64,000 nt of DNA from Roseibacillus sp. (GTDB lineage: Bacteria; Verrucomicrobiota; Verrucomicrobiia; Verrucomicrobiales; Akkermansiaceae), in NCBI GenBank assembly GCA_051251855.1, contig JBPOGI010000003.1, positions 288,001-352,000 of the forward strand, given 5' to 3'. The notes beneath the pieces are model-generated. The model had not been told where the DNA came from and searched no databases. It was given only the letters and a program-made list of their open reading frames with translations. How positions within the stretch are numbered: position 1 is the stretch's first letter; each line of letters starts with the position of its first letter. Of this stretch, positions 1-64,000 are shown piece by piece. A program made the translations under genes and the position numbers.

Positions 1-19
1 AGCGTGGGCTAAGCCAAGG

Positions 20-70
20 TTAGACAACGCGACCGTTATCGCCGTCGATGGGGATTTGGGCACCGATGGT
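20..70 (-). repeat. Degenerate duplicate of the 3' end of the SDR gene (second copy at 544-594)
   Basis: Minus strand reads TIGAQIPIDGDNGRVV* versus TTGAQIPIDGGNDRVI* at the SDR end; shared core gccgtcgatggggatttgggcaccg. Confidence 0.85.
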
Positions 71-462
71 GATATTAGAAGTTGTGCTTCTTTCAGGTTG
101 TTGTTCGATAGCATTCGGTGGTTTTCTCAGAAGCGAGATCGCCTTGCATCAGGACTGTGCTCACGAGAGATACTATAGTCCGGCTCAGGTGGAGGCAGCT
201 CTTAAGGGAGTCTCATCTGAATTCAACTCGTGGATTGCTTACGCTGTTTTTTGCAAGAGTATGGGGTTTAAGAATCTCTGCAAAAGGGCTTCTGAGCAGC
301 ATGACTATGATGAGCTACGTTGGACCTTTCGGAGGGGCTAAAAAGAGAGGGAGGTCTCTTACAAATTATAAGGAGCCACCGGCTCCAATCCCGAATTCAG
401 TTTCTTCTAAGGGTGGTTCGACTACGCCGACCGGATTCGAACTATTTGGAGATGGCGATTGA
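48..462 (+). pseudogene. Probable degraded or frameshifted small gene, DUF6559-like
   Basis: ORF 48..341 has RYYSPAQVEAAL...WIAYAVFC, resembling DUF6559 from memory; overlapping ORF 118..462 supplies a Gly/Asp-ending tail. Confidence 0.3.
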
Positions 463-482
463 GAAGTCCTTGCTCTCGAATG

Positions 483-511
483 AAAAAACCCAGGGCGTGA
501 ACCCTGGGTTT
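483..511 (-). terminator. Intrinsic terminator after the SDR gene
   Basis: aaacccaggg-cgtgaa-ccctgggttt hairpin with an A-run (U-tract on the minus strand). Confidence 0.8.
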
Positions 512-543
512 GAGTGGAAAGTTGGAAGCTCGTTGAGCTATCC

Positions 544-1311
544 TTAAATTACGCGGTCGTTGCCGCCGTCGATGGGGATTTGGGCACCGGTGGTGGCGTA
601 GAAGACGGGGCCGGCCACTTGGCTGACCATGGCGGCAACACCAGGGGAGGTGATTTCGGCGTGGAGGAGGTTCTTGGTTTTGTATTCCTCGACAGTCATG
701 CCATAACGCTTAGCTGATTTTTCGAGTGCTTCTTGGGTCCAGATTTCGGTGTCGAAGACGGCATCGGGATGGAGCACGTTGACGCGAACTCCGAATTCGG
801 CGAGCTCGAGAGCGGCTACGCGGGCGAGTTGGGTGACGCCAGCTTTGGTGACGGAGTAGGCTGAGGCACCAGGTCCGGGTGCGGCAAAGTTGCGGGAGCC
901 GATGATGATGATGCTCGCTTGCTTGTCGCTCTTCTTGAGGGCGGGGATGGAGTATTTGAGGAAACGCTGAGTCGCGGTGAGGTTAATCTTGATGTGGAGG
1001 TCCCAAGAATCTTGTTCCGCGTCGATGTATTCGCCGGATTTGAAGATGCCGGCGTTAGCGACGATGAGGTCGAGCCCGCCGTGGTCGGCGATGACTTTGT
1101 CGACGGCAGCCTTGAGGGCAGCATCATCGGAGATGTCGCAGACCGCTCCGGAGAGGCGCTCTCCAGTCATGTTGGTGACGACGTCGGGATTGATGTCGAG
1201 GCCGACGACGGTAGCTCCGTCATTGCGAAGGCGTTCGGCAGTGGCGCGACCGATGCCACCGCAGGCTCCGGTGACGATGGCGACTTTATTGGCGTGAATT
1301 TGTTCTGACAT
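544..1311 (-). CDS. SDR family NAD(P)-dependent oxidoreductase
   Basis: TGACGGIG Rossmann motif, ANAG, YSVTK catalytic motif; resembles the SDR half of rhamnulose-1-P aldolase/ADH fusions. Confidence 0.92.
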   Translation of the reverse strand: MSEQIHANKVAIVTGACGGIGRATAERLRNDGATVVGLDINPDVVTNMTGERLSGAVCDISDDAALKAAVDKVIADHGGLDLIVANAGIFKSGEYIDAEQDSWDLHIKINLTATQRFLKYSIPALKKSDKQASIIIIGSRNFAAPGPGASAYSVTKAGVTQLARVAALELAEFGVRVNVLHPDAVFDTEIWTQEALEKSAKRYGMTVEEYKTKNLLHAEITSPGVAAMVSQVAGPVFYATTGAQIPIDGGNDRVI

Positions 1312-1354
1312 GGTGTGGTGTTATTTGGGAGGAGTTATTTGTTATTTGGGAAAA

Positions 1355-2038
1355 TTATTGGGCAGAGGCGATGGAGGCTTTCATCTCGGTGATGTTGCCA
1401 GTGGGGTCGACTCCGTCGAAGACGGCGCTGCCGGTGGCGATGAGGTCGGAACCCATCTTGGATACTTCGCCGACGTTGTTTTTCTTGATAGCTCCATCGA
1501 TGGTGATGAGAAGCTCGGGCTTCCATTCGCGGAGTTGAGCGACTTTGGCAGGGATACTTTCGAAGAAGGTTTCGCCGCCGGTGTCGGGGCCGATAGCCAA
1601 GACCATGACGAAGTCGATTTGGTCGAGGTAGGGCTGAATGGTTTCGAGGGGAGTGTTGGGGTTGAGGGAGACGCCGCGAAGGATGTTTTCGCCGCCTTGT
1701 TCAATGAGGGTGAGGCAAGCTCCGATGTCTTCGGTGTATTCGACCGAGAAGGAAATGGTTCCAGCTCCTGCTTGGCAGTAGGAAGGGATGTGGGTTTCGG
1801 GTTTGTCGGTGAGGAGGTGGACGTCTTTGATGAGGTCGGTGTCGAGGCTGGCGACGAAGTCGGGGCCGACGGTGGTCTTAGACCAGATGATGCCGTCCAT
1901 GATGTCGATGTGGAGGAGGGAAATGCCTCCGCTTACGAGGGTTTGGATGGCGGCGGGTTGGTCCTCGGTGGTGAGGGTGCCGATGGTGAGTTGGGGCTGG
2001 TTGCTCTTTAGGCGGGAGATGATTTCGGTGCGGGACAT
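1355..2038 (-). CDS. Ribulose-phosphate 3-epimerase family protein (LsrE/AlsE-like)
   Basis: LHIDIMDG, DVHL, SLNPNTP, IDGAI and GSAVF motifs. Confidence 0.88.
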   Translation of the reverse strand: MSRTEIISRLKSNQPQLTIGTLTTEDQPAAIQTLVSGGISLLHIDIMDGIIWSKTTVGPDFVASLDTDLIKDVHLLTDKPETHIPSYCQAGAGTISFSVEYTEDIGACLTLIEQGGENILRGVSLNPNTPLETIQPYLDQIDFVMVLAIGPDTGGETFFESIPAKVAQLREWKPELLITIDGAIKKNNVGEVSKMGSDLIATGSAVFDGVDPTGNITEMKASIASAQ

Positions 2039-2201
2039 GGGAAGATGTTATTTGTGAGGAGTTATTTGGGAAAAAGTGAGAATGGGTTCACCGCGAAGAG
2101 CGCAAAGGACGCGAAGGGCCGAGGTTGAACTTCTATTTTTGGGAAAAGGTCTCGAGTTTGGTCGAGCGGGGTCAGTTATGGACTGACGTTTTTGGTTGGG
2201 C

Positions 2202-2221
2202 CGGACTAAAGTCCGCGCTCC
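2202..2221 (-). repeat. REP-like element (GGAG foot plus palindrome)
   Basis: Reverse complement GGAGCG-CGGACTTTAGTCCG; near-identical copy at 18835-18852. Confidence 0.6.
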
Positions 2222-2227
2222 GTGTTG

Positions 2228-2272
2228 AAAAAAGAAAGTCCCTGCAACCCTGTGAAAAGCTGCAGGGACTTT
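2228..2272 (-). terminator. Intrinsic terminator or hairpin after lsrF
   Basis: aaagtccctgca...tgcagggacttt 12-bp stem with an A-run. Confidence 0.7.
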
Positions 2273-2286
2273 GTTGAAAAATGAAC

Positions 2287-3162
2287 TTACGCGTTCTTCT
2301 CGGTCTCGAAGAGGTCGAAACCTTCTTTGGGGGTGAGGTCGTCGTGAACGACGCCCTGAACAGCCTTCATCATCGCGAGGGGAGCCTCGGACTGGAAAAC
2401 GTTACGGCCCATGTCGACACCCGAAGCACCGCACTTGATAGCGTTGCTGCAAAGCTCGAGAGCTTCGAGCTCGGGGAGCTTTTTACCACCCGCGATAACG
2501 ACGGGGACGGGGCAACCCGCGACGACTTTCTCGAAGCCTTCGGTGTAGTAAGTTTTGACGATAGAAGCACCGTTCTCAGCGCAAACGCGGGAAGCGAGGC
2601 CGAAGTAGCGTGCGTCACGAGCCATGTCTTTACCGACGGCGGTGACACCCATCACTGGGATAGAGTAGGTGTTGCCGATGTCGACGAGCTGGCTGAAGTT
2701 CGCGATGGTGGAAGCTTCGGTGTCCTTGTCGCCGATAGCGAGCATGGCGGCCATTGCGGTAGCGTTCATGGAGATAGCTTCTTCCTCAGAGATGAGCACG
2801 TTGTGGTTCATCTCGGTGAGGATAGTTGTGCCGGTATCGGTGCGGAGACAGATAGGCTTCTGGTTGCTTGCAGGGATGCAAGAACGGATCATGCCACGAG
2901 TACCCATGAGGCAGTCTGCGTGGTCAGCGAGGGATGCGATGAGGAGGTCGATACGCTCGAGGCCAGAAGTCGGTCCCATGAGGAAGCCGTGGTCAAAGGC
3001 CAGCATTACGGTGCGGCCGGATTTCTTGTTGAAGATGCGGGACATGCGGTTCTTGGTTCCCCAATCAGCGCCGTCCATACCGTTGAGGTAGAAGCTGCTG
3101 CTGGATGCAGGGCTGTTGAGTCCGAAGTTGTCGCCGTCTCTGATGTCGTCTAGGTCTGCCAT
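2287..3162 (-). CDS. lsrF: 3-hydroxy-5-phosphonooxypentane-2,4-dione thiolase LsrF (class I aldolase fold)
   Basis: MADLDDI...DWG..NRMSRIF..KSGRTVMLAFDHG N-terminus, VKTYY, IAGGKKLPE, GVDMGRNVFQ. Confidence 0.9.
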   Translation of the reverse strand: MADLDDIRDGDNFGLNSPASSSSFYLNGMDGADWGTKNRMSRIFNKKSGRTVMLAFDHGFLMGPTSGLERIDLLIASLADHADCLMGTRGMIRSCIPASNQKPICLRTDTGTTILTEMNHNVLISEEEAISMNATAMAAMLAIGDKDTEASTIANFSQLVDIGNTYSIPVMGVTAVGKDMARDARYFGLASRVCAENGASIVKTYYTEGFEKVVAGCPVPVVIAGGKKLPELEALELCSNAIKCGASGVDMGRNVFQSEAPLAMMKAVQGVVHDDLTPKEGFDLFETEKNA

Positions 3163-3181
3163 AGTATTGTTTTGTTAGATT

Positions 3182-4405
3182 TTATTTGGTGGGGTTTTCG
3201 ATCATGTTGATCAGAGTAGAAACCGCGTGCTCTACGAATGCAGGGTCTTCCGCGGTGTAGTCGAGTGCTTCGACTGTGATTGTGCTGGGGAGGTGTTTTT
3301 GCAAAGACTCCCAGTAGGCTGCATCCAGCTCGGGCTTGTAGAGCTCGCCGCCTTCTGCGGAGTAGCTGCTCACTCCCTTGAGGGGCATAAGGAACACGGT
3401 GTCTTTGGTGGAGTATTGCAAGCGCTCGCCAATCACTTTTGCTACGCGGTCTTGTTCTTCTGCGTTGAGGCGAGGAACGAAGACGACGGGAGCGTGCCAA
3501 GTGATGAGGTTGTTTTTCCATTCTTCTGGAACCTGATGGGGTTCGGTGAGAATGCCGAGGTGCTCGGAGCCGCCAGGACAAATGACCTGAGGGAGACCGA
3601 GTTTGCCGGCAACAGTGAGGCGCTCTGGGCCTGCATCGCGAAGAACTCCCCAAACGCCGTCGGCAAGTTCGCCGAGGGCGTAGTCGAAGACGGCGGTGAT
3701 GATTCCTTCTTTCATCATCTGCTCCATGGCGCGGCCACCGGCTCCAATGGCGTGGAAGGTGATGACTTCGTAGCCCGCTTTTTCGAAGAGTTCGATGGCA
3801 TGCATCGCGCCTTTGGTAATCACGCCCAAGTTGGACATGCCAATCACTCCCTTGGCGGTGGATTTGGTAATGCAGCGCTCGCTTTGGGCCATTCCCCAAG
3901 CGGCGGCAGCGGCGTTAGCGAGGATTTTGCGGGAGAAAACGTTCAAGCCGAGAATATCGGAAACGGCAAACATCATGGTGATGTCCTTGATGCCGACGAA
4001 GGGGGAGGTGTCGCCGGAGGCTGCGGTGGAGAGCATCACCTTCGGAAAGCCATAAGGCATGGCTTGAAGGATGGGTGCACACATGGAGGTGCCTTGGGTT
4101 CCGCCGAGAGTGACTGCGGCGTGGACTTTGCCCTCTTCATTGAGCTGCTGCAGAATCTTGGTTGCTCCCGCGATGATGAAGGGAGTGGCTTCGTCTCGGC
4201 TGGGCTTCACCAGGAGTTCTTCCAAGGTGCTCCCGCCGGCAGCGATGACTTCCTCCTTGGAAACGTCGGCTTTGAGGTCCGATGAACCAACGAGTCCTAG
4301 GTCGATGATGAGGGCTTCACCTCCGAGAGCTTCGATTTCACTCCGCATGAAAGCTGCTTCATCGGCTTTCGTGTCCAGAGTTGCTAAGATTGCGACTTTT
4401 TTCAT
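3182..4405 (-). CDS. Tm-1-like ATP-binding domain protein (UPF0261)
   Basis: ATLDTKADE, GGTQGT, LQAMPYGFPKVMLST, FHAIGAGGRAME motifs. Confidence 0.88.
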   Translation of the reverse strand: MKKVAILATLDTKADEAAFMRSEIEALGGEALIIDLGLVGSSDLKADVSKEEVIAAGGSTLEELLVKPSRDEATPFIIAGATKILQQLNEEGKVHAAVTLGGTQGTSMCAPILQAMPYGFPKVMLSTAASGDTSPFVGIKDITMMFAVSDILGLNVFSRKILANAAAAAWGMAQSERCITKSTAKGVIGMSNLGVITKGAMHAIELFEKAGYEVITFHAIGAGGRAMEQMMKEGIITAVFDYALGELADGVWGVLRDAGPERLTVAGKLGLPQVICPGGSEHLGILTEPHQVPEEWKNNLITWHAPVVFVPRLNAEEQDRVAKVIGERLQYSTKDTVFLMPLKGVSSYSAEGGELYKPELDAAYWESLQKHLPSTITVEALDYTAEDPAFVEHAVSTLINMIENPTK

Positions 4406-4411
4406 GAGGAA

Positions 4412-5272
4412 TTAGTCGTTGAAGGTGAGTTCAGCGAACTCCTTTGCGGCTGCAGTGACGGCGCGCTCGATAGGAAGGCGCTCAGTGGAAGAGCCGGTCC
4501 AGAAGCCGTGGCCGCTGGTGTTGTCGAGCATGTACTGGGCGTCCGGTGGATTCTCCATGGCAGCGCCGTGGGCGACGAGGATAGTGTCAGGAGAAAGCTC
4601 GCGGCACTTTTGATAAACCTTCTCGGTCTGGGCGGCAGTTTCCTCGATGGTCATGCCGTTGTCGTAGCCCTTGATGCCGCCTTTGGTGGTTCCGGCGTGG
4701 TAGCAGAAGATATGGGGCTTTGCTTTCTCGCACATTTCGTAGGAGTCCTCTTCGGTGAAGGCGAGGCCCACAGAAACCATGTTCATCTCTTCTTTGGCGA
4801 GGATGAGCATGTCGATTTCGTTTTGGAGAGTGATGCCCGCAGAGGTCATCACCTTGAAGATTTCAGAGTCGTGATCGACGTAAGAAATGGAGGGTCCGAT
4901 GTTAGAGACCGCTTGGACGCCCATGTCGAGGCATTCTTGGAGAACCATGCGCATGTCCTTGAGGGGGTCGTTCGCGTTCAAGCACGCACAGACGAAAGCG
5001 TCGCCATTGAGAGCAGGCATGATGTCCTCGCGCGTGTATTGCAGAGTCTGCTTGTTGGAGTCGAGGATGGGCCACATCATGGCCATGGTGCCCATGCCGT
5101 TGGCACGGAGACGGGCTCCTGAGAAAGTGTTGACGCAGTCGGTGCCTTCTTTTTCAAGAAGCTTGGCGACGAGCCCGCTTCCTGCAGAGGAAATCATGAT
5201 AGGCTTGCGGGCGGCGATTTTTGCCTGGAGCTTGGCAAGAATGGATTCGGTTGTGAGGCGTTTGGTGATCAT
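4412..5272 (-). CDS. Phosphoenolpyruvate hydrolase family (TIM-barrel) protein
   Basis: AGSGLVAK, HAGTTKGG, HGAAMENPPDA, GFWTGSSTERLPIE; canonical partner of UPF0261. Confidence 0.85.
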   Translation of the reverse strand: MITKRLTTESILAKLQAKIAARKPIMISSAGSGLVAKLLEKEGTDCVNTFSGARLRANGMGTMAMMWPILDSNKQTLQYTREDIMPALNGDAFVCACLNANDPLKDMRMVLQECLDMGVQAVSNIGPSISYVDHDSEIFKVMTSAGITLQNEIDMLILAKEEMNMVSVGLAFTEEDSYEMCEKAKPHIFCYHAGTTKGGIKGYDNGMTIEETAAQTEKVYQKCRELSPDTILVAHGAAMENPPDAQYMLDNTSGHGFWTGSSTERLPIERAVTAAAKEFAELTFND

Positions 5273-5475
5273 GTCGCTTGTGGGAAGGGGAAGCTAGAGG
5301 ATGAAGAACGAAATGTCATGAACGATTTCGGAAGAGTTTTGAATGAAATCGTCAGGCTGTGTTCTGTTTTTGTTAACAGAAGGGGCTCGCAGAGGTTGCG
5401 TTATAATGATTTTGGCAAAGTGGCTGCAAAAGATTTGGTCTTTGCTCTCCGAGGTCATCAACTTCATCGGTCCTG

Positions 5476-5518
5476 AAAAAGAGAAACGGCAGCTCCCACT
5501 CGGGAGGCTGCCGTCTCT
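5476..5518 (-). terminator. Intrinsic terminator after the 5550..7814 gene
   Basis: acggcagc-tccc-actc-gggag-gctgccgt stem with an aaaaa flank. Confidence 0.75.
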
Positions 5519-5549
5519 GTTGGATTGCCGGGAAATTCTTGAGAATATG

Positions 5550-7814
5550 CTAAGGCAGGGTTTCGACGCGGAAGAAGTCTGCACCATCACTATTGCCGTC
5601 GAGAAGGCCGGGGGGAATAGTGAAACGGTTAGCTCCATTGTTGGTGGCGCCGGTGACTGTGGTGAAGGCGGCGTTTAGATCGGTGGAAGTGGTGACCCGA
5701 AGCCCCGAGACCCCTTCTTCTACATCAATGTAGAAGTTGCCACTGGAATCAAAGCCGCAGTCGGTGATGGTAACTGCTGCTGTCCCATTGGGGATGACGA
5801 TTTCGACGTTGTCATAGCCAACAACCGAGTCGTCACCATGGACCAGAACAATTTTGATGGCATCAACCACTCCACCGGAACTGATAGTTTCTGGAACAAA
5901 AAGATTGGTGTATGAATAGGTCTCCCAATCTGTTCCTCCATTGATGAGAGTGGGAGGAGCCTCGACAGTTTGGTCAGTGGGCTGTCCGCCTACAGTGCCA
6001 GAATAGTATTCAATTTTCACTTTTCCGATGTTCGCGCCACTGATGATTCTCATGTCAATATTTACGTCAATGTTCGTTCCCGCTGTCAGGCCAAGATCAG
6101 CGAGAAGAACTGGATTGTTGGAATTCGGGACGAGAACCCCCCACCCACCGGCAGTGGCATCAATGCGCCCGTATCCATCTGGATTGCCATCCGCTGCTGG
6201 GTAGCTCACAGTTGGCCCGCCTTGGAAAAAGGACCAGCTCGCACCGCCTTGCTCAAAGTCAAGATTTGGGATGAGGGGAGCAACAACCGGAGTGTTGTCT
6301 ACCGTGATATTGTCAAAGCGAATGGCGGAACCGATTCCGGCAACTGGAACAACACGAAGAGCATCGGCGTTGGAAGGGAGAGAAACGATGAAATCATCGG
6401 TGGTCCACGCCCCTGTGACAGTTGAGGCGGCGATATCTCCAGAGTCACCGAGAAAGACTCCGCAGCCGAAGAATTCGATTTTCAGCTTTCCGACTTCCGA
6501 ACCAGAGTTGCGGTAGGTGTCCATGCTGAAGGTGTAAGAGGTGCTGGGCGAGAGACCGAGCCTACCAAGGGGGATAGAGGAGCCTTCGTTTGCGACAAGG
6601 ACTCCAAATCCGTTGCCATCATTCTCTAGAAGGGCGTAGCCACCGCTGTTTCCTCCGGTGGAGGGATAGCTAAAGATGGTGTCGGGCTCTCCTGCGGTGA
6701 TCCAGTTGGCATCTCCCGCTGAGAAGTCGCCGTTAGGAATATCAATGATTGGTGGAGTGGTGGTGGTCCCGCCGATAGTAATATTGTCGTATCCGACGAC
6801 TGAGTTGGGACCCCAAAGAGGTATGACTTTGATTCCGCTGACGTTGGGCGGAATCTGAATGGGAAAATCATAGGTGGCCCAGACGTTGCCACTATTCGAA
6901 GTAGGGTAAAGATTACCGGTTGTGCTGTGCTGGTCACTGCCGGTGAAGAATTCTACTTTCAATCCTCCAATATCTGAGCCGGAGAAGAGGTTCATGTCTT
7001 GTTGGAAGTTGTAGGCCTGGCCCGCAACGAGACCGAGGCCTGCGATGGGAATGGGCTGATCAGAGAGTGAAATGAGAACGCCGAAGCTACCGGTGGAGGC
7101 ATCAATCTCGGCATAGCCTCCGCCGCCATTGCCGCCGGTGGCTGGGAAGGTGACAGGTGTGGCTCCACCGTCGTCATTGAGGCCCCAAGAGTCACCATCG
7201 ATAATCTCAAAGTCACCGTTGGGAACGGTGGTGATAGGCGCCAAAGGGATTTGTTCAATTTGAACATTGTCAAAGGCGACGGCAGAGCCTGCACCCCAAA
7301 GCAAAATGACCTTAACACCATCGGCGTAGGCTGGAACGTGGACCTCGAAGCTGTAAGTTTCCCAAGTGGAGCCGTCTCCGATAAGGTCAGGGTAAAGGTC
7401 ACCGGTGGATCCGCAAAGACGTGTGCCGTCGTAGAACTCGACCTTGAGGCCCCCGATTTGAACCATCTCAGAAGAGCCCGCTAGAGGATCGAACTGCATG
7501 TCCTGTTGGAAGCTGTATGTTTGTCCCGCAGCTAGGCCCAAGCTTCCCAAAGTCATCGCTTGGTCCTGATTGGCAATAAGAAGGCCGAATCCAGCACCGT
7601 CGGTGTTGGAAATGATCACTTGGCCATCGGGGTTTCCGTCAGCAGTGAGATAATCATAGAAGAAGGTCCCGTCGCCGTTGTTCTCCTGCCAAAAGGTTTC
7701 GGGGCCAGAGGCGTTTTCGAAGTCTCCGTTGGGAACGAGGATGGGGGCGGCGTGGGCGCTGGCAACGGTCCCCAAAAAAAGGGTTAGGCCGCGGCAGTAT
7801 TTCATGGCTTTCAT
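5550..7814 (-). CDS. Secreted protein with four tandem CBM4/9-like (galactose-binding fold) repeats and a C-terminal FFRV tail
   Basis: Signal peptide (ASAHA); four PN[GL]DF[ES]...GL.AG..Y.F..DM...K[VI]E[FY]...[FY]DN[VI] units; ends ADFFRVETLP. Confidence 0.8.
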   Translation of the reverse strand: MKAMKYCRGLTLFLGTVASAHAAPILVPNGDFENASGPETFWQENNGDGTFFYDYLTADGNPDGQVIISNTDGAGFGLLIANQDQAMTLGSLGLAAGQTYSFQQDMQFDPLAGSSEMVQIGGLKVEFYDGTRLCGSTGDLYPDLIGDGSTWETYSFEVHVPAYADGVKVILLWGAGSAVAFDNVQIEQIPLAPITTVPNGDFEIIDGDSWGLNDDGGATPVTFPATGGNGGGGYAEIDASTGSFGVLISLSDQPIPIAGLGLVAGQAYNFQQDMNLFSGSDIGGLKVEFFTGSDQHSTTGNLYPTSNSGNVWATYDFPIQIPPNVSGIKVIPLWGPNSVVGYDNITIGGTTTTPPIIDIPNGDFSAGDANWITAGEPDTIFSYPSTGGNSGGYALLENDGNGFGVLVANEGSSIPLGRLGLSPSTSYTFSMDTYRNSGSEVGKLKIEFFGCGVFLGDSGDIAASTVTGAWTTDDFIVSLPSNADALRVVPVAGIGSAIRFDNITVDNTPVVAPLIPNLDFEQGGASWSFFQGGPTVSYPAADGNPDGYGRIDATAGGWGVLVPNSNNPVLLADLGLTAGTNIDVNIDMRIISGANIGKVKIEYYSGTVGGQPTDQTVEAPPTLINGGTDWETYSYTNLFVPETISSGGVVDAIKIVLVHGDDSVVGYDNVEIVIPNGTAAVTITDCGFDSSGNFYIDVEEGVSGLRVTTSTDLNAAFTTVTGATNNGANRFTIPPGLLDGNSDGADFFRVETLP

Positions 7815-7993
7815 GGCTTTTTTGATAGTTTGGTCTTGTCTTTATTGGGAAGCATAGGCTTGAGAGGCGGACCGGCTCAGTAAGCTCAGAGAGTGCACCC
7901 TACTGCATGCCGTGTAGCGGGAGAAAACTAAGAACCAGTATGTTGAGCAGTATCTCCCCTCAGTCAGCATAATGCTCAACCAAAGTTCTCGAC

Positions 7994-8007
7994 TGTAACT
8001 TTATGCA
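7994..8007. promoter_or_regulatory. Putative operator TGCA-N6-TGCA (copy 1)
   Basis: TGTAACTTTATGCA in a divergent promoter; the motif recurs six times in the window. Confidence 0.6.
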
Positions 8008-8099
8008 CATTCTCTCATGATGCTCCCCGCGGCAAGAAATTTTTTCTGCTTCTCTCTAAATGATCTTTGTTCTTGCTCTTAGGCTAAAAGGTGTAAGAT

Positions 8100-8113
8100 T
8101 ACATAAAGTTGCA
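8100..8113. promoter_or_regulatory. Putative operator TGCA-N6-TGCA (copy 2)
   Basis: TACATAAAGTTGCA; near-inverted copy of site 1. Confidence 0.6.
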
Positions 8114-8181
8114 TTACCCCGAAAGGGGGAATTGAGACCTTTCCAACGGCCAATAAATCCAAGTAACACAAGAATAGAACC

Positions 8182-10143
8182 ATGAAATCAAGAATCCGAA
8201 CCCTGTCTTTTGCTTTGCTTTTGAGCGGAGCTATCGGTGCACAAGCAGCACCTATCCTCGTTCCCAACGGGGATTTTTCAACTCCAGGCGGCGAGGATTG
8301 GACTCAAGCTGAGTCTAGTGTCGAGGGCGGCGGGTCCACCATCATTACCTACGAGACAAGCGGCGGAAATCCCGGCGGCTATGGAAAAATTGATAACACT
8401 GCGGGATCTTGGGGCGGCGTTCTTGTTTCTGAAGGTGGTAGCGGACCCAATCCTGCCACTGGCGGAGGGATCGAGCTGTCCACTCTTGGACTTACTGCGG
8501 GAGAGACCTATACCTTCAGTCTCGACATGATTGATTTTGGAGCTGGTGGCACCATGGCTGGAATCAAGTTAGAGAGCTGGTCTGAAACGGGATATATTTC
8601 GGACAGCACCGACCAAAATTTTGCGACCACGACCTCTTGGGCAACTTATGATTATGACTACACCATCGATGCAGCGGCGACTCGAATCAAGGTCGTCCCG
8701 TTGTTGAGTGGCAGCCAGAATGAGATTGTAGGATTTGATAATATCCAAGTTGACAACACCGCCGTCGTGCCGCCGCCATTCGTAGCTTCTCAAATCGAGA
8801 ATGGCGGCTTCGAAGTCCCGAACGGGGTTGGCTGGGGAACGGTACAAGGCACCCCAGTGTATAATACCACCGGAGGAAATCCGGATGGCCATGTGGTCTT
8901 AGACGGAACTGCGGAATTCGCAGTATTGTATGCCTTTAATAACAGCGAGGTCACATTTGCTTCTCTTGGTCTCGCTCCTGGCGACACCTACATGTTGCAA
9001 ATGGACATTAAGCTTATTACAGGCGCATGGGGCGGAGGTTACCGCTTGGAAGGACCTGCAGGCTTTGTCATTGATGATATCTTTGATGTGATAGGTAATG
9101 GCTCGACGTGGGAGACCTATTCTGTGGAACTAACGGTTCCAGCTGGTCCTACGCAATCTAAGTTCGGTCTCCGTCCAGGAGGATCGGTCATGGCTTTCGA
9201 TAATGTGAGTATCGTTCGCCCAGGGTTAGACCCGTTCGCCGTCTGTATTGACCAAGGCACGGTTGTCTCTTGGACGCCCACCAGCGCTGTTAATTCTTAT
9301 CAGCCTCAGGCGTCGGACGACAACACGAACTGGACTGACCTAGGACCACGTATTGCTGGCGATGCTATTTCTTCCGTCTTTGATGAGGACGGTGCCGCAT
9401 TCTATCGTGTGCAAGAGTATATGGTCGACACCGCAGAGATCGTGCGTGATGGAGGTCTTGAGATTGGAAACGTCTGGGAATATATCAACAATGCTCCCGC
9501 CAATCATCAGCCTCCGGTTGATGTGGAGGATGCGGCTTTGGCCTTTGCAGGCGACTGGTTTGTCAGGTTAGCCGCCGACACCGGAACGGGCACCGATCCC
9601 AAAAGTTCCATTATGAATCAGCTGAACTCTCCAGTTGTTGCGGGAGGCTCTTATGATTTTTCGTTCCAAGCCTATGGTGAGTCTCGGGTGGAAGCTGAGT
9701 TCTTCTATTCCATCAAGTGGCTCGTGGAAGCAACGAGCGTTGTCGTGAATGAGCTTACAGTGAATTTCGACGACTTGGCAATCGGACAGTGGACGGAGAT
9801 TACGAACCCTGGACTTGTGGTTCCAGCAGGAGCCGACGCTGTGCTGATTGAAATCATCTGCGGCACTGGTGCTGTGGCTGGTCGATCTGGCTCTTTTCGT
9901 GTGGATGAGGTTTCCTTGGTTGGCGAAACCTCGACCTTCCTGCAGGACTTACCCGCGACTCCTGGAGATGGAGTGGTCCTCTCTTGGCCAACAGCGGTTG
10001 GAGCAAGTTATCAGGTCAAGTCTTCTGCGGACTTGATGACCTTCACTGACCTGGGAGGACCCATGGTTGGTGATGGTTCAACTATGACCTTGGGAGAAGC
10101 TGCGGCTTCTAAAAAGTTCTTCCAAGTTGTGGAGACCCCCTAG
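8182..10143 (+). CDS. Secreted protein with three CBM-like domains and F[FY]xV tail modules
   Basis: Signal peptide (GAQA); domains start LVPNGDFS, IENGGFE, VRDGGLE; ends KKFFQVVETP. Confidence 0.8.
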   Translation: MKSRIRTLSFALLLSGAIGAQAAPILVPNGDFSTPGGEDWTQAESSVEGGGSTIITYETSGGNPGGYGKIDNTAGSWGGVLVSEGGSGPNPATGGGIELSTLGLTAGETYTFSLDMIDFGAGGTMAGIKLESWSETGYISDSTDQNFATTTSWATYDYDYTIDAAATRIKVVPLLSGSQNEIVGFDNIQVDNTAVVPPPFVASQIENGGFEVPNGVGWGTVQGTPVYNTTGGNPDGHVVLDGTAEFAVLYAFNNSEVTFASLGLAPGDTYMLQMDIKLITGAWGGGYRLEGPAGFVIDDIFDVIGNGSTWETYSVELTVPAGPTQSKFGLRPGGSVMAFDNVSIVRPGLDPFAVCIDQGTVVSWTPTSAVNSYQPQASDDNTNWTDLGPRIAGDAISSVFDEDGAAFYRVQEYMVDTAEIVRDGGLEIGNVWEYINNAPANHQPPVDVEDAALAFAGDWFVRLAADTGTGTDPKSSIMNQLNSPVVAGGSYDFSFQAYGESRVEAEFFYSIKWLVEATSVVVNELTVNFDDLAIGQWTEITNPGLVVPAGADAVLIEIICGTGAVAGRSGSFRVDEVSLVGETSTFLQDLPATPGDGVVLSWPTAVGASYQVKSSADLMTFTDLGGPMVGDGSTMTLGEAAASKKFFQVVETP

Positions 10144-10169
10144 CTTTTCTCTTGATTTACTTTTTTCCC

Positions 10170-10208
10170 TACGGGTCACTGTCCTTTTGACGGTGGCCCG
10201 TATTTTTT
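10170..10208 (+). terminator. Intrinsic terminator
   Basis: tacgggtcactgtc-cttt-tgacggtggcccgta followed by a T-run. Confidence 0.8.
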
Positions 10209-10257
10209 GGTTCTGGAATCGTGCTTTTTACAAGCAGCGGTCGCCAAGAAAAAGGAG

Positions 10258-10334
<77 letters not shown>

Positions 10335-10487
10335 GTTCTGGCAGGCCTTGGGTTTGCCTGACAGGAATTCACTTATACCAACTCTCGAAGCACGTCAATG
10401 TTCTGGGGGGCTCTTGGGAGTCGCTATAAAAACTCACCTTTGCGTTTTGGGTTCGCATCCTGAAGGGGCCGCCTATTAGGTTGGGCT

Positions 10488-12512
10488 ATGCGACAAACTC
10501 TCGGAATATTCCTCTGCGCGGTGCTTCAGGCTGTTGGGCCCATGGGGGCGGCTCCTAACATTATCTTTATTCTTTGTGATGACTTGGGATACGGCGACCT
10601 CGGGGTAACTTGGCAGAAAGAGCGAGATGGAGAGAAGAAGCATCATACGCCTCATCTCGATCAGATGGCGGCGGAGGGGGTCTTGATGACGAGGCATTAC
10701 TGTCCGGCTCCAGTCTGTGCGCCATCGCGAGCTTCGTTTCTAACAGGGTTTCATCAGGGGCATTGTGGGATTCGGAACAATCAGTTCGATAAGGCGCTGC
10801 CAGATGATCATACTATTGCGAGCACTCTGAAAGCTGGTGGCTACCGGACTGCGCTGGTGGGGAAGTATGGTTTGCAGGGCAAGGGAAAGTCGCCACGTGA
10901 GTGGCCGGCCTATCCTACTAAGCGTGGTTTTGATGACTTCCTCGGATACGTTCGTCACGCGGATGGGCATTTGCACTATCCGGCACACAAGTGGCCGTTG
11001 GGAAATAGCGAGGGCCATCGCTCGAAGAAGGAACTGTGGCACAATGAGGAGGAGATATCGGGTTCGTTGGCGAAGTGTTTTACCTCTGACCTTTTTACGG
11101 CCTATGCCAAGAAATGGATTGTTGATGGGCTGCGGGAAAATCCGGAGCAGCCTTTCTTCTTGTACTTGGCCTACGACACACCGCACGCCGCTTTGCAATA
11201 CCCAACGAGCGCCTATCCCGAGGGGGGTGGATTAGAAGGTGGGCTGCAGTGGTTGGGTGAACCGGGAAAGATGATTAATACGGCCGTGGGTAAGGTGGAT
11301 TCTTGGATGCATCCGGAACATGATAATGCGGACTGGAATGAGTCTGAGAAGAGGCAGGCGGGGATGATTCGCAGAATTGATGATCACGTGGGAGATTTGA
11401 TTCAGCTTCTCAAGGATCTTGAAGTCGATGAGGAGACGCTGGTGGTCTTCACGAGTGATAACGGCCCTCATGATGTTCATTATTTGGCGGAGGGCGATTA
11501 TGATGCGAGCCGCTTTCAGGCCTATGGACCGCTCAATGGCATTAAGCGTGATGTCTTAGAAGGGGGGATTCGGATGCCTGCCTTGGCGCGTTGGCCAAAG
11601 TCGATTCCGGCGGGGCAGGTGGACCGTTCGCCTTCGCAGTTCCATGATTGGATGACCACATTCCTGGCGGCAGCGGGAATGCCTCTTCCGGCACAGGCAG
11701 ATGGGGTTTCTCTTTTGCCTGCGTTGACTGGTCAGGGAAAGAGGGCTGAGAGTACGGTTTATGTCGAATATAGTAATGGTTCGAGGACGCCGAGTTATGA
11801 GGACTTTCTGCCAAAGTATCAGGGTCAGAAGCGTGGCGAGCAGCAGGTAATATTCTTAGATGGCTATAAGGGGATTCGTAGGAACCTAAAAAAGGCTGAT
11901 GAGTATTTTCAGATTTTTGATATCGAGGAGGATGAGCGCGAGAAAGTGGACTTGGCTGATTCGAGTCCGCAGTTCAAAGCATTGCAGAGGAAGATGCAGG
12001 AAAGGGTGTTGCGATTGCGCCGGCCCTCGAAGAACGCCAAACGTCCCTATGATACGTTGCCGATTCCTGCGATGGCACCTTGCGAGACCAAGAAGGGGCT
12101 CAATCGGCAATTTATGGCAGGGGAGTTTCCCTGGGTGCCTCGCTTGAAAGAGGGTGAGGGAGAGGTAGTCTCGAACCTTCAATTCGTGACCGAAGAGGCG
12201 GGGGCGGTTTGGTTCAGCGGTCTTATCGAAGTTGCTGTGGAGGGGGATTTTGTTTTTCGATTGGGGGAGCAGGGGGAAGCGGTCTTTCATCTCCATGATT
12301 GTTTAGTGCTGGATTCCGATATTCCGAAACAGATTGGAGGAAGTAGAGAAGCGACGGTGAAGCTGGCTAAAGGGCTGCACCCTTTTCGGCTGGGCGCTGT
12401 AATTTCGAAGAGGGCGCCAGACTTTGAGGTGACTGGGCCTGTGGGTTCGGATATCTCTTTTCGATTACTGGGTAAATCTGAGCAGTCAGCTGTAAATAAA
12501 GACGCTCAGTAG
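10488..12512 (+). CDS. Secreted formylglycine-dependent (S1) sulfatase with a PA14-like C-terminal domain
   Basis: PNIIFILCDDLGYGD, CAPSR (CxPxR), FTSDNG, GIKRDVLEGGIR; C-terminal beta-rich extension. Confidence 0.92.
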   Translation: MRQTLGIFLCAVLQAVGPMGAAPNIIFILCDDLGYGDLGVTWQKERDGEKKHHTPHLDQMAAEGVLMTRHYCPAPVCAPSRASFLTGFHQGHCGIRNNQFDKALPDDHTIASTLKAGGYRTALVGKYGLQGKGKSPREWPAYPTKRGFDDFLGYVRHADGHLHYPAHKWPLGNSEGHRSKKELWHNEEEISGSLAKCFTSDLFTAYAKKWIVDGLRENPEQPFFLYLAYDTPHAALQYPTSAYPEGGGLEGGLQWLGEPGKMINTAVGKVDSWMHPEHDNADWNESEKRQAGMIRRIDDHVGDLIQLLKDLEVDEETLVVFTSDNGPHDVHYLAEGDYDASRFQAYGPLNGIKRDVLEGGIRMPALARWPKSIPAGQVDRSPSQFHDWMTTFLAAAGMPLPAQADGVSLLPALTGQGKRAESTVYVEYSNGSRTPSYEDFLPKYQGQKRGEQQVIFLDGYKGIRRNLKKADEYFQIFDIEEDEREKVDLADSSPQFKALQRKMQERVLRLRRPSKNAKRPYDTLPIPAMAPCETKKGLNRQFMAGEFPWVPRLKEGEGEVVSNLQFVTEEAGAVWFSGLIEVAVEGDFVFRLGEQGEAVFHLHDCLVLDSDIPKQIGGSREATVKLAKGLHPFRLGAVISKRAPDFEVTGPVGSDISFRLLGKSEQSAVNKDAQ

Positions 12513-12557
12513 CTTGTTTGATAAGGCCCAAGTTCGGTGTTAGCCTTGGCCCTTCTC

Positions 12558-14564
12558 ATGACTTCTGTTCGAAATTGTATTCTTAGCTTGCTAGCGGTGT
12601 CCTCCGCTCTGACCCACCCGTTAGTTGCTGTGGAGGAGGTGTTGGTGGGCTGGCATGAGTTTGATGCAAGCAATAGGCACCGTTTTCTCAACAGCGCTAA
12701 GGACGCGTTTAGCGACTTTAATCGAATATCTGGCAAGTTGTATGGTGGTAATGGCAGTCGGTCGGGATGGAGTTCTACCGATGGTCAGTATGGAGGCAGT
12801 GTCTCCGTTGGGCCGATTGTGACGGATGGCTCTATGAGCATGCGGACTGATAGTGGAGCACTCTTCTTTTTGTTAGAGAATGGGAGCACGGGCAGCGTGA
12901 CTTTGAGTCGTATCCTTTTTGATTTTGCGAGCATTAACAATAATTCGCCTCGAAATCTCCATCTTTACTATGACCAGGGTGACCTTGCTGTGGGCAACAA
13001 TACGCTCATAGAGTCATGGCTTTCGATTCACAATGGCTTGGGATTACTGAGTGACTATGAGGATGTGGAGGTGGATTTGTCGGGATTGGCGGATCGGGTC
13101 TTGGGGCCGGGCCAAACGGCGAGGTTTCGGTTGCAGGTAGATACGGCGAGTAATCCGACACAAGCGCTGGGAATCGATAATCTCGCGATTACAGGAGAGA
13201 CGACAGACTTTCGGATTCTGACCTATAACATCCATGGGGGAAAGGGGCCGAATGGGGAGGGGGACTTGGTTTCCAACATCACCGCTTTCCGCGAGACGTT
13301 GATGCAGAATGAAGATGTGCTTTGCCTTCAAGAGGTGGATGTGGGTGCGAACTGGACTACTCTGAAAGGTCTTTTTCCTGACTATCCTTATACAATTCAG
13401 ACAGTGAATACGACGACGGGTTTTATTTGGCCGTGGGAGTCACAGCAGCAAACTTCGATAGCAATCTTGTCGAAATATCCTTTCACGCAAACGCATGAGC
13501 AGTTGATCCAAATCGACCCCGGGGGCGATAGATGGGAACGATATGCTCATCATGTGACCATTGAGGCTGGAGGAGTTCCCTACGATATTTTTCACTACCA
13601 CAATACTTACAATTTCAACGACGATGATTTCGCGTCTGAGAAGGCGGGGATGGTCAAGTTTCGTGACTACGCCTTGAATCGGATGAGCCTCAATTCTTTG
13701 AGTGAGGGAAGGCGCATGGTTTTGTTAGGGGATTACAATATTTTTCAAGATGATGTGGTGGAGATTGTTCCAACTCGAGCGCGCCGAAGCAACGGTCGAG
13801 ACCACATCACGGGGCAGGATTTTTTTGCGAGTTCGGGAGTATATCAATCGGGTTTGCTTTCGGATCATAATGTGGTGTGGGCCTTTATGGATGTGGCTCC
13901 TCCTGTTCCGGTAACAGCGGAGTGGGCGGTGGTGCCTGCTGCAGAGAGTGAGAGCATGGCCGTGATGACGGCTCAGACGGCCTACGACCCTCGGGGGGTG
14001 GAGTATTATTTTTCGAATTTGAGCGTGCCAGATGGAAGCCATGATAGTGGATGGCAGACGAGTGCTTTTTATCGGGACACAGGATTGCAACCGGCGACAA
14101 GTTATCAGTATGCGGTGATGACGCGCGACCAATCAGGCAATCAGAACGAGGGGTTGGCTGCGACCTCCTTTGCAGTCGTGACTGAGGATGGTGATGCGGT
14201 GCCGGATGCTTGGGAGATGCAATATTTTGGCAATGTGACGGAGACCCAAGGCGCTACAGGACAGGACTGGGACGGCGATGGTTCGGACGATTACTCGGAG
14301 TGGATTGCTGGAACGGATCCGACCGATGCTTCTTCCTATTTGCAAGCATGGATGGAGGCCGGGGGCAGCGCTGGGGTAGTCGATCTTTGCTGGAACGGGT
14401 TGGCAGGAAAGAGTTATCAGGTGCTGACTTCTTCAAGTCTAGAGACACCGGTCTCAGAATGGACAGTGGTGGTTTCTGATAGTGAGGCGGAGCTGACTGA
14501 GCATCGCTATGAGATTACGGTGGCTTCCGGTGCGCAGTTCTTTTGCGTGGCGGTGTCGTTGTAG
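12558..14564 (+). CDS. Secreted endonuclease/exonuclease/phosphatase (EEP) domain protein with Fn3-like, Ca-binding Asp-rich and FFxV tail regions
   Basis: RILTYNIHGG, LCLQEVD, LLGDYN, SDH; DWDGDGSDDYSEWIAGTDP; ends QFFCVAVSL; start could be the GTG at 12537. Confidence 0.78.
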   Translation: MTSVRNCILSLLAVSSALTHPLVAVEEVLVGWHEFDASNRHRFLNSAKDAFSDFNRISGKLYGGNGSRSGWSSTDGQYGGSVSVGPIVTDGSMSMRTDSGALFFLLENGSTGSVTLSRILFDFASINNNSPRNLHLYYDQGDLAVGNNTLIESWLSIHNGLGLLSDYEDVEVDLSGLADRVLGPGQTARFRLQVDTASNPTQALGIDNLAITGETTDFRILTYNIHGGKGPNGEGDLVSNITAFRETLMQNEDVLCLQEVDVGANWTTLKGLFPDYPYTIQTVNTTTGFIWPWESQQQTSIAILSKYPFTQTHEQLIQIDPGGDRWERYAHHVTIEAGGVPYDIFHYHNTYNFNDDDFASEKAGMVKFRDYALNRMSLNSLSEGRRMVLLGDYNIFQDDVVEIVPTRARRSNGRDHITGQDFFASSGVYQSGLLSDHNVVWAFMDVAPPVPVTAEWAVVPAAESESMAVMTAQTAYDPRGVEYYFSNLSVPDGSHDSGWQTSAFYRDTGLQPATSYQYAVMTRDQSGNQNEGLAATSFAVVTEDGDAVPDAWEMQYFGNVTETQGATGQDWDGDGSDDYSEWIAGTDPTDASSYLQAWMEAGGSAGVVDLCWNGLAGKSYQVLTSSSLETPVSEWTVVVSDSEAELTEHRYEITVASGAQFFCVAVSL

Positions 14565-14566
14565 AG

Positions 14567-15484
14567 CTAGTTCTTGCGGGCGATGGCGAGCAAGGTTTGA
14601 AAGTGAGGTGGCTGCTCTTCGCGGTCGACAATGGTGGTAGATGTTTCTGAGAAACCGGCTCCTTCTAAAAGTTCGCCAAGGTGAATTTCAGAGAATCCCA
14701 AGTGAACATCGTAATAGAGTTCACGGGCTTGTTCGAAGCTATGTTGGAGTAGGTCGAGGACGACGAGGGTGCCACCGGGCTTGAGAATGCGATAGGCTTC
14801 GGCAAGAGCGGTAGCGGGATTTTGTGCGTGGTGAAGAGCTTGTGAGAAGAGGGCGAGGTCGACACTGTTTTCGTCGATGGGAATTTTTTCTATCTCCCCG
14901 AGGCGAAAGTCGAGGTTGGGGAGTTGGTGCTTCTTTGCGAGTTCTTTGCCGAACTCGACCATCTTGGGGGAGTTGTCGATGGCAATGACGTGTTGGGCGC
15001 TTTGGGCAAAGAGCTGGGCTGCGGTTCCTTCACCAGCGCCGAGGTCGGCGACGACGTTGAAGGAGTGAATCTTGAGAAGGGCTTCGGCGAGTGACTTCCA
15101 AGAACGGCCGGGGACATAGTGTTTCCCGAATTTTCCTGCGAGTTGGTCGAAGTAGGCTCGAGTGGTGTCTTTGCGCTTACGCAGAATATGCTTGAGGGTC
15201 TGCAGATCGGACTTGTGTTCGGGGAGTTCCTTGGCCGCTTTTTCAGCAATGGCTTGGAGCTCGCGAGGAATGGTTGCGTGGTAGATGTTACTCTTGCCAG
15301 ATCGAGTATCGGTGATGAGCGCAGACTTCTTAAGTTGAGCGAGTTGAGTCGAAATTCGAGACTGGCCCATGGCGAGGATTTCTTGGAGCTCGGCCACCGA
15401 TAGTTGTTCCCGGGATAACAAGAGCAATAATCGCAGCCGAGTTGGATCAGCGAGAAGTTTAAGAGAGTTAAGTATTGACTGCAT
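14567..15484 (-). CDS. ArsR-family HTH fused to a SAM-methyltransferase domain (SahR-type regulator)
   Basis: LKLLADPTRLRLL...QSRISTQLAQL HTH; ADLGAGEG SAM motif; divergent from metK-ahcY. Confidence 0.88.
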   Translation of the reverse strand: MQSILNSLKLLADPTRLRLLLLLSREQLSVAELQEILAMGQSRISTQLAQLKKSALITDTRSGKSNIYHATIPRELQAIAEKAAKELPEHKSDLQTLKHILRKRKDTTRAYFDQLAGKFGKHYVPGRSWKSLAEALLKIHSFNVVADLGAGEGTAAQLFAQSAQHVIAIDNSPKMVEFGKELAKKHQLPNLDFRLGEIEKIPIDENSVDLALFSQALHHAQNPATALAEAYRILKPGGTLVVLDLLQHSFEQARELYYDVHLGFSEIHLGELLEGAGFSETSTTIVDREEQPPHFQTLLAIARKN

Positions 15485-15507
15485 GACAAAATCGGCTTAA
15501 TCGTTGC

Positions 15508-15531
15508 ATCAACGAATCGCGATTCGTTGAT
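15508..15531. promoter_or_regulatory. Perfect 24-bp palindrome, candidate SahR operator
   Basis: ATCAACGAATCGCGATTCGTTGAT in the 64-bp regulator/metK gap. Confidence 0.7.
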
Positions 15532-15548
15532 ATCAAAATTATTGAGTT

Positions 15549-16748
15549 ATGGCCAAGACGTTTATTTTTTCCTCCGAATCGGTGACTGAGGGTCACCCAG
15601 ACAAAGTGTGTGATACAGTTTCTGATGCAGTTCTCGACGCCTGTTTGGCGCAGGACTCTGCCAGTCGTGTCGCTTGTGAAACCTTCGTAAAGGACAATGT
15701 GGTTGGCCTTGCCGGTGAAATTACGACTTCTGCTGAGTTTGACTACGGCGCTGTTGTGAAGAACACCATTAAAGAAATTGGTTACGACGAGGATTACGCG
15801 GAGGGAACTCCATATTCTTACGATTGTAAGTTCGAGAAGGGTGCCCTTTTCATGAACCTTCTGGGCCGTCAGTCTCCTGATATTGCGCAGGGAGTTGACG
15901 CGGCTGCTGCTGACAACAAGGACACTGCTGAGCAGGGTGCTGGTGACCAGGGAATCATGTTTGGTTACGCTAATGCTGAGACTCCCGAGTTGATGCCTGC
16001 TCCAGTCCTCTATTCCCACAAGTTGGGTGAGGCTTTGACCAACCTTCGTAAGGATAAGACGCATACTTGGTTGCGTCCCGACTCCAAGACTCAGGTTTCT
16101 ATCGAGTATGTTGACGGCAAGCCTAACCGCATCACTGCAGTGGTCGTTTCCACCATGCACGCGGCCGAAATCACTACTCCTGAAATTCGTGAGCTTCTCA
16201 AGCGCGACCTCATCGACAAGGTGCTTCCTCAAGAGCTTCTCACCGACGACACCGAACTCCTTATCAATCCTACTGGTCTTTTCATCATTGGTGGACCCGA
16301 AGGTGATGCCGGTCTAACAGGTCGTAAGATTATCGTTGATACCTACGGAGGCATGGGCCGTCACGGTGGTGGTGCTTTCTCTGGTAAAGACCCTTCCAAG
16401 GTAGACCGCTCAGCCGCTTACATGTGCCGCTGGGTTGCTAAGAATATCGTCGCTGCTGGTCTCGCGACCCAATGCGAGCTTCAGACTGCTTATGCGATTG
16501 GATATCCCCATCCCGTCAGCCTCAATGTCGATACCTTCGGAACCGGCACTGTTTCTGAAGAGGCTATCGAAAAAGCGGTGAGCGAGGTCTTCTCCTTCAA
16601 GCCTGCGGATATCGTTTCTCAGCTTGATCTTCTCCGTCCTATCTACGGTAAGTCCACTAACTATGGCCACTTTGGTCGTGAGGACGCCGGACTTCCTTGG
16701 GAAGAGAAGAACAAGGTTGCGGACCTTAAGTCAGCAGTTGGAGCCTAA
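15549..16748 (+). CDS. metK: S-adenosylmethionine synthetase
   Basis: [33 protein letters not shown]. Confidence 0.98.
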
Positions 16749-16793
16749 TCCTCCTCAATTTCAGAACGAAAAACTTAAAAACTAAATTTACAG

Positions 16794-18200
16794 ATGAGCG
16801 AAGACTATAAAGTAAAAGACATTGGATTGGCCGATTTTGGCCGTAAGGAGATTGACATCGCGGAGCATGAGATGCCCGGCTTGATGCAGATTGCAGAAAA
16901 GTATGGTGCCGATGCTCCTCTTAAAGGTGTCCGCGTCATGGGTTCATTGCACATGACCATTCAGACGGCAGTTTTGATTGAAGCGTTGAAGAAAGTCGGT
17001 GCCGATGTGCGCTGGTGTTCTTGTAACATTTTCTCAACTCAGGACCACGCCGCGGCAGTGATTGCTGCAGGTGGCACTCCTGTCTTTGCCTGGAAGGGCG
17101 AGACTCTGGAGGAATACTGGTGGTGCACATGGCAGGCGCTTCAGTTCCCAGGAGGTTTGGGACCGCAGATGATTGTGGACGATGGCGGCGACGCGACTCT
17201 TCTTCTCCACAAAGGGGTTGAGCTTGAGAATGGATCCGATTGGGTCAACGAGCCTGCTTCTTCTCAGGAAGAGGGAGTCATCAAGGACCTTCTTAAGCAG
17301 ATTCACAAGGACCGTCCAGGCGTGTTCACCGAGTTCATGAAAGAGCTCAAAGGTGTCTCCGAGGAGACCACCACTGGTGTTCACCGCCTCTACAAGATGC
17401 ATGAAGAGGGTAAGTTGATGGTTCCTGCGATCAACGTGAACGACTCTGTGACCAAGTCAAAATTCGACAACCTCTACGGTTGCCGCGAGTCCCTCGTCGA
17501 CGGCATCAAGCGTGCGACTGACGTGATGATTTCCGGTAAGGTCGGTGTGGTCTGTGGATACGGTGATGTCGGCAAAGGTTGTGCCCAAGCACTTCGTGCC
17601 CAAGGCGCTCAGGTAGTCGTGACCGAGGTGGACCCCATTTGCGCGCTGCAAGCGGCGATGGAAGGCTTCCGCGTTCTCACTATTGAGGACACTCTTGGTT
17701 GGGGTGACATCTACGTCACCACTACTGGTAACTACGACATCATCCGCTTCGAGCACATGGAGAAGATGAAGGACCAGGCGATCGTTTGTAACATTGGTCA
17801 CTTCGACAACGAGATTCAGATGGAGAAGCTTGAGAACGCGAAGGATGTGGTTCACACCAACATCAAGCCTCAGGTCGACAAGTATACTTTCCCAAGCGGA
17901 AACAGCATTTACATGCTCGCCGAAGGCCGTCTAGTGAACCTTGGTTGCGGCACAGGTCACCCTAGCTTCGTGATGTCTAACAGCTTCACTAACCAAGTCC
18001 TCGCACAAATCGAGCTTTGGAAGACTCGCGAGACCCGCGAAATCGGAGTGGAAGTGCTTCCTAAGCACCTCGACGAAGAAGTGGCACGTCTCCACTTGGA
18101 GAAGATTGGTTGTAAGCTGACCGTTCTTTCCGAGAAGCAAGCGGACTACATCGGCGTGAAGCCCGAAGGTCCGTTCAAGGGCGAGACTTACCGTTACTAG
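16794..18200 (+). CDS. ahcY: Adenosylhomocysteinase
   Basis: [44 protein letters not shown]. Confidence 0.98.
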
Positions 18201-18230
18201 TTCTTTAAGAATTTCAGCAACACACGCAGG

Positions 18231-18260
18231 AACGGTCTCTCTTCGGAGAGGCCGTTTTTT
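18231..18260 (+). terminator. Intrinsic terminator after ahcY
   Basis: aacggtctctc-ttcg-gagaggccgtt plus a T-run. Confidence 0.85.
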
Positions 18261-18288
18261 GTGGCAACGCGTATTTGGTCGTAGAGAG

Positions 18289-18642
18289 TCAGGGTAAACG
18301 TTTGATATCTCGGTTCAGCTTCTCGATTTCTTTTGATAATTGGAGCATGACAGGATGCTTCGGACCAAGGCCTTCTTTCGCATTCCTATCGCGCTCTTTT
18401 GCCAACTCGATGCGCCGGTTCACGAGTGGATGGTGAAACTTACTCACAGAGTTGGAAGACTTGGTTGCGGTGAACTTTTCACGTTGCATCTCCACTTTGC
18501 GAGAACTGGACGAGGTATTCAGAATGAGGTTGGTATCGTTCTCTTCGGAGCTCGTAGGATTTTCGGCCTTCCGAAGAGCCATGAGCGTTGCGGAGGCCAA
18601 AATCAAACAGCCGAAAATTGCGAGAGGGAGAGAACTTGTCAC
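18289..18642 (-). CDS. Small hypothetical membrane-anchored protein
   Basis: N-terminal hydrophobic helix; GLGPKHPVMLQL helical-hairpin motif as in polysaccharide co-polymerase coiled coils. Confidence 0.55.
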   Translation of the reverse strand: MTSSLPLAIFGCLILASATLMALRKAENPTSSEENDTNLILNTSSSSRKVEMQREKFTATKSSNSVSKFHHPLVNRRIELAKERDRNAKEGLGPKHPVMLQLSKEIEKLNRDIKRLP

Positions 18643-18911
18643 TTACCATTCACCGACGGGACTGTGGGTTTTTGTCTTGCAGGTTTGAGGATAGAAAAAA
18701 TTCCTCGCGAACCTTTTCTCTCTGGTGAATAAAAAATCAGAGTTGAAGTTTTGCGCTGCGACTACGTTTTTAGCCTGGGGACTTTTGGGGATCTGGTTTT
18801 TTCTATGATGCTAGTCCTTAACGCAGTGTCATTTGACTAAAGTCGACGCTCCGGAGGATTCTGGTGGAAATCTCGCTCTACCTTTTTCCGGAGACGTGAT
18901 AGACTTCTTCC

Positions 18912-19763
18912 ATGACCTCCCGACTTGGTGTTAAGAAGACCTACAAACTCTTTATTGGTGGCAAATTTCCTCGTACGGAATCGGGCCGATTTATCGAGTT
19001 TGCAGGTGGTGATGGGGAATTCCTGGCGAATGTCTCTTGGGGAAGTAAAAAGGACTTACGAAATTCGGTGGTAGCTGCTCGCTCTGCTCAGTGCGGATGG
19101 GCGGGAGCTTCAGCATATCTGAAGGGGCAGATTCTTTATCGGATCGCAGAGGTTCTGGATGGTCGTGGCTCTCAGTTTGTGGATGAGCTGGTAGCACAGG
19201 GCTTAGACGAAGCGGCGGCAGCGAAAGAGGTTAGCGAAGCTATTGACCTTTTAGTGCACTATGCGGGCTGGAGTGATAAATACAGCGCGCTCTTCTCTAG
19301 CGTGAATCCGGTAGCGAGTTCGCATTTTAACTTTTCTGTTCCGGAGCCGATGGGCGTTGTTGGAATGATTGCGCCGAATCGTTCGGGTCTCTTGGGACTT
19401 GTCTCTGTTCTTGCTCCCGCCATTGTGGGTGGAAACAGCGTGATATTACTTGCGTCCGAAAAGTTTCCTCTCACTGCGATTTCGTTTGCAGAGGTTCTCG
19501 CGACATCCGACGTGCCAGGTGGGGTGGTGAATATTCTGACCGGTAAGCGCGATGAGTTACAGGTCGCATTCGCCAGTCACATGGACATTAACGGGGTCGT
19601 TCTTTGCAGTGGTGATAAGGCGGCGATCAAGGCTGTTGAGCTTGAGTCTGCTGAAAACCTTAAAAGGGTGGTGAAGCATTCGGATCGTCCCTTGGCGGCA
19701 AGTCCCTATCACATTCTCGACCTCCAAGAGACCAAGACGACTTGGCACCCGATTGGGGTTTAG
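18912..19763 (+). CDS. Aldehyde dehydrogenase family protein, short form (NAD-binding part only)
   Basis: KTYKLFIGGKFPRTESGR, EPMGVVG, PGGVVNILTG; 283 aa. Confidence 0.85.
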   Translation: MTSRLGVKKTYKLFIGGKFPRTESGRFIEFAGGDGEFLANVSWGSKKDLRNSVVAARSAQCGWAGASAYLKGQILYRIAEVLDGRGSQFVDELVAQGLDEAAAAKEVSEAIDLLVHYAGWSDKYSALFSSVNPVASSHFNFSVPEPMGVVGMIAPNRSGLLGLVSVLAPAIVGGNSVILLASEKFPLTAISFAEVLATSDVPGGVVNILTGKRDELQVAFASHMDINGVVLCSGDKAAIKAVELESAENLKRVVKHSDRPLAASPYHILDLQETKTTWHPIGV

Positions 19764-19807
19764 TGCGAAAAGTTCGCTAAATTTTTTCTCTTCTGCATGA
19801 TAGTCTC

Positions 19808-20512
19808 ATGCGCAGCATTTTATTGTTCGTCCTTTTCGCTTCATTTTTGGGTGCGGATGAAAAGCCGGTGGCTCAGATTGACGGCACTGGTGCAGGCTGG
19901 GCTGACCTAACGAGCAAAGACTTTGTCAACATCAATTGCAAAGAGGATACTTGGAAATGGGAGGGGAATAATGCCTCCTGTTCAGGTCAACCTGTAGGTG
20001 TGATTGCAACTCAGGAGGTTTTTACGAATTTCGAACTCTCACTGGAATGGAAGCACCATAAGCCGGCTGGGAATTCTGGAGTCTTTGTATGGGGAATTCC
20101 GGAGATTCTAACAGCAATGAAAGAGGGAGATGATAAGCGACTATTGCCTGCTGGAATCGAGGTTCAAGTGCTCGATTTAGCCTACAAGACGAATTACGAG
20201 AAAAAGGGGAAGGTTGCGACCTGGTTCACTTGTCACGGGGACGTCTTTGCGGTTGGAGAGGCCAAGTTGACTCCGTTTCCTCCGCTTTCGCCTAATGGGA
20301 GTCGCTCCTTTCCGACGGCTGAAACCACGAGACCTCATGGGGAGTGGAACCACTATTATATCCGCTGTCTTAATGGAGATGTTCGTCTTTGGGTGAATGG
20401 TAAGGAGGTGTCGGGCGGAAACCAAGCGAGCCCAGCAAGCGGTCAGATTTGTTTGGAGTCCGAGGGTTCGCCTATCGATTTTCGTAACCTGAGAATTCGG
20501 GTGCTCCCTTAG
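19808..20512 (+). CDS. DUF1080 / 3-keto-disaccharide hydrolase family secreted protein
   Basis: NFELSLEW, GNSGVF, EVQVLD, GEWNHY, GQICLESEG.PIDFRNLRI. Confidence 0.88.
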   Translation: MRSILLFVLFASFLGADEKPVAQIDGTGAGWADLTSKDFVNINCKEDTWKWEGNNASCSGQPVGVIATQEVFTNFELSLEWKHHKPAGNSGVFVWGIPEILTAMKEGDDKRLLPAGIEVQVLDLAYKTNYEKKGKVATWFTCHGDVFAVGEAKLTPFPPLSPNGSRSFPTAETTRPHGEWNHYYIRCLNGDVRLWVNGKEVSGGNQASPASGQICLESEGSPIDFRNLRIRVLP

Positions 20513-20579
20513 ATCTAAAGAAAAACCCCCGCCGCTCGCCAGCGACAGGGGCTTTTGGGGGACATGGTGGACAGGGTTT

Positions 20580-22583
20580 TTAGTGGGATGCGACCATGGG
20601 AGGGGCAAGAGCCAGCATGAGGCAGGGCATATTGGCTGCGAAGTCGAGGTCCGCTGCTCGGCGGGTCAAGTCATCGAAGGTGCGAGGCACGAAGGGGGGA
20701 ACCGGATCGTTAATGGGCATTCCTGAACCGGTAAGGAACCCGGAGAGGTGAGATTCAGAGCCTTGGTCGCGTTCGCTAATATGAACAAATCCAATGGAAC
20801 CAGTAGTCGCTGGGACGAAGGGGGGAATGGGAGCGTTGAAGGCTCCCGCCTCGCCGCCGTGGCAGCCACTACAAGTGTTCAGGGAGAAGCAATGACGAGC
20901 ATCGTTATTAGAGATGCCGGTTGCGCTCCAAACGAAGGGTGGGACTTCTGACTTTCCTGCCAAGAAGGGAGTCGCCCCTGGGAAGGATAGGGGAACGGTG
21001 TGAGCTCCCGCCAAGATGTCTGGTTCGAAGGTGTTGATGTAGTTGGCCAAGTCGGTGGTGTTATTCTTGATGGCAGCGGGGGTCTGTTTTGTAGTTACCT
21101 CAGTTAGGTCGTTAGGAGCGACGCCAGATCCGGTGATTTGCCACTCGCGCATGGTCCAAGGGCCACCGAGGAAGTTGTTGCTCCGGAGTTGGTTGAGAGC
21201 ACTTCCGTTGGGTTTGGAAGAATCGGAGTTGGCAAGAGAGACGAAGAGCATCAGGTCCTCGAGAGCAGGATTGAAGGTGGGGGAGCCCAAGCTGTCAGAG
21301 GTCAAGGCCTGCCATTGTTGGGCCCATTGCTTGATTTGGCGACAGCCTGAAAGGGGGACACCGTATTCAAAAATGACCGTCATCGGTAAGTGTGCGCCGG
21401 TATCGAGGTCGTAGGCGCAGAAGACAAAGCGCGCTTCGCCAGCATCGCCCGAGGTGTAGCCAGAGCCGCTGCGAAGGTCGACCCGATTGACGATGGCTGT
21501 CAGGCGGAAGGGAGCGTTTTGTAAGTCCAAGGGATCCAGTCCCATGGCAATGTTACGGGTTTCCCACTTTTCGATAATGTCGGCTTGTACAGCTCCTCCG
21601 CGAGGAGGGACGGTGTCGAAGTTGATCACTTGTGTCGTTTCAAAGTGATCGATCCATCGACGGGCAAAGAGCTTGGGATCGAGTCCGGTCATGGGCTGAT
21701 TGCAAAGCTGCTCCATCAGGAACTGGAAGGTCCATGTTCCACCGGGGGTTCCGGTGTTGGTGAAGGCGTCCCAGGTTCGATCAGGATCCTCCACTACAGT
21801 GAGGTCGGTGATGACGAGTGACTTGGCGGGATCGACTGCGGCGGCGGAGCCCATGATGGGAGCGCCGGGTATGACGACGGGTTGAATATCGCCTCCGTTG
21901 GTGAAGGGAAAGAGGTCAAAGTTATCACCGAGGTCCGCTTGAGTAGGAACGGTGAAATGGCCGGTAAGCTGACGACCCATATAGACTGGAACAGTGCCGT
22001 CGCCATTATTGCGCAGGCGTTCGAGTGAGGTGTTGAGTTCCTCTTTAAAGTTTTGAGAAACGCCATCAGGGAGTGTTCCGGAGAAGCCGCCAGGAATGGT
22101 TGTGGGCATCATTTGCACTCGTTGTCCTTCGAGGAAAATGGGGAATCCTTGAGGAAAAAATTCGTTGTCCTCTACTTCGGAATGGTTGGGTGGGAATTGG
22201 ATGGTGAGGGCGTTGCCATTGAGGGAGAGGGAGGAGGGCCGTGTTTTCCGAGTGTCGGGTACGGTGCCTTTTTCGATCAGTTGTTTGACTGTGGATCCAA
22301 ACTCTTGGTCTCCGACTTTCACTTTGGCACGGAAGAGTTTGGTCGGATCATCCATGGGAACGTCGAGTTCAATGATACGCTGTTGTTCATCGGCTGTGAC
22401 TTCGGTGGTGGTCGTTCCATCGGGGTTGATGCGCTCGATCTCCACCTGTGGGGCTTTGATACGGACACGCATGGAGTCGCCGCTGATTTCGGTGGATTCG
22501 ATTTCTTGTCCAAAGGCGAGTCCGCTACTGAGTCCAAGTAGAGGGAAGCCAATGAGTCGGAGGGGTCTGTATTTCATTTTCAT
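20580..22583 (-). CDS. Secreted hypothetical protein with a single CxxCH (c-type heme) motif
   Basis: Signal peptide; FRLTAIVNRVDL, GEARFVF, IFEYGVP, LNQLRSN, TCSGCH. Confidence 0.75.
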   Translation of the reverse strand: MKMKYRPLRLIGFPLLGLSSGLAFGQEIESTEISGDSMRVRIKAPQVEIERINPDGTTTTEVTADEQQRIIELDVPMDDPTKLFRAKVKVGDQEFGSTVKQLIEKGTVPDTRKTRPSSLSLNGNALTIQFPPNHSEVEDNEFFPQGFPIFLEGQRVQMMPTTIPGGFSGTLPDGVSQNFKEELNTSLERLRNNGDGTVPVYMGRQLTGHFTVPTQADLGDNFDLFPFTNGGDIQPVVIPGAPIMGSAAAVDPAKSLVITDLTVVEDPDRTWDAFTNTGTPGGTWTFQFLMEQLCNQPMTGLDPKLFARRWIDHFETTQVINFDTVPPRGGAVQADIIEKWETRNIAMGLDPLDLQNAPFRLTAIVNRVDLRSGSGYTSGDAGEARFVFCAYDLDTGAHLPMTVIFEYGVPLSGCRQIKQWAQQWQALTSDSLGSPTFNPALEDLMLFVSLANSDSSKPNGSALNQLRSNNFLGGPWTMREWQITGSGVAPNDLTEVTTKQTPAAIKNNTTDLANYINTFEPDILAGAHTVPLSFPGATPFLAGKSEVPPFVWSATGISNNDARHCFSLNTCSGCHGGEAGAFNAPIPPFVPATTGSIGFVHISERDQGSESHLSGFLTGSGMPINDPVPPFVPRTFDDLTRRAADLDFAANMPCLMLALAPPMVASH

Positions 22584-23482
22584 TGTTTGTGCTTGTTTTT
22601 AGTTTCTTTGATTTGTTCGTCCGAGGTTTTGTGAAGTATTTCTTTGAGCCATGGTCTGAGTGCGTGCACTTCGAGTGAGAGTCCAACTTCGCCAAAGCTG
22701 CCGTTGAGCCGATGGTCTTGGTCGCGATGCCCGCGATGGCGGGCACAGTTGAGACTGACGAGACGAGTGCGACCTTGTTGGTCGAGGATGAGCCCTGCAC
22801 CTCCAGAGTCGCCCGAGGCGAAATGGGCTTCGTGAGGGCCCAGGGTGTCGGCAGAATCGAAGTGATAGATCCAGATGGGCCAATCGCCTGGAGGGAGCCG
22901 GAAGTCGAGGCACTGGCCAGGAGAGAGGGATTTTTCGAAATGATTGAAGCCGATGGTGAAGGTGCCGCTGCTTTCGATGGCTCCTAGTTGCCCTGTGCCC
23001 CGATGCCCGAATCCAGTGAGGGCGATGAGGTCGCCAGCATTGATCGGTTGTGTTGAGATTTGGAGACCGGAGACTTCGTGCGCAGGGATGGGTTGGTCGA
23101 GTTCGATGAGGGCTGCGTCCCAAATTTTTCGCAAGGGAGCGGTGGTGCCGGAGGGATGAAGTTGAATTGATTTCCAGTGGCGACGCTGGTTTTGGGCATT
23201 TGGAAAGGTGACGAGTCCATTCTTCAGCTGCTCAGGTCGCAAACAATTGGTGACGTGGGCTGCGGTGAGAATGTGGGTTCCGCCCTCGAGGAGGACGCCA
23301 CTTGCAGGAACGCCGAAGGGGGTGTGGATGAGGACGATGGCACTGGTGTCGAGACCTTCCTTCCAAGATTTGACCTGGGCCGTAAGAGTTGGATCAAGCT
23401 TGCCGCTTCTTGCGAGAACAAGGGCGTTGGTTGACGATACTCCGAGAAGGAGAAGGGTCGAAACCATTGCAAGCGCTCGCAT
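22580..23482 (-). CDS. Secreted trypsin-like (S1) serine protease
   Basis: ILTAAHV, DAALIEL and GDSGG catalytic triad motifs; signal peptide. Confidence 0.85.
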   Translation of the reverse strand: MRALAMVSTLLLLGVSSTNALVLARSGKLDPTLTAQVKSWKEGLDTSAIVLIHTPFGVPASGVLLEGGTHILTAAHVTNCLRPEQLKNGLVTFPNAQNQRRHWKSIQLHPSGTTAPLRKIWDAALIELDQPIPAHEVSGLQISTQPINAGDLIALTGFGHRGTGQLGAIESSGTFTIGFNHFEKSLSPGQCLDFRLPPGDWPIWIYHFDSADTLGPHEAHFASGDSGGAGLILDQQGRTRLVSLNCARHRGHRDQDHRLNGSFGEVGLSLEVHALRPWLKEILHKTSDEQIKETKNKHKQ

Positions 23483-23625
23483 AAGCCCTTCCAACCGGAG
23501 ACCGATTTCGTCATTTTTAAAAAAGGTGACGATGAGAAGACGTCCCAGTCGGAGAGTCGGCTTTTATTACCGCATCCTAGCGATTTCGGCGGCAGTAAAG
23601 GCCGCCGCTTCATAAGAGCCCTCTA

Positions 23626-24591
23626 CTAGCTACAGAGAGGTTTGCAGAGTTTGAGGATTTTTTCGCTCATCTCAGCTTTTCCTTCAGCAACTTCGCGCAC
23701 GCTGGTGGTGCTATAGAGTCCGTCTCGGTAGGTCATGATACGGCTGGTTTCTCCTCGTTGCAGGGAGTCAATGGCGCCGGTAGCAAAGTGATAGGCCATA
23801 ATGCGATCGCGCACAGTAGGGGAGCCTCCGCGTTGGGTGTGGCCGAGCACAGTGAGACGAGCGTCCATATTGAGGGTGTCGCCTACCCAGCGAGTGAGGT
23901 AGTCGCCCATCTTGACACCCTCGGCAACGATGGCAATGAGGTAGGTGCGTCCGTTTTCTTTCTCTTCGCGCAAACGTTCTTGCATGACGTCGAGGTCGTA
24001 ATCGATCTCGGGGACGAGACAGATTTCAGCCCCACAAGCGAGGGCGCTGACCATGGCGAGGTATCCACTGTGACGCCCCATAACCTCGATGACGAAGGCG
24101 CGGGAAAAGGAGCTGGCGGTGTCGCGAATGGAGTCGATGGAATTGAGAATGACGTTGAGAGCGGTATCGACGCCCAGGCAGTAGTCGGTGCCGGGAATGT
24201 CGTTATCGATGGTGGCAGGCACTCCAGCAAAGGGGATCTCGAAGTCGGCGTGAAATTGATGGAGGGCGTTGAAGGAGCCGTCGCCGCCAATGACGACCAG
24301 TTTGCCGATCCCTTTTTCCTTCAGGTTGTTGTAGGCGACTTGGCGCATCTCGTAGTCGAAGAATCGCTTGGAGCGAGAGGAGCGGAGGACGGTGCCGCCA
24401 CGGTGTAGGATGCCGGAGACGTCCTCGGGTTCGGCCTTCTTGATTTTGTCGTCGATGAGACCGCGCAGGCCGTCGTAGACGAGATAGGGTTCTAGGCCCT
24501 GCTGGCGGGCATAGTCGGTGGCGCATTTGATGGCGGGATTCATTCCTGCGGAATCACCGCCGGACGTCATAATGGCTACCTTGTCGCTCAT
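23626..24591 (-). CDS. pfkA: 6-phosphofructokinase
   Basis: TSGGDSAGMN, GGDGS, ATIDND, EVMGR, LGHTQRGG. Confidence 0.95.
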   Translation of the reverse strand: MSDKVAIMTSGGDSAGMNPAIKCATDYARQQGLEPYLVYDGLRGLIDDKIKKAEPEDVSGILHRGGTVLRSSRSKRFFDYEMRQVAYNNLKEKGIGKLVVIGGDGSFNALHQFHADFEIPFAGVPATIDNDIPGTDYCLGVDTALNVILNSIDSIRDTASSFSRAFVIEVMGRHSGYLAMVSALACGAEICLVPEIDYDLDVMQERLREEKENGRTYLIAIVAEGVKMGDYLTRWVGDTLNMDARLTVLGHTQRGGSPTVRDRIMAYHFATGAIDSLQRGETSRIMTYRDGLYSTTSVREVAEGKAEMSEKILKLCKPLCS

Positions 24592-24649
24592 GCTTCCCTC
24601 GTAGCAGCCTGCGAACCACGTGCAAGTCTGGGATGCAAGGTTTCGGTGC

Positions 24650-24805
24650 TTACATGATTTTTGCGCTGGCTCCCAGGAGACCGAGAATGACGAAGGCCAT
24701 GATCCATGCCATTACGAGCTGAAAGTTGAACAAAAGCGCGATGAGGAAAGCGGAAATGCCAACGAGAAGAACCCCTCGAACGGCGTAGCGTCCGAGTTTG
24801 TCCAA
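24650..24805 (-). CDS. Small two-helix membrane protein
   Basis: TTG start after purine-rich gcaggaag; 51 aa, almost wholly hydrophobic; start inferred. Confidence 0.4.
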   Translation of the reverse strand: MDKLGRYAVRGVLLVGISAFLIALLFNFQLVMAWIMAFVILGLLGASAKIM

Positions 24806-24927
24806 GCGATGATCTTCCTGCTTTATTGTTTGGAGATTGGCATAGAAAGGGAGAGGGTGGAAGTAGGAAAGGGAGCGGACTTCTGGGCGAGCCCAAAGCG
24901 GTGCGCAGCACCGCACTCCACAAGGTC

Positions 24928-26102
24928 CTAGAGCAAATGGGCGCCTTGGGCGGGGCGGGTGGCGAAGATTTCGGGGGTGATCTGGGTTTCGGAAAGATAG
25001 CGCTCGTGCATGGCAGTGGCGATTTCGCGCGCTTTGTCTTTAAGGCAAAGAGTGACGGTGGAGCCGCCAAAGCCGCCTCCGGTCATGCGGCTGCCGAGGA
25101 CGCCGCCATCAAAGCCGATGTCTTCGGCGGTGCGGACCATGAGGTCGAGTTCGGGACAGGAGACGTTGAAGTCGTCGCGCAAGGAATCGTGGGAGTCCTT
25201 CATGAGCTTGCCGATGTTGGCGTATTCGCCGGTTTTGAAACCTTCGGCGGCTTCGATGGTGCGTGCGATTTCGCCGACGACGTGGCGGGAGCGACGGTAG
25301 ACACGATCGCCCATGGCTTCCTTGGCGGCTTCGACATCAGCCAAGGTGGCATCGCGCCAACTACTTTTACCAATGGCGGCGAGGCCGTCTTCGGTGTCCT
25401 TGCGGCGGGCGGCGTAGCCTCCATCGGAGAGGTCGTGCGAGACGCAGGTGTTGGCGACGATGATTTCGAGATCAGGATTGGTGAAGGGGACGAGCTCGGG
25501 TTCACCGTTTTGACAATCGATGAGGATGAGCTGGTCTCTTTTGCCGAAGGCGGAGGCGAATTGGTCCATGATGCCGCAGGGGACACCGGCAAAGTCATGT
25601 TCGGCCTTTTGGGCGAGAAGAGCTTTTTCCTTGGTGTCGAGAGTGGTGTCGAGAAGACCTTCCAACAGCGTGGCGACGGCGCACTCGAGGGCCGCGGAAG
25701 AGGAGAGTCCTCCACCGGAGGGGACACTGGAGACAAAGCAGGCATCAAAGCCGGGGATGGTGTGACCGCGTTGTTGAAAGCCGTGAATGACCCCTCGCAC
25801 GTAGTTGGCCCACTTGGGCTCGGCGAGGGTGATTTCCTCGTCGAGAGAGATGGTGGCCTCCGGTTGGCCGACCGAGCGAAGGCGCACTTCATTACGGCCG
25901 TTGGGAGTGGCGGCGATGACGATGTAGCGTTCGATGGCGAGAGGGAGCACAAAGCCATCACAATAGTCGATGTGCTCGCCAATCAGATTGACGCGACCGG
26001 GCGCGGCGGCGGCGAGGCTGGCTTCGCTCCCGAAGTAGTGCTTAAGTTGGGACTTGGCGTCCGCGACGAGGTCGGCGAGTGGTTGATTCGGTTGGAGAGT
26101 CA

Positions 26103-26103
<1 letters not shown>
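24928..26103 (-). CDS. galK: Galactokinase
   Basis: APGRVNLIGEHIDY, GLSSSAALE, CGIMDQ, SRMTGGGFGG. Confidence 0.96.
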
Positions 26104-29870
<3,767 letters not shown>

Positions 29871-30007
29871 TCATAAACAGTCGGCAAGGGAAGAACCGTT
29901 ACAGGGAATGTGTGTTTTCACGCATCTTCTTTGAATTAAACAGACGAGTGTTGGGAGTATGGAGGGATTTCGCTGGTCACAGGCATCATTCTTGCTCTGC
30001 TAGTGAT

Positions 30008-30604
30008 ATGAAGATTGAAATTTCGCTGCCAGATTGGCTCAACGAGGAGGTGGGAGCACTGGATGAGGCCGGGTCTTGGTCTGCAGGCGATGAGCGTATG
30101 GCGTGGGTTCTCGCGCTGGCGCGGAAAAATATTACCGAAAAGAGTGGAGGTCCCTTTGCGGCGGCGGTTTTTGAGAAAGAGTCGGGTCGTTTGGTAGCTG
30201 CGGGGGTGAATCGGGTGATTCCTACTTTTACTTCCATTGCGCACGCTGAGACGGTGGCGTTGGCGTTGGCTCAGCAAAAGTTGAAGACTCACGATCTAGC
30301 GGCACCTGGTTTGCCGGATATGGAGTTGGTGGCTTCGGCGCAGCCTTGTATTCAATGTTTTGGGAATACTTGGTGGTCGGGGGTGAAGGGGCTGGTGATT
30401 GGCGCGCGGGCGGATGATGTAGAGGAGATTGTGGGTTTCCACGAGGGGCCCTTGCCGGAGGGGTGGCCGAGTTTGTTAGAAGACCGTCCCGGAGGATTGC
30501 CGTCGGTGACAGTGTCGCGGGATTTGTTGAGGGATGAAGCGAGAGAGGTGTTGGAGCTTTATCGGGATTCGGGCGGATTTGTTTACAATGCGGGTGGGGA
30601 GTGA
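30008..30604 (+). CDS. Nucleoside deaminase (Zn-dependent, CDA fold)
   Basis: GGPFAA, AHAE and PCIQC motifs. Confidence 0.88.
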   Translation: MKIEISLPDWLNEEVGALDEAGSWSAGDERMAWVLALARKNITEKSGGPFAAAVFEKESGRLVAAGVNRVIPTFTSIAHAETVALALAQQKLKTHDLAAPGLPDMELVASAQPCIQCFGNTWWSGVKGLVIGARADDVEEIVGFHEGPLPEGWPSLLEDRPGGLPSVTVSRDLLRDEAREVLELYRDSGGFVYNAGGE

Positions 30605-30673
30605 GACCGGGTGAAGGGGACGGGGTAGGACGTTCACCGCAGAGTCGCGGTGGCCGCTGAGAAACGCAGAGAT

Positions 30674-31276
30674 TTAGAGAGGGTAGTCGAATTTGGTGCG
30701 GATGAGGTGTTGAGGTGCGTTTTGATGGAGGAGATTTGTCAATTGTTGGAATTCTTCATCGCTGACTTTTGCGCGCGGAATTTCGAGAAACTTTGTAGGT
30801 CGAGGAAAGAAAAGAATGGAGTCGTGGAGAAGGCAGATGGCGGTCATTGTCTTCCAAGTGGTTTCTGAAAAATCGGAGCTAGTCAGGATACTGAGTCCAT
30901 CTTCATGAAACACCAATTCACGTTTTCCGACTAAGTCGGCGGTGTCAGAACCGTCCAGGTAGCGTTTACTGAAATTTTTTTCAATCTGAGCTCGCAACCT
31001 CAGTCCTTTGTTTGACCAGATATAGACCGTAGCTCCGGTAATGAAGACAAACGTCGAAATGATTGCGGCCCAGAAGACTCGCGGAAGGAGGTCGAACCCA
31101 TCATTGGTGAAGAGTAAGAGCAAAAAAGTGGCTCCCGTCGTCATAAAAATGAGCTTCCAGCGTTCTCTAACCTGAGTAGGAGCAAGAGAGATGCGATACT
31201 GAGTGTCGACCAGATCGTGAGGATTTGTTTCGAAGGTGACCGAAAGAAGAGGCTCTGTTTTCAGAAGCGAGGCCAC
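30674..31276 (-). CDS. YcxB-like membrane protein
   Basis: Two TM helices, then F.EDGL...W....IPR motif. Confidence 0.6.
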   Translation of the reverse strand: MASLLKTEPLLSVTFETNPHDLVDTQYRISLAPTQVRERWKLIFMTTGATFLLLLFTNDGFDLLPRVFWAAIISTFVFITGATVYIWSNKGLRLRAQIEKNFSKRYLDGSDTADLVGKRELVFHEDGLSILTSSDFSETTWKTMTAICLLHDSILFFPRPTKFLEIPRAKVSDEEFQQLTNLLHQNAPQHLIRTKFDYPL

Positions 31277-31290
31277 GGTATTCGTTGTAG

Positions 31291-31923
31291 CTAGCTGAAT
31301 TGAGCGATGGCTAGCTGGGCTGCCTCAGCGATGTCATCGGCGAGGAGGAGGTCGGAGACGATGACGACGCGTTGGGCGCCGGCTTCTTTGACGACTGAGA
31401 GGTTGTCGCGCTTGATGCCGCCGATACAGAAGACGGGGATTTGGCTGCCGACTTCGGCCATGACGGCGGGGATGTTTTCGAGCCCGATGCCGGGGCGGCC
31501 TTTTTTTGTGGGGGTGGGGAAAAGGGGGCCGAATCCGATGTAGTCGGCGCCTTCGGCGAGAGCGCCCTTGGCTTGTTCGGGGGAGTGAGTGGAGCGACCG
31601 ACGATTTTGCCTGCAGAAAGTTGTTCGCGTGCGGCTGAGAGGGGGCCGTCGTCTTGGCCGAGGTGCACTCCGTCGGCATCGACTTCTTTGGCGATGTCGA
31701 TGAAGTCGTTAATGATGAAGGGGACGCTTGCTTCGCGGCAGAGGGGTAGGAGTTCTTTGGCCCACGCGAGAATTTCGGATTTTTCGCGCCCTTTGGCTCG
31801 GAGTTGAATGATACCTGCCCCGCCGGCGATGAGTTGGCGGGTGACATGGATTAAGTTTTCCTCAGGAGCGTATCCGAGGTCGACGATTCCGTAGAGTTTT
31901 GCCTCCAACCAGTTGTTTGCCAT
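31291..31923 (-). CDS. thiE: Thiamine-phosphate synthase
   Basis: IQLRAK, IIND, GVHLGQDD, GRSTHS, GPLFPTPTK, IGGI. Confidence 0.95.
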   Translation of the reverse strand: MANNWLEAKLYGIVDLGYAPEENLIHVTRQLIAGGAGIIQLRAKGREKSEILAWAKELLPLCREASVPFIINDFIDIAKEVDADGVHLGQDDGPLSAAREQLSAGKIVGRSTHSPEQAKGALAEGADYIGFGPLFPTPTKKGRPGIGLENIPAVMAEVGSQIPVFCIGGIKRDNLSVVKEAGAQRVVIVSDLLLADDIAEAAQLAIAQFS

Positions 31924-31925
31924 CT

Positions 31926-33275
31926 TTAGAGGCCTTTTTCTTCAAGAAAGCGACCGACCCAACCGATGTCGTAAGTTCCCTTGATGAAGTCGGGGTGGTC
32001 GATGATTTCCTGCTGGAAGGGGATGGTGGTCTTGATACCGGAGATCATGAACTCGCCGAGGGCGCGCTTCATGCGAGCGATAGCCACGGTGCGGGAGGCG
32101 CCGGTGACGATGAGTTTGGCAATCATGGAATCATAGTGCGGAGGCACGGTGTATCCAGAATAGACATGGGTGTCGACGCGGACGCCTTTTCCGCCAGGAG
32201 CATACCAAAGGTCGATGGTTCCGGGGCTAGGACGGAAGCCGTTGTAGGGGTCCTCGGCATTGATACGGCACTCGATGGAGTGGCCACGAGGTTCGGCGTT
32301 GAGCACGTGGTCGGAGAGGGTCTCGCCGGCAGCGATGCGGATTTGCTCTTTGATGAGCTCGCAGCCCATGACCTCTTCGGTGACGGGGTGCTCGACCTGA
32401 ATCCGCGTGTTCATCTCCATGAAGTAGAAGTTCTCTTCTTCATCGACGAGGTATTCGATAGTGCCGGCGTTTTGGTAATCGATGGCGGAAATGAGGCTGA
32501 CGGAGGCCTTGCCCATCTTCTCGCGTAGTGCGGGAGTGAGGAGGGGGCTGGGGCATTCCTCGATGATCTTCTGGTTGCGGCGCTGCATGGAGCAATCGCG
32601 TTCGCCAAGGTGCATGTAGTTGCCGTGGCTGTCGCCCATCACTTGGAATTCGACGTGATGGGGATTGAGGACGAGCTTTTCCAAATAGCAGGCACCGTTG
32701 CCAAAGCAGGCGACTGCTTCGTTGCTGGCGGCTTGGAATTGGCTGATAAATTCTTCTTCTTTGAAAACGGGACGCATACCGCGACCTCCTCCTCCGGCGG
32801 TGGCCTTGACCATCACGGGGAAGCCAATTTTCTTAGCCGCCGCTAAGCCGTCTTCGGGAGTGGCAAGGAGGCCAGTGCCGGGAGTGACGGGGACGCCGTT
32901 GGCGAGGGCGGTGGTGCGGGCGGTGTCTTTGTCGCCCATTTGGCGGATGACGTCGGCAGAGGGCCCAATGAATTTGACTTGGCAGCTGGCGCAAATTTCA
33001 GCAAAGCGAGGATTCTCCGAGAGAAATCCATAACCAGGGTGAATGGCGTCGGCTTCGGTGATTTCGGCAGCGGCAAGGATGCGGTCCGGCTTGAGGTAGC
33101 TATCCTTGCTGGAAGCACCTCCGATGCAAACGGCCTCATCGGCAAGTTGCACATGCATGGAATCGACGTCGGCTTCGGAGTAAACCGCCACGGAGGCAAC
33201 TCCGAGTTCGCGGCATGCACGAATGATGCGAAGAGCGATTTCCCCGCGGTTCGCGACGAGAACTTTGGAAAACAT
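31926..33275 (-). CDS. accC: Acetyl-CoA carboxylase biotin carboxylase subunit
   Basis: ANRGEIALR, HPGYGFLSEN, GGGGRGM, EMNTRIQVEHPVTE. Confidence 0.97.
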   Translation of the reverse strand: MFSKVLVANRGEIALRIIRACRELGVASVAVYSEADVDSMHVQLADEAVCIGGASSKDSYLKPDRILAAAEITEADAIHPGYGFLSENPRFAEICASCQVKFIGPSADVIRQMGDKDTARTTALANGVPVTPGTGLLATPEDGLAAAKKIGFPVMVKATAGGGGRGMRPVFKEEEFISQFQAASNEAVACFGNGACYLEKLVLNPHHVEFQVMGDSHGNYMHLGERDCSMQRRNQKIIEECPSPLLTPALREKMGKASVSLISAIDYQNAGTIEYLVDEEENFYFMEMNTRIQVEHPVTEEVMGCELIKEQIRIAAGETLSDHVLNAEPRGHSIECRINAEDPYNGFRPSPGTIDLWYAPGGKGVRVDTHVYSGYTVPPHYDSMIAKLIVTGASRTVAIARMKRALGEFMISGIKTTIPFQQEIIDHPDFIKGTYDIGWVGRFLEEKGL

Positions 33276-33287
33276 AAGGGTGAGGCG

Positions 33288-33749
33288 TTATTGGATGCGG
33301 AAAAGAGGGTCCCCGTATTGAACAGGGCTAGAGTCTGCGACGCAAACTTCGATGATGGTGCCGGAGCGCTCGGCTTTGATTTCGTTCATCACCTTCATGG
33401 CTTCGATGATGCAAAGAGTTTGTCCTTCGCTGACGGCGGTGCCGACTTCGACAAAAGAGGGCGAGTCCGGAGAAGGCTTGCAGTAGAAGGTGCCTACCAT
33501 AGGGGAGGGGATTTCTTCTCCAGCGGCTGCGGGGGCGGAGGCCTCGGCAGGAGCTGCAGGGGCGGCGGCGACAGGGGCTTGAGCTGCAGCGGGAGCGCTC
33601 ATTTGCATGCCTCCAAGAGCTGCTTGAATGGCTTCAGCATCGAGTCCTTTCTTTAACTTGACGTTCACACCCTCTTCTTCGAGGTGGAAATAACTCAGCC
33701 CATGCTCGTTCATGAGCTCTACGATTTTACGAATTTCTTGCAGGTCCAC
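33288..33749 (-). CDS. accB: Biotin carboxyl carrier protein
   Basis: SPMVGTFY, EAMKVMNEI biotinylation motif, Ala/Pro linker. Confidence 0.96.
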   Translation of the reverse strand: MDLQEIRKIVELMNEHGLSYFHLEEEGVNVKLKKGLDAEAIQAALGGMQMSAPAAAQAPVAAAPAAPAEASAPAAAGEEIPSPMVGTFYCKPSPDSPSFVEVGTAVSEGQTLCIIEAMKVMNEIKAERSGTIIEVCVADSSPVQYGDPLFRIQ

Positions 33750-33874
33750 AGATTTTTCCCAATTTGGTTAGTTGGCAGAGGATAAGGGACCAAACAACGG
33801 GGTCAAGCTTGGGAAGCGACCTTGTTTCCTATCGGGAATACAAAGAAGCGGTCGCAAAAGTCGCCTTTCTGGGA

Positions 33875-35770
33875 CTATTGAGGGAGAATCTCGGCGAGAA
33901 GGGTGTCGATGTTTTCTTCGGCGATCTCGGAGTCGGGGTAGATGGCTTGGGCCTCAAGGTAGTGGGCGAGGGCGGAGGCGAGTTGGGGTTCGCGGCGGGT
34001 CTTGAGCTTTTCGGCGTTGTCGAGGGCTTTGGTGAAGTCGGCGACTTGGGGGGCGAGGAGCTCGATTTCGCGGCCAAGCTTGGGGTCGTCAGGGAATTCT
34101 TTGCGGATTTCGGCGAGTTGTTCGTAGGCACCATAGGCGGCTCCTTTTTTTGCGAACTCGGAGGCTTTGGAGATGGCGATTTCGATGCGGCGCAGATTGG
34201 TGGTGATTTCCTTGAGGGCGGCGGTGCGCTCTTCGTCTCCGCGCACGGCGAGGATGAATTCACCTTCTTCGGCGCGTTTGGCGATTTCGCGATAATTGCT
34301 CTCGGAGAGAAGGCGGTCGAAGTCGTTACGGGAGGAGACGAGCTGCGAGCTGCTGCCAACCATGTCCTTGAATTCTTGCAGCTTGGGATTGGTGGGCCAG
34401 ATGCTGGCGGCTTGCTTGATGGACTCGGCGGCCTTTTCGCTGTTCTTTGCGAGGAGGTTGGCTTTGGCATCTTCGATGGCAAGGTCGGAGGCGAGGGTGT
34501 ATCCGGCGACCGCTCCGTCAGCTTTGGCGGCGGGAAAGTCTTTGGCCATGCTCTTGAGAGAGGCGATGAGAGTTTGGGCGCGGCCGTAGTCGCGTGCCTG
34601 CATGGCGCCGTAGAGGAGGTTGAGGTCGGTGATGTAGCCTTGCACTTGGCGCTTTTTCTCGCGTGGAAGAGTGGCCACGGGGGTGAGGTATTCCCCGAGG
34701 GCGAAGGCTTCCATGAGGCGTTGGGAGGCGTTGTGGATTTCACCCCGTTCGAGGAGAAACTCGAAGGCGCTGATCGCTTTCTCGGAGTCACGAATGGCTT
34801 CGGAGGCGAGGGAGTCGAGGGTAGAAATGGTGGGGGAGGCGCCTAGAGACTCGGAAAAGAGTTTTGAGATGTCAGAGCCTTCGTCGATGCGGAGGGTGCG
34901 GTCGCCATCACGCCAAATCTGATTATAGAAGCGGGAGGCCATGAGGACGTGCTGGAAGCGGCGCTGTAGAAACCATTGTGCCATCGCGACTTGGTACTGG
35001 GTTTTGGATTGTGCCATTGCGAACTCGGTCTGGACGATGTTGGTCTTTTTGAGGGCTTCGATTTCAGCAAGGCGGCGGAGATGCTCGGCATAGCGGAGAG
35101 ATTGAATGCCGACACCAGGGGTGAGAGTTTCGGTGGTGGTGGAGCCTTTTGCTTCGGTGACCTTAGTTTCTCTGCCGAGGTCTTTAGCACGCTCGTTGCG
35201 GGCCATCTCGTCGGCGGTGTTATTGACCCTCTTGCGCTCTTGATCCATCTTGGCATTGATGAGGCGCAGGTTTCTGCCGTCCTGCTTGGCGAGCATGGCA
35301 GTGTAGATAGATTCGGCGAGGGTGGAGCAGAGGCGAGCATCGCCGGGGTAGGAGGCTGCTTGGGGGAGGAGCTTGAAGGCTTCGGCCAAGCTGGGCCCGG
35401 AATCCCGCTGGCCAGTGAGGCTGGCGAGATGCTGAGGAGAAAGAAGGTCGAGGATTTCGTCGATATCCGCGCGGTATTGCTGAGCGGCTTCGCCGTCTTC
35501 GGGAGGCTCGTTGAGGTATTTCTCAAAGCGGGCCTTAATAATGCGGCTGTCGCCAAGAGGAATGGTGACTCCAGCAACGGTGACGGTTTCGGCGGAGGGG
35601 TCGAGGAGGGGGACTTCTTGGCCGAAGGGCGATCCGCTTTCCTGTTTCTGAGAGGCGGGTGCGGTATCGGTGGGAGTGGAGGGCGCAGGCTTGGGTTCGG
35701 GAGGGGTGTAGACTTGCGCGCTGATGGGCAAGCAAAGAGAAAGCAAGAGGCCGAAAGATTTCATATTCAA
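33875..35770 (-). CDS. Secreted helical (TPR-like) hypothetical protein
   Basis: Signal peptide, Pro-rich linker, long alpha-helical body; codon bias of a real gene. Confidence 0.7.
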   Translation of the reverse strand: MNMKSFGLLLSLCLPISAQVYTPPEPKPAPSTPTDTAPASQKQESGSPFGQEVPLLDPSAETVTVAGVTIPLGDSRIIKARFEKYLNEPPEDGEAAQQYRADIDEILDLLSPQHLASLTGQRDSGPSLAEAFKLLPQAASYPGDARLCSTLAESIYTAMLAKQDGRNLRLINAKMDQERKRVNNTADEMARNERAKDLGRETKVTEAKGSTTTETLTPGVGIQSLRYAEHLRRLAEIEALKKTNIVQTEFAMAQSKTQYQVAMAQWFLQRRFQHVLMASRFYNQIWRDGDRTLRIDEGSDISKLFSESLGASPTISTLDSLASEAIRDSEKAISAFEFLLERGEIHNASQRLMEAFALGEYLTPVATLPREKKRQVQGYITDLNLLYGAMQARDYGRAQTLIASLKSMAKDFPAAKADGAVAGYTLASDLAIEDAKANLLAKNSEKAAESIKQAASIWPTNPKLQEFKDMVGSSSQLVSSRNDFDRLLSESNYREIAKRAEEGEFILAVRGDEERTAALKEITTNLRRIEIAISKASEFAKKGAAYGAYEQLAEIRKEFPDDPKLGREIELLAPQVADFTKALDNAEKLKTRREPQLASALAHYLEAQAIYPDSEIAEENIDTLLAEILPQ

Positions 35771-35916
35771 GAGAGTTAACGTTCTTAAGGCCCTATCGCC
35801 AGTCAGAAAATGTGAAGTTTCTGAAAAGAGAGATTGTGATTACTTGGAATGCTGGGCCTGTCTGAGAGGCGCTGAGGGCTTTCGCGTGGATCGTTTTGGC
35901 GGGTCGTGGACAAATA

Positions 35917-36120
35917 ATACCACTCCGAGTTTCAAAAGAGACAAATGATATTTTTTCGGCTTTTGAAATTTGCGCTTTGCGACAGCTGGAATCTGCCGGG
36001 CGCTTTTCCGAAATAGCAGCGTTTTTCCTCGGTCATGGTGCACGCACCACTTCCTCGTCATGCCTTGCTTTTTCAAAAAATCACTCCGGCATTTGTCTCT
36101 TTTGAAACTCTACTTGGTAT
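35917..36120. mobile_element. MITE-like element, 204 bp
   Basis: 31-bp terminal inverted repeats with a perfect 21-bp core GAGTTTCAAAAGAGACAAATG (35927-35947 / 36090-36110); ends ATACCA...TGGTAT. Confidence 0.7.
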
Positions 36121-36146
36121 AAAAACCCGCCAGAACTGACGGGTTA
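36121..36146 (-). terminator. Intrinsic terminator after pckG
   Basis: aaaaacccgccag-aa-ctgacgggtt. Confidence 0.65.
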
Positions 36147-36193
36147 ACGGAGTTAGAACGCCATCTCTGGCGCTTCAGTGGAGAAGCTGCCTT

Positions 36194-38020
36194 TTAAGCC
36201 AATCGCGCGGTGGCCAGCTCCTTTTGGAAGACGAGTTCCTTGGGGAGGTGGTCGTAGAGATTGAGATAGTGTTCCGCTTGGGAGGCGAGTTCGGCCTTCC
36301 ATTCTTCGGGGTCGTAGCACATGGCGGCTTCGAATTGGTCTTCGGAGAAGTTCTCGAGGTCATCAGTGTTGAAGTCGGCGAAGCGTGGGGTCCATCCGAT
36401 TTGGGTTTCGTGACCGGGGATGCGTCCGTGGCAGCGCTCGGTGATCCACTCGAGAACGCGCATGTTTTCGCCGAAGCCAGGCCAGAGGAAGTTGCCTTCG
36501 TCGTCGAGACGGAACCAGTTGACGTGGAAAAGGCGGGGCACGTTTTTGATTTGGCCACGCATATCGAGCCAGTGATGAAGATATTCGCCGGCGTTGTAGC
36601 CGATGAAGGGGAGCATGGCCATGGGGTCACGGCGGACACCAGCTTTGAGGCCGATGGCGGCGGCGGTGACTTCTGAGCCCATGGTGGCCCCGAGGTAGAC
36701 TCCGTGAGACCAGTTAAAGGCTTGAAAGACGAGTGGCATGGTGGAGGGGCGACGGCCGCCGAAGACAATGGCGGAGACGGGGACGCCGTCGGGATTTTGC
36801 CATTCGGGATCGATGGTGGGGCATTGTTCGGCGGGGGCGGTGAAGCGGGAGTTGGGATGGGCGGCAGGAGTTTCGCTCTCGGGGGTCCAGTCGTTGCCCT
36901 TCCAGTCGATGAGGTGAGCGGGCTTTTCCTTGGTGAGGCCTTCCCACCAGACGTCACCGTCGTCGGTGAGGGCGACGTTGGTGTAGATACAGTTCTCCTT
37001 CATGGAGTCCATGGCGATGGGGTTCGTCTTGTAAGAGGTGCCGGGAGCGACGCCGAAGTAGCCGGTCTCGGGGTTGATGGCGTGGAGGGAGCCATCTTCG
37101 TGTGGCCAAAGCCAGGCGATATCGTCTCCGACGATGGTGGTCTTCCAGCCCTTCTTGGCATAGCTCTCGGGCGGAACGAGCATGGCGAGATTGGTTTTGC
37201 CGCAGGCGCTGGGGAAGGCGGCGGTGAGATAGGTCTTTTCGCCTTCGGGGGACTCAAGCCCGAGGATGAGCATGTGCTCGGCCATCCAGTTGTGTTCTTG
37301 GGCGATGACGGAAGCGATGCGAAGGGCGAGACATTTTTTTCCTAACAATGCGTTGCCACCATAGCCGGATCCGTAGGACCAGATTTCGCGGGTCTCGGGG
37401 AAATGGCAGATGTATTTGTCGTCGTTGCAGGGCCAAGCGATGTCTTCTTGGCCTGGCTCGAGGGGCATTCCGGAAGTGTGGGCGCAGGGGATGAACATGC
37501 CATGGCCGTGTCGCACTTCGGGAGCGGTGCCGGCTTTCTCGTCCTCTAGTTGTTTGAGAATATGGGAGCCCATGTGGGCCATGATGCGCATGTTGACCAC
37601 GACGTAAGGTGAGTCGGTGACTTGAACCCCGATCTTAGCCAAAGGCGAAGAAGGCGGGCCCATGCAGAAGGGGATTACATACATAGTGCGGCCTTTCATG
37701 CAGCCGGTGAACTTGTCGTGCATCTTGTCGAGCATTTCGCGAGATTCGGCCCAGTTGTTGGTGGGGCCGGCTTGCACGGGGCGGCGGGTGCAGATGAAGG
37801 TGCGGTCCTCGACGCGAGCGACATCGCCTGGAGAGGAGCGGGCAAGGAAGGAGTTGGGTCTCTTCTCGGGATTAAGGCGGGTAAAGGTGCCTTTTTCAAC
37901 GAGGAGGCTGGTGAGACGGTCCCACTCCTCCTGTGTGCCAGTGCATACCTCGACGTTGTCAGGTTGGCACAGGGCGGTCATTTTTTCGATCCATTTAGCG
38001 AGAGCGGGGTGGGAAGTCAT
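36194..38020 (-). CDS. pckG: Phosphoenolpyruvate carboxykinase (GTP)
   Basis: [49 protein letters not shown]. Confidence 0.97.
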
Positions 38021-38172
38021 GAGATATTGTTATCGGAGTTAGTAAGGCTTGGCAAAGAGGCTTTAGGAGCCTGACAGAGAGAGGTTAGCAAGAGGTGTGC
38101 CCACTGTCTTCGCAGGAGCTCTCGGTTAGGGAGCGTATCTTGCTTTTTGTTCTTTGCTAGAGAAGGTGGAGG

Positions 38173-38532
38173 CTATTTTGCTTGGTGTTTTTCCAAAACA
38201 GCGCGATCGACAAATTCAACCACCGAGGCGTGAGTGGCTTCTAGGATGATAGTAGGGGCGCAGTTGGCTTCGAGGGCTTCGAGCCAGCGATTGAGGCAAA
38301 GGCACCAGCGGTCTCCTGCGGTCAGACCGGGGAATTGATACTCGGGACGAGGGGTACTGAGGTCGTTGCCTTTTGCTTTGCTGAAAGTGAGAAACTCTTC
38401 AGTCATGACGGCGCAGATGGTGTGCATGCCGGTATCAGATCCGGTGGTGTTGCAGCAACCGTCGCGGAAGAATCCGGTCATGGGGTTGGTGGAGCAGGAT
38501 GCGAGTTCGGTGCCGAGGATGTTGTTGGCCAT
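38173..38532 (-). CDS. DUF2237 family protein
   Basis: PMTGFFRDGCC, GNDLSTP.PE..FPGL..GDRWCLC. Confidence 0.9.
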   Translation of the reverse strand: MANNILGTELASCSTNPMTGFFRDGCCNTTGSDTGMHTICAVMTEEFLTFSKAKGNDLSTPRPEYQFPGLTAGDRWCLCLNRWLEALEANCAPTIILEATHASVVEFVDRAVLEKHQAK

Positions 38533-38592
38533 GGGTGGTGGTTAAGATGAATTTAAATAGCGTCGAAGCCATTCATTTTTTCGGGGGAGTGT

Positions 38593-39168
38593 CTAGTCCC
38601 TGTGGGTCTCGATGAATCGTTCGACTTCTGGGGTGACGTTCGCATCGATGACCAGATGGACGCGGCGTGCCTTGCCTCCATTAGAAACAGCGTGAGGTTC
38701 ACTGAGGCGAAGATACCAGCACTCGCCTTCATGCATAGTGACAGCCGTATCATTGAGTAAAAATTCAACCTGAGGGTTGGTGTGGATGGGGACGTGCAGG
38801 CGAATGGTGCCGTCTTCGAGGGAGAGGTCGTGGTCGCAGTGCTCTTTGATTTGTGAGCCAGGCGAGAGGGACATGAGCCGAACGGATGAGAGTTCGAAGG
38901 GAAAGCTCTTCAAAACAGTTTGTAGATAGGGGCAAGTGGCAAGAAAGGGAGTATCGGCAAAGTCTTCACATGTGGGATCGGAGTAGGCCATCATCACTGG
39001 GTGCTGAGCGTGGGCCGGGCCGCGAAGAGGGAGGACATCCCAGTCGCCCTCGTAGTTTTGAGTGACGAAGTGAGCGATCCAATCTGAGTCCTCGAGAAGA
39101 GCGAGATCGTCCTGCATTTTCTTAGGTGAGAATTGGAGAGTGAGCTTAAGGCGATCGGGAAGAGTCAT
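38593..39168 (-). CDS. Aspartyl/asparaginyl beta-hydroxylase domain (2OG-Fe(II)) protein
   Basis: IKEHCD (HxD), RLHVPI, PHAVSN, RVHLVID. Confidence 0.85.
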   Translation of the reverse strand: MTLPDRLKLTLQFSPKKMQDDLALLEDSDWIAHFVTQNYEGDWDVLPLRGPAHAQHPVMMAYSDPTCEDFADTPFLATCPYLQTVLKSFPFELSSVRLMSLSPGSQIKEHCDHDLSLEDGTIRLHVPIHTNPQVEFLLNDTAVTMHEGECWYLRLSEPHAVSNGGKARRVHLVIDANVTPEVERFIETHRD

Positions 39169-39255
39169 GGCACTTTTTTAGAGTGGAAAGAGAGTCTGAA
39201 ATGACAAGGAGAAAGGAAGGTTGGATTGGTGTAGGAGAAGGGTTAGCTTGCCGGC

Positions 39256-39816
39256 ATGGCAAGCGCTTCTCTTCCTGAAATTTATTCTCGGATTTGGCAG
39301 TCGTTGCAGGAGGCGGTGACGAGTTCGGAGAGTCCGTGGCGAGTATGTTCCTTGGGGACGGTTGATAAGTATGGTCGCCCTCGGAGTCGAATGGTGGTGT
39401 TGAGAGCAGAGGATATCGAGTCACGAGAGTTGCTTGTCTTTACCGATCCGAGAACGCCAAAGTGGCAGGAGATGTTAGAGAAGCCGTTGGCGGAGGTTCT
39501 ATTTTGGAATGCTGGGGAGAAGATACAATTGCGTTGTCAGTGTTCAGTGACGCTTCACGAGGGTGATGAACTGGCGGCACGTCATCAGGCTCAGTTGCCA
39601 GTGCATATGGCGGGGGATTATGCAGCGGAGAGAGAGCCGGGCACGGTGATTGAGGAGGCGGAGCGTGGAGCCGAGTTGGGGGAGAAGTGGAACTTTGGAG
39701 TAGTGGTTTTGAAAGTGGAGGAAATGGATTGGCTGGAGCTGAGGCGCGAGGGACACCGACGGGCAGGGTTTTTCTGGAAGGGGCAGGATTGCACGATGAA
39801 TTGGTTGCAGCCGTAG
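39256..39816 (+). CDS. Pyridoxamine 5'-phosphate oxidase-like FMN-binding protein
   Basis: PRSRMVVLR, FTDPRTPK, QLR, DWLEL...HRR. Confidence 0.85.
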   Translation: MASASLPEIYSRIWQSLQEAVTSSESPWRVCSLGTVDKYGRPRSRMVVLRAEDIESRELLVFTDPRTPKWQEMLEKPLAEVLFWNAGEKIQLRCQCSVTLHEGDELAARHQAQLPVHMAGDYAAEREPGTVIEEAERGAELGEKWNFGVVVLKVEEMDWLELRREGHRRAGFFWKGQDCTMNWLQP

Positions 39817-39859
39817 ACTGGATCCTGCAAGCATTCCGTGTTACGCCTCGGTTTCCTTT

Positions 39860-40540
39860 ATGAAGCCCACCACCAATGTTGCCGAGACTCTTGCTCCCGA
39901 TGGAGCGCACTTCCGATTGATGGAGCATGATGGAGACTACTATCTCTACATGAACGACCGGCAGGTGATGAGCACGCGGTTAACTTTGTCCGAGCGCTTG
40001 TTGGCGGATATTGGGTGTGATTTTTCTGACGGGCGGAAGAACCCTCGCGTGTTAGTGGGCGGTTTGGGTTTGGGGTTTAGCTTACGGAGAGCGTTAGAAA
40101 TCACAGGGCCAGATTCGAGGGTGGACGTCGCGGAGTTACTTCCGGAGGTGGTGCGGTGGAATACGGAGCTGATGAAAGGATACAATGATGATATTTTGGA
40201 GGACAAGAGGACCCAGATCATTGTGGCGGATGTGCACGACTGCATTCGTAAGGCGGCGGAGGGTGGGGAGAAGTATGATGCGATTCTGTTAGATGTCGAT
40301 GATGGTCCGTCGTCGTTGTTGCAGCCGCAGAACTCTCAATTGTATAAGGGAGATGGCTTGGCGCTTTTGAAGGCAGCTCTGACGCCGAAGGGCCGAATTT
40401 CCTTTTGGGCGGTGGAGCGGGATAACCGCTTGTTTCGCAGTTTGAAGAAGGCAAAATTTTGGTCGGAAGAGCATCCGGCGCCCAAGCACGAAAGGGCGAA
40501 GCGGAAGGAGCATTACGTTTACCTTGCGGAGAAGAGGTAG
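39860..40540 (+). CDS. Spermidine synthase-like SAM-dependent transferase
   Basis: LVGGLGLGFSL, VAEL, DAILLDVDDGP. Confidence 0.85.
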   Translation: MKPTTNVAETLAPDGAHFRLMEHDGDYYLYMNDRQVMSTRLTLSERLLADIGCDFSDGRKNPRVLVGGLGLGFSLRRALEITGPDSRVDVAELLPEVVRWNTELMKGYNDDILEDKRTQIIVADVHDCIRKAAEGGEKYDAILLDVDDGPSSLLQPQNSQLYKGDGLALLKAALTPKGRISFWAVERDNRLFRSLKKAKFWSEEHPAPKHERAKRKEHYVYLAEKR

Positions 40541-40685
40541 TTCTTTTGGTTCTTGTTAGATGAGTCTTCTCGTTGCATGGCCCTCTGCTCTACGAAGGTG
40601 AATTCAGGAATTTTGCCGAGGTTGAATTCTACTTCAGCCGAGATGGCTGAAGGCGCCTTCGTGGGCCAGAGGCCCACGCCACAGA

Positions 40686-42059
40686 TTATTCTAACAAGAG
40701 GGTAGGGTCGTCGCTGGCGTTTTCGTCATCGAGCTCGAGGGCGGGGATGGAGGGGATTTGGCCGCCGATGATGCCTTGCATGTCGCCGTAAAGGCCGACG
40801 GTGTTTTTGACGACGCGCTCGATTTGTTTTTCGCGCTCTTTCCACTGCTTTTCCATCGCACGTTTTTCGCGGATGATCTGCAGTTGCATGGCTTCGAAGG
40901 CTTCTACGATGCCGGTGATTTTTTGCTGAAACTGGGTGCCGGCAAGATACTGATAGAGCATCTCCATTTTTTCATTTTTGCCGACGGAAGCGAGTTGCTC
41001 GCGGTTGACGACGAGGAGTTGTTCGCGGAGGGCAAGGACAAGGGAAAGAGCGGAGGCAGGGTCGGAGACCCAGACGCCATCGATGCGGCCAAAGCGCTTG
41101 ATGCTGGCGGGGAGGGCGACGGAGACGAGAATGCCGAGGACGGCGCGTTTCTCTTGCATGTCGTCCTTGAATTTGGTGAGCCAAGCGTCGCTCCAAGTCT
41201 TAGTGTTTTTGGTTTCCCAAAGGATGATGCCGCAATCTTGCGAGAGGGGGGTGCGCACGTTTTGCACGATGTCGGCACCGCGCACGCCTTTGGAGACGGG
41301 GGTGATTTCGTCGTGAGGGAATGATTGCCGGAGTTGTTCTTCGAGATCGATTTCGAGGGCCTCGCCTTGGCTTTCCATGGAGCCTTGTTCGGCCTTGCGC
41401 TTCATGTCTTCGACGGAAGTTTTGAGGCTGCGGATCATCTGGTCCTTTTCGAGCTCCTTGAGGCGGTGTTGCTCGCCGAGCTTTTCAGTGACCTCCTTGC
41501 TAATTGCTTCGCGCTCGGTGTCGAGTTTGCGTTGCATGGCGAGCTCGGCTTCCTCTTTTTCCTTGGCGAGTTCGCGTTGTTTTTTGCGGAGTTCGAGTTC
41601 TTGGTCTCGTAGGGCTTTGAGGCTGGCGTCTTTTTCGGCAGCGGATTCTTGCAACTCTTTAAGTTGAACTTGGAGTTCTTCCTTGGCTTTGGCGGTGGCC
41701 TTGGTTTCGGCTTCGGCGAGTTTGCGCTTGGAGTCTTCGCCTTGTTCTTTCAGGGAAGATTGAAGTTCTTTGAGCTGGTCGGCGTAGCGGGCTTCGAGTT
41801 TTTTGGCGGCAGCGGCTTCGAGTTGGGCGGATTGCTTCTTGAGCTCGCTGGCAACGAGTTCGTCGACGCTTTCTTGGTTTTTGGCGAGTTGGGCGGCTTG
41901 CTCTTTGAGGGCAGTGGTGCGCTTTTTGAGGTCGACCTCGCGTTGGGTGAACTCTTCCTTCAGCTTGCCTTCGAGCTGTTCGCGGATTTGGCTCTGGAGC
42001 GCGTCGGAGAGTTCAAACTGATGGTCGCAGTTTGGGCAAGTGATGGAGCCTTCGTTCAT
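40686..42059 (-). CDS. DUF2130 domain protein
   Basis: ITCPNC N-terminus, long coiled coil, QGEALE, GADIVQ, ILWETKNTK. Confidence 0.85.
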   Translation of the reverse strand: MNEGSITCPNCDHQFELSDALQSQIREQLEGKLKEEFTQREVDLKKRTTALKEQAAQLAKNQESVDELVASELKKQSAQLEAAAAKKLEARYADQLKELQSSLKEQGEDSKRKLAEAETKATAKAKEELQVQLKELQESAAEKDASLKALRDQELELRKKQRELAKEKEEAELAMQRKLDTEREAISKEVTEKLGEQHRLKELEKDQMIRSLKTSVEDMKRKAEQGSMESQGEALEIDLEEQLRQSFPHDEITPVSKGVRGADIVQNVRTPLSQDCGIILWETKNTKTWSDAWLTKFKDDMQEKRAVLGILVSVALPASIKRFGRIDGVWVSDPASALSLVLALREQLLVVNREQLASVGKNEKMEMLYQYLAGTQFQQKITGIVEAFEAMQLQIIREKRAMEKQWKEREKQIERVVKNTVGLYGDMQGIIGGQIPSIPALELDDENASDDPTLLLE

Positions 42060-42181
42060 GGAGGAAGGCTAGGGTTGGAATTTGCTGCTGGGTAGCTGAA
42101 TTGGTGACAATTCGGGCGGGGAAGATGTGTTTGGAGGTTTACCCAGCCTGAGTTGTTACCAACTCAGCTACATTGAGTTTT

Positions 42182-42874
42182 TTAAGCGGCTTCGAGAGGC
42201 GGCATGCTGCGTCTGCGCAGGAAGGCCATGAACCCTGTGATGGCGAGGAGGAGGGCGACCAGTTGGTAGCCGGAAAGGCCGAGGAAGGGCTTGGGGGTGG
42301 CGCGGAGGAATTCGTGGGCGAAGCGGAAGAGGCCGTAGCTGATGAGGTAGAGGTGGAAGTGTTGGTTAGGAAGGAAGTGGAAGCGGCGGAAATTGAAGAA
42401 GGTAAGAAAGGCGAGGAGGTTGAACGTGATTTCGACCGGGACGGAGGGCCAGTAGTTGAGGGGACCGAGTTCGCAGGCGATGCCGCGACAGCAGCCATGG
42501 TGCAGGCAGCCAAGGCGGCCGACGATGAGGGCGAGGGGGACGACAGCGGCGAAGCCGTCTCCGGTGGCTTTGTGATAGCCGAGGACTTTCTTGGCGAGTT
42601 CGACCCCGATGAAGCCGCCGAGCAACGCTCCGGTGACGGACTTGCCGGTGAGCCAGTGGAGAAGACGCTGGTCTGAGGCAGCCACGAGCCAGCCTTCAGA
42701 GAGAAGGTAGGCGAGCTTGGCTCCGATGAAGGCGCAGGCGAGGGCGGCTCCGTAGATGAGCGGAATGAGGGGGTCGCTTTTGCTACGACGAATCCAGTAG
42801 ATGGCAGATCCGATGATGCCGATGAGCATGGTCAGAGCGTAGATGGGCGAGCCTTCTGAAAGAGTTGTTGGCAC
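42182..42874 (-). CDS. Atypical prolipoprotein diacylglyceryl transferase (Lgt) family paralog
   Basis: Multi-TM; GRLGC..GCC.G, WPSVPVE, YGLFRFAHEFLR; GTG start inferred. Confidence 0.85.
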   Translation of the reverse strand: MPTTLSEGSPIYALTMLIGIIGSAIYWIRRSKSDPLIPLIYGAALACAFIGAKLAYLLSEGWLVAASDQRLLHWLTGKSVTGALLGGFIGVELAKKVLGYHKATGDGFAAVVPLALIVGRLGCLHHGCCRGIACELGPLNYWPSVPVEITFNLLAFLTFFNFRRFHFLPNQHFHLYLISYGLFRFAHEFLRATPKPFLGLSGYQLVALLLAITGFMAFLRRRSMPPLEAA

Positions 42875-42887
42875 GAAGTTTTCGATT

Positions 42888-43211
42888 CTAGTTAGAAATA
42901 GAAAAAGCCAAGCAGCCGTAACTGCCTGCACTGAGGCAGAAGAGGACCTCGACAAAGGGGTAACCAATCGCGCACAAGGTCATTTGCCGACCTCGAAGGC
43001 GTTTTGAAAGATTTCTGCCAAAGTAACCCCAGCAGATGAAGATGGAAAGGAGGAGGATGACCCCAGTCCAGTCAGAAAAAGCGGAGGATTGAATCTTGGT
43101 TGAGAGGAAGAGAAGGAGAATAGTGAGAAAGGGCGGGGCCAGAAGAGAAATCCAGAGACCCTTCGTGCTGAAGCCTTCGTAGAGGAGAGGGCCTGGGGTG
43201 GGTTCGGTCAT
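42888..43211 (-). CDS. 3-TM membrane protein with a C-terminal YGC
   Basis: Pro-rich N-terminus, three hydrophobic helices, ends ...CLSAGSYGCLAFSISN; ATGA overlap with the upstream gene. Confidence 0.75.
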   Translation of the reverse strand: MTEPTPGPLLYEGFSTKGLWISLLAPPFLTILLLFLSTKIQSSAFSDWTGVILLLSIFICWGYFGRNLSKRLRGRQMTLCAIGYPFVEVLFCLSAGSYGCLAFSISN

Positions 43212-43735
43212 TCGAGTTCCGCTGGTTCAGAAAGGGTGGTGGGACCATCGATTGGTTCTTCGACTGATTGAAGGTCGTGTCCGGTGCCTTTGATCGCTTC
43301 TTCCATTCTCTGCCTGGCTTCTTCTAATTCGACAGGATCGATGGGGTCTTCTCTGGCGCGTCTTTCTTGCTCTTCCACCCAGCTGTCGGGGGCGCTGTGT
43401 CCCCAGTTGCCTTCCCACGAAGTGAGGCAGCCGAAAAAGAAAAGGGTGACGCAGATGGCGGCTTGCACAAGGGGATAGGCGATGAGGCAGATCACATATC
43501 CCGCAGTTGGCATCCGCTTGAAGAGCGCGAAACCGAAAAGAATCCATCCTGCGATGACGGCAAGACTGCCTAAAATAATGGAAGTCGAGATGAAGTCGAA
43601 TTTGAGATGAGCAAAGGCGAGGCCGGTTAGGAGAGCCATCAAAGCGATGGGTCCCATGAGAGCAAGCCAGAGAAGCTTGTGGTTGATTTTTTTCCTCTCG
43701 GGAAGGCTGGGTGGGTTTGCGAGTTGTTCGTTCAC
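43208..43735 (-). CDS. 3-TM membrane protein with FGC and an acidic C-terminal tail
   Basis: GTG start (VNEQLANPP); three helices; CLIAYPLVQAAICVTLFFFGCL aligns with the neighbour. Confidence 0.75.
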   Translation of the reverse strand: MNEQLANPPSLPERKKINHKLLWLALMGPIALMALLTGLAFAHLKFDFISTSIILGSLAVIAGWILFGFALFKRMPTAGYVICLIAYPLVQAAICVTLFFFGCLTSWEGNWGHSAPDSWVEEQERRAREDPIDPVELEEARQRMEEAIKGTGHDLQSVEEPIDGPTTLSEPAELE

Positions 43736-43790
43736 GGGAGGAATTCTATCGGCTAAAAATGGAGTTGGCGAGGTCTCGGTGTGCAGGAAT

Positions 43791-45146
43791 TTACTCCAAT
43801 CCGTAGTAGCGGCAGAAGGAGTCGAGTTTGCCGTCGGGGCGGATGACGTGGGTGCAGCAGCGGTCGATGCGGTCGTCGTCCCAAGTGGAGGCATCCATGA
43901 AGGGCTTGATGAAGAGGCGGTAGGTGTCCTTTTCGCGGAGCTCGAATTTCTTGAGGATTTCGCCCAGCTCGGTGTTGTCGCAGCCGCATTGCACGAGGTC
44001 TGAGAGGTTGTATCGAATCTTGTCCTGCAAGAATCCCTGCACTTTTGCGAAGTCGAAAAAGTGGGAAACGCTACGCGTGCCGAGGGGGGTCTTGAGCAGG
44101 TAGCCGATGGTGGCGCAGTTTGGATCGCCACAGGGCAGGGGAGTAAAGTCGTCGGGCCCGAGTTCTTCTCCCGATTGTTCCATCAAGCCGAGGATGACGT
44201 CCGCTGTATTGAGGCGCCGCTCTTGGGCGTGGGTGCGGCCAGAGTGGAACATGGGTTGAAAGGACACTCCGCGACAGCTCTCGAACTCGAGACCGAATTG
44301 CACTGTCTCCCACAAGTGGGGAAGGTTCTCGGGAGTGACGGTCATGGCGAGGGTGACGGGGAGGTCGATTTCTTCGCAGTTGGCGAGAGCCTTCTTCTTC
44401 ATGGTGCGCAAGTCGGAGCCACGGAGTTCGACCTGGCCTGCTTCTTGGGGGCCGTCGAATTGGAGGTAGAGCTGGATGTGGCCTCGGTCCGTGCGTTTGG
44501 AGAGTTCTGTTAGGAAGTCTTTGTCGCCAGCGAGTTTGACGCCGTTGGTGTTGATGAGGGCATAGTCGATACGGGGTTCGTCGTGAATCCAGTCTAACAA
44601 TTCGAAGAACTCAGGATGGAGGGTAGGCTCGCCTCCGGAGAGTTGGAGGAGTTCGATGTGGCCTTTACGATCGAGGACTCCGGTGATGCGCTGTTGCAGG
44701 GCGGCGAGGGAATGATACTTGAGGCGCTCGCCGGTGCCGGCGGGGGAGTCGGCGAAGCAGGTGGGGCAGGCGAGGTTACAGGAGTCGACGATCTCGATGA
44801 GAGCGAGACAGGTGGAGAGTTGCTCGATGGTGTCGGGTTGGCCTGCGTTTTTACCTAAGGTTCCTGGGAGACCTGCGGAATCTGCGGGGGAGCAGGCGCA
44901 ACCGGGGCCACAGCGGTTGTCGTCGGAGCCTTGTGCGAGCCAGTAAAAGCGGGCATCGGAGGAGATGAGGGAAGTGGAGGAACCGTGCTCGGGGCAGGTG
45001 CGGCGGAGATGGACCTCGGATTTACCGGAGTCAGTGTTGAGCTTGAGGACTTCGGCTGGCACGCGGGTATGGCATTCCGGACAGCGGGAAGTGGTGCGTT
45101 TGAGTTCGCGTGGATCGCGGGAGAGGATGGGTGGGAGGTTGTTCAT
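43791..45146 (-). CDS. Radical SAM enzyme, Tes/MJ0619 (tetraether synthase)-like family
   Basis: N-terminal CPEC...CPEH metal site, CNLACPTC, LSGGEPTLHP, NTNG, YLQFDG, PLPCGDPNC, PFMD...RCCTH...SFCRY. Confidence 0.85.
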   Translation of the reverse strand: MNNLPPILSRDPRELKRTTSRCPECHTRVPAEVLKLNTDSGKSEVHLRRTCPEHGSSTSLISSDARFYWLAQGSDDNRCGPGCACSPADSAGLPGTLGKNAGQPDTIEQLSTCLALIEIVDSCNLACPTCFADSPAGTGERLKYHSLAALQQRITGVLDRKGHIELLQLSGGEPTLHPEFFELLDWIHDEPRIDYALINTNGVKLAGDKDFLTELSKRTDRGHIQLYLQFDGPQEAGQVELRGSDLRTMKKKALANCEEIDLPVTLAMTVTPENLPHLWETVQFGLEFESCRGVSFQPMFHSGRTHAQERRLNTADVILGLMEQSGEELGPDDFTPLPCGDPNCATIGYLLKTPLGTRSVSHFFDFAKVQGFLQDKIRYNLSDLVQCGCDNTELGEILKKFELREKDTYRLFIKPFMDASTWDDDRIDRCCTHVIRPDGKLDSFCRYYGLE

Positions 45147-45508
45147 AAAGAGAAGAGCATACACCCGAAGCCGATGGAAAAAACCACAGCGGGAGCGACG
45201 AGAATTTGGAGGAGACAGAAGATGAGTGTTTTCCAAGCCACCGAGCCTAGGGTTACACATTCACTGCCGTCTTCGGCTGTGATTTTTAGAATAGCGGCAA
45301 AGATGCCGCTACCCAAAAGAACGAACACTAAAACAAACCAGAAGCCGAGTTCGACGAGGTTGGGATTATGGCTGGCACGGTAGGTGAAAACGTAGGAGAG
45401 GAAAGCGAACCCAATGAAAGAGGCTCCCGGGAGAATCCAGCAGAAAAAAGTTAACCACGCATGTGCAGCAGTTGGCTGAGGTCGTGGAGGTGGAGGGGGG
45501 CTTTCGAT
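45143..45508 (-). CDS. 3-TM membrane protein with a C-terminal FGC (start non-canonical or lost)
   Basis: Frame open from 45574: IESPPPPPRPQP...3 helices...FSIGFGCMLFSL; ATC at 45508 lies downstream of GGGAG; ATGA overlap with the rSAM gene. Confidence 0.6.
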   Translation of the reverse strand: MESPPPPPRPQPTAAHAWLTFFCWILPGASFIGFAFLSYVFTYRASHNPNLVELGFWFVLVFVLLGSGIFAAILKITAEDGSECVTLGSVAWKTLIFCLLQILVAPAVVFSIGFGCMLFSL

Positions 45509-45574
45509 AGTAAGATGATAACTCCCGAGTTTCCTCTGTCGAAATTGATTTCTTCGATGAAGGGATTGAATGGA

Positions 45575-46663
45575 TCAATCAGAGTTCTCGCGCTGCCACC
45601 TCGCTTCGAAATCACCTTTCGACTTTACCCAGCCCACAGCTAAGACTTTTTCAATTTCGAATTGTCGTCGTCGGGCGTCATCAGGGTGACTTTTGAGTTG
45701 AAGAGTCATCCGTTTCTCCGCGGTGAGTTCGCGGGTAAGAATTCTCTCGGTGACTGAGCCAGCGGCTGCGTAGGCAGTGACAGCCTCTTGCTCAAGATCT
45801 GGGCTGGTGAGGCGGTAGGCGCGCCAGAGCCTTTCATCCGCAAAACGAAAATTGTAGTAGCTGTCTGGGATGGCTTGGATACGAACCTCGGCGGATTCCT
45901 CTGTTCGCTTGATACTTGGGTTTTCGGTTTCTTCTAACCAGTGAGTGAGGGCCCTGCTGTGTCGGGCGTAGGCCTCCCAATCGACTTTGGGGCCGTCATC
46001 GGTTCTTACCACGAAGAGGATGCGGGCATCGCCGTTTGCGAATCGGGTTTGGTAGCGTTCGATGCTGAGATCTCCCGCAATCACTTCGCCCATGGGCTTG
46101 CCCGAGACCCCGACTTCAGAAACAGCTTGGGGTGGGAAATTGGGAAGGAGAGTAGCGATACGTTCGGGGTCGAGGCAGTGCTTGAGACGTTCATTAACAT
46201 CGTCGGTTTTGGCAAATGCCATCGCCACGACATGGGGCAAAGGGCCTTCCACGGGGGTGAGATTCATGGCCGCGATCTCGTCGTCCATGGTTTGCTCAGG
46301 GACTGAGGAAGGGGATGTCTCGGCGACTTCTTTTCTGTTTTTTAGGAAAGAGAGAAGGAGAGCTCCGAGGATAAATAATGAAACAAGGGCAAGAGTGAAG
46401 ATGAGCCACTTCGGAGCTTTGGCTTCGACTCTGCTGCTGCCATCGGTCCATACCCCCTTGCGCGATTTTCTAGCTCTTCTTTGTTCGACAACGGGAGCCT
46501 GTTTTTGATGTTTCGAACGGTTCTTGTATGGTTTTGCGGGAACTTGCTGGGGAGCGTTCGCTTGCGCTGACTGGCATTTTTTCTCGTTGGATTTTTGCCA
46601 AGAAGCATTCGAGCGATCGGGTCTTTCCAAACCCCTTCTTTCTTCAAGCTTCCGAATCTTCAT
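45575..46663 (-). CDS. Hypothetical single-TM protein
   Basis: Basic N-terminus, one TM helix, periplasmic domain with PKVDWEAY and DSYYNFRF. Confidence 0.7.
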   Translation of the reverse strand: MKIRKLEERRGLERPDRSNASWQKSNEKKCQSAQANAPQQVPAKPYKNRSKHQKQAPVVEQRRARKSRKGVWTDGSSRVEAKAPKWLIFTLALVSLFILGALLLSFLKNRKEVAETSPSSVPEQTMDDEIAAMNLTPVEGPLPHVVAMAFAKTDDVNERLKHCLDPERIATLLPNFPPQAVSEVGVSGKPMGEVIAGDLSIERYQTRFANGDARILFVVRTDDGPKVDWEAYARHSRALTHWLEETENPSIKRTEESAEVRIQAIPDSYYNFRFADERLWRAYRLTSPDLEQEAVTAYAAAGSVTERILTRELTAEKRMTLQLKSHPDDARRRQFEIEKVLAVGWVKSKGDFEARWQRENSD

Positions 46664-46712
46664 TGTTTATGCGAGGTGATCCTCCCCCTCGAGAAGGGTG
46701 GTGATTAATAGG

Positions 46713-46726
46713 TGCATATAATTGCA
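46713..46726. promoter_or_regulatory. Putative operator TGCA-N6-TGCA (copy 3)
   Basis: TGCATATAATTGCA in a divergent intergenic region. Confidence 0.6.
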
Positions 46727-46795
46727 TTGTTAATCCACGTCAATTCAGTTTAATTTTAAGTGGAGTGTGGTGAGGTGTTCCTTGTTCTCACTAGT

Positions 46796-47920
46796 ATGCG
46801 TAAAAAAATCATGTCGATTTATCAATTCGGGACTTTCTTGACTGTTCTTTTTGTCTCTCTGTCGTGTTCGAGTTGTCGTGAGCAGGAAGAGAGCTCAGTG
46901 ATTCCGCCGGAGAGAGAGCCTGAGGTGGTTTTTCAGGTGCCGGTGCCTGAACTCCCTGAGTTGGATTGGCAGACTGTAAGGGCCTTCAATCTTCCTTTGA
47001 ACAATCCGCCCCACGTTTGGCCAGAAGAGGCGGTGTTCATGCGAAAAAGTGACATCGTCTTGGGGGTGCTCCTCGGCGATGAGGCGAGAGCTTATCCTTG
47101 GGATCTCTTATCAAACTTTCATGCAGTGAATGACTATCTGGATGGTCAACCCATCATTGTCAATTTGTGCGAAGCTTGTAATGGGGGGGCTGCTTTTTTG
47201 GCTACTTTGCCCGACACGGTGATCGATATTCGTCCCCGAGGTCTGAAAAACGGAACTTGGTATGGAGTCGATTTTCAAACTGGGAGTCTCTGGTACCCTT
47301 TTGTGGGGGAGGCGTTCGAGGGGCCGTTGAAGGGGACGAAATTAGAGCGCATTCGAGTCTATTTTTCGAGCTGGGGAGACTGGATTCGTGACCATCCTAA
47401 TTCATCAGTGGTAATGACCTCTCATGAAGTGAAAATGCGGCCTCACGCGCGCCAAAGCCGGATGGCCGATCCTTCCACATTTAATCCTCAGTATTTGAAA
47501 CGAATCGTCAGAGCGCAAAAGAATCCTAGGCGCTCCCTCTTACCTGGGAATACTTTGGTCTTTGGCCTTATTCCTAAAGAGGGGGAGCCGGCGCGGGCCT
47601 TTACCGTTGAATCGTTGGGTGACACCAAGTCTCTCGTTCAGACGAGTCTGAGCGACACGCCTATCGTGCTGTTGTTGCAGAATCGCTATCAGATTGGAGC
47701 GTATCAGCGACTTTTCAAAGGGCAGGAGCTCAAGTTCGAGCTCACATCCAAAACTCCCTTGGTGATGAAGGACCAGCTGGGTAATCGCTGGGATATGTGG
47801 GGGCGGACTCTTGCGGGGCCGAATCATCCTAGCGAATTGGAATTGGCGGATGGCTATCTGGCAAAATGGTATGAGTGGATTGAGAACTTCCCAGAAACAG
47901 AGGTTGTTAAGGTTGAATAG
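46796..47920 (+). CDS. DUF3179 domain protein, probable lipoprotein
   Basis: VLGV...EARAYP, HAVND, CEAC, TGSLW...GEAFEGPLKG, W..W...HP; lipobox-like LSCSSC. Confidence 0.8.
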   Translation: MRKKIMSIYQFGTFLTVLFVSLSCSSCREQEESSVIPPEREPEVVFQVPVPELPELDWQTVRAFNLPLNNPPHVWPEEAVFMRKSDIVLGVLLGDEARAYPWDLLSNFHAVNDYLDGQPIIVNLCEACNGGAAFLATLPDTVIDIRPRGLKNGTWYGVDFQTGSLWYPFVGEAFEGPLKGTKLERIRVYFSSWGDWIRDHPNSSVVMTSHEVKMRPHARQSRMADPSTFNPQYLKRIVRAQKNPRRSLLPGNTLVFGLIPKEGEPARAFTVESLGDTKSLVQTSLSDTPIVLLLQNRYQIGAYQRLFKGQELKFELTSKTPLVMKDQLGNRWDMWGRTLAGPNHPSELELADGYLAKWYEWIENFPETEVVKVE

Positions 47921-47972
47921 AAGGGCGACCTTTCATCTGTCTGTTGGATTTTGATTCTAAAATTCTTGCTAA

Positions 47973-47986
47973 TACAATTTCATGCA
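47973..47986. promoter_or_regulatory. Putative operator TGCA-N6-TGCA (copy 4)
   Basis: TACAATTTCATGCA upstream of the CRTAC1-family gene. Confidence 0.5.
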
Positions 47987-48075
47987 ATTCAATAGCCTTC
48001 GGCTAAATTGAAAGGTTGAGTCTGTTCTCGGCTTTCAAAAATCTTTTCTACTCATTCTCACCTCTCAAAAATCGC

Positions 48076-50457
48076 ATGAACTTTCTGATTTATTCCTGTG
48101 TTCAGCTTCGTTCCTCATTGGTTCGTAGCCGTTTCTTCCTTTGCACTCTTATTGGGTGGGGAATGGTGTTGGCTTTCTCCTCCTTGTCGATTGTCTATGC
48201 GGAGGTGATCTCGGCAGAGCCCCAAGAAATTTTAGAAGAGCGAAAGGTGCTGGATGAGACCGTCTGGGAGGACGAGGTGGAGGCGCAAGAATATGAAACC
48301 GTTTTTGTGAGTCTTTGGGATCGGATTCGTGATGAAGACGGGCCTTTCAAGCTTTCGATTCTTGCTGACTTTCCTTTCAACGGTGAACTGACGATGGGAA
48401 CGCGGGGGAAGGCGGAACCGCTGGAACAGGGAATGACCCAAACCTACTTTGAGAACGAGACGCTGCAGACTTTCACCGCTTCGAAGTGGCGTAATTATGT
48501 TCGTGCTTTCAAAGCAGCGGGTATCGAGGTGGTTCAGACCGAATGGCATCATAGTCGGTTCGTGCCAGGCACGGAGACTTCGGCTCCCAAGTCTGAAATC
48601 TCTTTTGCGATTCACGCCAAGCGCGAGTCGACGCAAACGGCCTTCGCCTTCAAGGGTGAGCTTGAGGTGCAATGGTCAAAAGACGATCCGAGCGAACGAT
48701 TGGATGGCGCGGTGCCTGATTCTCTCACGGTCACGAAGCTCAAGATGAAAGAGCGGACGGGCGGCGGAGGTTTCAATCAAATTTGGGAAGCGCGGCATGG
48801 TCGGGAGGACTGGATCTCAGCCTATCCGATTCTGGCCTACGATCTGGATGGGGACGGGCTTTCTGAAATCATCCTTCCTCGCTGGAATCGGGTCTACCGG
48901 AATATGGGTGATCGCGAGTTCAAGCGGGAAGACTTTCTCGCTCATCCTGTTGATATCTGGGAAGCGGCGATTCTTTCGGACTTTAACGGCGATGGTCATG
49001 TTGATTTCGTGACGGTGGGGAAAGATGGTTCCCCTTATTTCTTTGCTGGCACGGCAGAGGGTAAGTTCCCAACCGAGGGAAAAGTCTGTGCGGATGTTCA
49101 CTTTGATATGCCGACTTCAGTGACGGCGGGCGATGTCGATGGCGATGGCGACCTCGACCTGTGGATGGCGCAATACAAGCTCTCTTTCATGGATGGTCAG
49201 ATGCCCACTCCCTACTATGATGCGAATGATGGCCCTCCCTCCTACTATCTGGAAAATGATGGGAACGGTTCCTTCATTGAAAAGACGGAGAGTGTTGGCC
49301 TAGCTCCTTTGCGCAACCGACGAACCTACTCAGCATCCTTCGTCGATCTTGATGAGGATGGCGATCTCGATCTGATGAATGTTTCCGATTACGCGGGCCT
49401 CGATATCTATGAGAACACGGGGAAGGGCCAATTCGAACTCGCGACCGAGGACTATGTCGATCAGCGCCACTTCTTTGGGATGGGGCATACGATCGGGGAT
49501 TATAATGCGGATGGGTTGCTCGACTTTTACGTCATAGGGATGTCTTCCACCACGGCCCGTCGATTGGACCGGCTGAATCTTGGGCGCGAGGACCGACCCG
49601 ACGTGCATCCGATGAGGGGGCCGATGGGCTATGGCAATCGCATGTATTACGGGACCAACGAAAAGAGTTTTCAGGAGGATAAGGAAGTGGCAGGTGCGGT
49701 GGCACGGACGGGATGGTCTTGGGGCACGACGAGCTTCGACTTTGATTTAGACGGGGATCAGGACATCTATGTGGCGAATGGACACCGGAGCGGGAAGTCT
49801 TGTTCGGACTATTGCTCGACCTTTTGGAGGCATGATATCTATACCGGTGACTCGAAGGCGAACCCGCTTCTGTTAGAAGTGTTTGCGACCACTCTCCAGG
49901 ACCTGAATAAGGATGAGGTGTCTTGGAATGGGTATGAGAAGAATGTTCTGTTCGTGAATCACGAGGACCGGAGTGAGCGCTTTGTGAATGGCTCCTTCAT
50001 GTTCGGCGCGGCGCATTCCTACGATGCGCGCTGTGTGATTTCCGACGACTTGGATGGTGACGGGCGTCCGGATTTGATTGTGGCGGAGTCCAAGTGGGAT
50101 GGCCGTGGTTCCGCTCTCATCATTCGCGCCTTTGGCAACGATGTCGAAATCGATCCGGACAACAATTGGATTTCGATTCAACTTAGAGAGTCTGCCGGCG
50201 CGGGACACTCTCCCAATGGAGCGAAGGTCGCGATTACCGATGATTCCGGGCGTGTGCAGACGAAGTGGATTGTGAGCGGGGACTCGTTCTTGTCCCAGCA
50301 TGCTCCGGTGGCTCACTTTGGTTTAGGTCATGTTAAAGGAGTAAAGTCTGTGGAAGTGACTTGGCCGAATGGGAAGATCGAGAAGCATGATGCTGATTCT
50401 TCGGTGAATACGATGCTAACTTTGCGGGGCAGCGAGCTGAGTTCATCTTCGGAGTAG
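48076..50457 (+). CDS. CRTAC1 family protein (FG-GAP/VCBS repeats plus ASPIC/UnbV domain)
   Basis: Repeated D.DGDG..D, GWSWG, VANGH, GDSFLSQ...HFGLG, VTWPNG; start uncertain. Confidence 0.88.
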   Translation: MNFLIYSCVQLRSSLVRSRFFLCTLIGWGMVLAFSSLSIVYAEVISAEPQEILEERKVLDETVWEDEVEAQEYETVFVSLWDRIRDEDGPFKLSILADFPFNGELTMGTRGKAEPLEQGMTQTYFENETLQTFTASKWRNYVRAFKAAGIEVVQTEWHHSRFVPGTETSAPKSEISFAIHAKRESTQTAFAFKGELEVQWSKDDPSERLDGAVPDSLTVTKLKMKERTGGGGFNQIWEARHGREDWISAYPILAYDLDGDGLSEIILPRWNRVYRNMGDREFKREDFLAHPVDIWEAAILSDFNGDGHVDFVTVGKDGSPYFFAGTAEGKFPTEGKVCADVHFDMPTSVTAGDVDGDGDLDLWMAQYKLSFMDGQMPTPYYDANDGPPSYYLENDGNGSFIEKTESVGLAPLRNRRTYSASFVDLDEDGDLDLMNVSDYAGLDIYENTGKGQFELATEDYVDQRHFFGMGHTIGDYNADGLLDFYVIGMSSTTARRLDRLNLGREDRPDVHPMRGPMGYGNRMYYGTNEKSFQEDKEVAGAVARTGWSWGTTSFDFDLDGDQDIYVANGHRSGKSCSDYCSTFWRHDIYTGDSKANPLLLEVFATTLQDLNKDEVSWNGYEKNVLFVNHEDRSERFVNGSFMFGAAHSYDARCVISDDLDGDGRPDLIVAESKWDGRGSALIIRAFGNDVEIDPDNNWISIQLRESAGAGHSPNGAKVAITDDSGRVQTKWIVSGDSFLSQHAPVAHFGLGHVKGVKSVEVTWPNGKIEKHDADSSVNTMLTLRGSELSSSSE

Positions 50458-50690
50458 ATCGTGGGTGCAAGGGTGGGGCTGTCTGGCCCTAGGCCGCTGA
50501 AGATACTCATTACAGAGGTCGTAGGCTTTTCCCCGTGGGTCAGAACATTCGTGAGTTTTCTGATGCTCCCTCTTCGATAGCTTAAGATCTTGCAGGTTTG
50601 ATTGACGACCCATTCGAAAAAGTGCCTGACCATGCAATGGATGATCACGGCGCGGCAGGGCCGCCACTCCCTACCGGTAGATTCTTGGGC

Positions 50691-50726
50691 ATAAAAAAAC
50701 GCGCTCTTCGAAAAGAGCGCGTTTAT
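50691..50726. terminator. Bidirectional intrinsic terminator
   Basis: aaacgcgctctt-cgaa-aagagcgcgttt between convergent genes. Confidence 0.85.
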
Positions 50727-50754
50727 GAGAAAAATTTGTTCTCTAAAGTCGTGC

Positions 50755-51438
50755 TTAGCGGCGACGACGAACGAGAAGGCCTGCAAGACCTAATCCGAGA
50801 AGGCTGAAAGCAGAAGGCTCAGGAATGACCACAAAGCCGACGTTATCGAATCCGATCGAAGATTGAAGATTACCACCAGCATTGTTGGAAACTGGAGTCA
50901 AGAGAGGGACTACTTTGACAGCTAATGCAGCTGGATCAATGGTGTAGGACCATGTGTAGTTCGCCCAAGAGCTGGACTGTCCAGAAGCTGGCATATCACC
51001 ACTATTGGTCAGGATCGTGGGAGCACCGCCCCCGTCAACACCCCAAGATTCCAATTTGACTCCACCAAGGCCATCGCCTGAGATGTTAATCATGTCCATG
51101 CTGAAGTCATAAGTTTCTCCGGCAACAAGGCCCAAATCTCCGAGTGGGATTCCATCGTTTCCTGGGTATTGGAAGTCAGCAGGAGAAACGAGTCCACCAC
51201 CCCAAGCTCCAGCGGTGTTGTCAACGAGGCCATAGCCACCGGTGTTTCCGCCAGTGGAAGGGTAAGATATTAAGGTCTCTGCCACAACAACAGGAGGGTC
51301 GCCGGCTGTTTGTATAGAAGCGAAAGAGCCCCAGCTGGTACCACCCGCGGAAAAGTCCCCGTTAGGAACAAGGTTCAAGACTGCGCTCGCGGAGCCGATC
51401 ATCCCGATGCTAGTCAGGCTTACAATTAGTTTTTTCAT
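50755..51438 (-). CDS. PEP-CTERM sorting domain protein with one CBM-like domain
   Basis: Signal peptide MKKLIV...ASA; LVPNGDFS domain homologous to the 8182 gene; IPEPSAFSLLGLGLAGLLVRRRR. Confidence 0.9.
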   Translation of the reverse strand: MKKLIVSLTSIGMIGSASAVLNLVPNGDFSAGGTSWGSFASIQTAGDPPVVVAETLISYPSTGGNTGGYGLVDNTAGAWGGGLVSPADFQYPGNDGIPLGDLGLVAGETYDFSMDMINISGDGLGGVKLESWGVDGGGAPTILTNSGDMPASGQSSSWANYTWSYTIDPAALAVKVVPLLTPVSNNAGGNLQSSIGFDNVGFVVIPEPSAFSLLGLGLAGLLVRRRR

Positions 51439-51492
51439 GTGTTTGGTTTTATGTTGGTTAATTGTGAAGCCACAATCCGCAGCCTCGTATGT

Positions 51493-51527
51493 TGCATAAA
51501 ATTGCAATCTAGTTGTATTAAATTGCA
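51493..51527. promoter_or_regulatory. Tandem putative operators (copies 5 and 6)
   Basis: TGCATAAAATTGCA (51493-51506) and TGTATTAAATTGCA (51514-51527), 21 bp apart start-to-start. Confidence 0.65.
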
Positions 51528-51723
51528 CTGATTTGGATTTTGCAATGATTAAATTGCCTTCATCTGGCTGGGCATCATCGCTCGCGAAGGTGAGACGGTT
51601 TATTCTTAGGTTCCCTTAAGGTGCTGATTGTGAGGGTGTCACCATGAGAAGATGGCGTCTAAAAAATTCGATTCGGAAGGGAATAACTTGGTGAAGTGGA
51701 GGGACCTTTCTATGGTTCGAGAG

Positions 51724-52644
51724 ATGAAGGTTTTCTACTCGATATTATTCGTTATGATGGGAATCGTTTCGGCAGGAGCGGAGGTAGCTTGGGTGTCGTT
51801 GAGCAAGGTGGGAGGCTTGAAGGCTTACAAGGGGCAGGTGGCGCTCTTTGGGGTGAAGGAGGAGTTGGAGAGTCTGACGATGGCGATTCGGGGAGAGGGG
51901 ATGGATTCGTTTGCCGTGGCAGATGTTCGCAAAGAGGAGAATGGGTTGTTGTTGCTGGAGATTGCGTTTCAGCCGACGGTTGAGCGGGGTTTCTTTTCGG
52001 CGGAGTTGGTGGTGGGTGCTGGTGAGGGGGCGCAGGTGATTCAGTTGCGCGGGGTGGCGATTAAAGCTTTGGAGGGGAAGAATGAGCCACCTTTACAGGA
52101 GGTCTTGGATTCTTTAGGTGCGGGGATTGATGTGGGCGGGGCGATGTTGTCGTTGAGCACAAGTGAGAAGACGATTGGGGATTCGGTGTCGGCGACTCGG
52201 TTTGAGCCGGTGAAGGGTGGTTCGGTGAAGTTGACGCCTTTGGCACGTTACTCGCCTCCGGGCGTGACTCCGTTTGGGTTGGCGATTGAGGAGGGGAAAG
52301 TGCTACGATTGGAGACGGTGGGTGAACTTGGAGCGACGAGCAAAGAGCGTCCGGATGCGCATCAGACTTTGCGGCCTCCTTTGAGTGGTGGCCAGGCAGT
52401 GGTGACTTTGGCGGAGCCGCCGAAACGGTTTGGTCTCTTTTTGAAGGCGCATAGGTATACTTCGTTGACGTTCCCTGGGCGGTCGGAGGGGGCGACGATT
52501 GAGCATACGGCGCGGATCTATCCGGTGAAGATGTTTCAGGGAAAAGCTGTGAAGGATGCGTATGTGGTGGGGTTTGAGGAGGCGTCGAATGGGGATTATC
52601 AAGATGCGGTGTTCTTGATTGAGGGCGTGAAGGCAGTGAAGTGA
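51724..52644 (+). CDS. Secreted hypothetical protein
   Basis: Signal peptide; C-terminal GFEEASNGDYQDAVF acidic motif (possible Ca binding). Confidence 0.7.
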   Translation: MKVFYSILFVMMGIVSAGAEVAWVSLSKVGGLKAYKGQVALFGVKEELESLTMAIRGEGMDSFAVADVRKEENGLLLLEIAFQPTVERGFFSAELVVGAGEGAQVIQLRGVAIKALEGKNEPPLQEVLDSLGAGIDVGGAMLSLSTSEKTIGDSVSATRFEPVKGGSVKLTPLARYSPPGVTPFGLAIEEGKVLRLETVGELGATSKERPDAHQTLRPPLSGGQAVVTLAEPPKRFGLFLKAHRYTSLTFPGRSEGATIEHTARIYPVKMFQGKAVKDAYVVGFEEASNGDYQDAVFLIEGVKAVK

Positions 52645-52856
52645 GGGGGCGGTGAGAAATTTCTTTGAACAGGAGGAAAGGAGTGGAGAGGAGCCCGACC
52701 GAGGTTTTGGTGACTGGTAGTGTTGTTCCGTCTGGAGAGAAAGCCTGTACTGGTGAGGTAACCATGGACTGGGACGGATAGTGGCGATGACTAAAGCCGA
52801 ATGGCTCTGTGATAGGCGGAAAATCAGAAGCTTATAAAAGAAGTGGACGCAGGCTC

Positions 52857-53002
52857 GGGAGAGTGGCTTTTCAAGCCGCTTGGGTGGATCTCGCTGAGAG
52901 GAGGGCGGACGAATCATGGCAGGAACAGCGGATTCGGGAACGAACAGGCCTACCTTCAACATTCTCTATTTTGAGATGGCGGCTTGGAAAGACCGCGCTC
53001 CC
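52857..53002. repeat. REPIN-like inverted REP doublet
   Basis: GGGAGAGTGGCTTTTCAAGCCGC (52857-52879) and, inverted, GGGAGCGCGGTCTTTCCAAGCCGC (52979-53002). Confidence 0.6.
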
Positions 53003-53041
53003 ATTTCTTTGCCTTCGGCGCTCCGCTCGGTTCTGAGTGTT

Positions 53042-53464
53042 TCACTCTTCACCAAAGAAGGGGCTGTGGGGTTTCTGTTTGGTTTTGTCCCACTCGCGGC
53101 GCTTCTTTTTGGTCATGCGGCCTTGGTCGCCTTCTTGGCGGAAGATGCGTTCGTCTCGGAGGATTTTGCGTTTTTCTTCCACCGCTTTGAGGACGTCGGC
53201 GGAGGTGTGATCAAGGTGGGCTTCGCGGGCGAGAGGAGCGGAGACGCGTTTCTCGATGAGTTGCACGACCTCGATGTGACGAACATGGGTATTCTCGGGG
53301 ACGGTGATGTCGAGGTGGTCACCGACTTGGAGAGTGGTCGAGGGTTTGAGCGCCTTTTGAGCGCGCTTGATTTTGCCTGCTTGGCAGGCTTTGGTCGCTA
53401 GCGAGCGGGTCTTGTAGAGGCGGACGGCCCAGAGCCACTTATCGAGTCGGCAACTGTCAGGCAT
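53042..53464 (-). CDS. hslR: RNA-binding S4 domain protein (Hsp15-like)
   Basis: RLDKWLWAVRLYKTRSLA..AC..GK, KRVSAPLA, GRMTKKKRR. Confidence 0.88.
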   Translation of the reverse strand: MPDSCRLDKWLWAVRLYKTRSLATKACQAGKIKRAQKALKPSTTLQVGDHLDITVPENTHVRHIEVVQLIEKRVSAPLAREAHLDHTSADVLKAVEEKRKILRDERIFRQEGDQGRMTKKKRREWDKTKQKPHSPFFGEE

Positions 53465-53475
53465 GAGAGAGGAGT

Positions 53476-54744
53476 TTAGGGGCGTTTGTCTCCCGCAGGT
53501 GTTCGGTAGCGTGAGAGGGCGGTGAGGGTGTAGCCAGTACCGTAGGCTTGGTGGTAGTCGTAGAGAGGATAGTCCCACCAGGAGCCATTTTTTTCCTGCT
53601 TTCCGAGGAGGAGGCGGGCGAGTGGCTCGCGGAGATCGGCGCGGTCTTGTTCCTCTAACAGGGAGAAGGCTTCGGAGGCGTAGTAGTGTCCGTAATGGTA
53701 GAAGTAGCCGGAGAGTTGGAAGTGGGTTTCGTGAGGGATGGGGCGCTTGCGGCTGTTGGCGAGAAAGCCGTCTCGCTTAACGAGGCGGTCGAGCCACTCG
53801 ATGATGCGGGCGTCGGTGAGGTCTTCATCTTCGAAGGCACGGAGGGCAACGTTGCACGCCTGGCTGCGCGCGAGAGAGCCGGCGGGACGGTTGATGCCTC
53901 GGCGGGGGACTCGCCAGTGGGGAAGGGAGTAGGCGAAGGCTCCATCGGGGGATTCCTGCTTTTTGATGCTGCGAAGAGCTCGTTGGACGATACGGTCATT
54001 GAGCTGAATACCAAAGGTGTCGCGGGCATCGCGAAGGGCGAGGAGGACGGAGGCGGTGGTGAATGAGGTGGGAGATCCGGCGGGTTTCTGGGTGTGGACA
54101 ACGAAGTCATAGTAGCCCCAGCCTCCATTAATGAATTCGTAGCGATAGAGCATTTCCACTTGTTGTTCGGCCAGGCGAGCAAGGGCGGCTTGCTTAGAGA
54201 GGTTGCCGTCGTGGTAATGGTGGAGGGCGGCGAGAGTGCGGATGCCGTAGGCGTGGCCCCAGTTGTTGTAGATTGTGACTTGTTCGGCACGCCGCAGGCG
54301 GGGCAGTTGATCGAGGAGCCAGGCTTCGCCTTTCGCAATGGCGGCGATGGTTTCGGGGCGACGGTCTCCGGTGGAGAGAAGGCCTTCGAGGGCGAGGGCG
54401 CTGGCTCCGGTGCGGAAGGCGTGGTGAGCCCCAGGAATGGGGGCTTTGATATTGAGGCCTTTGGTCTTGGTGGCGCTGCCCCAAGAGCCGCTGGAGTTCT
54501 GTTTTTGAATAAGGTAGTCGAGGCCTCGTGTGATTGCTGATTCGAGTTCAGTGTCGAAATCAGGGGCGGGCTCGGGCGCTTTAGGGACGGGAGCGCTGTC
54601 GGTCTTTAGTTCGCTGGTCGCTGGAGGAGTAGTCTCGGATCTCGGAGTCGGGGCAGACTTCGGATCCTGAACGGGAGTTTCGGTTTGTCCGCTTGCCCAA
54701 AGAGTGAGGGAGAGCGTGCAAAGGGTGAGACGAGCAAGGGACAT
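53476..54744 (-). CDS. Secreted prenyltransferase/squalene-cyclase repeat protein
   Basis: GLDYLIQKQNSSGSW, NGGWGY, QESPDGAF, QEKNGSWW QW-like repeats. Confidence 0.8.
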   Translation of the reverse strand: MSLARLTLCTLSLTLWASGQTETPVQDPKSAPTPRSETTPPATSELKTDSAPVPKAPEPAPDFDTELESAITRGLDYLIQKQNSSGSWGSATKTKGLNIKAPIPGAHHAFRTGASALALEGLLSTGDRRPETIAAIAKGEAWLLDQLPRLRRAEQVTIYNNWGHAYGIRTLAALHHYHDGNLSKQAALARLAEQQVEMLYRYEFINGGWGYYDFVVHTQKPAGSPTSFTTASVLLALRDARDTFGIQLNDRIVQRALRSIKKQESPDGAFAYSLPHWRVPRRGINRPAGSLARSQACNVALRAFEDEDLTDARIIEWLDRLVKRDGFLANSRKRPIPHETHFQLSGYFYHYGHYYASEAFSLLEEQDRADLREPLARLLLGKQEKNGSWWDYPLYDYHQAYGTGYTLTALSRYRTPAGDKRP

Positions 54745-54747
54745 AAC

Positions 54748-56229
54748 CTAAAGGAGAATCACTTGGCCTTCTTCGAGTCCGGAGAGAACTTCCACGACTT
54801 TACCGTTCTTTTTACCGAGTTCGATGGGGCGCTCTTCGGCGTCACCTTCGGAGAGTTTGACCATGACGTAGGTGGCACCGTCTTCATGAGTCTTGATCGC
54901 GTCGCTGGGAATGGTGATGGTGCTTTCCGCCTGATAGAAGACGAGCTCAGCCTTGTCCTTTTCACTGGGGAACTGGAAGTCTTTGGCAGGCTTGGCTGCG
55001 AGGGTGACGAGGTGTTTGCCGCTGAGGTTAGGGTAGGAAGCGATGGTGACTTCGGGCGCGCCTTCGTTGCTTTCGGCGAGGGAGGTTTGCAGTTCTTTGA
55101 CCTTTTCGGTGTCGAGGAGGGCGTGGATGGCAAGAGGTGAGTCTTTAGCGACGAGGGTGAGGACGGTATTGTTGGTGGGAACATTGCCGCCGACCTTGAG
55201 GAACTCGCCGGTTTTGCCTTTCTTCCACTGGCCATCGGCAAGTTCGCCATAGACGAGGTTGCCATCGAATTCGGCGACGATGTCGAAGAGCTTGCGGTCA
55301 GCCTCGGTCTCGGCGAGGGCTTCCTTGGTGTCGGTGAGGGTGCGTTCGAGTTTGGCGACTTCGAGTTTCTTGAGTTCGTAGCTTCGCTCAAGATTGAGTT
55401 TGGCGGTGGCGTAGTCGATGCGGGCGGTTTCGACTTTTTCTTGGAGTCCGATGAGTTCGCGAGGAAGGGTTGTTTCGAGCGAACGGGCGTTGCGGCGCTT
55501 TACGTCCTTGAGGTTGTTCTCTGAATTGCGAACGTTGGCTTTTTGGCGAGTGAGGATGATTTCCTCGGTCTCTTCGGTGATGTCGTCTTCCTCATACATT
55601 TTGAGGAGTTGGGTGAGTTCTTCCTTTTGGTAGCTGAGGTAGTCCTCGGCTTGCTGTTGGGATTGGGCGAGGGATTCCTTGCGTGCGGGAAGTCCGGTGG
55701 TTTGATGGTAGGCGAGGTCGGCTTCGGCGTTGTCCATACGGCGCTTGGCTCCAGCGAGGGTGAGGGCGTTCTTTTGCTGAAGTTCGGTGAGCTCGCGATT
55801 AGCGATGGCGAGTTTGAGTTCCTGCGATTTGACGTTGTCGGCTTGGTCGATGAGGGACTTGTCGATAGCTTCTGTTTTGAAAACAATGAGAGGTTCGCCA
55901 GCTTTGATTTCAGCGCCGTGATCAGGGACGGATTCGATCGAGAAGGACTTCCAGCGCTCGGGAGTGAGGGTGAGCGTTTGGGTTTTGGTGGGAATGAGAA
56001 TGCCGCTGATTTCGGTCTTGATGGAGAAGGGACCTGCAGTGACGGTGTGCTCCTTAGCGTTGGGAGGCGCTTTCTCTTTCACTTGAGGAACTTCTTCAAT
56101 GAGGTCTTCCGCGACTTCTTTGACGTCCTCTTTGACGTCCTGAGCATCTTCCTTTTTTTCGACGGTTGGTTCCTGCGCTGCGGAGGCCAAGGTGAGGGCG
56201 AGTGCAGCAAAAAGCGATTTCATAAGCAT
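54748..56229 (-). CDS. HlyD/MFP-like periplasmic adaptor protein
   Basis: Signal peptide, lipoyl-like halves flanking a long coiled coil, C-terminal VEVLSGLEEGQVI. Confidence 0.75.
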   Translation of the reverse strand: MLMKSLFAALALTLASAAQEPTVEKKEDAQDVKEDVKEVAEDLIEEVPQVKEKAPPNAKEHTVTAGPFSIKTEISGILIPTKTQTLTLTPERWKSFSIESVPDHGAEIKAGEPLIVFKTEAIDKSLIDQADNVKSQELKLAIANRELTELQQKNALTLAGAKRRMDNAEADLAYHQTTGLPARKESLAQSQQQAEDYLSYQKEELTQLLKMYEEDDITEETEEIILTRQKANVRNSENNLKDVKRRNARSLETTLPRELIGLQEKVETARIDYATAKLNLERSYELKKLEVAKLERTLTDTKEALAETEADRKLFDIVAEFDGNLVYGELADGQWKKGKTGEFLKVGGNVPTNNTVLTLVAKDSPLAIHALLDTEKVKELQTSLAESNEGAPEVTIASYPNLSGKHLVTLAAKPAKDFQFPSEKDKAELVFYQAESTITIPSDAIKTHEDGATYVMVKLSEGDAEERPIELGKKNGKVVEVLSGLEEGQVILL

Positions 56230-56350
56230 GTGTCTGGTAGTTACCTACCATAGAGCTTGGAAAAGGCGAGGGTAAAGGACTCACGGGCGATAGCGGCGCT
56301 TTCCGAAGGCGGGACGAGGTCGTCTATTCGTTCGTGAGAGGGGAAGGCGG

Positions 56351-56590
56351 TTACCGGTGGGGGCCGAGGTGGCAGCGCATGCCGGTGAAGTGCTCGTCGG
56401 CGTAGCTGAGGGGGCGAAAGACGTAGTAGAGAGCGGGCTTTTCCTTTGGGAAAATGACGTATTGGAGTCCGTCGGTGTGGGTGGCGACAAAAAGGAGGCG
56501 GAGCATGAGGTAGGCGCCTAGGTAGATGAACAGGACCCCGCTGGGGAGAGCGAGGATGTGTTTGAAGAGGCGGGTGGGGAGGAAGAGCAT
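56351..56590 (-). CDS. Small membrane protein
   Basis: One TM helix; YYVFRPL motif; ATG 7 bp downstream of the argD stop. Confidence 0.6.
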   Translation of the reverse strand: MLFLPTRLFKHILALPSGVLFIYLGAYLMLRLLFVATHTDGLQYVIFPKEKPALYYVFRPLSYADEHFTGMRCHLGPHR

Positions 56591-56596
56591 GGGAGG

Positions 56597-57853
56597 CTAG
56601 AGCTGATCGAGGGTTTGCTTGAGGATGGTGAGGGCCTCGCTGGTTTCGGCTTCGGTGATATTGAGTGGGGGTAGGAACCGGATGGCGTCGGGGCCAGCGG
56701 GGGGGACGAGGAGTTTGTTTTTGAGGAGCTCGCTGCAGAGGTGAACGGCGATGGTTTTGCCTTCGGGGGCTTTCATGGCATCGGGATTGAGGACGATGCC
56801 GAGCATGAGGCCTTTGCCGCGCACTTTGAGGATGGCGGGATGGTTCCAGCTGGCGATGGTCTCGCGGATTTGTTGCTCGCGAGCGAGGGCGTTGGCGGGA
56901 AGGTCGGCTTTAGCGATCTCGTTGAGGACGGCAAGAGAAGTTTGGGCAGCAAGGGGGTTGCCGCCGTAGGTGGAGCCGTGCGAACCGGGGCCGAGGAGGG
57001 AGGGCAAGGTGGTGCCTTCGTTGTCGACGGCACGGTCGTTGACCCAAAAGGCACCGATAGGAATACCGCCGCCCATGCCTTTGGCCCAAGAAATGGCGTC
57101 AGGTTGGAGGTCGGGGACGCCGAGGGCGCGCCAGGCCATCATTTCACCGAGCCGGCCGAAGCCGCACTGCACTTCGTCGAGGAGAAGGAGTAGGTTGTGG
57201 GTTTTGCAGAGACGGGCCACGCCTTCGAGGAACTCTGCGGTGGCGGGGTTGACGCCGCCCTCGCCTTGGATGGGCTCCAGTAGGATGGCGCAGGTCTCGG
57301 GGCTAATTGCGTCCGCGAGGGTGCTGAGCTGATTGAAGGGGACGTGGCGAAAACCGGGGAGGAGGGGATCAAAGCCTTCTTTGATTTTCTGCTGCCCAGT
57401 GGCGGCGATGCCTCCGAGGGTGCGGCCGTGGAAGGATTTGTTGAAGGTGATGATTTCCGACCGTGAGTTTCCGCTGACGGGGTCGGGGGTGTGATTGCCA
57501 AACCGGCGGGCGAGCTTGATGAGCCCGTCATTGGCCTCGGCACCGGAGTTGGCGAAGAAGGTCTTTCCCGAAATCTCGACGAGGTCGTTGATGAGCAGGG
57601 CGAGATGGGCGGCGGGCTGGGTGTGGTAGAGGTTGGAAACGTGGATGAGGGTGCGTGCCTGCTTCTCGATGGCATCGATCATCACGGGATGGCAATGCCC
57701 GAGGGAGCAGACGGCGATTCCGGCACAGAAGTCGAGGTAGCTTTGGCCTTGGTCATCCCAGACGCGAGTGCCTTCGCCTTTCACCAAAGTGAGAGGGAAG
57801 CGGGCGTAGGTCGCCAGAATGGGTGCGGTGGTAGGGTCAATGCTTGTGGACAC
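56597..57853 (-). CDS. argD: Acetylornithine/succinylornithine aminotransferase
   Basis: LDFCAGIAV.SLGH, NSGAEAN, SFHGRT, EPIQGEGG, DEVQ, AKGMGGG, HGSTYGGNPLA. Confidence 0.92.
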   Translation of the reverse strand: MSTSIDPTTAPILATYARFPLTLVKGEGTRVWDDQGQSYLDFCAGIAVCSLGHCHPVMIDAIEKQARTLIHVSNLYHTQPAAHLALLINDLVEISGKTFFANSGAEANDGLIKLARRFGNHTPDPVSGNSRSEIITFNKSFHGRTLGGIAATGQQKIKEGFDPLLPGFRHVPFNQLSTLADAISPETCAILLEPIQGEGGVNPATAEFLEGVARLCKTHNLLLLLDEVQCGFGRLGEMMAWRALGVPDLQPDAISWAKGMGGGIPIGAFWVNDRAVDNEGTTLPSLLGPGSHGSTYGGNPLAAQTSLAVLNEIAKADLPANALAREQQIRETIASWNHPAILKVRGKGLMLGIVLNPDAMKAPEGKTIAVHLCSELLKNKLLVPPAGPDAIRFLPPLNITEAETSEALTILKQTLDQL

Positions 57854-57970
57854 GCAAGAGATGAACCCTTTTTTCGCCTTTTGATCAAATCGGAAACAAG
57901 GCTTTGAGAAGGAACCTCTCTGCGCCACAAGCGGAAGGTAAGCTCTTCCGGCTCAGTCGAAGATCTGAAT

Positions 57971-58531
57971 CTACTTTTTCTTAGCTTCGGTGGTGACTGC
58001 TTTGGTCGTGCTGCCGCCGGCGAGAGGGCGGACGGTAATGACGTGCGCGTCCCAAGAGACTTTCGACTTGGATTGCGAGAGGACATACTTGAGCGCGACT
58101 GAAGCAGGGATGTTTCGGAGGCTGATGTTGACCTTATTTTTCTTGATGGTGCCGGAGGTGTCTTCAATAACGAAGTTGGGGACGAAGGTTTTATCACTGG
58201 CTTTTTCGACCATGACCGCGAGACCTTCGAGACTTTCTTCAAGGGTAAGATCTTCGAAGGCGACTTTGGGAAGGATGATCGAGTTGAGTTTATCTTGGCG
58301 GGCTTTAATGCGGGCACTGGCGGTGAGGTCCTTCATGGAGAGAAGGCGGTATTTAGCGTTGCCGTGTTTGGGATCGAGTTTGAGTGCGCTGCGGTAAGAG
58401 CTCTCGGCTAGGGCGATTTTTCCTTCCTTGAGAGCGGTTTCGCCTTGTTTGAAGTAGTCTTCAGCGTTGGGTGATTTGGCAAGAAGGGGGGTCGTTAGGC
58501 CCAAGACGAGGACGAGGATGAGGTGTTTCAT
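57971..58531 (-). CDS. Secreted TPR plus secretin/STN-like domain protein
   Basis: Signal peptide, one TPR (ALKLDPKH), then IILPKVAFEDLTLEE...ISLRNIP. Confidence 0.7.
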   Translation of the reverse strand: MKHLILVLVLGLTTPLLAKSPNAEDYFKQGETALKEGKIALAESSYRSALKLDPKHGNAKYRLLSMKDLTASARIKARQDKLNSIILPKVAFEDLTLEESLEGLAVMVEKASDKTFVPNFVIEDTSGTIKKNKVNISLRNIPASVALKYVLSQSKSKVSWDAHVITVRPLAGGSTTKAVTTEAKKK

Positions 58532-58625
58532 TTGTTTATTGGTGTTAGCGTTTTGAAATGATCGATCTGTGCAGGATCAACCACCTAGCACACTACATGA
58601 TACAGAGAGACACGTCAAGAACACC

Positions 58626-59126
58626 TCATCGCACGGGGGTGATGACGGTGGTGGCGAGCCAGGGGCCGGACTTGGGGTGAAGGGTGGCGTGCCAAAACCA
58701 AGGGGAGGGTGAAGTCCATGATTTGTGGCCGTCGGTGATTTGTTCGCGGACGTGAAGGGTCTGGTGGTGGTTGCTGGCGTAGTAGGTGAGCCAGTTGTCG
58801 GAGTCGACCTTGCGTTCAGTGATTTGATAGCCGCCGGAGCGGAGGCAGGTCTCGGAAGCGTGCAGGCGACGAGTGCCGCGAGTGGCACGTCGAAGGATGA
58901 CTTGGCGGCCGGCGGAGCGGAAGGTGGCGATGTCGCCGGGGAAGTCGCCGGCGAAGGTTTTCTCGAATTCGGTAGGCTCCACAAGGTGGAGCGCGGCCCC
59001 TTCGAAGTGGGTAGGCCACTCGGAGAGTTTGGGAATGATGGATTGGTCGCGGTGGGAGAAGACGCGTGCGCCTTGAATGAGCCCTAGGCTGGCGCCGAGG
59101 AGGAGGAGAGGTGTGGATGTGAGCAT
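58626..59126 (-). CDS. Exosortase-associated EpsI-like protein
   Basis: FAGDFPG, TRRLHASETCLR.GY (EpsI-like H...C motif), W...S.WFW. Confidence 0.7.
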   Translation of the reverse strand: MLTSTPLLLLGASLGLIQGARVFSHRDQSIIPKLSEWPTHFEGAALHLVEPTEFEKTFAGDFPGDIATFRSAGRQVILRRATRGTRRLHASETCLRSGGYQITERKVDSDNWLTYYASNHHQTLHVREQITDGHKSWTSPSPWFWHATLHPKSGPWLATTVITPVR

Positions 59127-59887
59127 TTTGTTTTGGTCTTTCGTTTGGTTTGTTTGATGAAGGTGAGAAGGATGAGGGCGACGAAAAGGTGGAGGGCGAG
59201 GCCGAGTGCTTCGTGGGTCCAATAGGGAAGGGTGAGGAGTCCGGCCTCGGGGAAGAAGAGGAGGGTGGCGCGTAGGATGTTGGCGAGAAAACTAAGAAGA
59301 ATGGCGCAGGGAATGAGGGGGAGGAATTTTTTCCATGGGAGATGATGGAGGGCAGCGAGAGCGCAGGTGAGGTAACCGGTGAACCAGAGCATGCGGATTC
59401 CAGAGCAAGGTGGGTCGACGCCGACTTCGGCGCTTTGGAAGAGGAGGAGGGTGCCTTCGCGGGTGACGGGGAGGCCACTGAGGGTGAGGAGGATTTCGGC
59501 GCAGGTGGCGATTCCCAGTCGGACGGGCCAGGCAAAGTAGAAGTTGAGGGAGGCCATCACGGGAAGGGAGAGGATGAGAAGGCCGGTGAGGCCCGGGTTG
59601 CGGATGAGACCGCTGGCAACGGCGATGGTGAGAAGGCTGAGGGTGGCGGTGAGCAGTGGTGGCAGGAAAAAGGAGGCGATGATGGTGAGGGTGAGTAAGG
59701 AGAGGCCGAGGAGTTGGTGGGGGCGAAAGCTCTGGAGCTGGGGCCACGCCAATATTCCAATGGTGATGAGGGCGAGAAGCCCAATGGGTTCGTTGGTAGG
59801 GTCGGTGGTGCGGCGAACAAACCAAAGAATCTGTGGCCACAACGCCAGTGCATAGGCGAGAATGGGCAGGATTACTTTGCGGCTCAT
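59084..59887 (-). CDS. Exosortase/archaeosortase family protein (XrtQ-like)
   Basis: Multi-TM; VDPPCSG (Cys), NILR (Arg), THEALG (His). Confidence 0.88.
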   Translation of the reverse strand: MSRKVILPILAYALALWPQILWFVRRTTDPTNEPIGLLALITIGILAWPQLQSFRPHQLLGLSLLTLTIIASFFLPPLLTATLSLLTIAVASGLIRNPGLTGLLILSLPVMASLNFYFAWPVRLGIATCAEILLTLSGLPVTREGTLLLFQSAEVGVDPPCSGIRMLWFTGYLTCALAALHHLPWKKFLPLIPCAILLSFLANILRATLLFFPEAGLLTLPYWTHEALGLALHLFVALILLTFIKQTKRKTKTKCSHPHLSSSSAPA

Positions 59888-59889
59888 GG

Positions 59890-61911
59890 CTATTGTTGGT
59901 GACGGCGGCGTGGGAAGAAGATGACGATGACTGTGACGAGGATCAGCGCGAGGGGGCCTGGCTCGGGGACGGAGCCGTTTTTGACGACTGCCTGGCTGTT
60001 GGCGATGCTGCTGGGGCCGGGCATGGCGCTGGCGTTGACTCCTTGGGGGAGAGGGGCAGGTTGGTGGGCGAGCTTGGGGGTGTGGTCGATTTGGCGGCTT
60101 ACGGTATCGACCGCGACAAAGGAGGTCCATGGGGTGAGGAGGGAGTATTTGAGGCCGAGATTGGCGACTTCGGCGATGGTGTCTTCTCCTTTGGTGAGCT
60201 TGGCGTAGTCGGCGAGGTGTCGCACGCGCTCGCGGGCCCAGAGGGGGCGGAGAGAGGGGTGGTTTCTGCCGGTTTTGGTGACGGCTTGGGCGAGGTCGAG
60301 GCTTTGGCTCCAAGTTTGGCCGCCGCCGGTGAGGCCGGTAACGGTGATTTGGCCTTTGGGCTCGCCGGTCCACTTGGCGGTGAGGGAAAGGGGTCGGTTG
60401 GCGAAGAGGTCGCGTGTTTGAGCAGGTTCTAAGTCGGTGATTGCTGCGTCGGTGGTAGTGACCTTGATGTTGGTGAGGACGGGGGAGGAGATGTAGCGCT
60501 GAAAGCGGTCGCTGACGGCTTCGGATTCGGAGGGCTTGGTGACGATAAAGGGTTCGCCCATGCCGACGGAGGCGAGTCCTTCGATGAGGTGACGGTTGAC
60601 CGAAGAACCGATGCCGAAGGCGAAGAGGTTGGCTTGTCCGAGATTCTCGCGAATGAGTTCAAAGGCGTCGGATTCGAAACTGATGAAGCCGTCGGTGATG
60701 ACCAAGAGGGAGCGTGAGCCATCGCGTTCTTGGGGCATGGCGATGGCCTTTTTGAGCGCGCTGACGAGCTCGGTGCCTCCGCCTCCGCTTTGGCGATCGA
60801 GGAAGGTGATGGCTTTGGCGATGTTTCTTTGGTTGGCGGGTAGTGGTTTGTTCGAGAGGGTGTTGGAGCCTCCGGCAAAGAGGAGCATGTTGAAGGTGTC
60901 TGTGGGGCGGAGGTCGTGGCAGAGGTTGTTGAAGAGTTGTTTGGTGGTGTCGAGGGGGAAGCCGTTCATGGAGCCAGAAACGTCAATGACGAAGAGGTAG
61001 TCGCGGGGTGGAATGTGCTCGGGGGTGACGCGGGCGGGAGGCTGGACGGTGAGTTGGAGAAAGTTCTCGTCGTCACCTTCGTGGAGAAGGAGACCGCTGG
61101 CGATGGCTTGGTCGGCGAGACGGTAGTTGATGAGGAGGTCGCGATTGTTACCGAGGTCGTTGCTCGAGCCCTTCCAAGAAAGTTCAGCGCTTTGTTTGGA
61201 AGTGAATTTGATGTCGATGGCATGGCTGGGGGACTCGACGGACTGAAGGGGGAGGCCAGCGCTGAGAGTGAGGTCGAGGCTGAAGGTGGTTGGGGAGGGT
61301 GCGTCTTCGCTCAAGAAGGGGTTGGCGATGGCTTGGTTGGCGTGGGCTCCTTTATTGCCGCCATAACGTGGTCCAAAGGTGGTGGGAAAGACGAACTGAT
61401 AGACGCTGTCTTCGGGCTTGAGGAGTTCGGAGTAGTGCAACTCGACAGTGATTTCGTCGCCGGGGAGAATGCGCGCTACCGACATTTGAAAGAGGTTGGG
61501 TCGGTGTTGTTCGAGAAGAGCGGCGGACTTGCTCTCGCTCTGGGCTTTTTTGAAGGTCTTTTTGGCTTCTTCTTTTTCCTGAATCTCGGCGGTGATGGTG
61601 CGGTTGCCGATGGTCATGGTCATGCCGTGGACGGCGGCGCCAGTGGAAGCAGGGAAGAGGTAGGTGGCATCGAGCGCTTGTCCGCCTTCGTTGGTGAAGG
61701 TTTGAGTGAGGGTGACTTGAGCAAGAGGGCCAGCGATGGAGACCTGAGCGTGGGTCGACTCTAAGGGGAGAAGATGTTGCTGAGAGTCATCGTTGCTTTC
61801 GGTGGCTTGGAAGTAAGGGAGGAGGGAGGTCTCGTTGGCAAGGCTGGCAGTGTTGGCGGCGAGGAGGACGAACAGGGTTGTAACGGTTGGTCGGATAGGT
61901 CGAATCGGCAT
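59890..61911 (-). CDS. VIT plus vWA domain protein with a PEP-CTERM tail
   Basis: VIT (QTFTN...YLFP), DVSGS MIDAS, GGTE, ITDG, FGIG; ends VPEPGPLALILVTVIVIFFPRRR. Confidence 0.92.
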   Translation of the reverse strand: MPIRPIRPTVTTLFVLLAANTASLANETSLLPYFQATESNDDSQQHLLPLESTHAQVSIAGPLAQVTLTQTFTNEGGQALDATYLFPASTGAAVHGMTMTIGNRTITAEIQEKEEAKKTFKKAQSESKSAALLEQHRPNLFQMSVARILPGDEITVELHYSELLKPEDSVYQFVFPTTFGPRYGGNKGAHANQAIANPFLSEDAPSPTTFSLDLTLSAGLPLQSVESPSHAIDIKFTSKQSAELSWKGSSNDLGNNRDLLINYRLADQAIASGLLLHEGDDENFLQLTVQPPARVTPEHIPPRDYLFVIDVSGSMNGFPLDTTKQLFNNLCHDLRPTDTFNMLLFAGGSNTLSNKPLPANQRNIAKAITFLDRQSGGGGTELVSALKKAIAMPQERDGSRSLLVITDGFISFESDAFELIRENLGQANLFAFGIGSSVNRHLIEGLASVGMGEPFIVTKPSESEAVSDRFQRYISSPVLTNIKVTTTDAAITDLEPAQTRDLFANRPLSLTAKWTGEPKGQITVTGLTGGGQTWSQSLDLAQAVTKTGRNHPSLRPLWARERVRHLADYAKLTKGEDTIAEVANLGLKYSLLTPWTSFVAVDTVSRQIDHTPKLAHQPAPLPQGVNASAMPGPSSIANSQAVVKNGSVPEPGPLALILVTVIVIFFPRRRHQQ

Positions 61912-62124
61912 GACGACGAGACCGTGCTCCGCTTCTGTGAAGTCTTGATGAAGGGAGTGTGAAAAAGGGAGGAGTTTGGGGTGTCCCAGTTTCAGGGGCG
62001 GCGGGTGAGGCCTTGAAAAACCGAATGTTCATCCCGCTCTGCGGGACAAGAATCAAAGTGATCTAGAAGGACGGAGTTGGTGGGGGCGGTCGAAGACCGG
62101 CGCTCCCAGTGACGTTCCCGTGGT

Positions 62125-62730
62125 CTAGTAGCCGCGCCAGGCGGTGAAGCTGAGGGCGAGGACGAGGATGCCGTAGGCAAGTCCGCCAAAGGCGAGTCCT
62201 TTCCAGCGGCCATCGGTTTTGGTGGCCCAGGTGACGGCGTCGCGGAACGTGTAGGGCATGCCAATCCAGAACATGCCTTTGGTGAGAAGGATATAGGCAA
62301 AGAGGGAGAGGACGACGCGGGAGCCGGGCTCTTTTAAGAAGGCGGACTCGAGAATGGGAGCGGCTACCATGAGTGCGACGACGCCGATGCCGCGGACGAA
62401 GAGAAACTCGCGCACTTGCATGATGAGGCCGACGCAGACGACGGGGATGCCAATTTGAAGGTACTTTTTGAGGAAATTGAATTCACCCAAGTCCATGGAG
62501 AGTTTGCCGAGCCAAGAAAAGGAGCCTCGAATATCAGGGGCGACGAGGAGCCAAAACCAGATGAGCCCGATGGCCATGGCGTAGACTCCAGCGTTGTAGT
62601 TGCGGGGAAGCTTTTTAAGGAAGGCCTTAGCGGGGTCGGGCTTGGCGAGCATGAGTGCGTGCGCGACCACGAGGTAGATACCGACCACGATTCCCACCGA
62701 GCTCATGGAGAGAGACTCGTAGGGATGCAT
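62125..62730 (-). CDS. Hypothetical multi-pass membrane protein
   Basis: About six hydrophobic helices; EFLFVRG and PYTFRD motifs; start uncertain. Confidence 0.7.
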   Translation of the reverse strand: MHPYESLSMSSVGIVVGIYLVVAHALMLAKPDPAKAFLKKLPRNYNAGVYAMAIGLIWFWLLVAPDIRGSFSWLGKLSMDLGEFNFLKKYLQIGIPVVCVGLIMQVREFLFVRGIGVVALMVAAPILESAFLKEPGSRVVLSLFAYILLTKGMFWIGMPYTFRDAVTWATKTDGRWKGLAFGGLAYGILVLALSFTAWRGY

Positions 62731-62827
62731 TGCTTCCTTCATCACAGTGCTGGTTAGGTAGGGGAGGCGGGCCATTTTGGCAACCCTGCATAGGTATTTT
62801 TGGAGTCGGTTTGCAGGGAGGCGGTAC

Positions 62828-62870
62828 AAAAAAGATTCCCGGTTCCCCCAATGAAGAGGAAACCGGGAAT
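62828..62870 (-). terminator. Intrinsic terminator after aqpZ
   Basis: attcccggtt...aaccgggaat stem with an A-run. Confidence 0.7.
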
Positions 62871-62922
62871 GTTGGGGGGGAGTGAGAAGCCAGACAGTGG
62901 CTTCTCCGAGGAAATTCTCTTT

Positions 62923-63618
62923 TTAGGCCTCCTTTTCGGAAGAACCGATGAATTTGTAGATGACCGCTCCAAGGAAACCACCAGCAATGGGGGCAATCCA
63001 GAAGAGCCAGAGTTGGCTGAGGGCGGCTCCACCAGCAAAGATAGCCACTGCGGTGCTACGGGCAGGGTTAACCGAGGTATTGGTCACCGGAATGCTGATG
63101 AGGTGGATGAGGGTCAGACCAAGGCCGATGGCGATGGGGGCGAAGCCAGCAGGGGCACGGCCATCAGTGGCACCGAGGATGATGATGAGGAAGAAGGCGG
63201 TCATGACCACTTCGGTGATGAAGCCGGACATCATGCTAAATCCTTGGGGGGAATGCTCTCCAAAGCCATTTGAAGCGAAGCCGCCGACGTCTTTAAAATC
63301 GGATTTGCCGCTGACAATGAGGTAAAGAACACCGGCAGCGAGGACACCACCGACCACTTGGGCGACGATGTAGGGTCCAAGCTCTTTGGCAGAAAAGCGT
63401 CCGCCTGCCCAGAGGCCGATCGAGACGGCTGGGTTGAGGTGACATCCTGAGATGTGTCCAATCGCATAGGCCATGGTGAGGACGGTGAGACCGAAGGCGA
63501 GGGAAACCCCGACCCAGCCAATGCCAACATCAGGGACACCTGCTGCCAAGACAGCGCTACCACATCCTCCTAAAACTAACCAAAAGGTTCCAATAAGTTC
63601 CGCTACGTATTTTTTCAT
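62923..63618 (-). CDS. aqpZ: Aquaporin Z
   Basis: [13 protein letters not shown] and [12 protein letters not shown] motifs. Confidence 0.97.
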
Positions 63619-63769
63619 AACCGTCTACTTAGAGTCTTTTCGGGTGTAAAAGGACACAAAAAAGGAAGGAAATTTGTCTAAGGCTCTGATTTTCAGTGCA
63701 CGGTTTATTTACAATTTGTAAACCTCGGCAAAGAAATGACATTGTCTGTTGGAGAGGATTCTCTAACCC

Positions 63770-64000
63770 ATGACTTTTCGACTCTTTGTTTTCTTAGCGC
63801 TTTTTGCGGTTCCGGTTCGGGCTGAAGTGATTCTCCAGTATTTTGGAACGAGTTGGTCGGAGATTGAGCGGCGGATTCCGGAATTGGCGGAGGTGGGGTA
63901 TACTTCGTTGTGGTTGCCTCCTCCGTTCAAAGCGGGGGGCGGGGGATTTTCCGTCGGCTTTGACACCCTCGATCGTTTTGATTTGGGCGATAAGGATCAG
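63770..64000 (+). CDS. Secreted GH13 alpha-amylase family protein, 5' part (runs off the window)
   Basis: Manual translation MTFRLFVFLALFAVPVRAEVILQYF...ELAEVGYTSLWLPPPFK...SVGFDTLDRFDLGD. Confidence 0.85.
   Translation, partial: MTFRLFVFLALFAVPVRAEVILQYFGTSWSEIERRIPELAEVGYTSLWLPPPFKAGGGGFSVGFDTLDRFDLGDKDQ

Follow-up and report, generated by a model that had tools for sequence, protein, structure and literature searches.

Bacterial homologues of Tes, the radical SAM protein MJ0619 of M. jannaschii, were left unexplained by both Tes discovery papers (one of them PMC8941075). Second copies of Lgt carrying N146C have also been noted, with no assigned role. Radical SAM joining of fatty acyl tails in bacteria has been described for Mss of Thermoanaerobacter and Thermotoga; Mss is reportedly only a remote Tes relative and comes from anaerobes. 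In the mostly open-access literature searched, no description of a Tes-family radical SAM protein (rSAM) paired with an Lgt paralog was found. We analyzed such a pairing in a window of 64,000 nucleotides from Roseibacillus sp. (contig JBPOGI010000003.1).

Operon organization

Five co-oriented genes on the (-) strand form an operon, in the order small membrane protein A, rSAM, small membrane protein B, small membrane protein C and Lgt paralog. Re-reading of the DNA bore out this order and strand, which a sequence-only reading had proposed, together with the ATGA overlaps at 45143-45146 and 43208-43211. Positions 42000-46000 agree without a difference with one public assembly, which may however be where this DNA comes from. 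The three small proteins each have three helices: A (45143..45508, 121 amino acids [aa]; C116 ends helix 3, tail CMLFSL), B (43208..43735, 175 aa; C103 ends helix 3) and C (42888..43211, 107 aa; C100 ends helix 3, tail CLAFSISN). The Tes/TrsS-family rSAM (43791..45146, 451 aa) matches PF23545 and PF04055, and the Lgt paralog (42182..42874, 230 aa) matches PF01790. Position 45574, given earlier as the edge of the locus, proved to be a stop-to-stop frame edge and not the start of gene A. No ATG, GTG or TTG lies upstream of the first helix in gene A, and its most likely start is the ATC at 45508; an ATC occupies the equivalent aligned position in two named Roseibacillus species, one of which has a stop four codons upstream of it. 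The most likely starts of gene B and the Lgt paralog are the GTG codons at 43735 and 42874, giving gaps of 55 nucleotides (nt) ahead of B and 13 nt ahead of the Lgt paralog. A candidate sigma-70-like site, TCGACA-16-TATCAT (45515..45542, (-) strand), ends 7 nt ahead of the ATC and overlaps AAATCAATTTC, a stretch identical across three Roseibacillus-type loci; with two such sites found and 1.6 expected by chance, the site is weak evidence by itself. Two flanking genes were rejected as members of the module: a 362-aa gene upstream, matched in 1/80 loci, and a DUF2130 gene downstream, matched in 0/80.

Conservation of the enzyme pair

The rSAM and the Lgt paralog are conserved together across genomes. 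Among 121 genomes of the family, 24 carry the Lgt paralog and all 24 also carry the rSAM; the sole additional rSAM match is a truncated piece. The two genes are neighbours in 22 of these genomes and unlinked in 2. The paralog is present in 54 of the 56 loci with at least 3.5 kb of downstream sequence, and it lies elsewhere in the genome for the other two. In a plasmid collection, all five Lgt paralog matches, from Bacteroidota and Actinomycetota, adjoin an rSAM gene, and the four plasmid regions examined contain, in addition, genes for small proteins in which G-x-C is followed by a short terminal tail. Clean in-frame Lgt-rSAM fusions were found in P0150 and P0200, with the rSAM placed on the C terminus of Lgt, a terminus that is cytoplasmic in E. 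coli Lgt (PMC8048626). No such fusion was found among 80 metagenome loci. Two apparent fusions were rejected and left uncounted, P0271 being a join across a frameshift and P0285 a chimera that includes a different rSAM. The five-gene operon is the local copy of a widespread module, one that is patchy in the phylum, where the zinc-ribbon domain exceeds its cut-off in about 6 of 151.

Small membrane proteins with a helix-end cysteine

Each small open reading frame (ORF) has three hydropathy peaks with GC at the end of the third, in keeping with the sequence-only reading. Two further parts of that description fell away: the cysteine of B is not C-terminal, C103 being followed by a 72-residue acidic tail, and GFGC, FFGC and SYGC do not constitute lipoboxes, since none of the three fits [LVI][ASTVI][GAS]C. 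Protein B is a paralog of protein C (tblastn E values of 3e-3 and 4e-4; A6 profile, 3.6e-12), and protein A matches the A7 subfamily profile (E 1.5e-18), of which it is itself one row. The small proteins gave no significant Pfam or NCBIfam match, and no additional copies were found in their own genome. A match to the immunity protein Sip4 (E 0.04) was dismissed, and matches in a protein atlas led to nameless hypothetical clusters at 0.91-0.92, for which the recognition value stayed under the mark.

Among 196 small membrane ORFs next to 80 related rSAM genes, 163 have a cysteine where the last helix ends, compared with 108 of 561 ORFs selected by the same rule in the genome itself and 9 of 46 in the flanks. 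This enrichment is not due to chance, and a second set of loci gave 80 of 99. Some of the 33 neighbouring ORFs lacking the cysteine belong to other families; it is also missing from 10 of 50 in-operon A7 members. The cysteine is invariant in all 20 rows of A6, the alignment used for protein C, whose rows were selected for ending in cysteine; alignment A4 was set aside because one of its rows was out of frame. The loop ahead of the last helix contained 2.6 basic residues on average, and the first ten positions of the tail 0.4, a charge bias suggesting that the cysteine lies near the outer side of the membrane after N-in/C-out insertion. The opposite sense is possible for the proteins of L169, L177 and L183, which begin with a signal-like stretch and contain a soluble domain, and in some members the cysteine follows the first helix. 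The residues at +2 to +5 after the cysteine are hydrophobic, unlike those of usual lipoproteins.

In genomes that carry the enzymes, 10 of 10 small-protein homologues unlinked to the enzyme genes kept the cysteine; in four genomes lacking both the paralog and a full-length rSAM, 1 of 7 did. This is a small test among related, nonindependent genomes, and the loss signal comes from subfamily A7 only (3/3 versus 0/6). A weak match in genome G216 (554-aa ORF, E 9e-4) was left out of this count. Genomes that lack the enzymes still contain open frames for homologues with no cysteine, which suggests that the body of the small proteins has a role of its own. Together, the conserved gene association and the tracking of the cysteine with the enzymes support the earlier proposal of a dedicated system made up of a Tes-family rSAM, an Lgt paralog and cysteine-bearing membrane proteins.

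The radical SAM enzyme

The translation contains every rSAM motif previously noted: a rubredoxin-like site (C22xxC25...C51xxH54), the SAM-cluster motif (C123xxxC127xxC130) and C-terminal cysteines in PC339GDPNC344, QC387GC389, RC430C431TH and FC445RY. Residues C22, C25, C51, H54, C123, C127 and C130 are each kept in 64/64 PVC and 53/53 second-clade sequences. The N-cluster loop is degenerate in the rSAM (C79, C83 and C85, no His; a low-confidence loop in the model), and the full CPxxCGxCxxH-type N-terminal auxiliary cluster motif occurs in 0/64 PVC versus 52/53 second-clade sequences.

The predicted rSAM model (pLDDT 85) aligned to the Tes structure 7TOM with a Z score of 39.7 (rmsd 2.6, 392 aligned residues, 28% identity; Foldseek E 1e-31 for the Tes fold), and the next unrelated fold reached only 19.5. 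Membership in the Tes structural family, as first proposed, is therefore upheld by the fold; identity with Tes is not, since the rSAM scores 159 bits against a cut-off of 450 for the curated Tes model (NF045702) and carries K414 and V434 in place of Tes M439 and Y459 (64/64 PVC sequences). In the Tes literature, Met439 and Tyr459 are invariant in 1,000 archaeal Tes sequences, and mutants show that neither is essential for turnover. The rSAM also falls below the cut-off of the TrsS model (204 versus 490 bits; NF045646), and its segment from the barrel to the C-terminal strands is about 50 residues shorter than that of Tes (67 versus 118). The C-terminal cysteine set itself varies between the two Lgt-linked clades: in 53/53 sequences of the second clade, C430 is replaced by S/T and C445 by E/D, both cysteines being common to Tes and TrsS. 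Because the second clade has lost these residues, it is doubtful that one Tes-type C-C coupling chemistry applies to all members.

No sequence exceeded the Tes cut-off among 77 scanned representatives, and none of the later profile-search matches, screened for the Tes tail motif, was assignable as Tes; both rSAM trees, which are quick trees, therefore contain no true Tes. In the first tree, all 35 Lgt-linked rows fell outside a branch (support 91-96) of 9 TrsS and 2 unlinked rows, and in the second there were two Lgt-linked groups, unresolved at the base. The 9 rows above the TrsS cut-off formed a separate branch with 98-99 support, accompanied by 2-5 other rows. A viral collection yielded one full-length member of the rSAM family (L184), with no Lgt.

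The Lgt paralog

The Lgt paralog scored 75 bits on PF01790 (gathering cut-off, 24.9) and 33 bits on TIGR00544, below the curated cut-off of 119; a housekeeping Lgt (238 bits) is encoded separately in the same genome (G000:C6:721879-722823). With numbering transferred via this housekeeping Lgt and the published 13-residue motif, the paralog retains 10 of the 13 residues (Y26, G104, G142, R143, G145, G154, Y235, R239, E243 and R246), and the remaining three, H103, N146 and E151, are replaced by T81, C123 and C128. In an alignment of 71 paralogs, R143, R239 and the other headgroup-site residues are retained in 70-71 sequences, C123 is invariant (71/71) and a new invariant lysine, K78, is present. 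At the H103 position the paralogs have T, V, L, M, I or A, residues that cannot act as a base. The predicted model (pLDDT 92) gave 5AZB as its sole match at E < 0.001 (E 5.5e-5, TM 0.60).

N146A is nonfunctional in E. coli Lgt, and the second M. smegmatis Lgt (Y26H, N146C) reportedly gives no complementation in C. glutamicum deleted for lgt (PMC12462473, citing others). The sole Lgt of genome G145 carries the N146C/E151C signature, so these substitutions need not abolish transfer. The idea that C123 or C128 marks a dead or redox-only enzyme is weakened, as housekeeping-type Lgts share those cysteines. Separately, 12 clusters have the paralog fused to a beta-lactamase-family serine hydrolase, and one has it fused to an Rce1-like protease. 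A complex between the Lgt paralog and protein C was predicted at weak support, with an ipSAE of 0.46 versus 0.01 for the best control (partner pLDDT 76) and at least 72% of contacts shared between runs; this value lies in the range of up to 0.60 in which 18 of 157 solved complexes passed in calibration and both of the two passing mismatches (of 215) fell.

Proposed mechanism and alternatives

From the gene content, co-occurrence, fusions, folds, conserved residues and cysteine-enzyme link, we infer a topology and an ordered set of chemical steps amounting to dedicated S-lipidation of intact membrane proteins with an rSAM-altered lipid, a proposal that we judge to have an even chance of being right. 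The small proteins would insert N-in/C-out, so that one cysteine, to judge from the charge bias, sits close to where the last helix ends on the outer side. The cytoplasmic rSAM would act on a phospholipid acyl chain through a 5'-deoxyadenosyl radical and the Fe-S site at its C terminus, as its Tes fold suggests, most plausibly ahead of transfer, yielding an unusual anchor. The paralog would recognize a non-lipobox site and move a glycerolipid from a phosphatidylglycerol-type donor onto the thiol, a step to which the Lgt fold and the retention of R143 and R239 point. The product would most likely be an intact, uncleaved membrane protein.

About half of the weight of this proposal goes to tail-to-tail C-C coupling, which would give a macrocyclic or membrane-spanning anchor, and the remainder to sulfur insertion or another chain change. 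In the coupling version, which taken alone we regard as rather doubtful, the rSAM would weld the tails of two phospholipids or both tails of one, and the paralog would hang the resulting membrane-spanning or macrocyclic glycerolipid on the cysteine. As part of the same version, such an anchor would staple fast-evolving small membrane proteins through both leaflets and constitute a third bacterial protein-lipidation route. If true, this would provide a function for a large share of bacterial Tes homologues and for second Lgts like MSMEG_5408, and the product would be missed in lipid extracts because it is protein bound.

The lipidated-peptide product entertained in the sequence-only reading would arise, as in RiPP-like lipopeptides, by cleavage ahead of the lipidated cysteine, releasing lipid-Cys plus 4-13 residues. 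It would account for the short tails (no more than 14 residues in 149/163 proteins and 67/78 of the second clade), the [NDS][FLMIV][HKR] endings that recur in both clades (20/163 and 11/78) and the tandem, hypervariable genes, up to five per operon; LspA is present in the genome, and the hydrolase and protease fusions of the paralog fit as well. We nevertheless consider it unlikely, since a strict lipobox occurs in merely 15/163 relatives and 4/78 of the second clade, where residue -1 is mostly V, T, L or I, and a serine hydrolase neighbours just 4/80 loci, with no peptidase or exporter as a general neighbour. The persistence of cysteine-less homologues in enzyme-free genomes and the members with a cysteine after the first helix also argue against cleavage.

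Alternatively, the rSAM itself could remove a hydrogen from an acyl chain and join the resulting carbon to the cysteine thiol as an alkyl thioether, with the paralog only binding and presenting lipid and helix. The Tes reaction passes through an intermediate with a lipid C-S bond (PMC9433317), and the loss of H103, the location of the cysteine inside a hydrophobic run, the remodelled C-terminal Fe-S ligands and the fusions tying both enzymes together are consistent with this chemistry. The charge pattern, however, would place the cysteine at the outer face of the membrane, on the opposite side from the cytoplasmic Fe-S enzyme, and the near-universal retention of the headgroup-site residues and the two genomes with unlinked enzymes also speak against this reading; we find a thioether made by the rSAM quite unlikely.

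A free membrane-spanning or macrocyclic lipid could instead be the end product, with the small proteins as transient carriers or regulators and the paralog loading and unloading lipid via their cysteine or its own invariant C123. Tes acts on free phospholipids and copurifies with bacterial ones, and bacterial Tes homologues have been proposed as makers of branched tetraethers (PMC8941075). A survey with stringent cut-offs (PMC13159169) detected no Tes homologue in producers of diabolic acid and detected them in only 3/14 iso-diabolic-acid-producing acidobacteria. A catalytic carrier would be expected to be single and conserved, unlike these variable proteins with up to five per operon, and the patchiness of the module in family and phylum also counts against a free lipid, which is decidedly improbable as the end product.

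Finally, there may be no lipid transfer: the cysteine-rich paralog would be a transmembrane thiol or metal relay, and the rSAM would serve in maturing a small molecule or cofactor, a role that its TrsS and methyltransferase-linked relatives may have. The best NCBIfam score of the rSAM is indeed for TrsS and not Tes, other rSAM-family members have methyltransferases and NTP transferases as neighbours or fusion partners, and PVC paralogs share the motif CxxxGCC. The GCC cysteines, however, are absent from Bacteroidota and Actinomycetota paralogs and present in housekeeping-type Lgt, the phospholipid-binding arginines are retained, and both trees separate the Lgt-linked rSAMs from TrsS and from the methyltransferase-linked rows, making a relay very improbable. 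A CAAX-like reading with ICMT and Rce1 partners, seen at two loci and in one fusion cluster, conflicts with the inferred topology and is no more than a side observation.

Comparison with known systems

If the preferred S-lipidation proposal is true, it would represent a new modification uniting radical lipid chemistry with thioether lipidation of helix-end cysteines, and it would be a reason for paleoclimate studies not to take each bacterial Tes homologue for a branched-tetraether synthase. The rSAM shares with Tes (GDGT-MAS; 7TOL, 7TOM) the four-part architecture and fold, the rubredoxin-like CxxC...CxxH, the CxxxCxxC and the FMD...RCC.H...FC.Y tail. It differs from Tes in its low overall identity, the extra PCGDPNC and QCGC cysteines and the degenerate N-cluster motif, and in belonging to a bacterial host of aerobic lineage where it is tied to an Lgt paralog. 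TrsS, a radical SAM (seleno)protein, gives the best curated model for the rSAM, with a full-length match and C344, C430 and C445 in common; the rSAM lies apart from its branch in both trees, has no in-frame TGA and lacks partners of the DVU_1551/DVU_1556 type, to which TrsS is fused in P0254 and P0260.

The paralog shares the fold and most of the motif of E. coli Lgt (5AZB; PF01790; TIGR00544), and differs in being a second copy with a far shorter head region and a gained invariant lysine. Its putative substrates are two- or three-helix proteins with no N-terminal signal peptide and mostly no lipobox, unlike the substrates of Lgt, and their cysteine follows the third helix instead of ending an N-terminal signal peptide as in canonical bacterial lipoproteins. 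MSMEG_5408, the second Lgt of M. smegmatis, can be compared by description: its reported Y26H and N146C also occur in the module-linked paralog of a Mycobacterium branderi plasmid, and the accessible text describes it merely as a weak or redundant Lgt, with no link to an rSAM or small cysteine proteins. Both enzymes are variants of known families; what is new is their combination, which ties bacterial Tes homologues and second Lgt copies into one compact operon with a proposed substrate residue.

Gene order and gene starts in the operon

Five likely genes, all on the minus strand, encode small membrane protein A (45508-45143, 121 aa), a radical SAM (rSAM) enzyme (45146-43791, 451 aa), small membrane proteins B (43735-43208, 175 aa) and C (43211-42888, 107 aa) and an Lgt paralog (42874-42182, 230 aa). 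Reading of the open reading frames (ORFs) bore out the gene order, the strand and both ATGA overlaps (45143-45146 and 43208-43211) of the sequence-only reading; the gene starts required correction, that of A to an ATC at 45508. The usual start codon was sought for gene A and is not present. Two named Roseibacillus species have an ATC at the position aligned with 45508 (minus strand); in one of them, a stop codon four codons before it permits no start other than ATC or ATT. Gene A appears to start with ATC in three Roseibacillus-type loci (45508 in the window, 5606 in locus L001 and the region of 5626 in locus L003), and, conserved in this way, the non-AUG codon may restrict or control translation of the gene. 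A AAATCAATTTC stretch precedes the ATC without change in all three; in the window, a sigma-70-like -10 box ends 7 nt ahead of the ATC.

The rSAM shares 94% identity with its counterpart in Roseibacillus persicicus, so that the host is probably a Roseibacillus; in R. persicicus, an opposite-strand gene for 780 aa (L001 7423-9765) splits the operon between the rSAM gene and B. Across 42000-46000 the window is identical to a public assembly, which may be its source. The intergenic segment following the Lgt paralog (42084-42129) has 11 more blastn matches on five contigs of the genome and resembles a small dispersed repeat. Just upstream of the operon (46760-50457), genes for a DUF3179 and an FG-GAP/ASPIC-UnbV protein form a divergent pair. 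On a haloarchaeal plasmid, an unrelated family rSAM is likewise flanked by DUF3179 genes, and the resemblance is probably coincidence.

The rSAM and the Lgt paralog occur together

Of 427 genome loci, the best 80 were examined, and 65 of these have the paralog within 6 kb of the rSAM. Where these 80 loci had at least 3.5 kb downstream, it was present in 54/56, and the other two have a paralog elsewhere in the genome. Among 121 genomes sampled evenly from the family, the paralog was present in 24 and the rSAM in 25, and 96 had neither. All 24 paralog carriers have the rSAM, and 22 of the pairs adjoin. The extra rSAM is a truncated piece without a paralog (G184:C11:8170-8496), one rSAM of the pairs is frameshifted beside an intact paralog (G203:C25:47865-49180), and in a third genome (G217:C8) two small genes are left adjacent with the rSAM gone; these loci show signs of module decay. 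The rSAM family occurs in 11 records of a plasmid collection, 5 of which also have the paralog, in each case adjacent to the rSAM (Chondrinema, Persicobacter, Nonomuraea and two Mycobacterium); two of the six records without a paralog were examined, and both have a methyltransferase in its place. The neighborhood survey that the sequence-only reading had proposed shows a conserved association, both in the 24/24 carriers and in the plasmid pairs.

Lgt-linked rSAMs form two groups, a PVC clade and a second clade. For the latter, an Lgt-type gene was detected in 61 of 80 metagenome loci and in 33/36 with 1.5 kb on both sides, in a set skewed by the use of a fusion as the query. Lgt and rSAM are cleanly fused in two protein clusters (P0150 and P0200). 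The module is rare in the phylum: the zinc-ribbon domain was matched in 9/151 genomes, 6 of them over its cut-off, and the paralog adjoins the zinc-ribbon gene in 2/5 other genomes over the cut-off. No other general neighbor gene was found in the 80 loci: a four-helix protein outside the known families is present in 9/80, and a beta-lactamase-family hydrolase is the next gene beside the module in 4/80 (e.g., L075 9296-10468). In three loci, an rSAM of the family has an ICMT/PEMT-family membrane methyltransferase as its neighbor (L098 4064-4798, L099 4590-5264 and L102 9516-10208); two of these loci are Lgt-linked, and the third holds two family rSAMs without an Lgt paralog.

A cysteine ends the last helix of the small proteins

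Small ORFs were selected by the presence of 2-4 hydrophobic stretches, with cysteine not scored as hydrophobic. Near 80 rSAM genes, a cysteine ended the last stretch in 163/196 such ORFs, in 128 of them as [GAS]C. The corresponding counts were 108/561 and 29/561 in an own-genome control, which spanned six frames (many non-genes) and included two operon proteins, and 9/46 and 1/46 in a flank control. A second set of loci had the cysteine in 80/99. The proteins had been described as carrying a C-terminal lipobox; the cysteine stands, and the lipobox does not, as the canonical definition (in the consulted portion of PMC8048626) fits only 15/163 and 4/78 cysteine proteins. Residue -3 is most commonly F. 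For residue -1, PVC-clade proteins have G, A or S, and most second-clade proteins have V, A, T, L or I.

The tails after the cysteine are short (median 9) and hydrophobic, the exceptions being the tail of B, at 72 residues, and two loci in which a soluble domain follows the cysteine (L047 4488-5516 and L073 4218-5189, the latter with no Pfam match). In loci L169, L177 and L183 a soluble domain precedes the helix, and the topology may be reversed. Tails of both clades often have endings such as N-F-H, D-F-K, N-L-H or similar; the pattern [NDS][FLMIV][HKR]-stop fits 20/163 and 11/78 tails and is a possible recognition signal. Roseibacillus persicicus has three A-type genes upstream, one without the cysteine. 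Proteins A, B and C fall in two subfamilies, and profile comparison makes a relationship between these probable (probability 78%, E 1.8e-5). A basic loop precedes the last helix, and some proteins of the second clade have the cysteine after an initial helix that resembles a signal; both features would fit a cysteine on the outer face of the membrane, where Lgt works (PMC8048626, in part).

Retention of the cysteine tracks the enzymes

Profile searches of the 121 genomes detected small-protein homologues in 20/24 module genomes and in 5/97 others, one of these being a weak match in a 554-aa ORF that was discarded. Off-operon homologues in six enzyme-bearing genomes (G173, G176, G186, G202, G214 and G224) kept the cysteine in 10/10 cases. 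Four enzyme-less genomes (G170, G193, G217 and G227; 95-98% complete, one a single contig) have the housekeeping Lgt only and no full-length family rSAM, and just 1/7 of their homologues kept it. The retained cysteine is in G217, where small genes that elsewhere flank the rSAM abut, as after a deletion. Fisher's test gave p 0.0006 for off-operon retention and 0.012 for subfamily A7 alone, with kin not independent. Because of this dependence, and because the cysteine is absent in 10/50 in-operon A7 members, the tie between cysteine and enzymes is a strong lead rather than proof. These data suggest that the enzymes target the cysteine and that the protein body has a role of its own for which it is retained. 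For the paralog and protein C, complex prediction gave a score of 0.46, versus 0.01 for the best control (contact agreement at least 72%, partner pLDDT 76); this supports such a complex weakly, because among scores of 0.60 or less the mark was reached by 18/157 solved complexes and also by both of the mismatches that passed (2/215).

Residues kept and lost in the Lgt paralog

The genome holds two Lgt proteins, a housekeeping copy elsewhere (238 bits) and the operon paralog (75 bits), whose model matched only E. coli Lgt 5AZB (E 5.5e-5, TM 0.60). The paralog retains 10/13 residues of the Lgt motif given by Legood and colleagues (bioRxiv 10.1101/2025.03.27.645668, in part). In E. coli numbering, R143 is kept in 71/71 paralogs and R239 in 70/71, the exception being cut by a contig end, and N146 is replaced by C in 71/71. 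H103 is T in the operon paralog and V, L, M, I or A in 42/42 second-clade sequences matching the search pattern; the preceding position is invariantly K or R in the paralogs. The accessible text of the same preprint describes N146/E151-to-C variants among distant Lgts, and Y26H/N146C in MSMEG_5408. Since the only Lgt of genome G145 has both cysteines (199 bits), the paralog probably descends from a functional Lgt of the cysteine type, and what sets it apart would be its missing H103 and its new lysine.

Two reports, each available in part, count against activity: E. coli Lgt N146A and H103Q are non-viable (10.1101/2025.03.27.645668), and a second M. smegmatis Lgt homologue reportedly fails to complement a Corynebacterium deletion (PMC12462473). 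The latter has been speculated to prefer a different lipid (10.1101/2025.01.07.631728, in part). Fusions join the paralog to a beta-lactamase-family serine hydrolase in 12 clusters (P0272-P0279 and P0281-P0284) and, in a single cluster (P0280), to an Rce1-like CAAX protease; the hydrolase may trim the tail or an ester.

Proposed mechanism

We propose that a phospholipid chain would enter a Tes-like tunnel of the cytoplasmic rSAM, where radical chemistry would alter it; R143 and R239 of the paralog would bind the altered lipid, the glyceryl part would be moved to the helix-end cysteine, and the protein would remain uncut. The rSAM is placed first because a chain fixed in the outer leaflet would be hard for a cytoplasmic enzyme to reach. 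We give this mechanism as a whole an even chance, about half of which belongs to tail-to-tail coupling. A released lipopeptide in place of the uncut protein is the best of the alternatives, and unlikely. Direct joining of a chain carbon to the cysteine sulfur (C-S) by the rSAM, with no part for the paralog in the bond, we doubt slightly more, and a free lipid as the product ranks after that. A redox or cofactor role without lipid is improbable. From the tandem, fast-changing copies in a patchy module, we infer a resemblance to envelope-defense or recognition genes. The earlier interpretation is partly supported: the dedicated rSAM, Lgt and cysteine-protein module was upheld, and Tes by curated model and the lipobox were not.

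Relation to Tes and other known enzymes

Zeng and colleagues listed 456 bacterial homologues of Tes, the archaeal tetraether lipid synthase, and proposed branched tetraether synthesis (PMC8941075); "lipoprotein" and "neighbor" are absent from the main text, and "Lgt" from three supplements searched. According to the available text of Lloyd and colleagues (PMC9433317), bacterial homologues exist and their reaction is not known. In the portions accessible, a 2026 review of lipid-modifying rSAM enzymes contains neither "Lgt" nor "lipoprotein" (PMC13459092), Sahonero-Canavesi and colleagues report that diabolic-acid producers lack Tes homologues in their searches (PMC13159169), and TrsS, a related curated rSAM family, is mentioned only as a table row in the single paper retrieved on it (PMC13188914). 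Within the limits of the searchable literature, the rSAM-Lgt pairing is nowhere described. The module is real and widespread, apparently lacks a description in the literature and offers a candidate substrate residue and a putative chemistry.

The rSAM contains domains PF23545 and PF04055. Two quick trees, with no true Tes included, set the Lgt-linked rows apart from 9 TrsS rows and the unlinked rows, which would allow a single origin. C339, C344, C387, C389, C430, C431, C445 and K414 (rSAM numbering) are kept in 64/64 PVC-type Lgt-linked rSAMs, and the full N-cluster motif is absent in 64/64. Second-clade rSAMs keep C339, C431 and a CC pair, with S/T at 430 and E/D at 445, in 53/53, and the N-cluster motif in 52/53. 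Which C-cluster ligands this clade would have lost is a matter of inference, because the three cysteines of Tes are not named in the consulted text of PMC9433317.

Among solved structures, only M. jannaschii GDGT-MAS/Tes is a relative over the full length (E 1.4e-35); the predicted model aligned to it with Z 39.7 and rmsd 2.6 over 392 residues, the next fold having Z 19.5. By curated models, the predicted enzyme is neither Tes (159/450 bits) nor TrsS (204/490 bits). The proposed Tes family membership held for the fold and failed at the curated cut-off and at two residues: in a pairwise alignment, with an offset of 20 allowed for a tag, Tes M439 corresponds to K414 and Y459 to V434. Both are invariant in archaeal Tes, yet the mutants remain active (PMC9433317, in part); their loss would mark a different subfamily in which similar chemistry is still possible. 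The stretch from the barrel to the C-terminal strands comprises 67 residues in the rSAM, compared with 118 in Tes.

Follow-up and report, generated by a model that had tools for sequence, protein, structure and literature searches.

A recurrent bacterial gene cassette of small cysteine-bearing membrane proteins, an Lgt paralogue and a Tes-fold radical SAM enzyme

Why should several small membrane proteins that end a membrane helix in an outer-side cysteine be encoded together with a second Lgt and a radical SAM enzyme that has the fold of a lipid-coupling enzyme? The question is raised by one operon in a 64,000-nucleotide stretch of Roseibacillus sp. DNA (the window), in which genes A, B and C flank a radical SAM gene of the Tes/GDGT-MAS fold and an Lgt paralogue:

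45143..45508, minus strand: gene A, three-helix protein with Cys116 (codon 45163-45161) of 121 aa and a 5-residue tail
43791..45146, minus strand: radical SAM gene, 451 aa, Tes/GDGT-MAS fold
43208..43735, minus strand: gene B, three-helix protein with Cys103 (codon 43429-43427) of 175 aa and a 72-residue acidic tail; GTG start presumed
42888..43211, minus strand: gene C, three-helix protein with Cys100 (codon 42914-42912) of 107 aa and a 7-residue tail
42182..42874, minus strand: Lgt paralogue; start uncertain, frame open to 42979

The stop codon of gene A overlaps the start of the radical SAM gene, and the start of gene C overlaps the stop of gene B, both as ATGA. Gene A has no in-frame ATG, GTG or TTG 5′ of helix 1, and its presumed start at 45508 is an ATC codon. 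Promoter and terminator scans gave numbers close to chance (2 vs 1.4 and 10 vs 9.3, respectively). A canonical Lgt, separate from the paralogue, and LspA are encoded elsewhere in the genome. The reading that we favor, with a probability of about 0.5, is that the cassette is a self-contained protein lipidation system in which the paralogue attaches a lipid to the Cys and the tails of this lipid are changed by the radical SAM enzyme. The cassette is found at many loci, and its product is probably a link between lipid and protein that has not been described.

Small membrane proteins and their cysteine box

A preliminary description of this DNA had reported three related three-helix proteins with Pro-rich N-termini and basic residues before helix 3. 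The segments that it quoted were confirmed on the minus strand, the tails after the Cys have the stated lengths, and each protein has these features, the helices being called with a hydropathy window and the side of the Cys being taken from the K+R bias. The claimed kinship is clear for B and C, which share 29.5% identity over 88 aa (E about 1e-8). Protein A shows no pairwise relation to either (E 0.5-1.1) and joins them solely through a profile of cassette proteins (E 3e-14) that includes its own close relatives. Gene A has relatives of 37-48% identity in loci L015-L017, and a long tail as in gene B is also found in L015 and L017. Pfam and NCBIfam scans of all three proteins returned no match above cut-off. 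In an Atlas search, protein C matched unnamed clusters at 0.92 and recognition stayed under the mark, which is a weak lead.

Across 80 related loci, a small residue followed by Cys ends the last helix in 128 of 191 small cassette ORFs with two to four helices, compared with 0/25 distant same-strand ORFs, 2/31 opposite-strand ORFs and 32/470 ORFs of the same genome; for any Cys in this place the counts are 159/191 compared with 6/25, 7/31 and 112/470, and as the 80 loci are kin, neither comparison is an independent statistical test. The 32 ORFs without the Cys include about a dozen evident paralogues. The [FY]GC motif first proposed for the end of helix 3 holds for its Cys, while the two residues before it are not constant. 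In 158 distinct Cys-bearing proteins, position −1 is G in 48%, S in 16%, A in 15% and F in 8%, and position −2 is F in 7%. An alignment of 47 rows chosen from the Cys-bearing proteins has a mean column identity of 28%, and the Cys alone reaches at least 90%.

By K+R bias, the Cys lies on the outer side in 106 of 110 three-helix proteins, in agreement with the N-in/C-out topology suggested earlier, and a basic patch stands at −23 to −26 relative to it. Lgt acts at the outer membrane face, and the canonical lipobox lies within an N-terminal signal peptide of about 16-26 residues with [GAS] at −1 (PMC8689077). The cassette proteins resemble canonical lipoproteins in their basic residues inside, a hydrophobic in-to-out helix and a Cys at its outer end. 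They differ in that the Cys of the window's proteins comes at 100, 103 and 116, after three helices and not in an N-terminal signal peptide, and in that cassette proteins are polytopic, have little or no mature domain, lack a polar linker and carry an off-consensus box followed by hydrophobic residues. The strict lipobox [LVI][ASTVI][GAS]C fits 15/158 proteins and none of the window's three, and a loose pattern fits 111/158. Mean hydropathy at positions +2 to +5 is 1.80, compared with −0.77 for 67 ORFs of this genome that have an ordinary lipobox, and the helix before the Cys is about 8 residues longer than in lipoproteins. Given this longer helix and the hydrophobic residues that follow, the cassette Cys could lie deeper in the membrane than a lipoprotein Cys.

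The idea of a lipobox at the opposite end of the protein is valid for this clade only. The Cys helix has the normal in-to-out orientation of a signal peptide, and in another clade the Cys ends helix 1. Partners range from one to three helices, or are a soluble lipoprotein; at one locus (L115) the slot between the Lgt and radical SAM genes holds a protein with an ordinary N-terminal lipobox. Among partners at distant loci, 20/58 have another membrane helix after the Cys, and position −1 is often L, V or I.

The preliminary description also saw variable cargo on a conserved leader, as in RiPP precursors. Such a pathway would have the paralogue lipidate the Cys and LspA cut before it, freeing a short lipopeptide with the tail as cargo, perhaps modified by the radical SAM enzyme. 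The LspA of the genome, the signal-peptide orientation of the helix, the frequent fit to the loose lipobox pattern and several precursor-like genes per locus are consistent with this, and in RiPP systems with radical SAM maturases, too, the radical SAM gene has several small, variable neighbours. However, the supposed leader changes faster than anything else in the operon, with 42-49% identity where the radical SAM enzyme has 94%, and the tails are short and hydrophobic (median 8 residues; 139/158 of 12 or fewer; 5/158 above 30, gene B's among them), which gives no support to variable cargo on a conserved leader. The cassette substrates, unlike those of RiPP systems, are integral membrane proteins and stand beside an enzyme with a lipid-enzyme fold, to which peptide-modifying radical SAM structures align at a TM of 0.38 compared with 0.73 for GDGT-MAS. 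The outer tail would be out of reach for a cytoplasmic enzyme, and the distant partners argue in the same direction through their further helix after the Cys and their L, V or I at −1, outside the lipobox [GAS]. No protease gene that could free a core was noticed in the cassette. We consider lipopeptide release quite unlikely.

The Lgt paralogue

The paralogue matches PF01790 (74.8 bits, cut-off 24.9) and falls under the cut-off of TIGR00544 (31.9 vs 118.9 bits). In a fold search its sole match under E 0.001 is E. coli Lgt (5AZB, E 1.9e-5), and a PDB sequence search gave no real match. With residue numbers carried over via the genome's own canonical Lgt, and not by direct alignment to the E. 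coli enzyme, the window's paralogue keeps the equivalents of R143, E202, Y235, R239, E243 and R246, has Thr for His103 and Cys for Asn146, and has a Lys three residues before position 103. The headgroup residues R143, E202, Y235, R239 and E243 are kept in 65-66 of 66 clade paralogues (R143 in 66, Y235 and R239 in 65 each), as is R246, counted by motif, in 65/66. Position 103, in contrast, is L, M, T, V or I in all 66, where housekeeping Lgts have H, Y, W or F; the substitution H103A kills E. coli Lgt (PMC13251419). The Lys is invariant (66/66) and is only a candidate for a catalytic base in place of His103. The paralogue thus shares the fold and headgroup residues of a housekeeping Lgt, the enzyme that precedes LspA and Lnt in lipoprotein maturation, and differs as a second copy beside the canonical Lgt that lacks His103 and is coupled to a radical SAM enzyme.

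The change of Asn146 to Cys was rejected as a cassette-specific catalytic change, since sole Lgts carry Cys there too: it occurs in 15/15 Lgts unlinked to a radical SAM gene, and for 6/6 of those tested no other Lgt was found in the genome. A Leptospira Lgt with Cys at 146 partly complements E. coli (PMC13251419), and together with the sole genomic Lgts it shows that the change need not abolish activity. MSMEG_5408, the second Lgt of Mycobacterium smegmatis, carries Y26H and N146C and is presumed to have low Lgt activity (PMC13251419). It resembles the paralogue as a second copy, and the cassette Lgt of locus L108 has His and Cys at the matching motifs, whereas the window's paralogue keeps Tyr at the place of Y26H. 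The papers covered do not connect MSMEG_5408 with a radical SAM gene or small proteins.

A complex prediction lends weak support to a pairing of the paralogue with protein C. The score is 0.48 compared with 0.00 for the best of three controls, on a scale whose mark is reached by 116/157 solved and 2/215 mismatched pairs and where scores at or below 0.60 comprise only 18/157 solved pairs and both mismatches; contacts agree to at least 73%, and the partner pLDDT is at least 75. In the lipidation system that we favor, the paralogue, and not the housekeeping Lgt, would recognise the non-standard box and take a diacylglyceryl-type group from a phospholipid, linking it to the Cys through a thioether. 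Taken alone, we regard lipidation by the paralogue as likely.

The radical SAM enzyme

The radical SAM enzyme matches PF23545 and PF04055, and stays below the cut-offs of both TrsS (NF045646; 204 bits, cut-off 490) and the tetraether synthase Tes (NF045702; 159 bits, cut-off 450). Its closest structure by far is that of GDGT-MAS from M. jannaschii (MJ0619, 7TOL/7TOM), and 7TOL is matched in sequence (E 1e-35) and in fold (E 2e-27, TM 0.73, 24% identity in the fold match). The likeness covers the whole-chain fold, the rubredoxin-like site (C22/C25/C51/H54), the radical SAM triad (C123/C127/C130) and the C-terminal CC...C cysteines (C430/C431/C445); the rubredoxin C-x2-C...C-x2-H site and the triad are present in 78/78 enzymes. 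The cassette enzyme differs from Tes in its score, its bacterial host, its linkage to Lgt and four extra invariant cysteines (C339/C344/C387/C389). The N-terminal auxiliary cluster motif (C73, C77, C80 and His) is found in 0/77 of this clade compared with 54/54 distant Lgt-linked enzymes, and near-invariant C79 and C85 may stand in for it; the last C-terminal Cys is E, D or S in 49/54 of the distant enzymes. Met439 is Lys and Tyr459 is Val in 77/77 of this clade, and both residues are invariant in archaeal homologues and dispensable in GDGT-MAS in vitro (PMC9433317). Two hydrophobic lipid pockets and C-C coupling also characterise Tes/GDGT-MAS, to which the cassette enzyme is here compared by fold. 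TrsS, a radical SAM (seleno)protein, is the best NCBIfam match over the whole length, differs in gene context, and has a library entry that names no reaction. Because the TrsS score exceeds that of Tes and Lgt-less relatives adjoin class I methyltransferases, the fold does not fix a lipid substrate. Locus L117 has tandem radical SAM genes.

The chemistry of this fold raises a different use of the Cys. In GDGT-MAS, a carbon-sulfur intermediate arises on the C-terminal cluster (PMC9433317), and the Lys at position 439 may leave an open iron site. A lipid-tail radical made by the cassette enzyme might then be joined to sulfur, either of the protein Cys or of a cluster sulfide, with the paralogue presenting lipid or protein and transferring no diacylglyceryl group; the loss of His103 and the methyltransferases that adjoin many radical SAM relatives would suit this. 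The Cys, however, points away from the cytoplasm in nearly all three-helix proteins, the paralogue retains its headgroup-binding residues, and M439A GDGT-MAS is still active in C-C coupling (PMC9433317). Sulfur capture is, in our estimate, quite improbable.

Linkage, proposed mechanism and meaning

The linkage to Lgt and radical SAM genes raised in the preliminary description was borne out. In 65 of 80 genome loci the paralogue is found downstream of the radical SAM gene; 13 of the 15 misses end within 1.2 kb, L043 and L057 have no Lgt match in 6 kb, and a Cys protein is present in 78/80 loci. In metagenomes, a Lgt-like gene accompanies 58/80 loci; where 500 bases are available on both sides (n=48), a Cys partner is found in 34/38 Lgt-bearing compared with 2/10 Lgt-less loci, although 7/12 small ORFs near Lgt-less loci also pass the Cys filter (many of these loci are short). 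The cassette also occurs in Bacteroidota and in Mycobacterium plasmid records, and no copy was found outside the cassette in the own genome or in the 41 genomes searched.

The radical SAM enzyme might merely travel with the paralogue and its substrates and act on something other than lipid. Relatives without Lgt point this way: about half of 11 plasmid matches are haloarchaeal, L107 and L109 have a methyltransferase in place of Lgt, and, of 14 further genomes in a phylum sample that have a radical SAM match, 10 lack an Lgt match beside it. Against this, start and stop codons overlap between cassette genes, the 8 of 41 related genomes that have one of the two genes also have the other, and, of the 20 Lgt matches that 400 genomes yielded, the four next to a radical SAM gene are second copies that group with the cassette clade in a quick tree. 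We judge a non-lipid substrate very improbable.

Carriers and subunits are usually single and conserved, and a thioether is a poor leaving group. Both points bear on the reading in which a free lipid is the end product and the small proteins are carriers or subunits of a lipid synthase formed by the paralogue and the radical SAM enzyme, with the Cys holding an acyl or glyceryl group in passing. A lipid desaturase gene upstream in 2/80 loci, an ICMT/PEMT-family methyltransferase gene 3′ of the radical SAM gene in one subclade, the paralogue's missing His103 and the proposal that bacterial Tes homologues are membrane-spanning lipid synthases (PMC8941075) would fit such a role. The small proteins, however, come in one to five copies per locus, vary in helix number or are a soluble lipoprotein, and evolve roughly tenfold faster than the radical SAM enzyme (dN 0.36-0.53 vs 0.043, with synonymous sites close to saturated and dN remaining lower than dS), and a thioether would disfavor a transient hold on the Cys. 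We therefore find a carrier or subunit role unlikely.

The protein lipidation system would work in three steps. Sequence and gene context indicate one to five small inner-membrane proteins with an in-to-out helix that ends in an outer-face Cys, to which the paralogue would attach the lipid as set out above. Because a cytoplasmic Tes-fold enzyme cannot reach this Cys, it would instead use radical chemistry on acyl tails, in the simplest case those of the donor phospholipid ahead of transfer; of the steps, this is the more weakly supported, and tail-to-tail coupling is the known reaction of the fold. The product would be a small membrane protein with an altered lipid, probably uncleaved, and the rapid divergence and varying copy number of these proteins are in keeping with an accessory role in the envelope. 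In a tentative and doubtful extension, the Tes-fold enzyme would join two phospholipids tail to tail, giving a membrane-spanning lipid, and the paralogue would transfer the outer head group of this lipid to the Cys, so that a bolaform anchor rivets the protein through the bilayer.

The known targets of Lgt are N-terminal signal peptides; if membrane microproteins have a paralogue of their own that works on an internal or terminal helix, the range of bacterial protein lipidation would be wider. In the literature searched, which covers few subscription papers, no paper joins Tes or radical SAM with Lgt, none of the matches listed concerns an "internal lipobox", and a 2026 review of lipid-modifying radical SAM enzymes contains neither "Lgt" nor "lipoprotein". 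Zeng et al. counted 456 Tes homologues in bacteria without settling what these do (PMC8941075). For a large group of Tes-fold enzymes, the cassette names both a partner enzyme and an acceptor residue and offers a way to assay them directly. If the bolaform anchor were true, its lipid would be bound to protein through a thioether and escape solvent extraction, and many "bacterial Tes homologues" would work in protein modification and not in bulk synthesis of membrane-spanning lipids. The cassette also bears on the use of Tes matches as markers for producers of branched tetraethers and, conjecturally, on the report that iso-diabolic acid of Acidobacteria is freed only by hydrolysis of cell material (PMC13274423).

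Organization and conservation of the cassette

The cassette lies on the minus strand of the window and joins three small membrane proteins, each with a cysteine at the end of its third helix, to a radical SAM enzyme and a second, altered copy of Lgt (the Lgt paralogue).

Genes of the cassette in order of transcription
45508-45143, minus strand: gene A (three helices, Cys116)
45146-43791, minus strand: radical SAM gene (451 residues)
43735-43208, minus strand: gene B (three helices, Cys103)
43211-42888, minus strand: gene C (three helices, Cys100)
about 42874-42182, minus strand: Lgt-like gene (the Lgt paralogue)

An ATGA overlap joins gene A with the radical SAM gene, and a second one joins B with C. 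All the protein segments quoted in the preliminary description were recovered on the minus strand; in C, B and A, the Cys is followed by 7, 72 and 5 residues, respectively. Its statement that the three proteins are related holds pairwise for B and C (29.5% over 88 residues), but A (pairwise E 0.5-1.1) joins them through a profile only; in a profile search of the genome's 48,169 frames, A, B and C were the only strong matches (E <=7e-12; next 0.01). No ATG, GTG or TTG precedes the first helix of gene A, where the codon at 45508 is ATC, and such a start is also missing from one copy in the related locus L015 and from 5/159 Cys proteins in the genome loci described below. The copy adjoining the radical SAM gene has an apparent ATC/ATT start in three Roseibacillus-type loci (window 45508-45542; L015:5627; L017:5671). 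A promoter scan placed the promoter-like site ending at 45515, near the gene A start, at chance level.

The closest named matches to the radical SAM gene come from Roseibacillus (88-94%). Of 427 genome loci with a gene related to this one, the best 80 were used to assess linkage; nearly all are titled Verrucomicrobiota, and they are mutually kin. The association with Lgt and radical SAM genes raised in the preliminary description was borne out, as the paralogue lies 3' of the radical SAM gene in 65/80 loci and one to five Cys proteins are present in 78/80. In 13 of the 15 loci without the paralogue the sequence stops within 1.2 kb; the other two, L043 and L057, gave no paralogue match in 6 kb. 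Among small 2-4-helix cassette ORFs collected by a hydropathy filter blind to Cys, 159/191 have a Cys ending the last helix (controls 6/25, 7/31 and 112/470), preceded by G, A or S in 128/191 (controls 0/25, 2/31 and 32/470). Among the 32 ORFs without this Cys are spurious frames, a 4-helix gene of another kind and roughly a dozen paralogues in which the Cys has been lost; tandem paralogues that lack the Cys but keep three helices occur in L015 (5232), L020, L029, L035, L038, L039, L041, L042, L047, L048 and L053 (7638-8012). The 4-helix gene is conserved, has no Pfam family and precedes the Cys proteins in 10/80 loci by pattern (L060, L062, L063, L071, L072, L077, L081, L082, L083, L092), and inspection by eye added a few more; it also occurs at L085:4621-5034.

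Across 41 related genomes, the eight with the radical SAM gene are also the eight with the paralogue. A C-like profile matched in four of them, inside cassettes only; in the remaining four cassette genomes it did not pick up the partners. Mere co-travel of the radical SAM enzyme with the paralogue is highly improbable.

Several neighboring genes were also observed. In L015, the operon is split by a 777-residue opposite-strand gene (7423-9768, minus strand) that separates gene B from the radical SAM gene. In 2/80 loci (L079; L087:3584-4201), a lipid desaturase gene (PF10520) is found some 1.3-2 kb upstream of the cassette. In the window, a DUF2130 gene (40686-42059, minus strand) follows the paralogue on the same strand, and a 257-residue ORF (50755-51528, minus strand) has a C-terminal tail that we take to be PEP-CTERM-like. 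A DUF3179 gene (46760-47920, plus strand) lies 1.2 kb from the cassette, probably by coincidence; two DUF3179 genes also lie upstream of an Lgt-less radical SAM relative on a haloarchaeal plasmid (L109:1678-4412).

The cysteine helix and its variants

The preliminary description placed the Cys at the outer face, and K+R counts agree, giving an N-in/C-out orientation in 106/110 distinct three-helix proteins (one tie, three opposed). It further interpreted the end of helix 3 as a lipobox bearing a shared [FY]G before the Cys. The latter motif is not conserved. The lipobox proposal survives in its signal-peptide orientation and Cys near the outer face, but not in the box itself, as only 15/158 Cys proteins fit a strict lipobox. 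Relative to 67 ordinary lipobox ORFs, pattern-picked from the same genome, the basic residues cluster further from the Cys (-23 to -26 rather than -14 to -17), and the stretch from +2 to +5 is hydrophobic (1.80 vs -0.77). Tails have a median length of 8 residues. Together, these features suggest a full-length helix in signal-peptide orientation whose Cys, in a non-standard box, lies close to the outer face.

More distant relatives broaden this picture. Mycobacterium branderi and two Bacteroidota plasmid records combine the paralogue and radical SAM gene with 59-151-residue membrane proteins ending in G-x-C. Among 80 metagenome loci (G+C 0.26-0.74), 58 carry a same-strand Lgt-like gene. Of the small hydrophobic ORFs, 58/81 near Lgt-bearing loci and 1/8 further off have 13 uncharged residues followed by a Cys, a contrast weakened by 7/12 nearby ORFs passing the same filter at Lgt-less loci. 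For loci with 500 bases on both sides, a Cys partner is present in 34/38 with Lgt and 2/10 without. In the 58 partners, the Cys lies on the last helix in 31, is followed by another helix in 20, often at the end of helix 1, and by a soluble part in 7; 55% have L, V or I at position -1. In locus L115, the place between Lgt and the radical SAM gene is taken by a protein with an ordinary N-terminal lipobox. The idea of a lipobox at the opposite end of the protein thus fails as a general rule, and what stays constant is that the Cys ends an in-to-out helix on the outer side, wherever in the protein that helix lies. The proteins replacing the small proteins in L115 (5608-6294, minus strand) and L202 (5476-6117) have 213-228 residues and no Pfam family, with hydrophobic residues after the lipobox.

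One subclade has an ICMT/PEMT-family methyltransferase and a DUF4395-like gene inserted in the cassette, the methyltransferase gene following the radical SAM gene (L134, L135, L136, L138, L140, L141, L144, L145; also L115:3567-4250). ICMT methylates lipidated C-terminal cysteines in eukaryotes. The insertion would fit trimming after the Cys, but this family methylates lipids too. That the cassette product is a released lipopeptide is unlikely.

The Lgt paralogue and the radical SAM enzyme

The genome encodes a canonical Lgt and LspA elsewhere. The predicted paralogue structure (pLDDT 93) has the Lgt fold, matching E. coli Lgt (5AZB) at E 1.9e-5. With E. coli numbering taken from PMC8689077 and PMC13251419 and carried over via the canonical Lgt of this genome, R143, E202, Y235, R239, E243 and R246 are kept in 65-66/66 paralogues. 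Position 146 is Cys and position 100 Lys in 66/66 (K/R/H at 100 in 52/59 distant cassette copies), and position 103 is L, M, T, V or I. Lgt matched in 20 of 400 genomes sampled from the phylum, four adjoining the radical SAM gene as second copies. Of the 16 away from it, 15 were fetched, with Cys146 in 15/15 and Tyr103 in 14/15; such sole or housekeeping Lgts (L118-L132) span several classes of the phylum. All six tested were the only Lgt found in their genome, so Cys146 is compatible with a working Lgt; LspA was present in 4/5 tested genomes. Loss of any His or aromatic residue at 103 is cassette-specific. A quick, unrooted tree of 89 rows, keeping every fifth of 65 clade members, splits cassette from housekeeping copies across one branch (support 98). 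Complex prediction for the paralogue with protein C scored 0.48 (best of three controls 0.00; contact agreement of 73% or more; partner pLDDT of 75 or more), where the mark was reached by 116/157 solved and 2/215 mismatched pairs, with 18 solved pairs and both mismatches at 0.60 or under. This hints weakly at a complex, and likeness to a solved complex may contribute.

The radical SAM enzyme falls under the cut-offs of both TrsS and Tes. Its predicted structure (pLDDT 80) matches GDGT-MAS, the archaeal enzyme that couples lipid tails, along its length (E 2e-27, TM 0.73), followed by a peptide maturase (TM 0.38). A lipid synthase with the small proteins as carriers is, in our view, rather unlikely. 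All 78 enzymes compared keep the cysteines of the rubredoxin and radical SAM sites, and a C-terminal CC...C set, which presumably binds the C-terminal cluster, occurs in 77/77 parsed enzymes. Unlike GDGT-MAS, the cassette enzyme lacks the N-terminal cluster motif and has Lys for Met439 and Val for Tyr459, both dispensable according to Lloyd et al. (PMC9433317), who also describe tail coupling via a carbon-sulfur intermediate. Sulfur capture as the role of the cassette seems quite unlikely. The last C-terminal Cys is absent from 49/54 distant Lgt-linked enzymes, and Lgt-less relatives adjoin methyltransferases, which argues against uniform chemistry. A class I methyltransferase follows Lgt-less relatives in L152, L167, L191, L196, L107 and L109. 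Paired nearby Tes-like genes occur in five sampled genomes (G234:C1:1903412-1907798; G182:C50; G362:C20; G384:C16; G282:C67 and C71), which gave no Lgt match at E 1e-8.

A proposed lipidation pathway

The analysis establishes the operon and its linkage, the conserved Cys with its predicted side, the folds and the residue changes; the chemistry is proposed on that basis. The paralogue probably lipidates the cassette Cys. The geometry of the acceptor suits Lgt, it is found only in company with the paralogue, and an ordinary lipoprotein stands in for it in L115; its deviation from the standard box is what one would expect of a private substrate. We infer less firmly that the radical SAM enzyme, being cytoplasmic and unable to reach the Cys, should act on acyl tails, most simply those of the donor lipid. 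A coupled two-tail product would already show a head group at the outer face, transferable by the paralogue; transfer of such a membrane-spanning lipid to the Cys is a tentative and somewhat doubtful extension. To the overall reading, that the paralogue lipidates the Cys and the radical SAM enzyme alters lipid tails, we give a probability of about 0.5.

The cassette is real and conserved and was not found in print: in the literature searched, no paper combined Tes or radical SAM with Lgt. In their available text, Zeng et al. (PMC8941075) list bacterial Tes homologues with lipoproteins unmentioned, and Lgt does not occur in a 2026 review (PMC13459092). The second Lgt of M. smegmatis is described as Y26H/N146C and presumed to have low activity in PMC13251419; bioRxiv 10.1101/2025.01.07.631728 speculates that it prefers other lipids. 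The cassette would represent a new form of Lgt-type lipidation and might also make a lipid anchor of a kind not seen before. An accessory envelope function fits its patchy occurrence and the rapid change of the small proteins, whose dN in the comparison with L015 is 0.36-0.53, vs 0.043 for the radical SAM enzyme and 0.144 for the paralogue.
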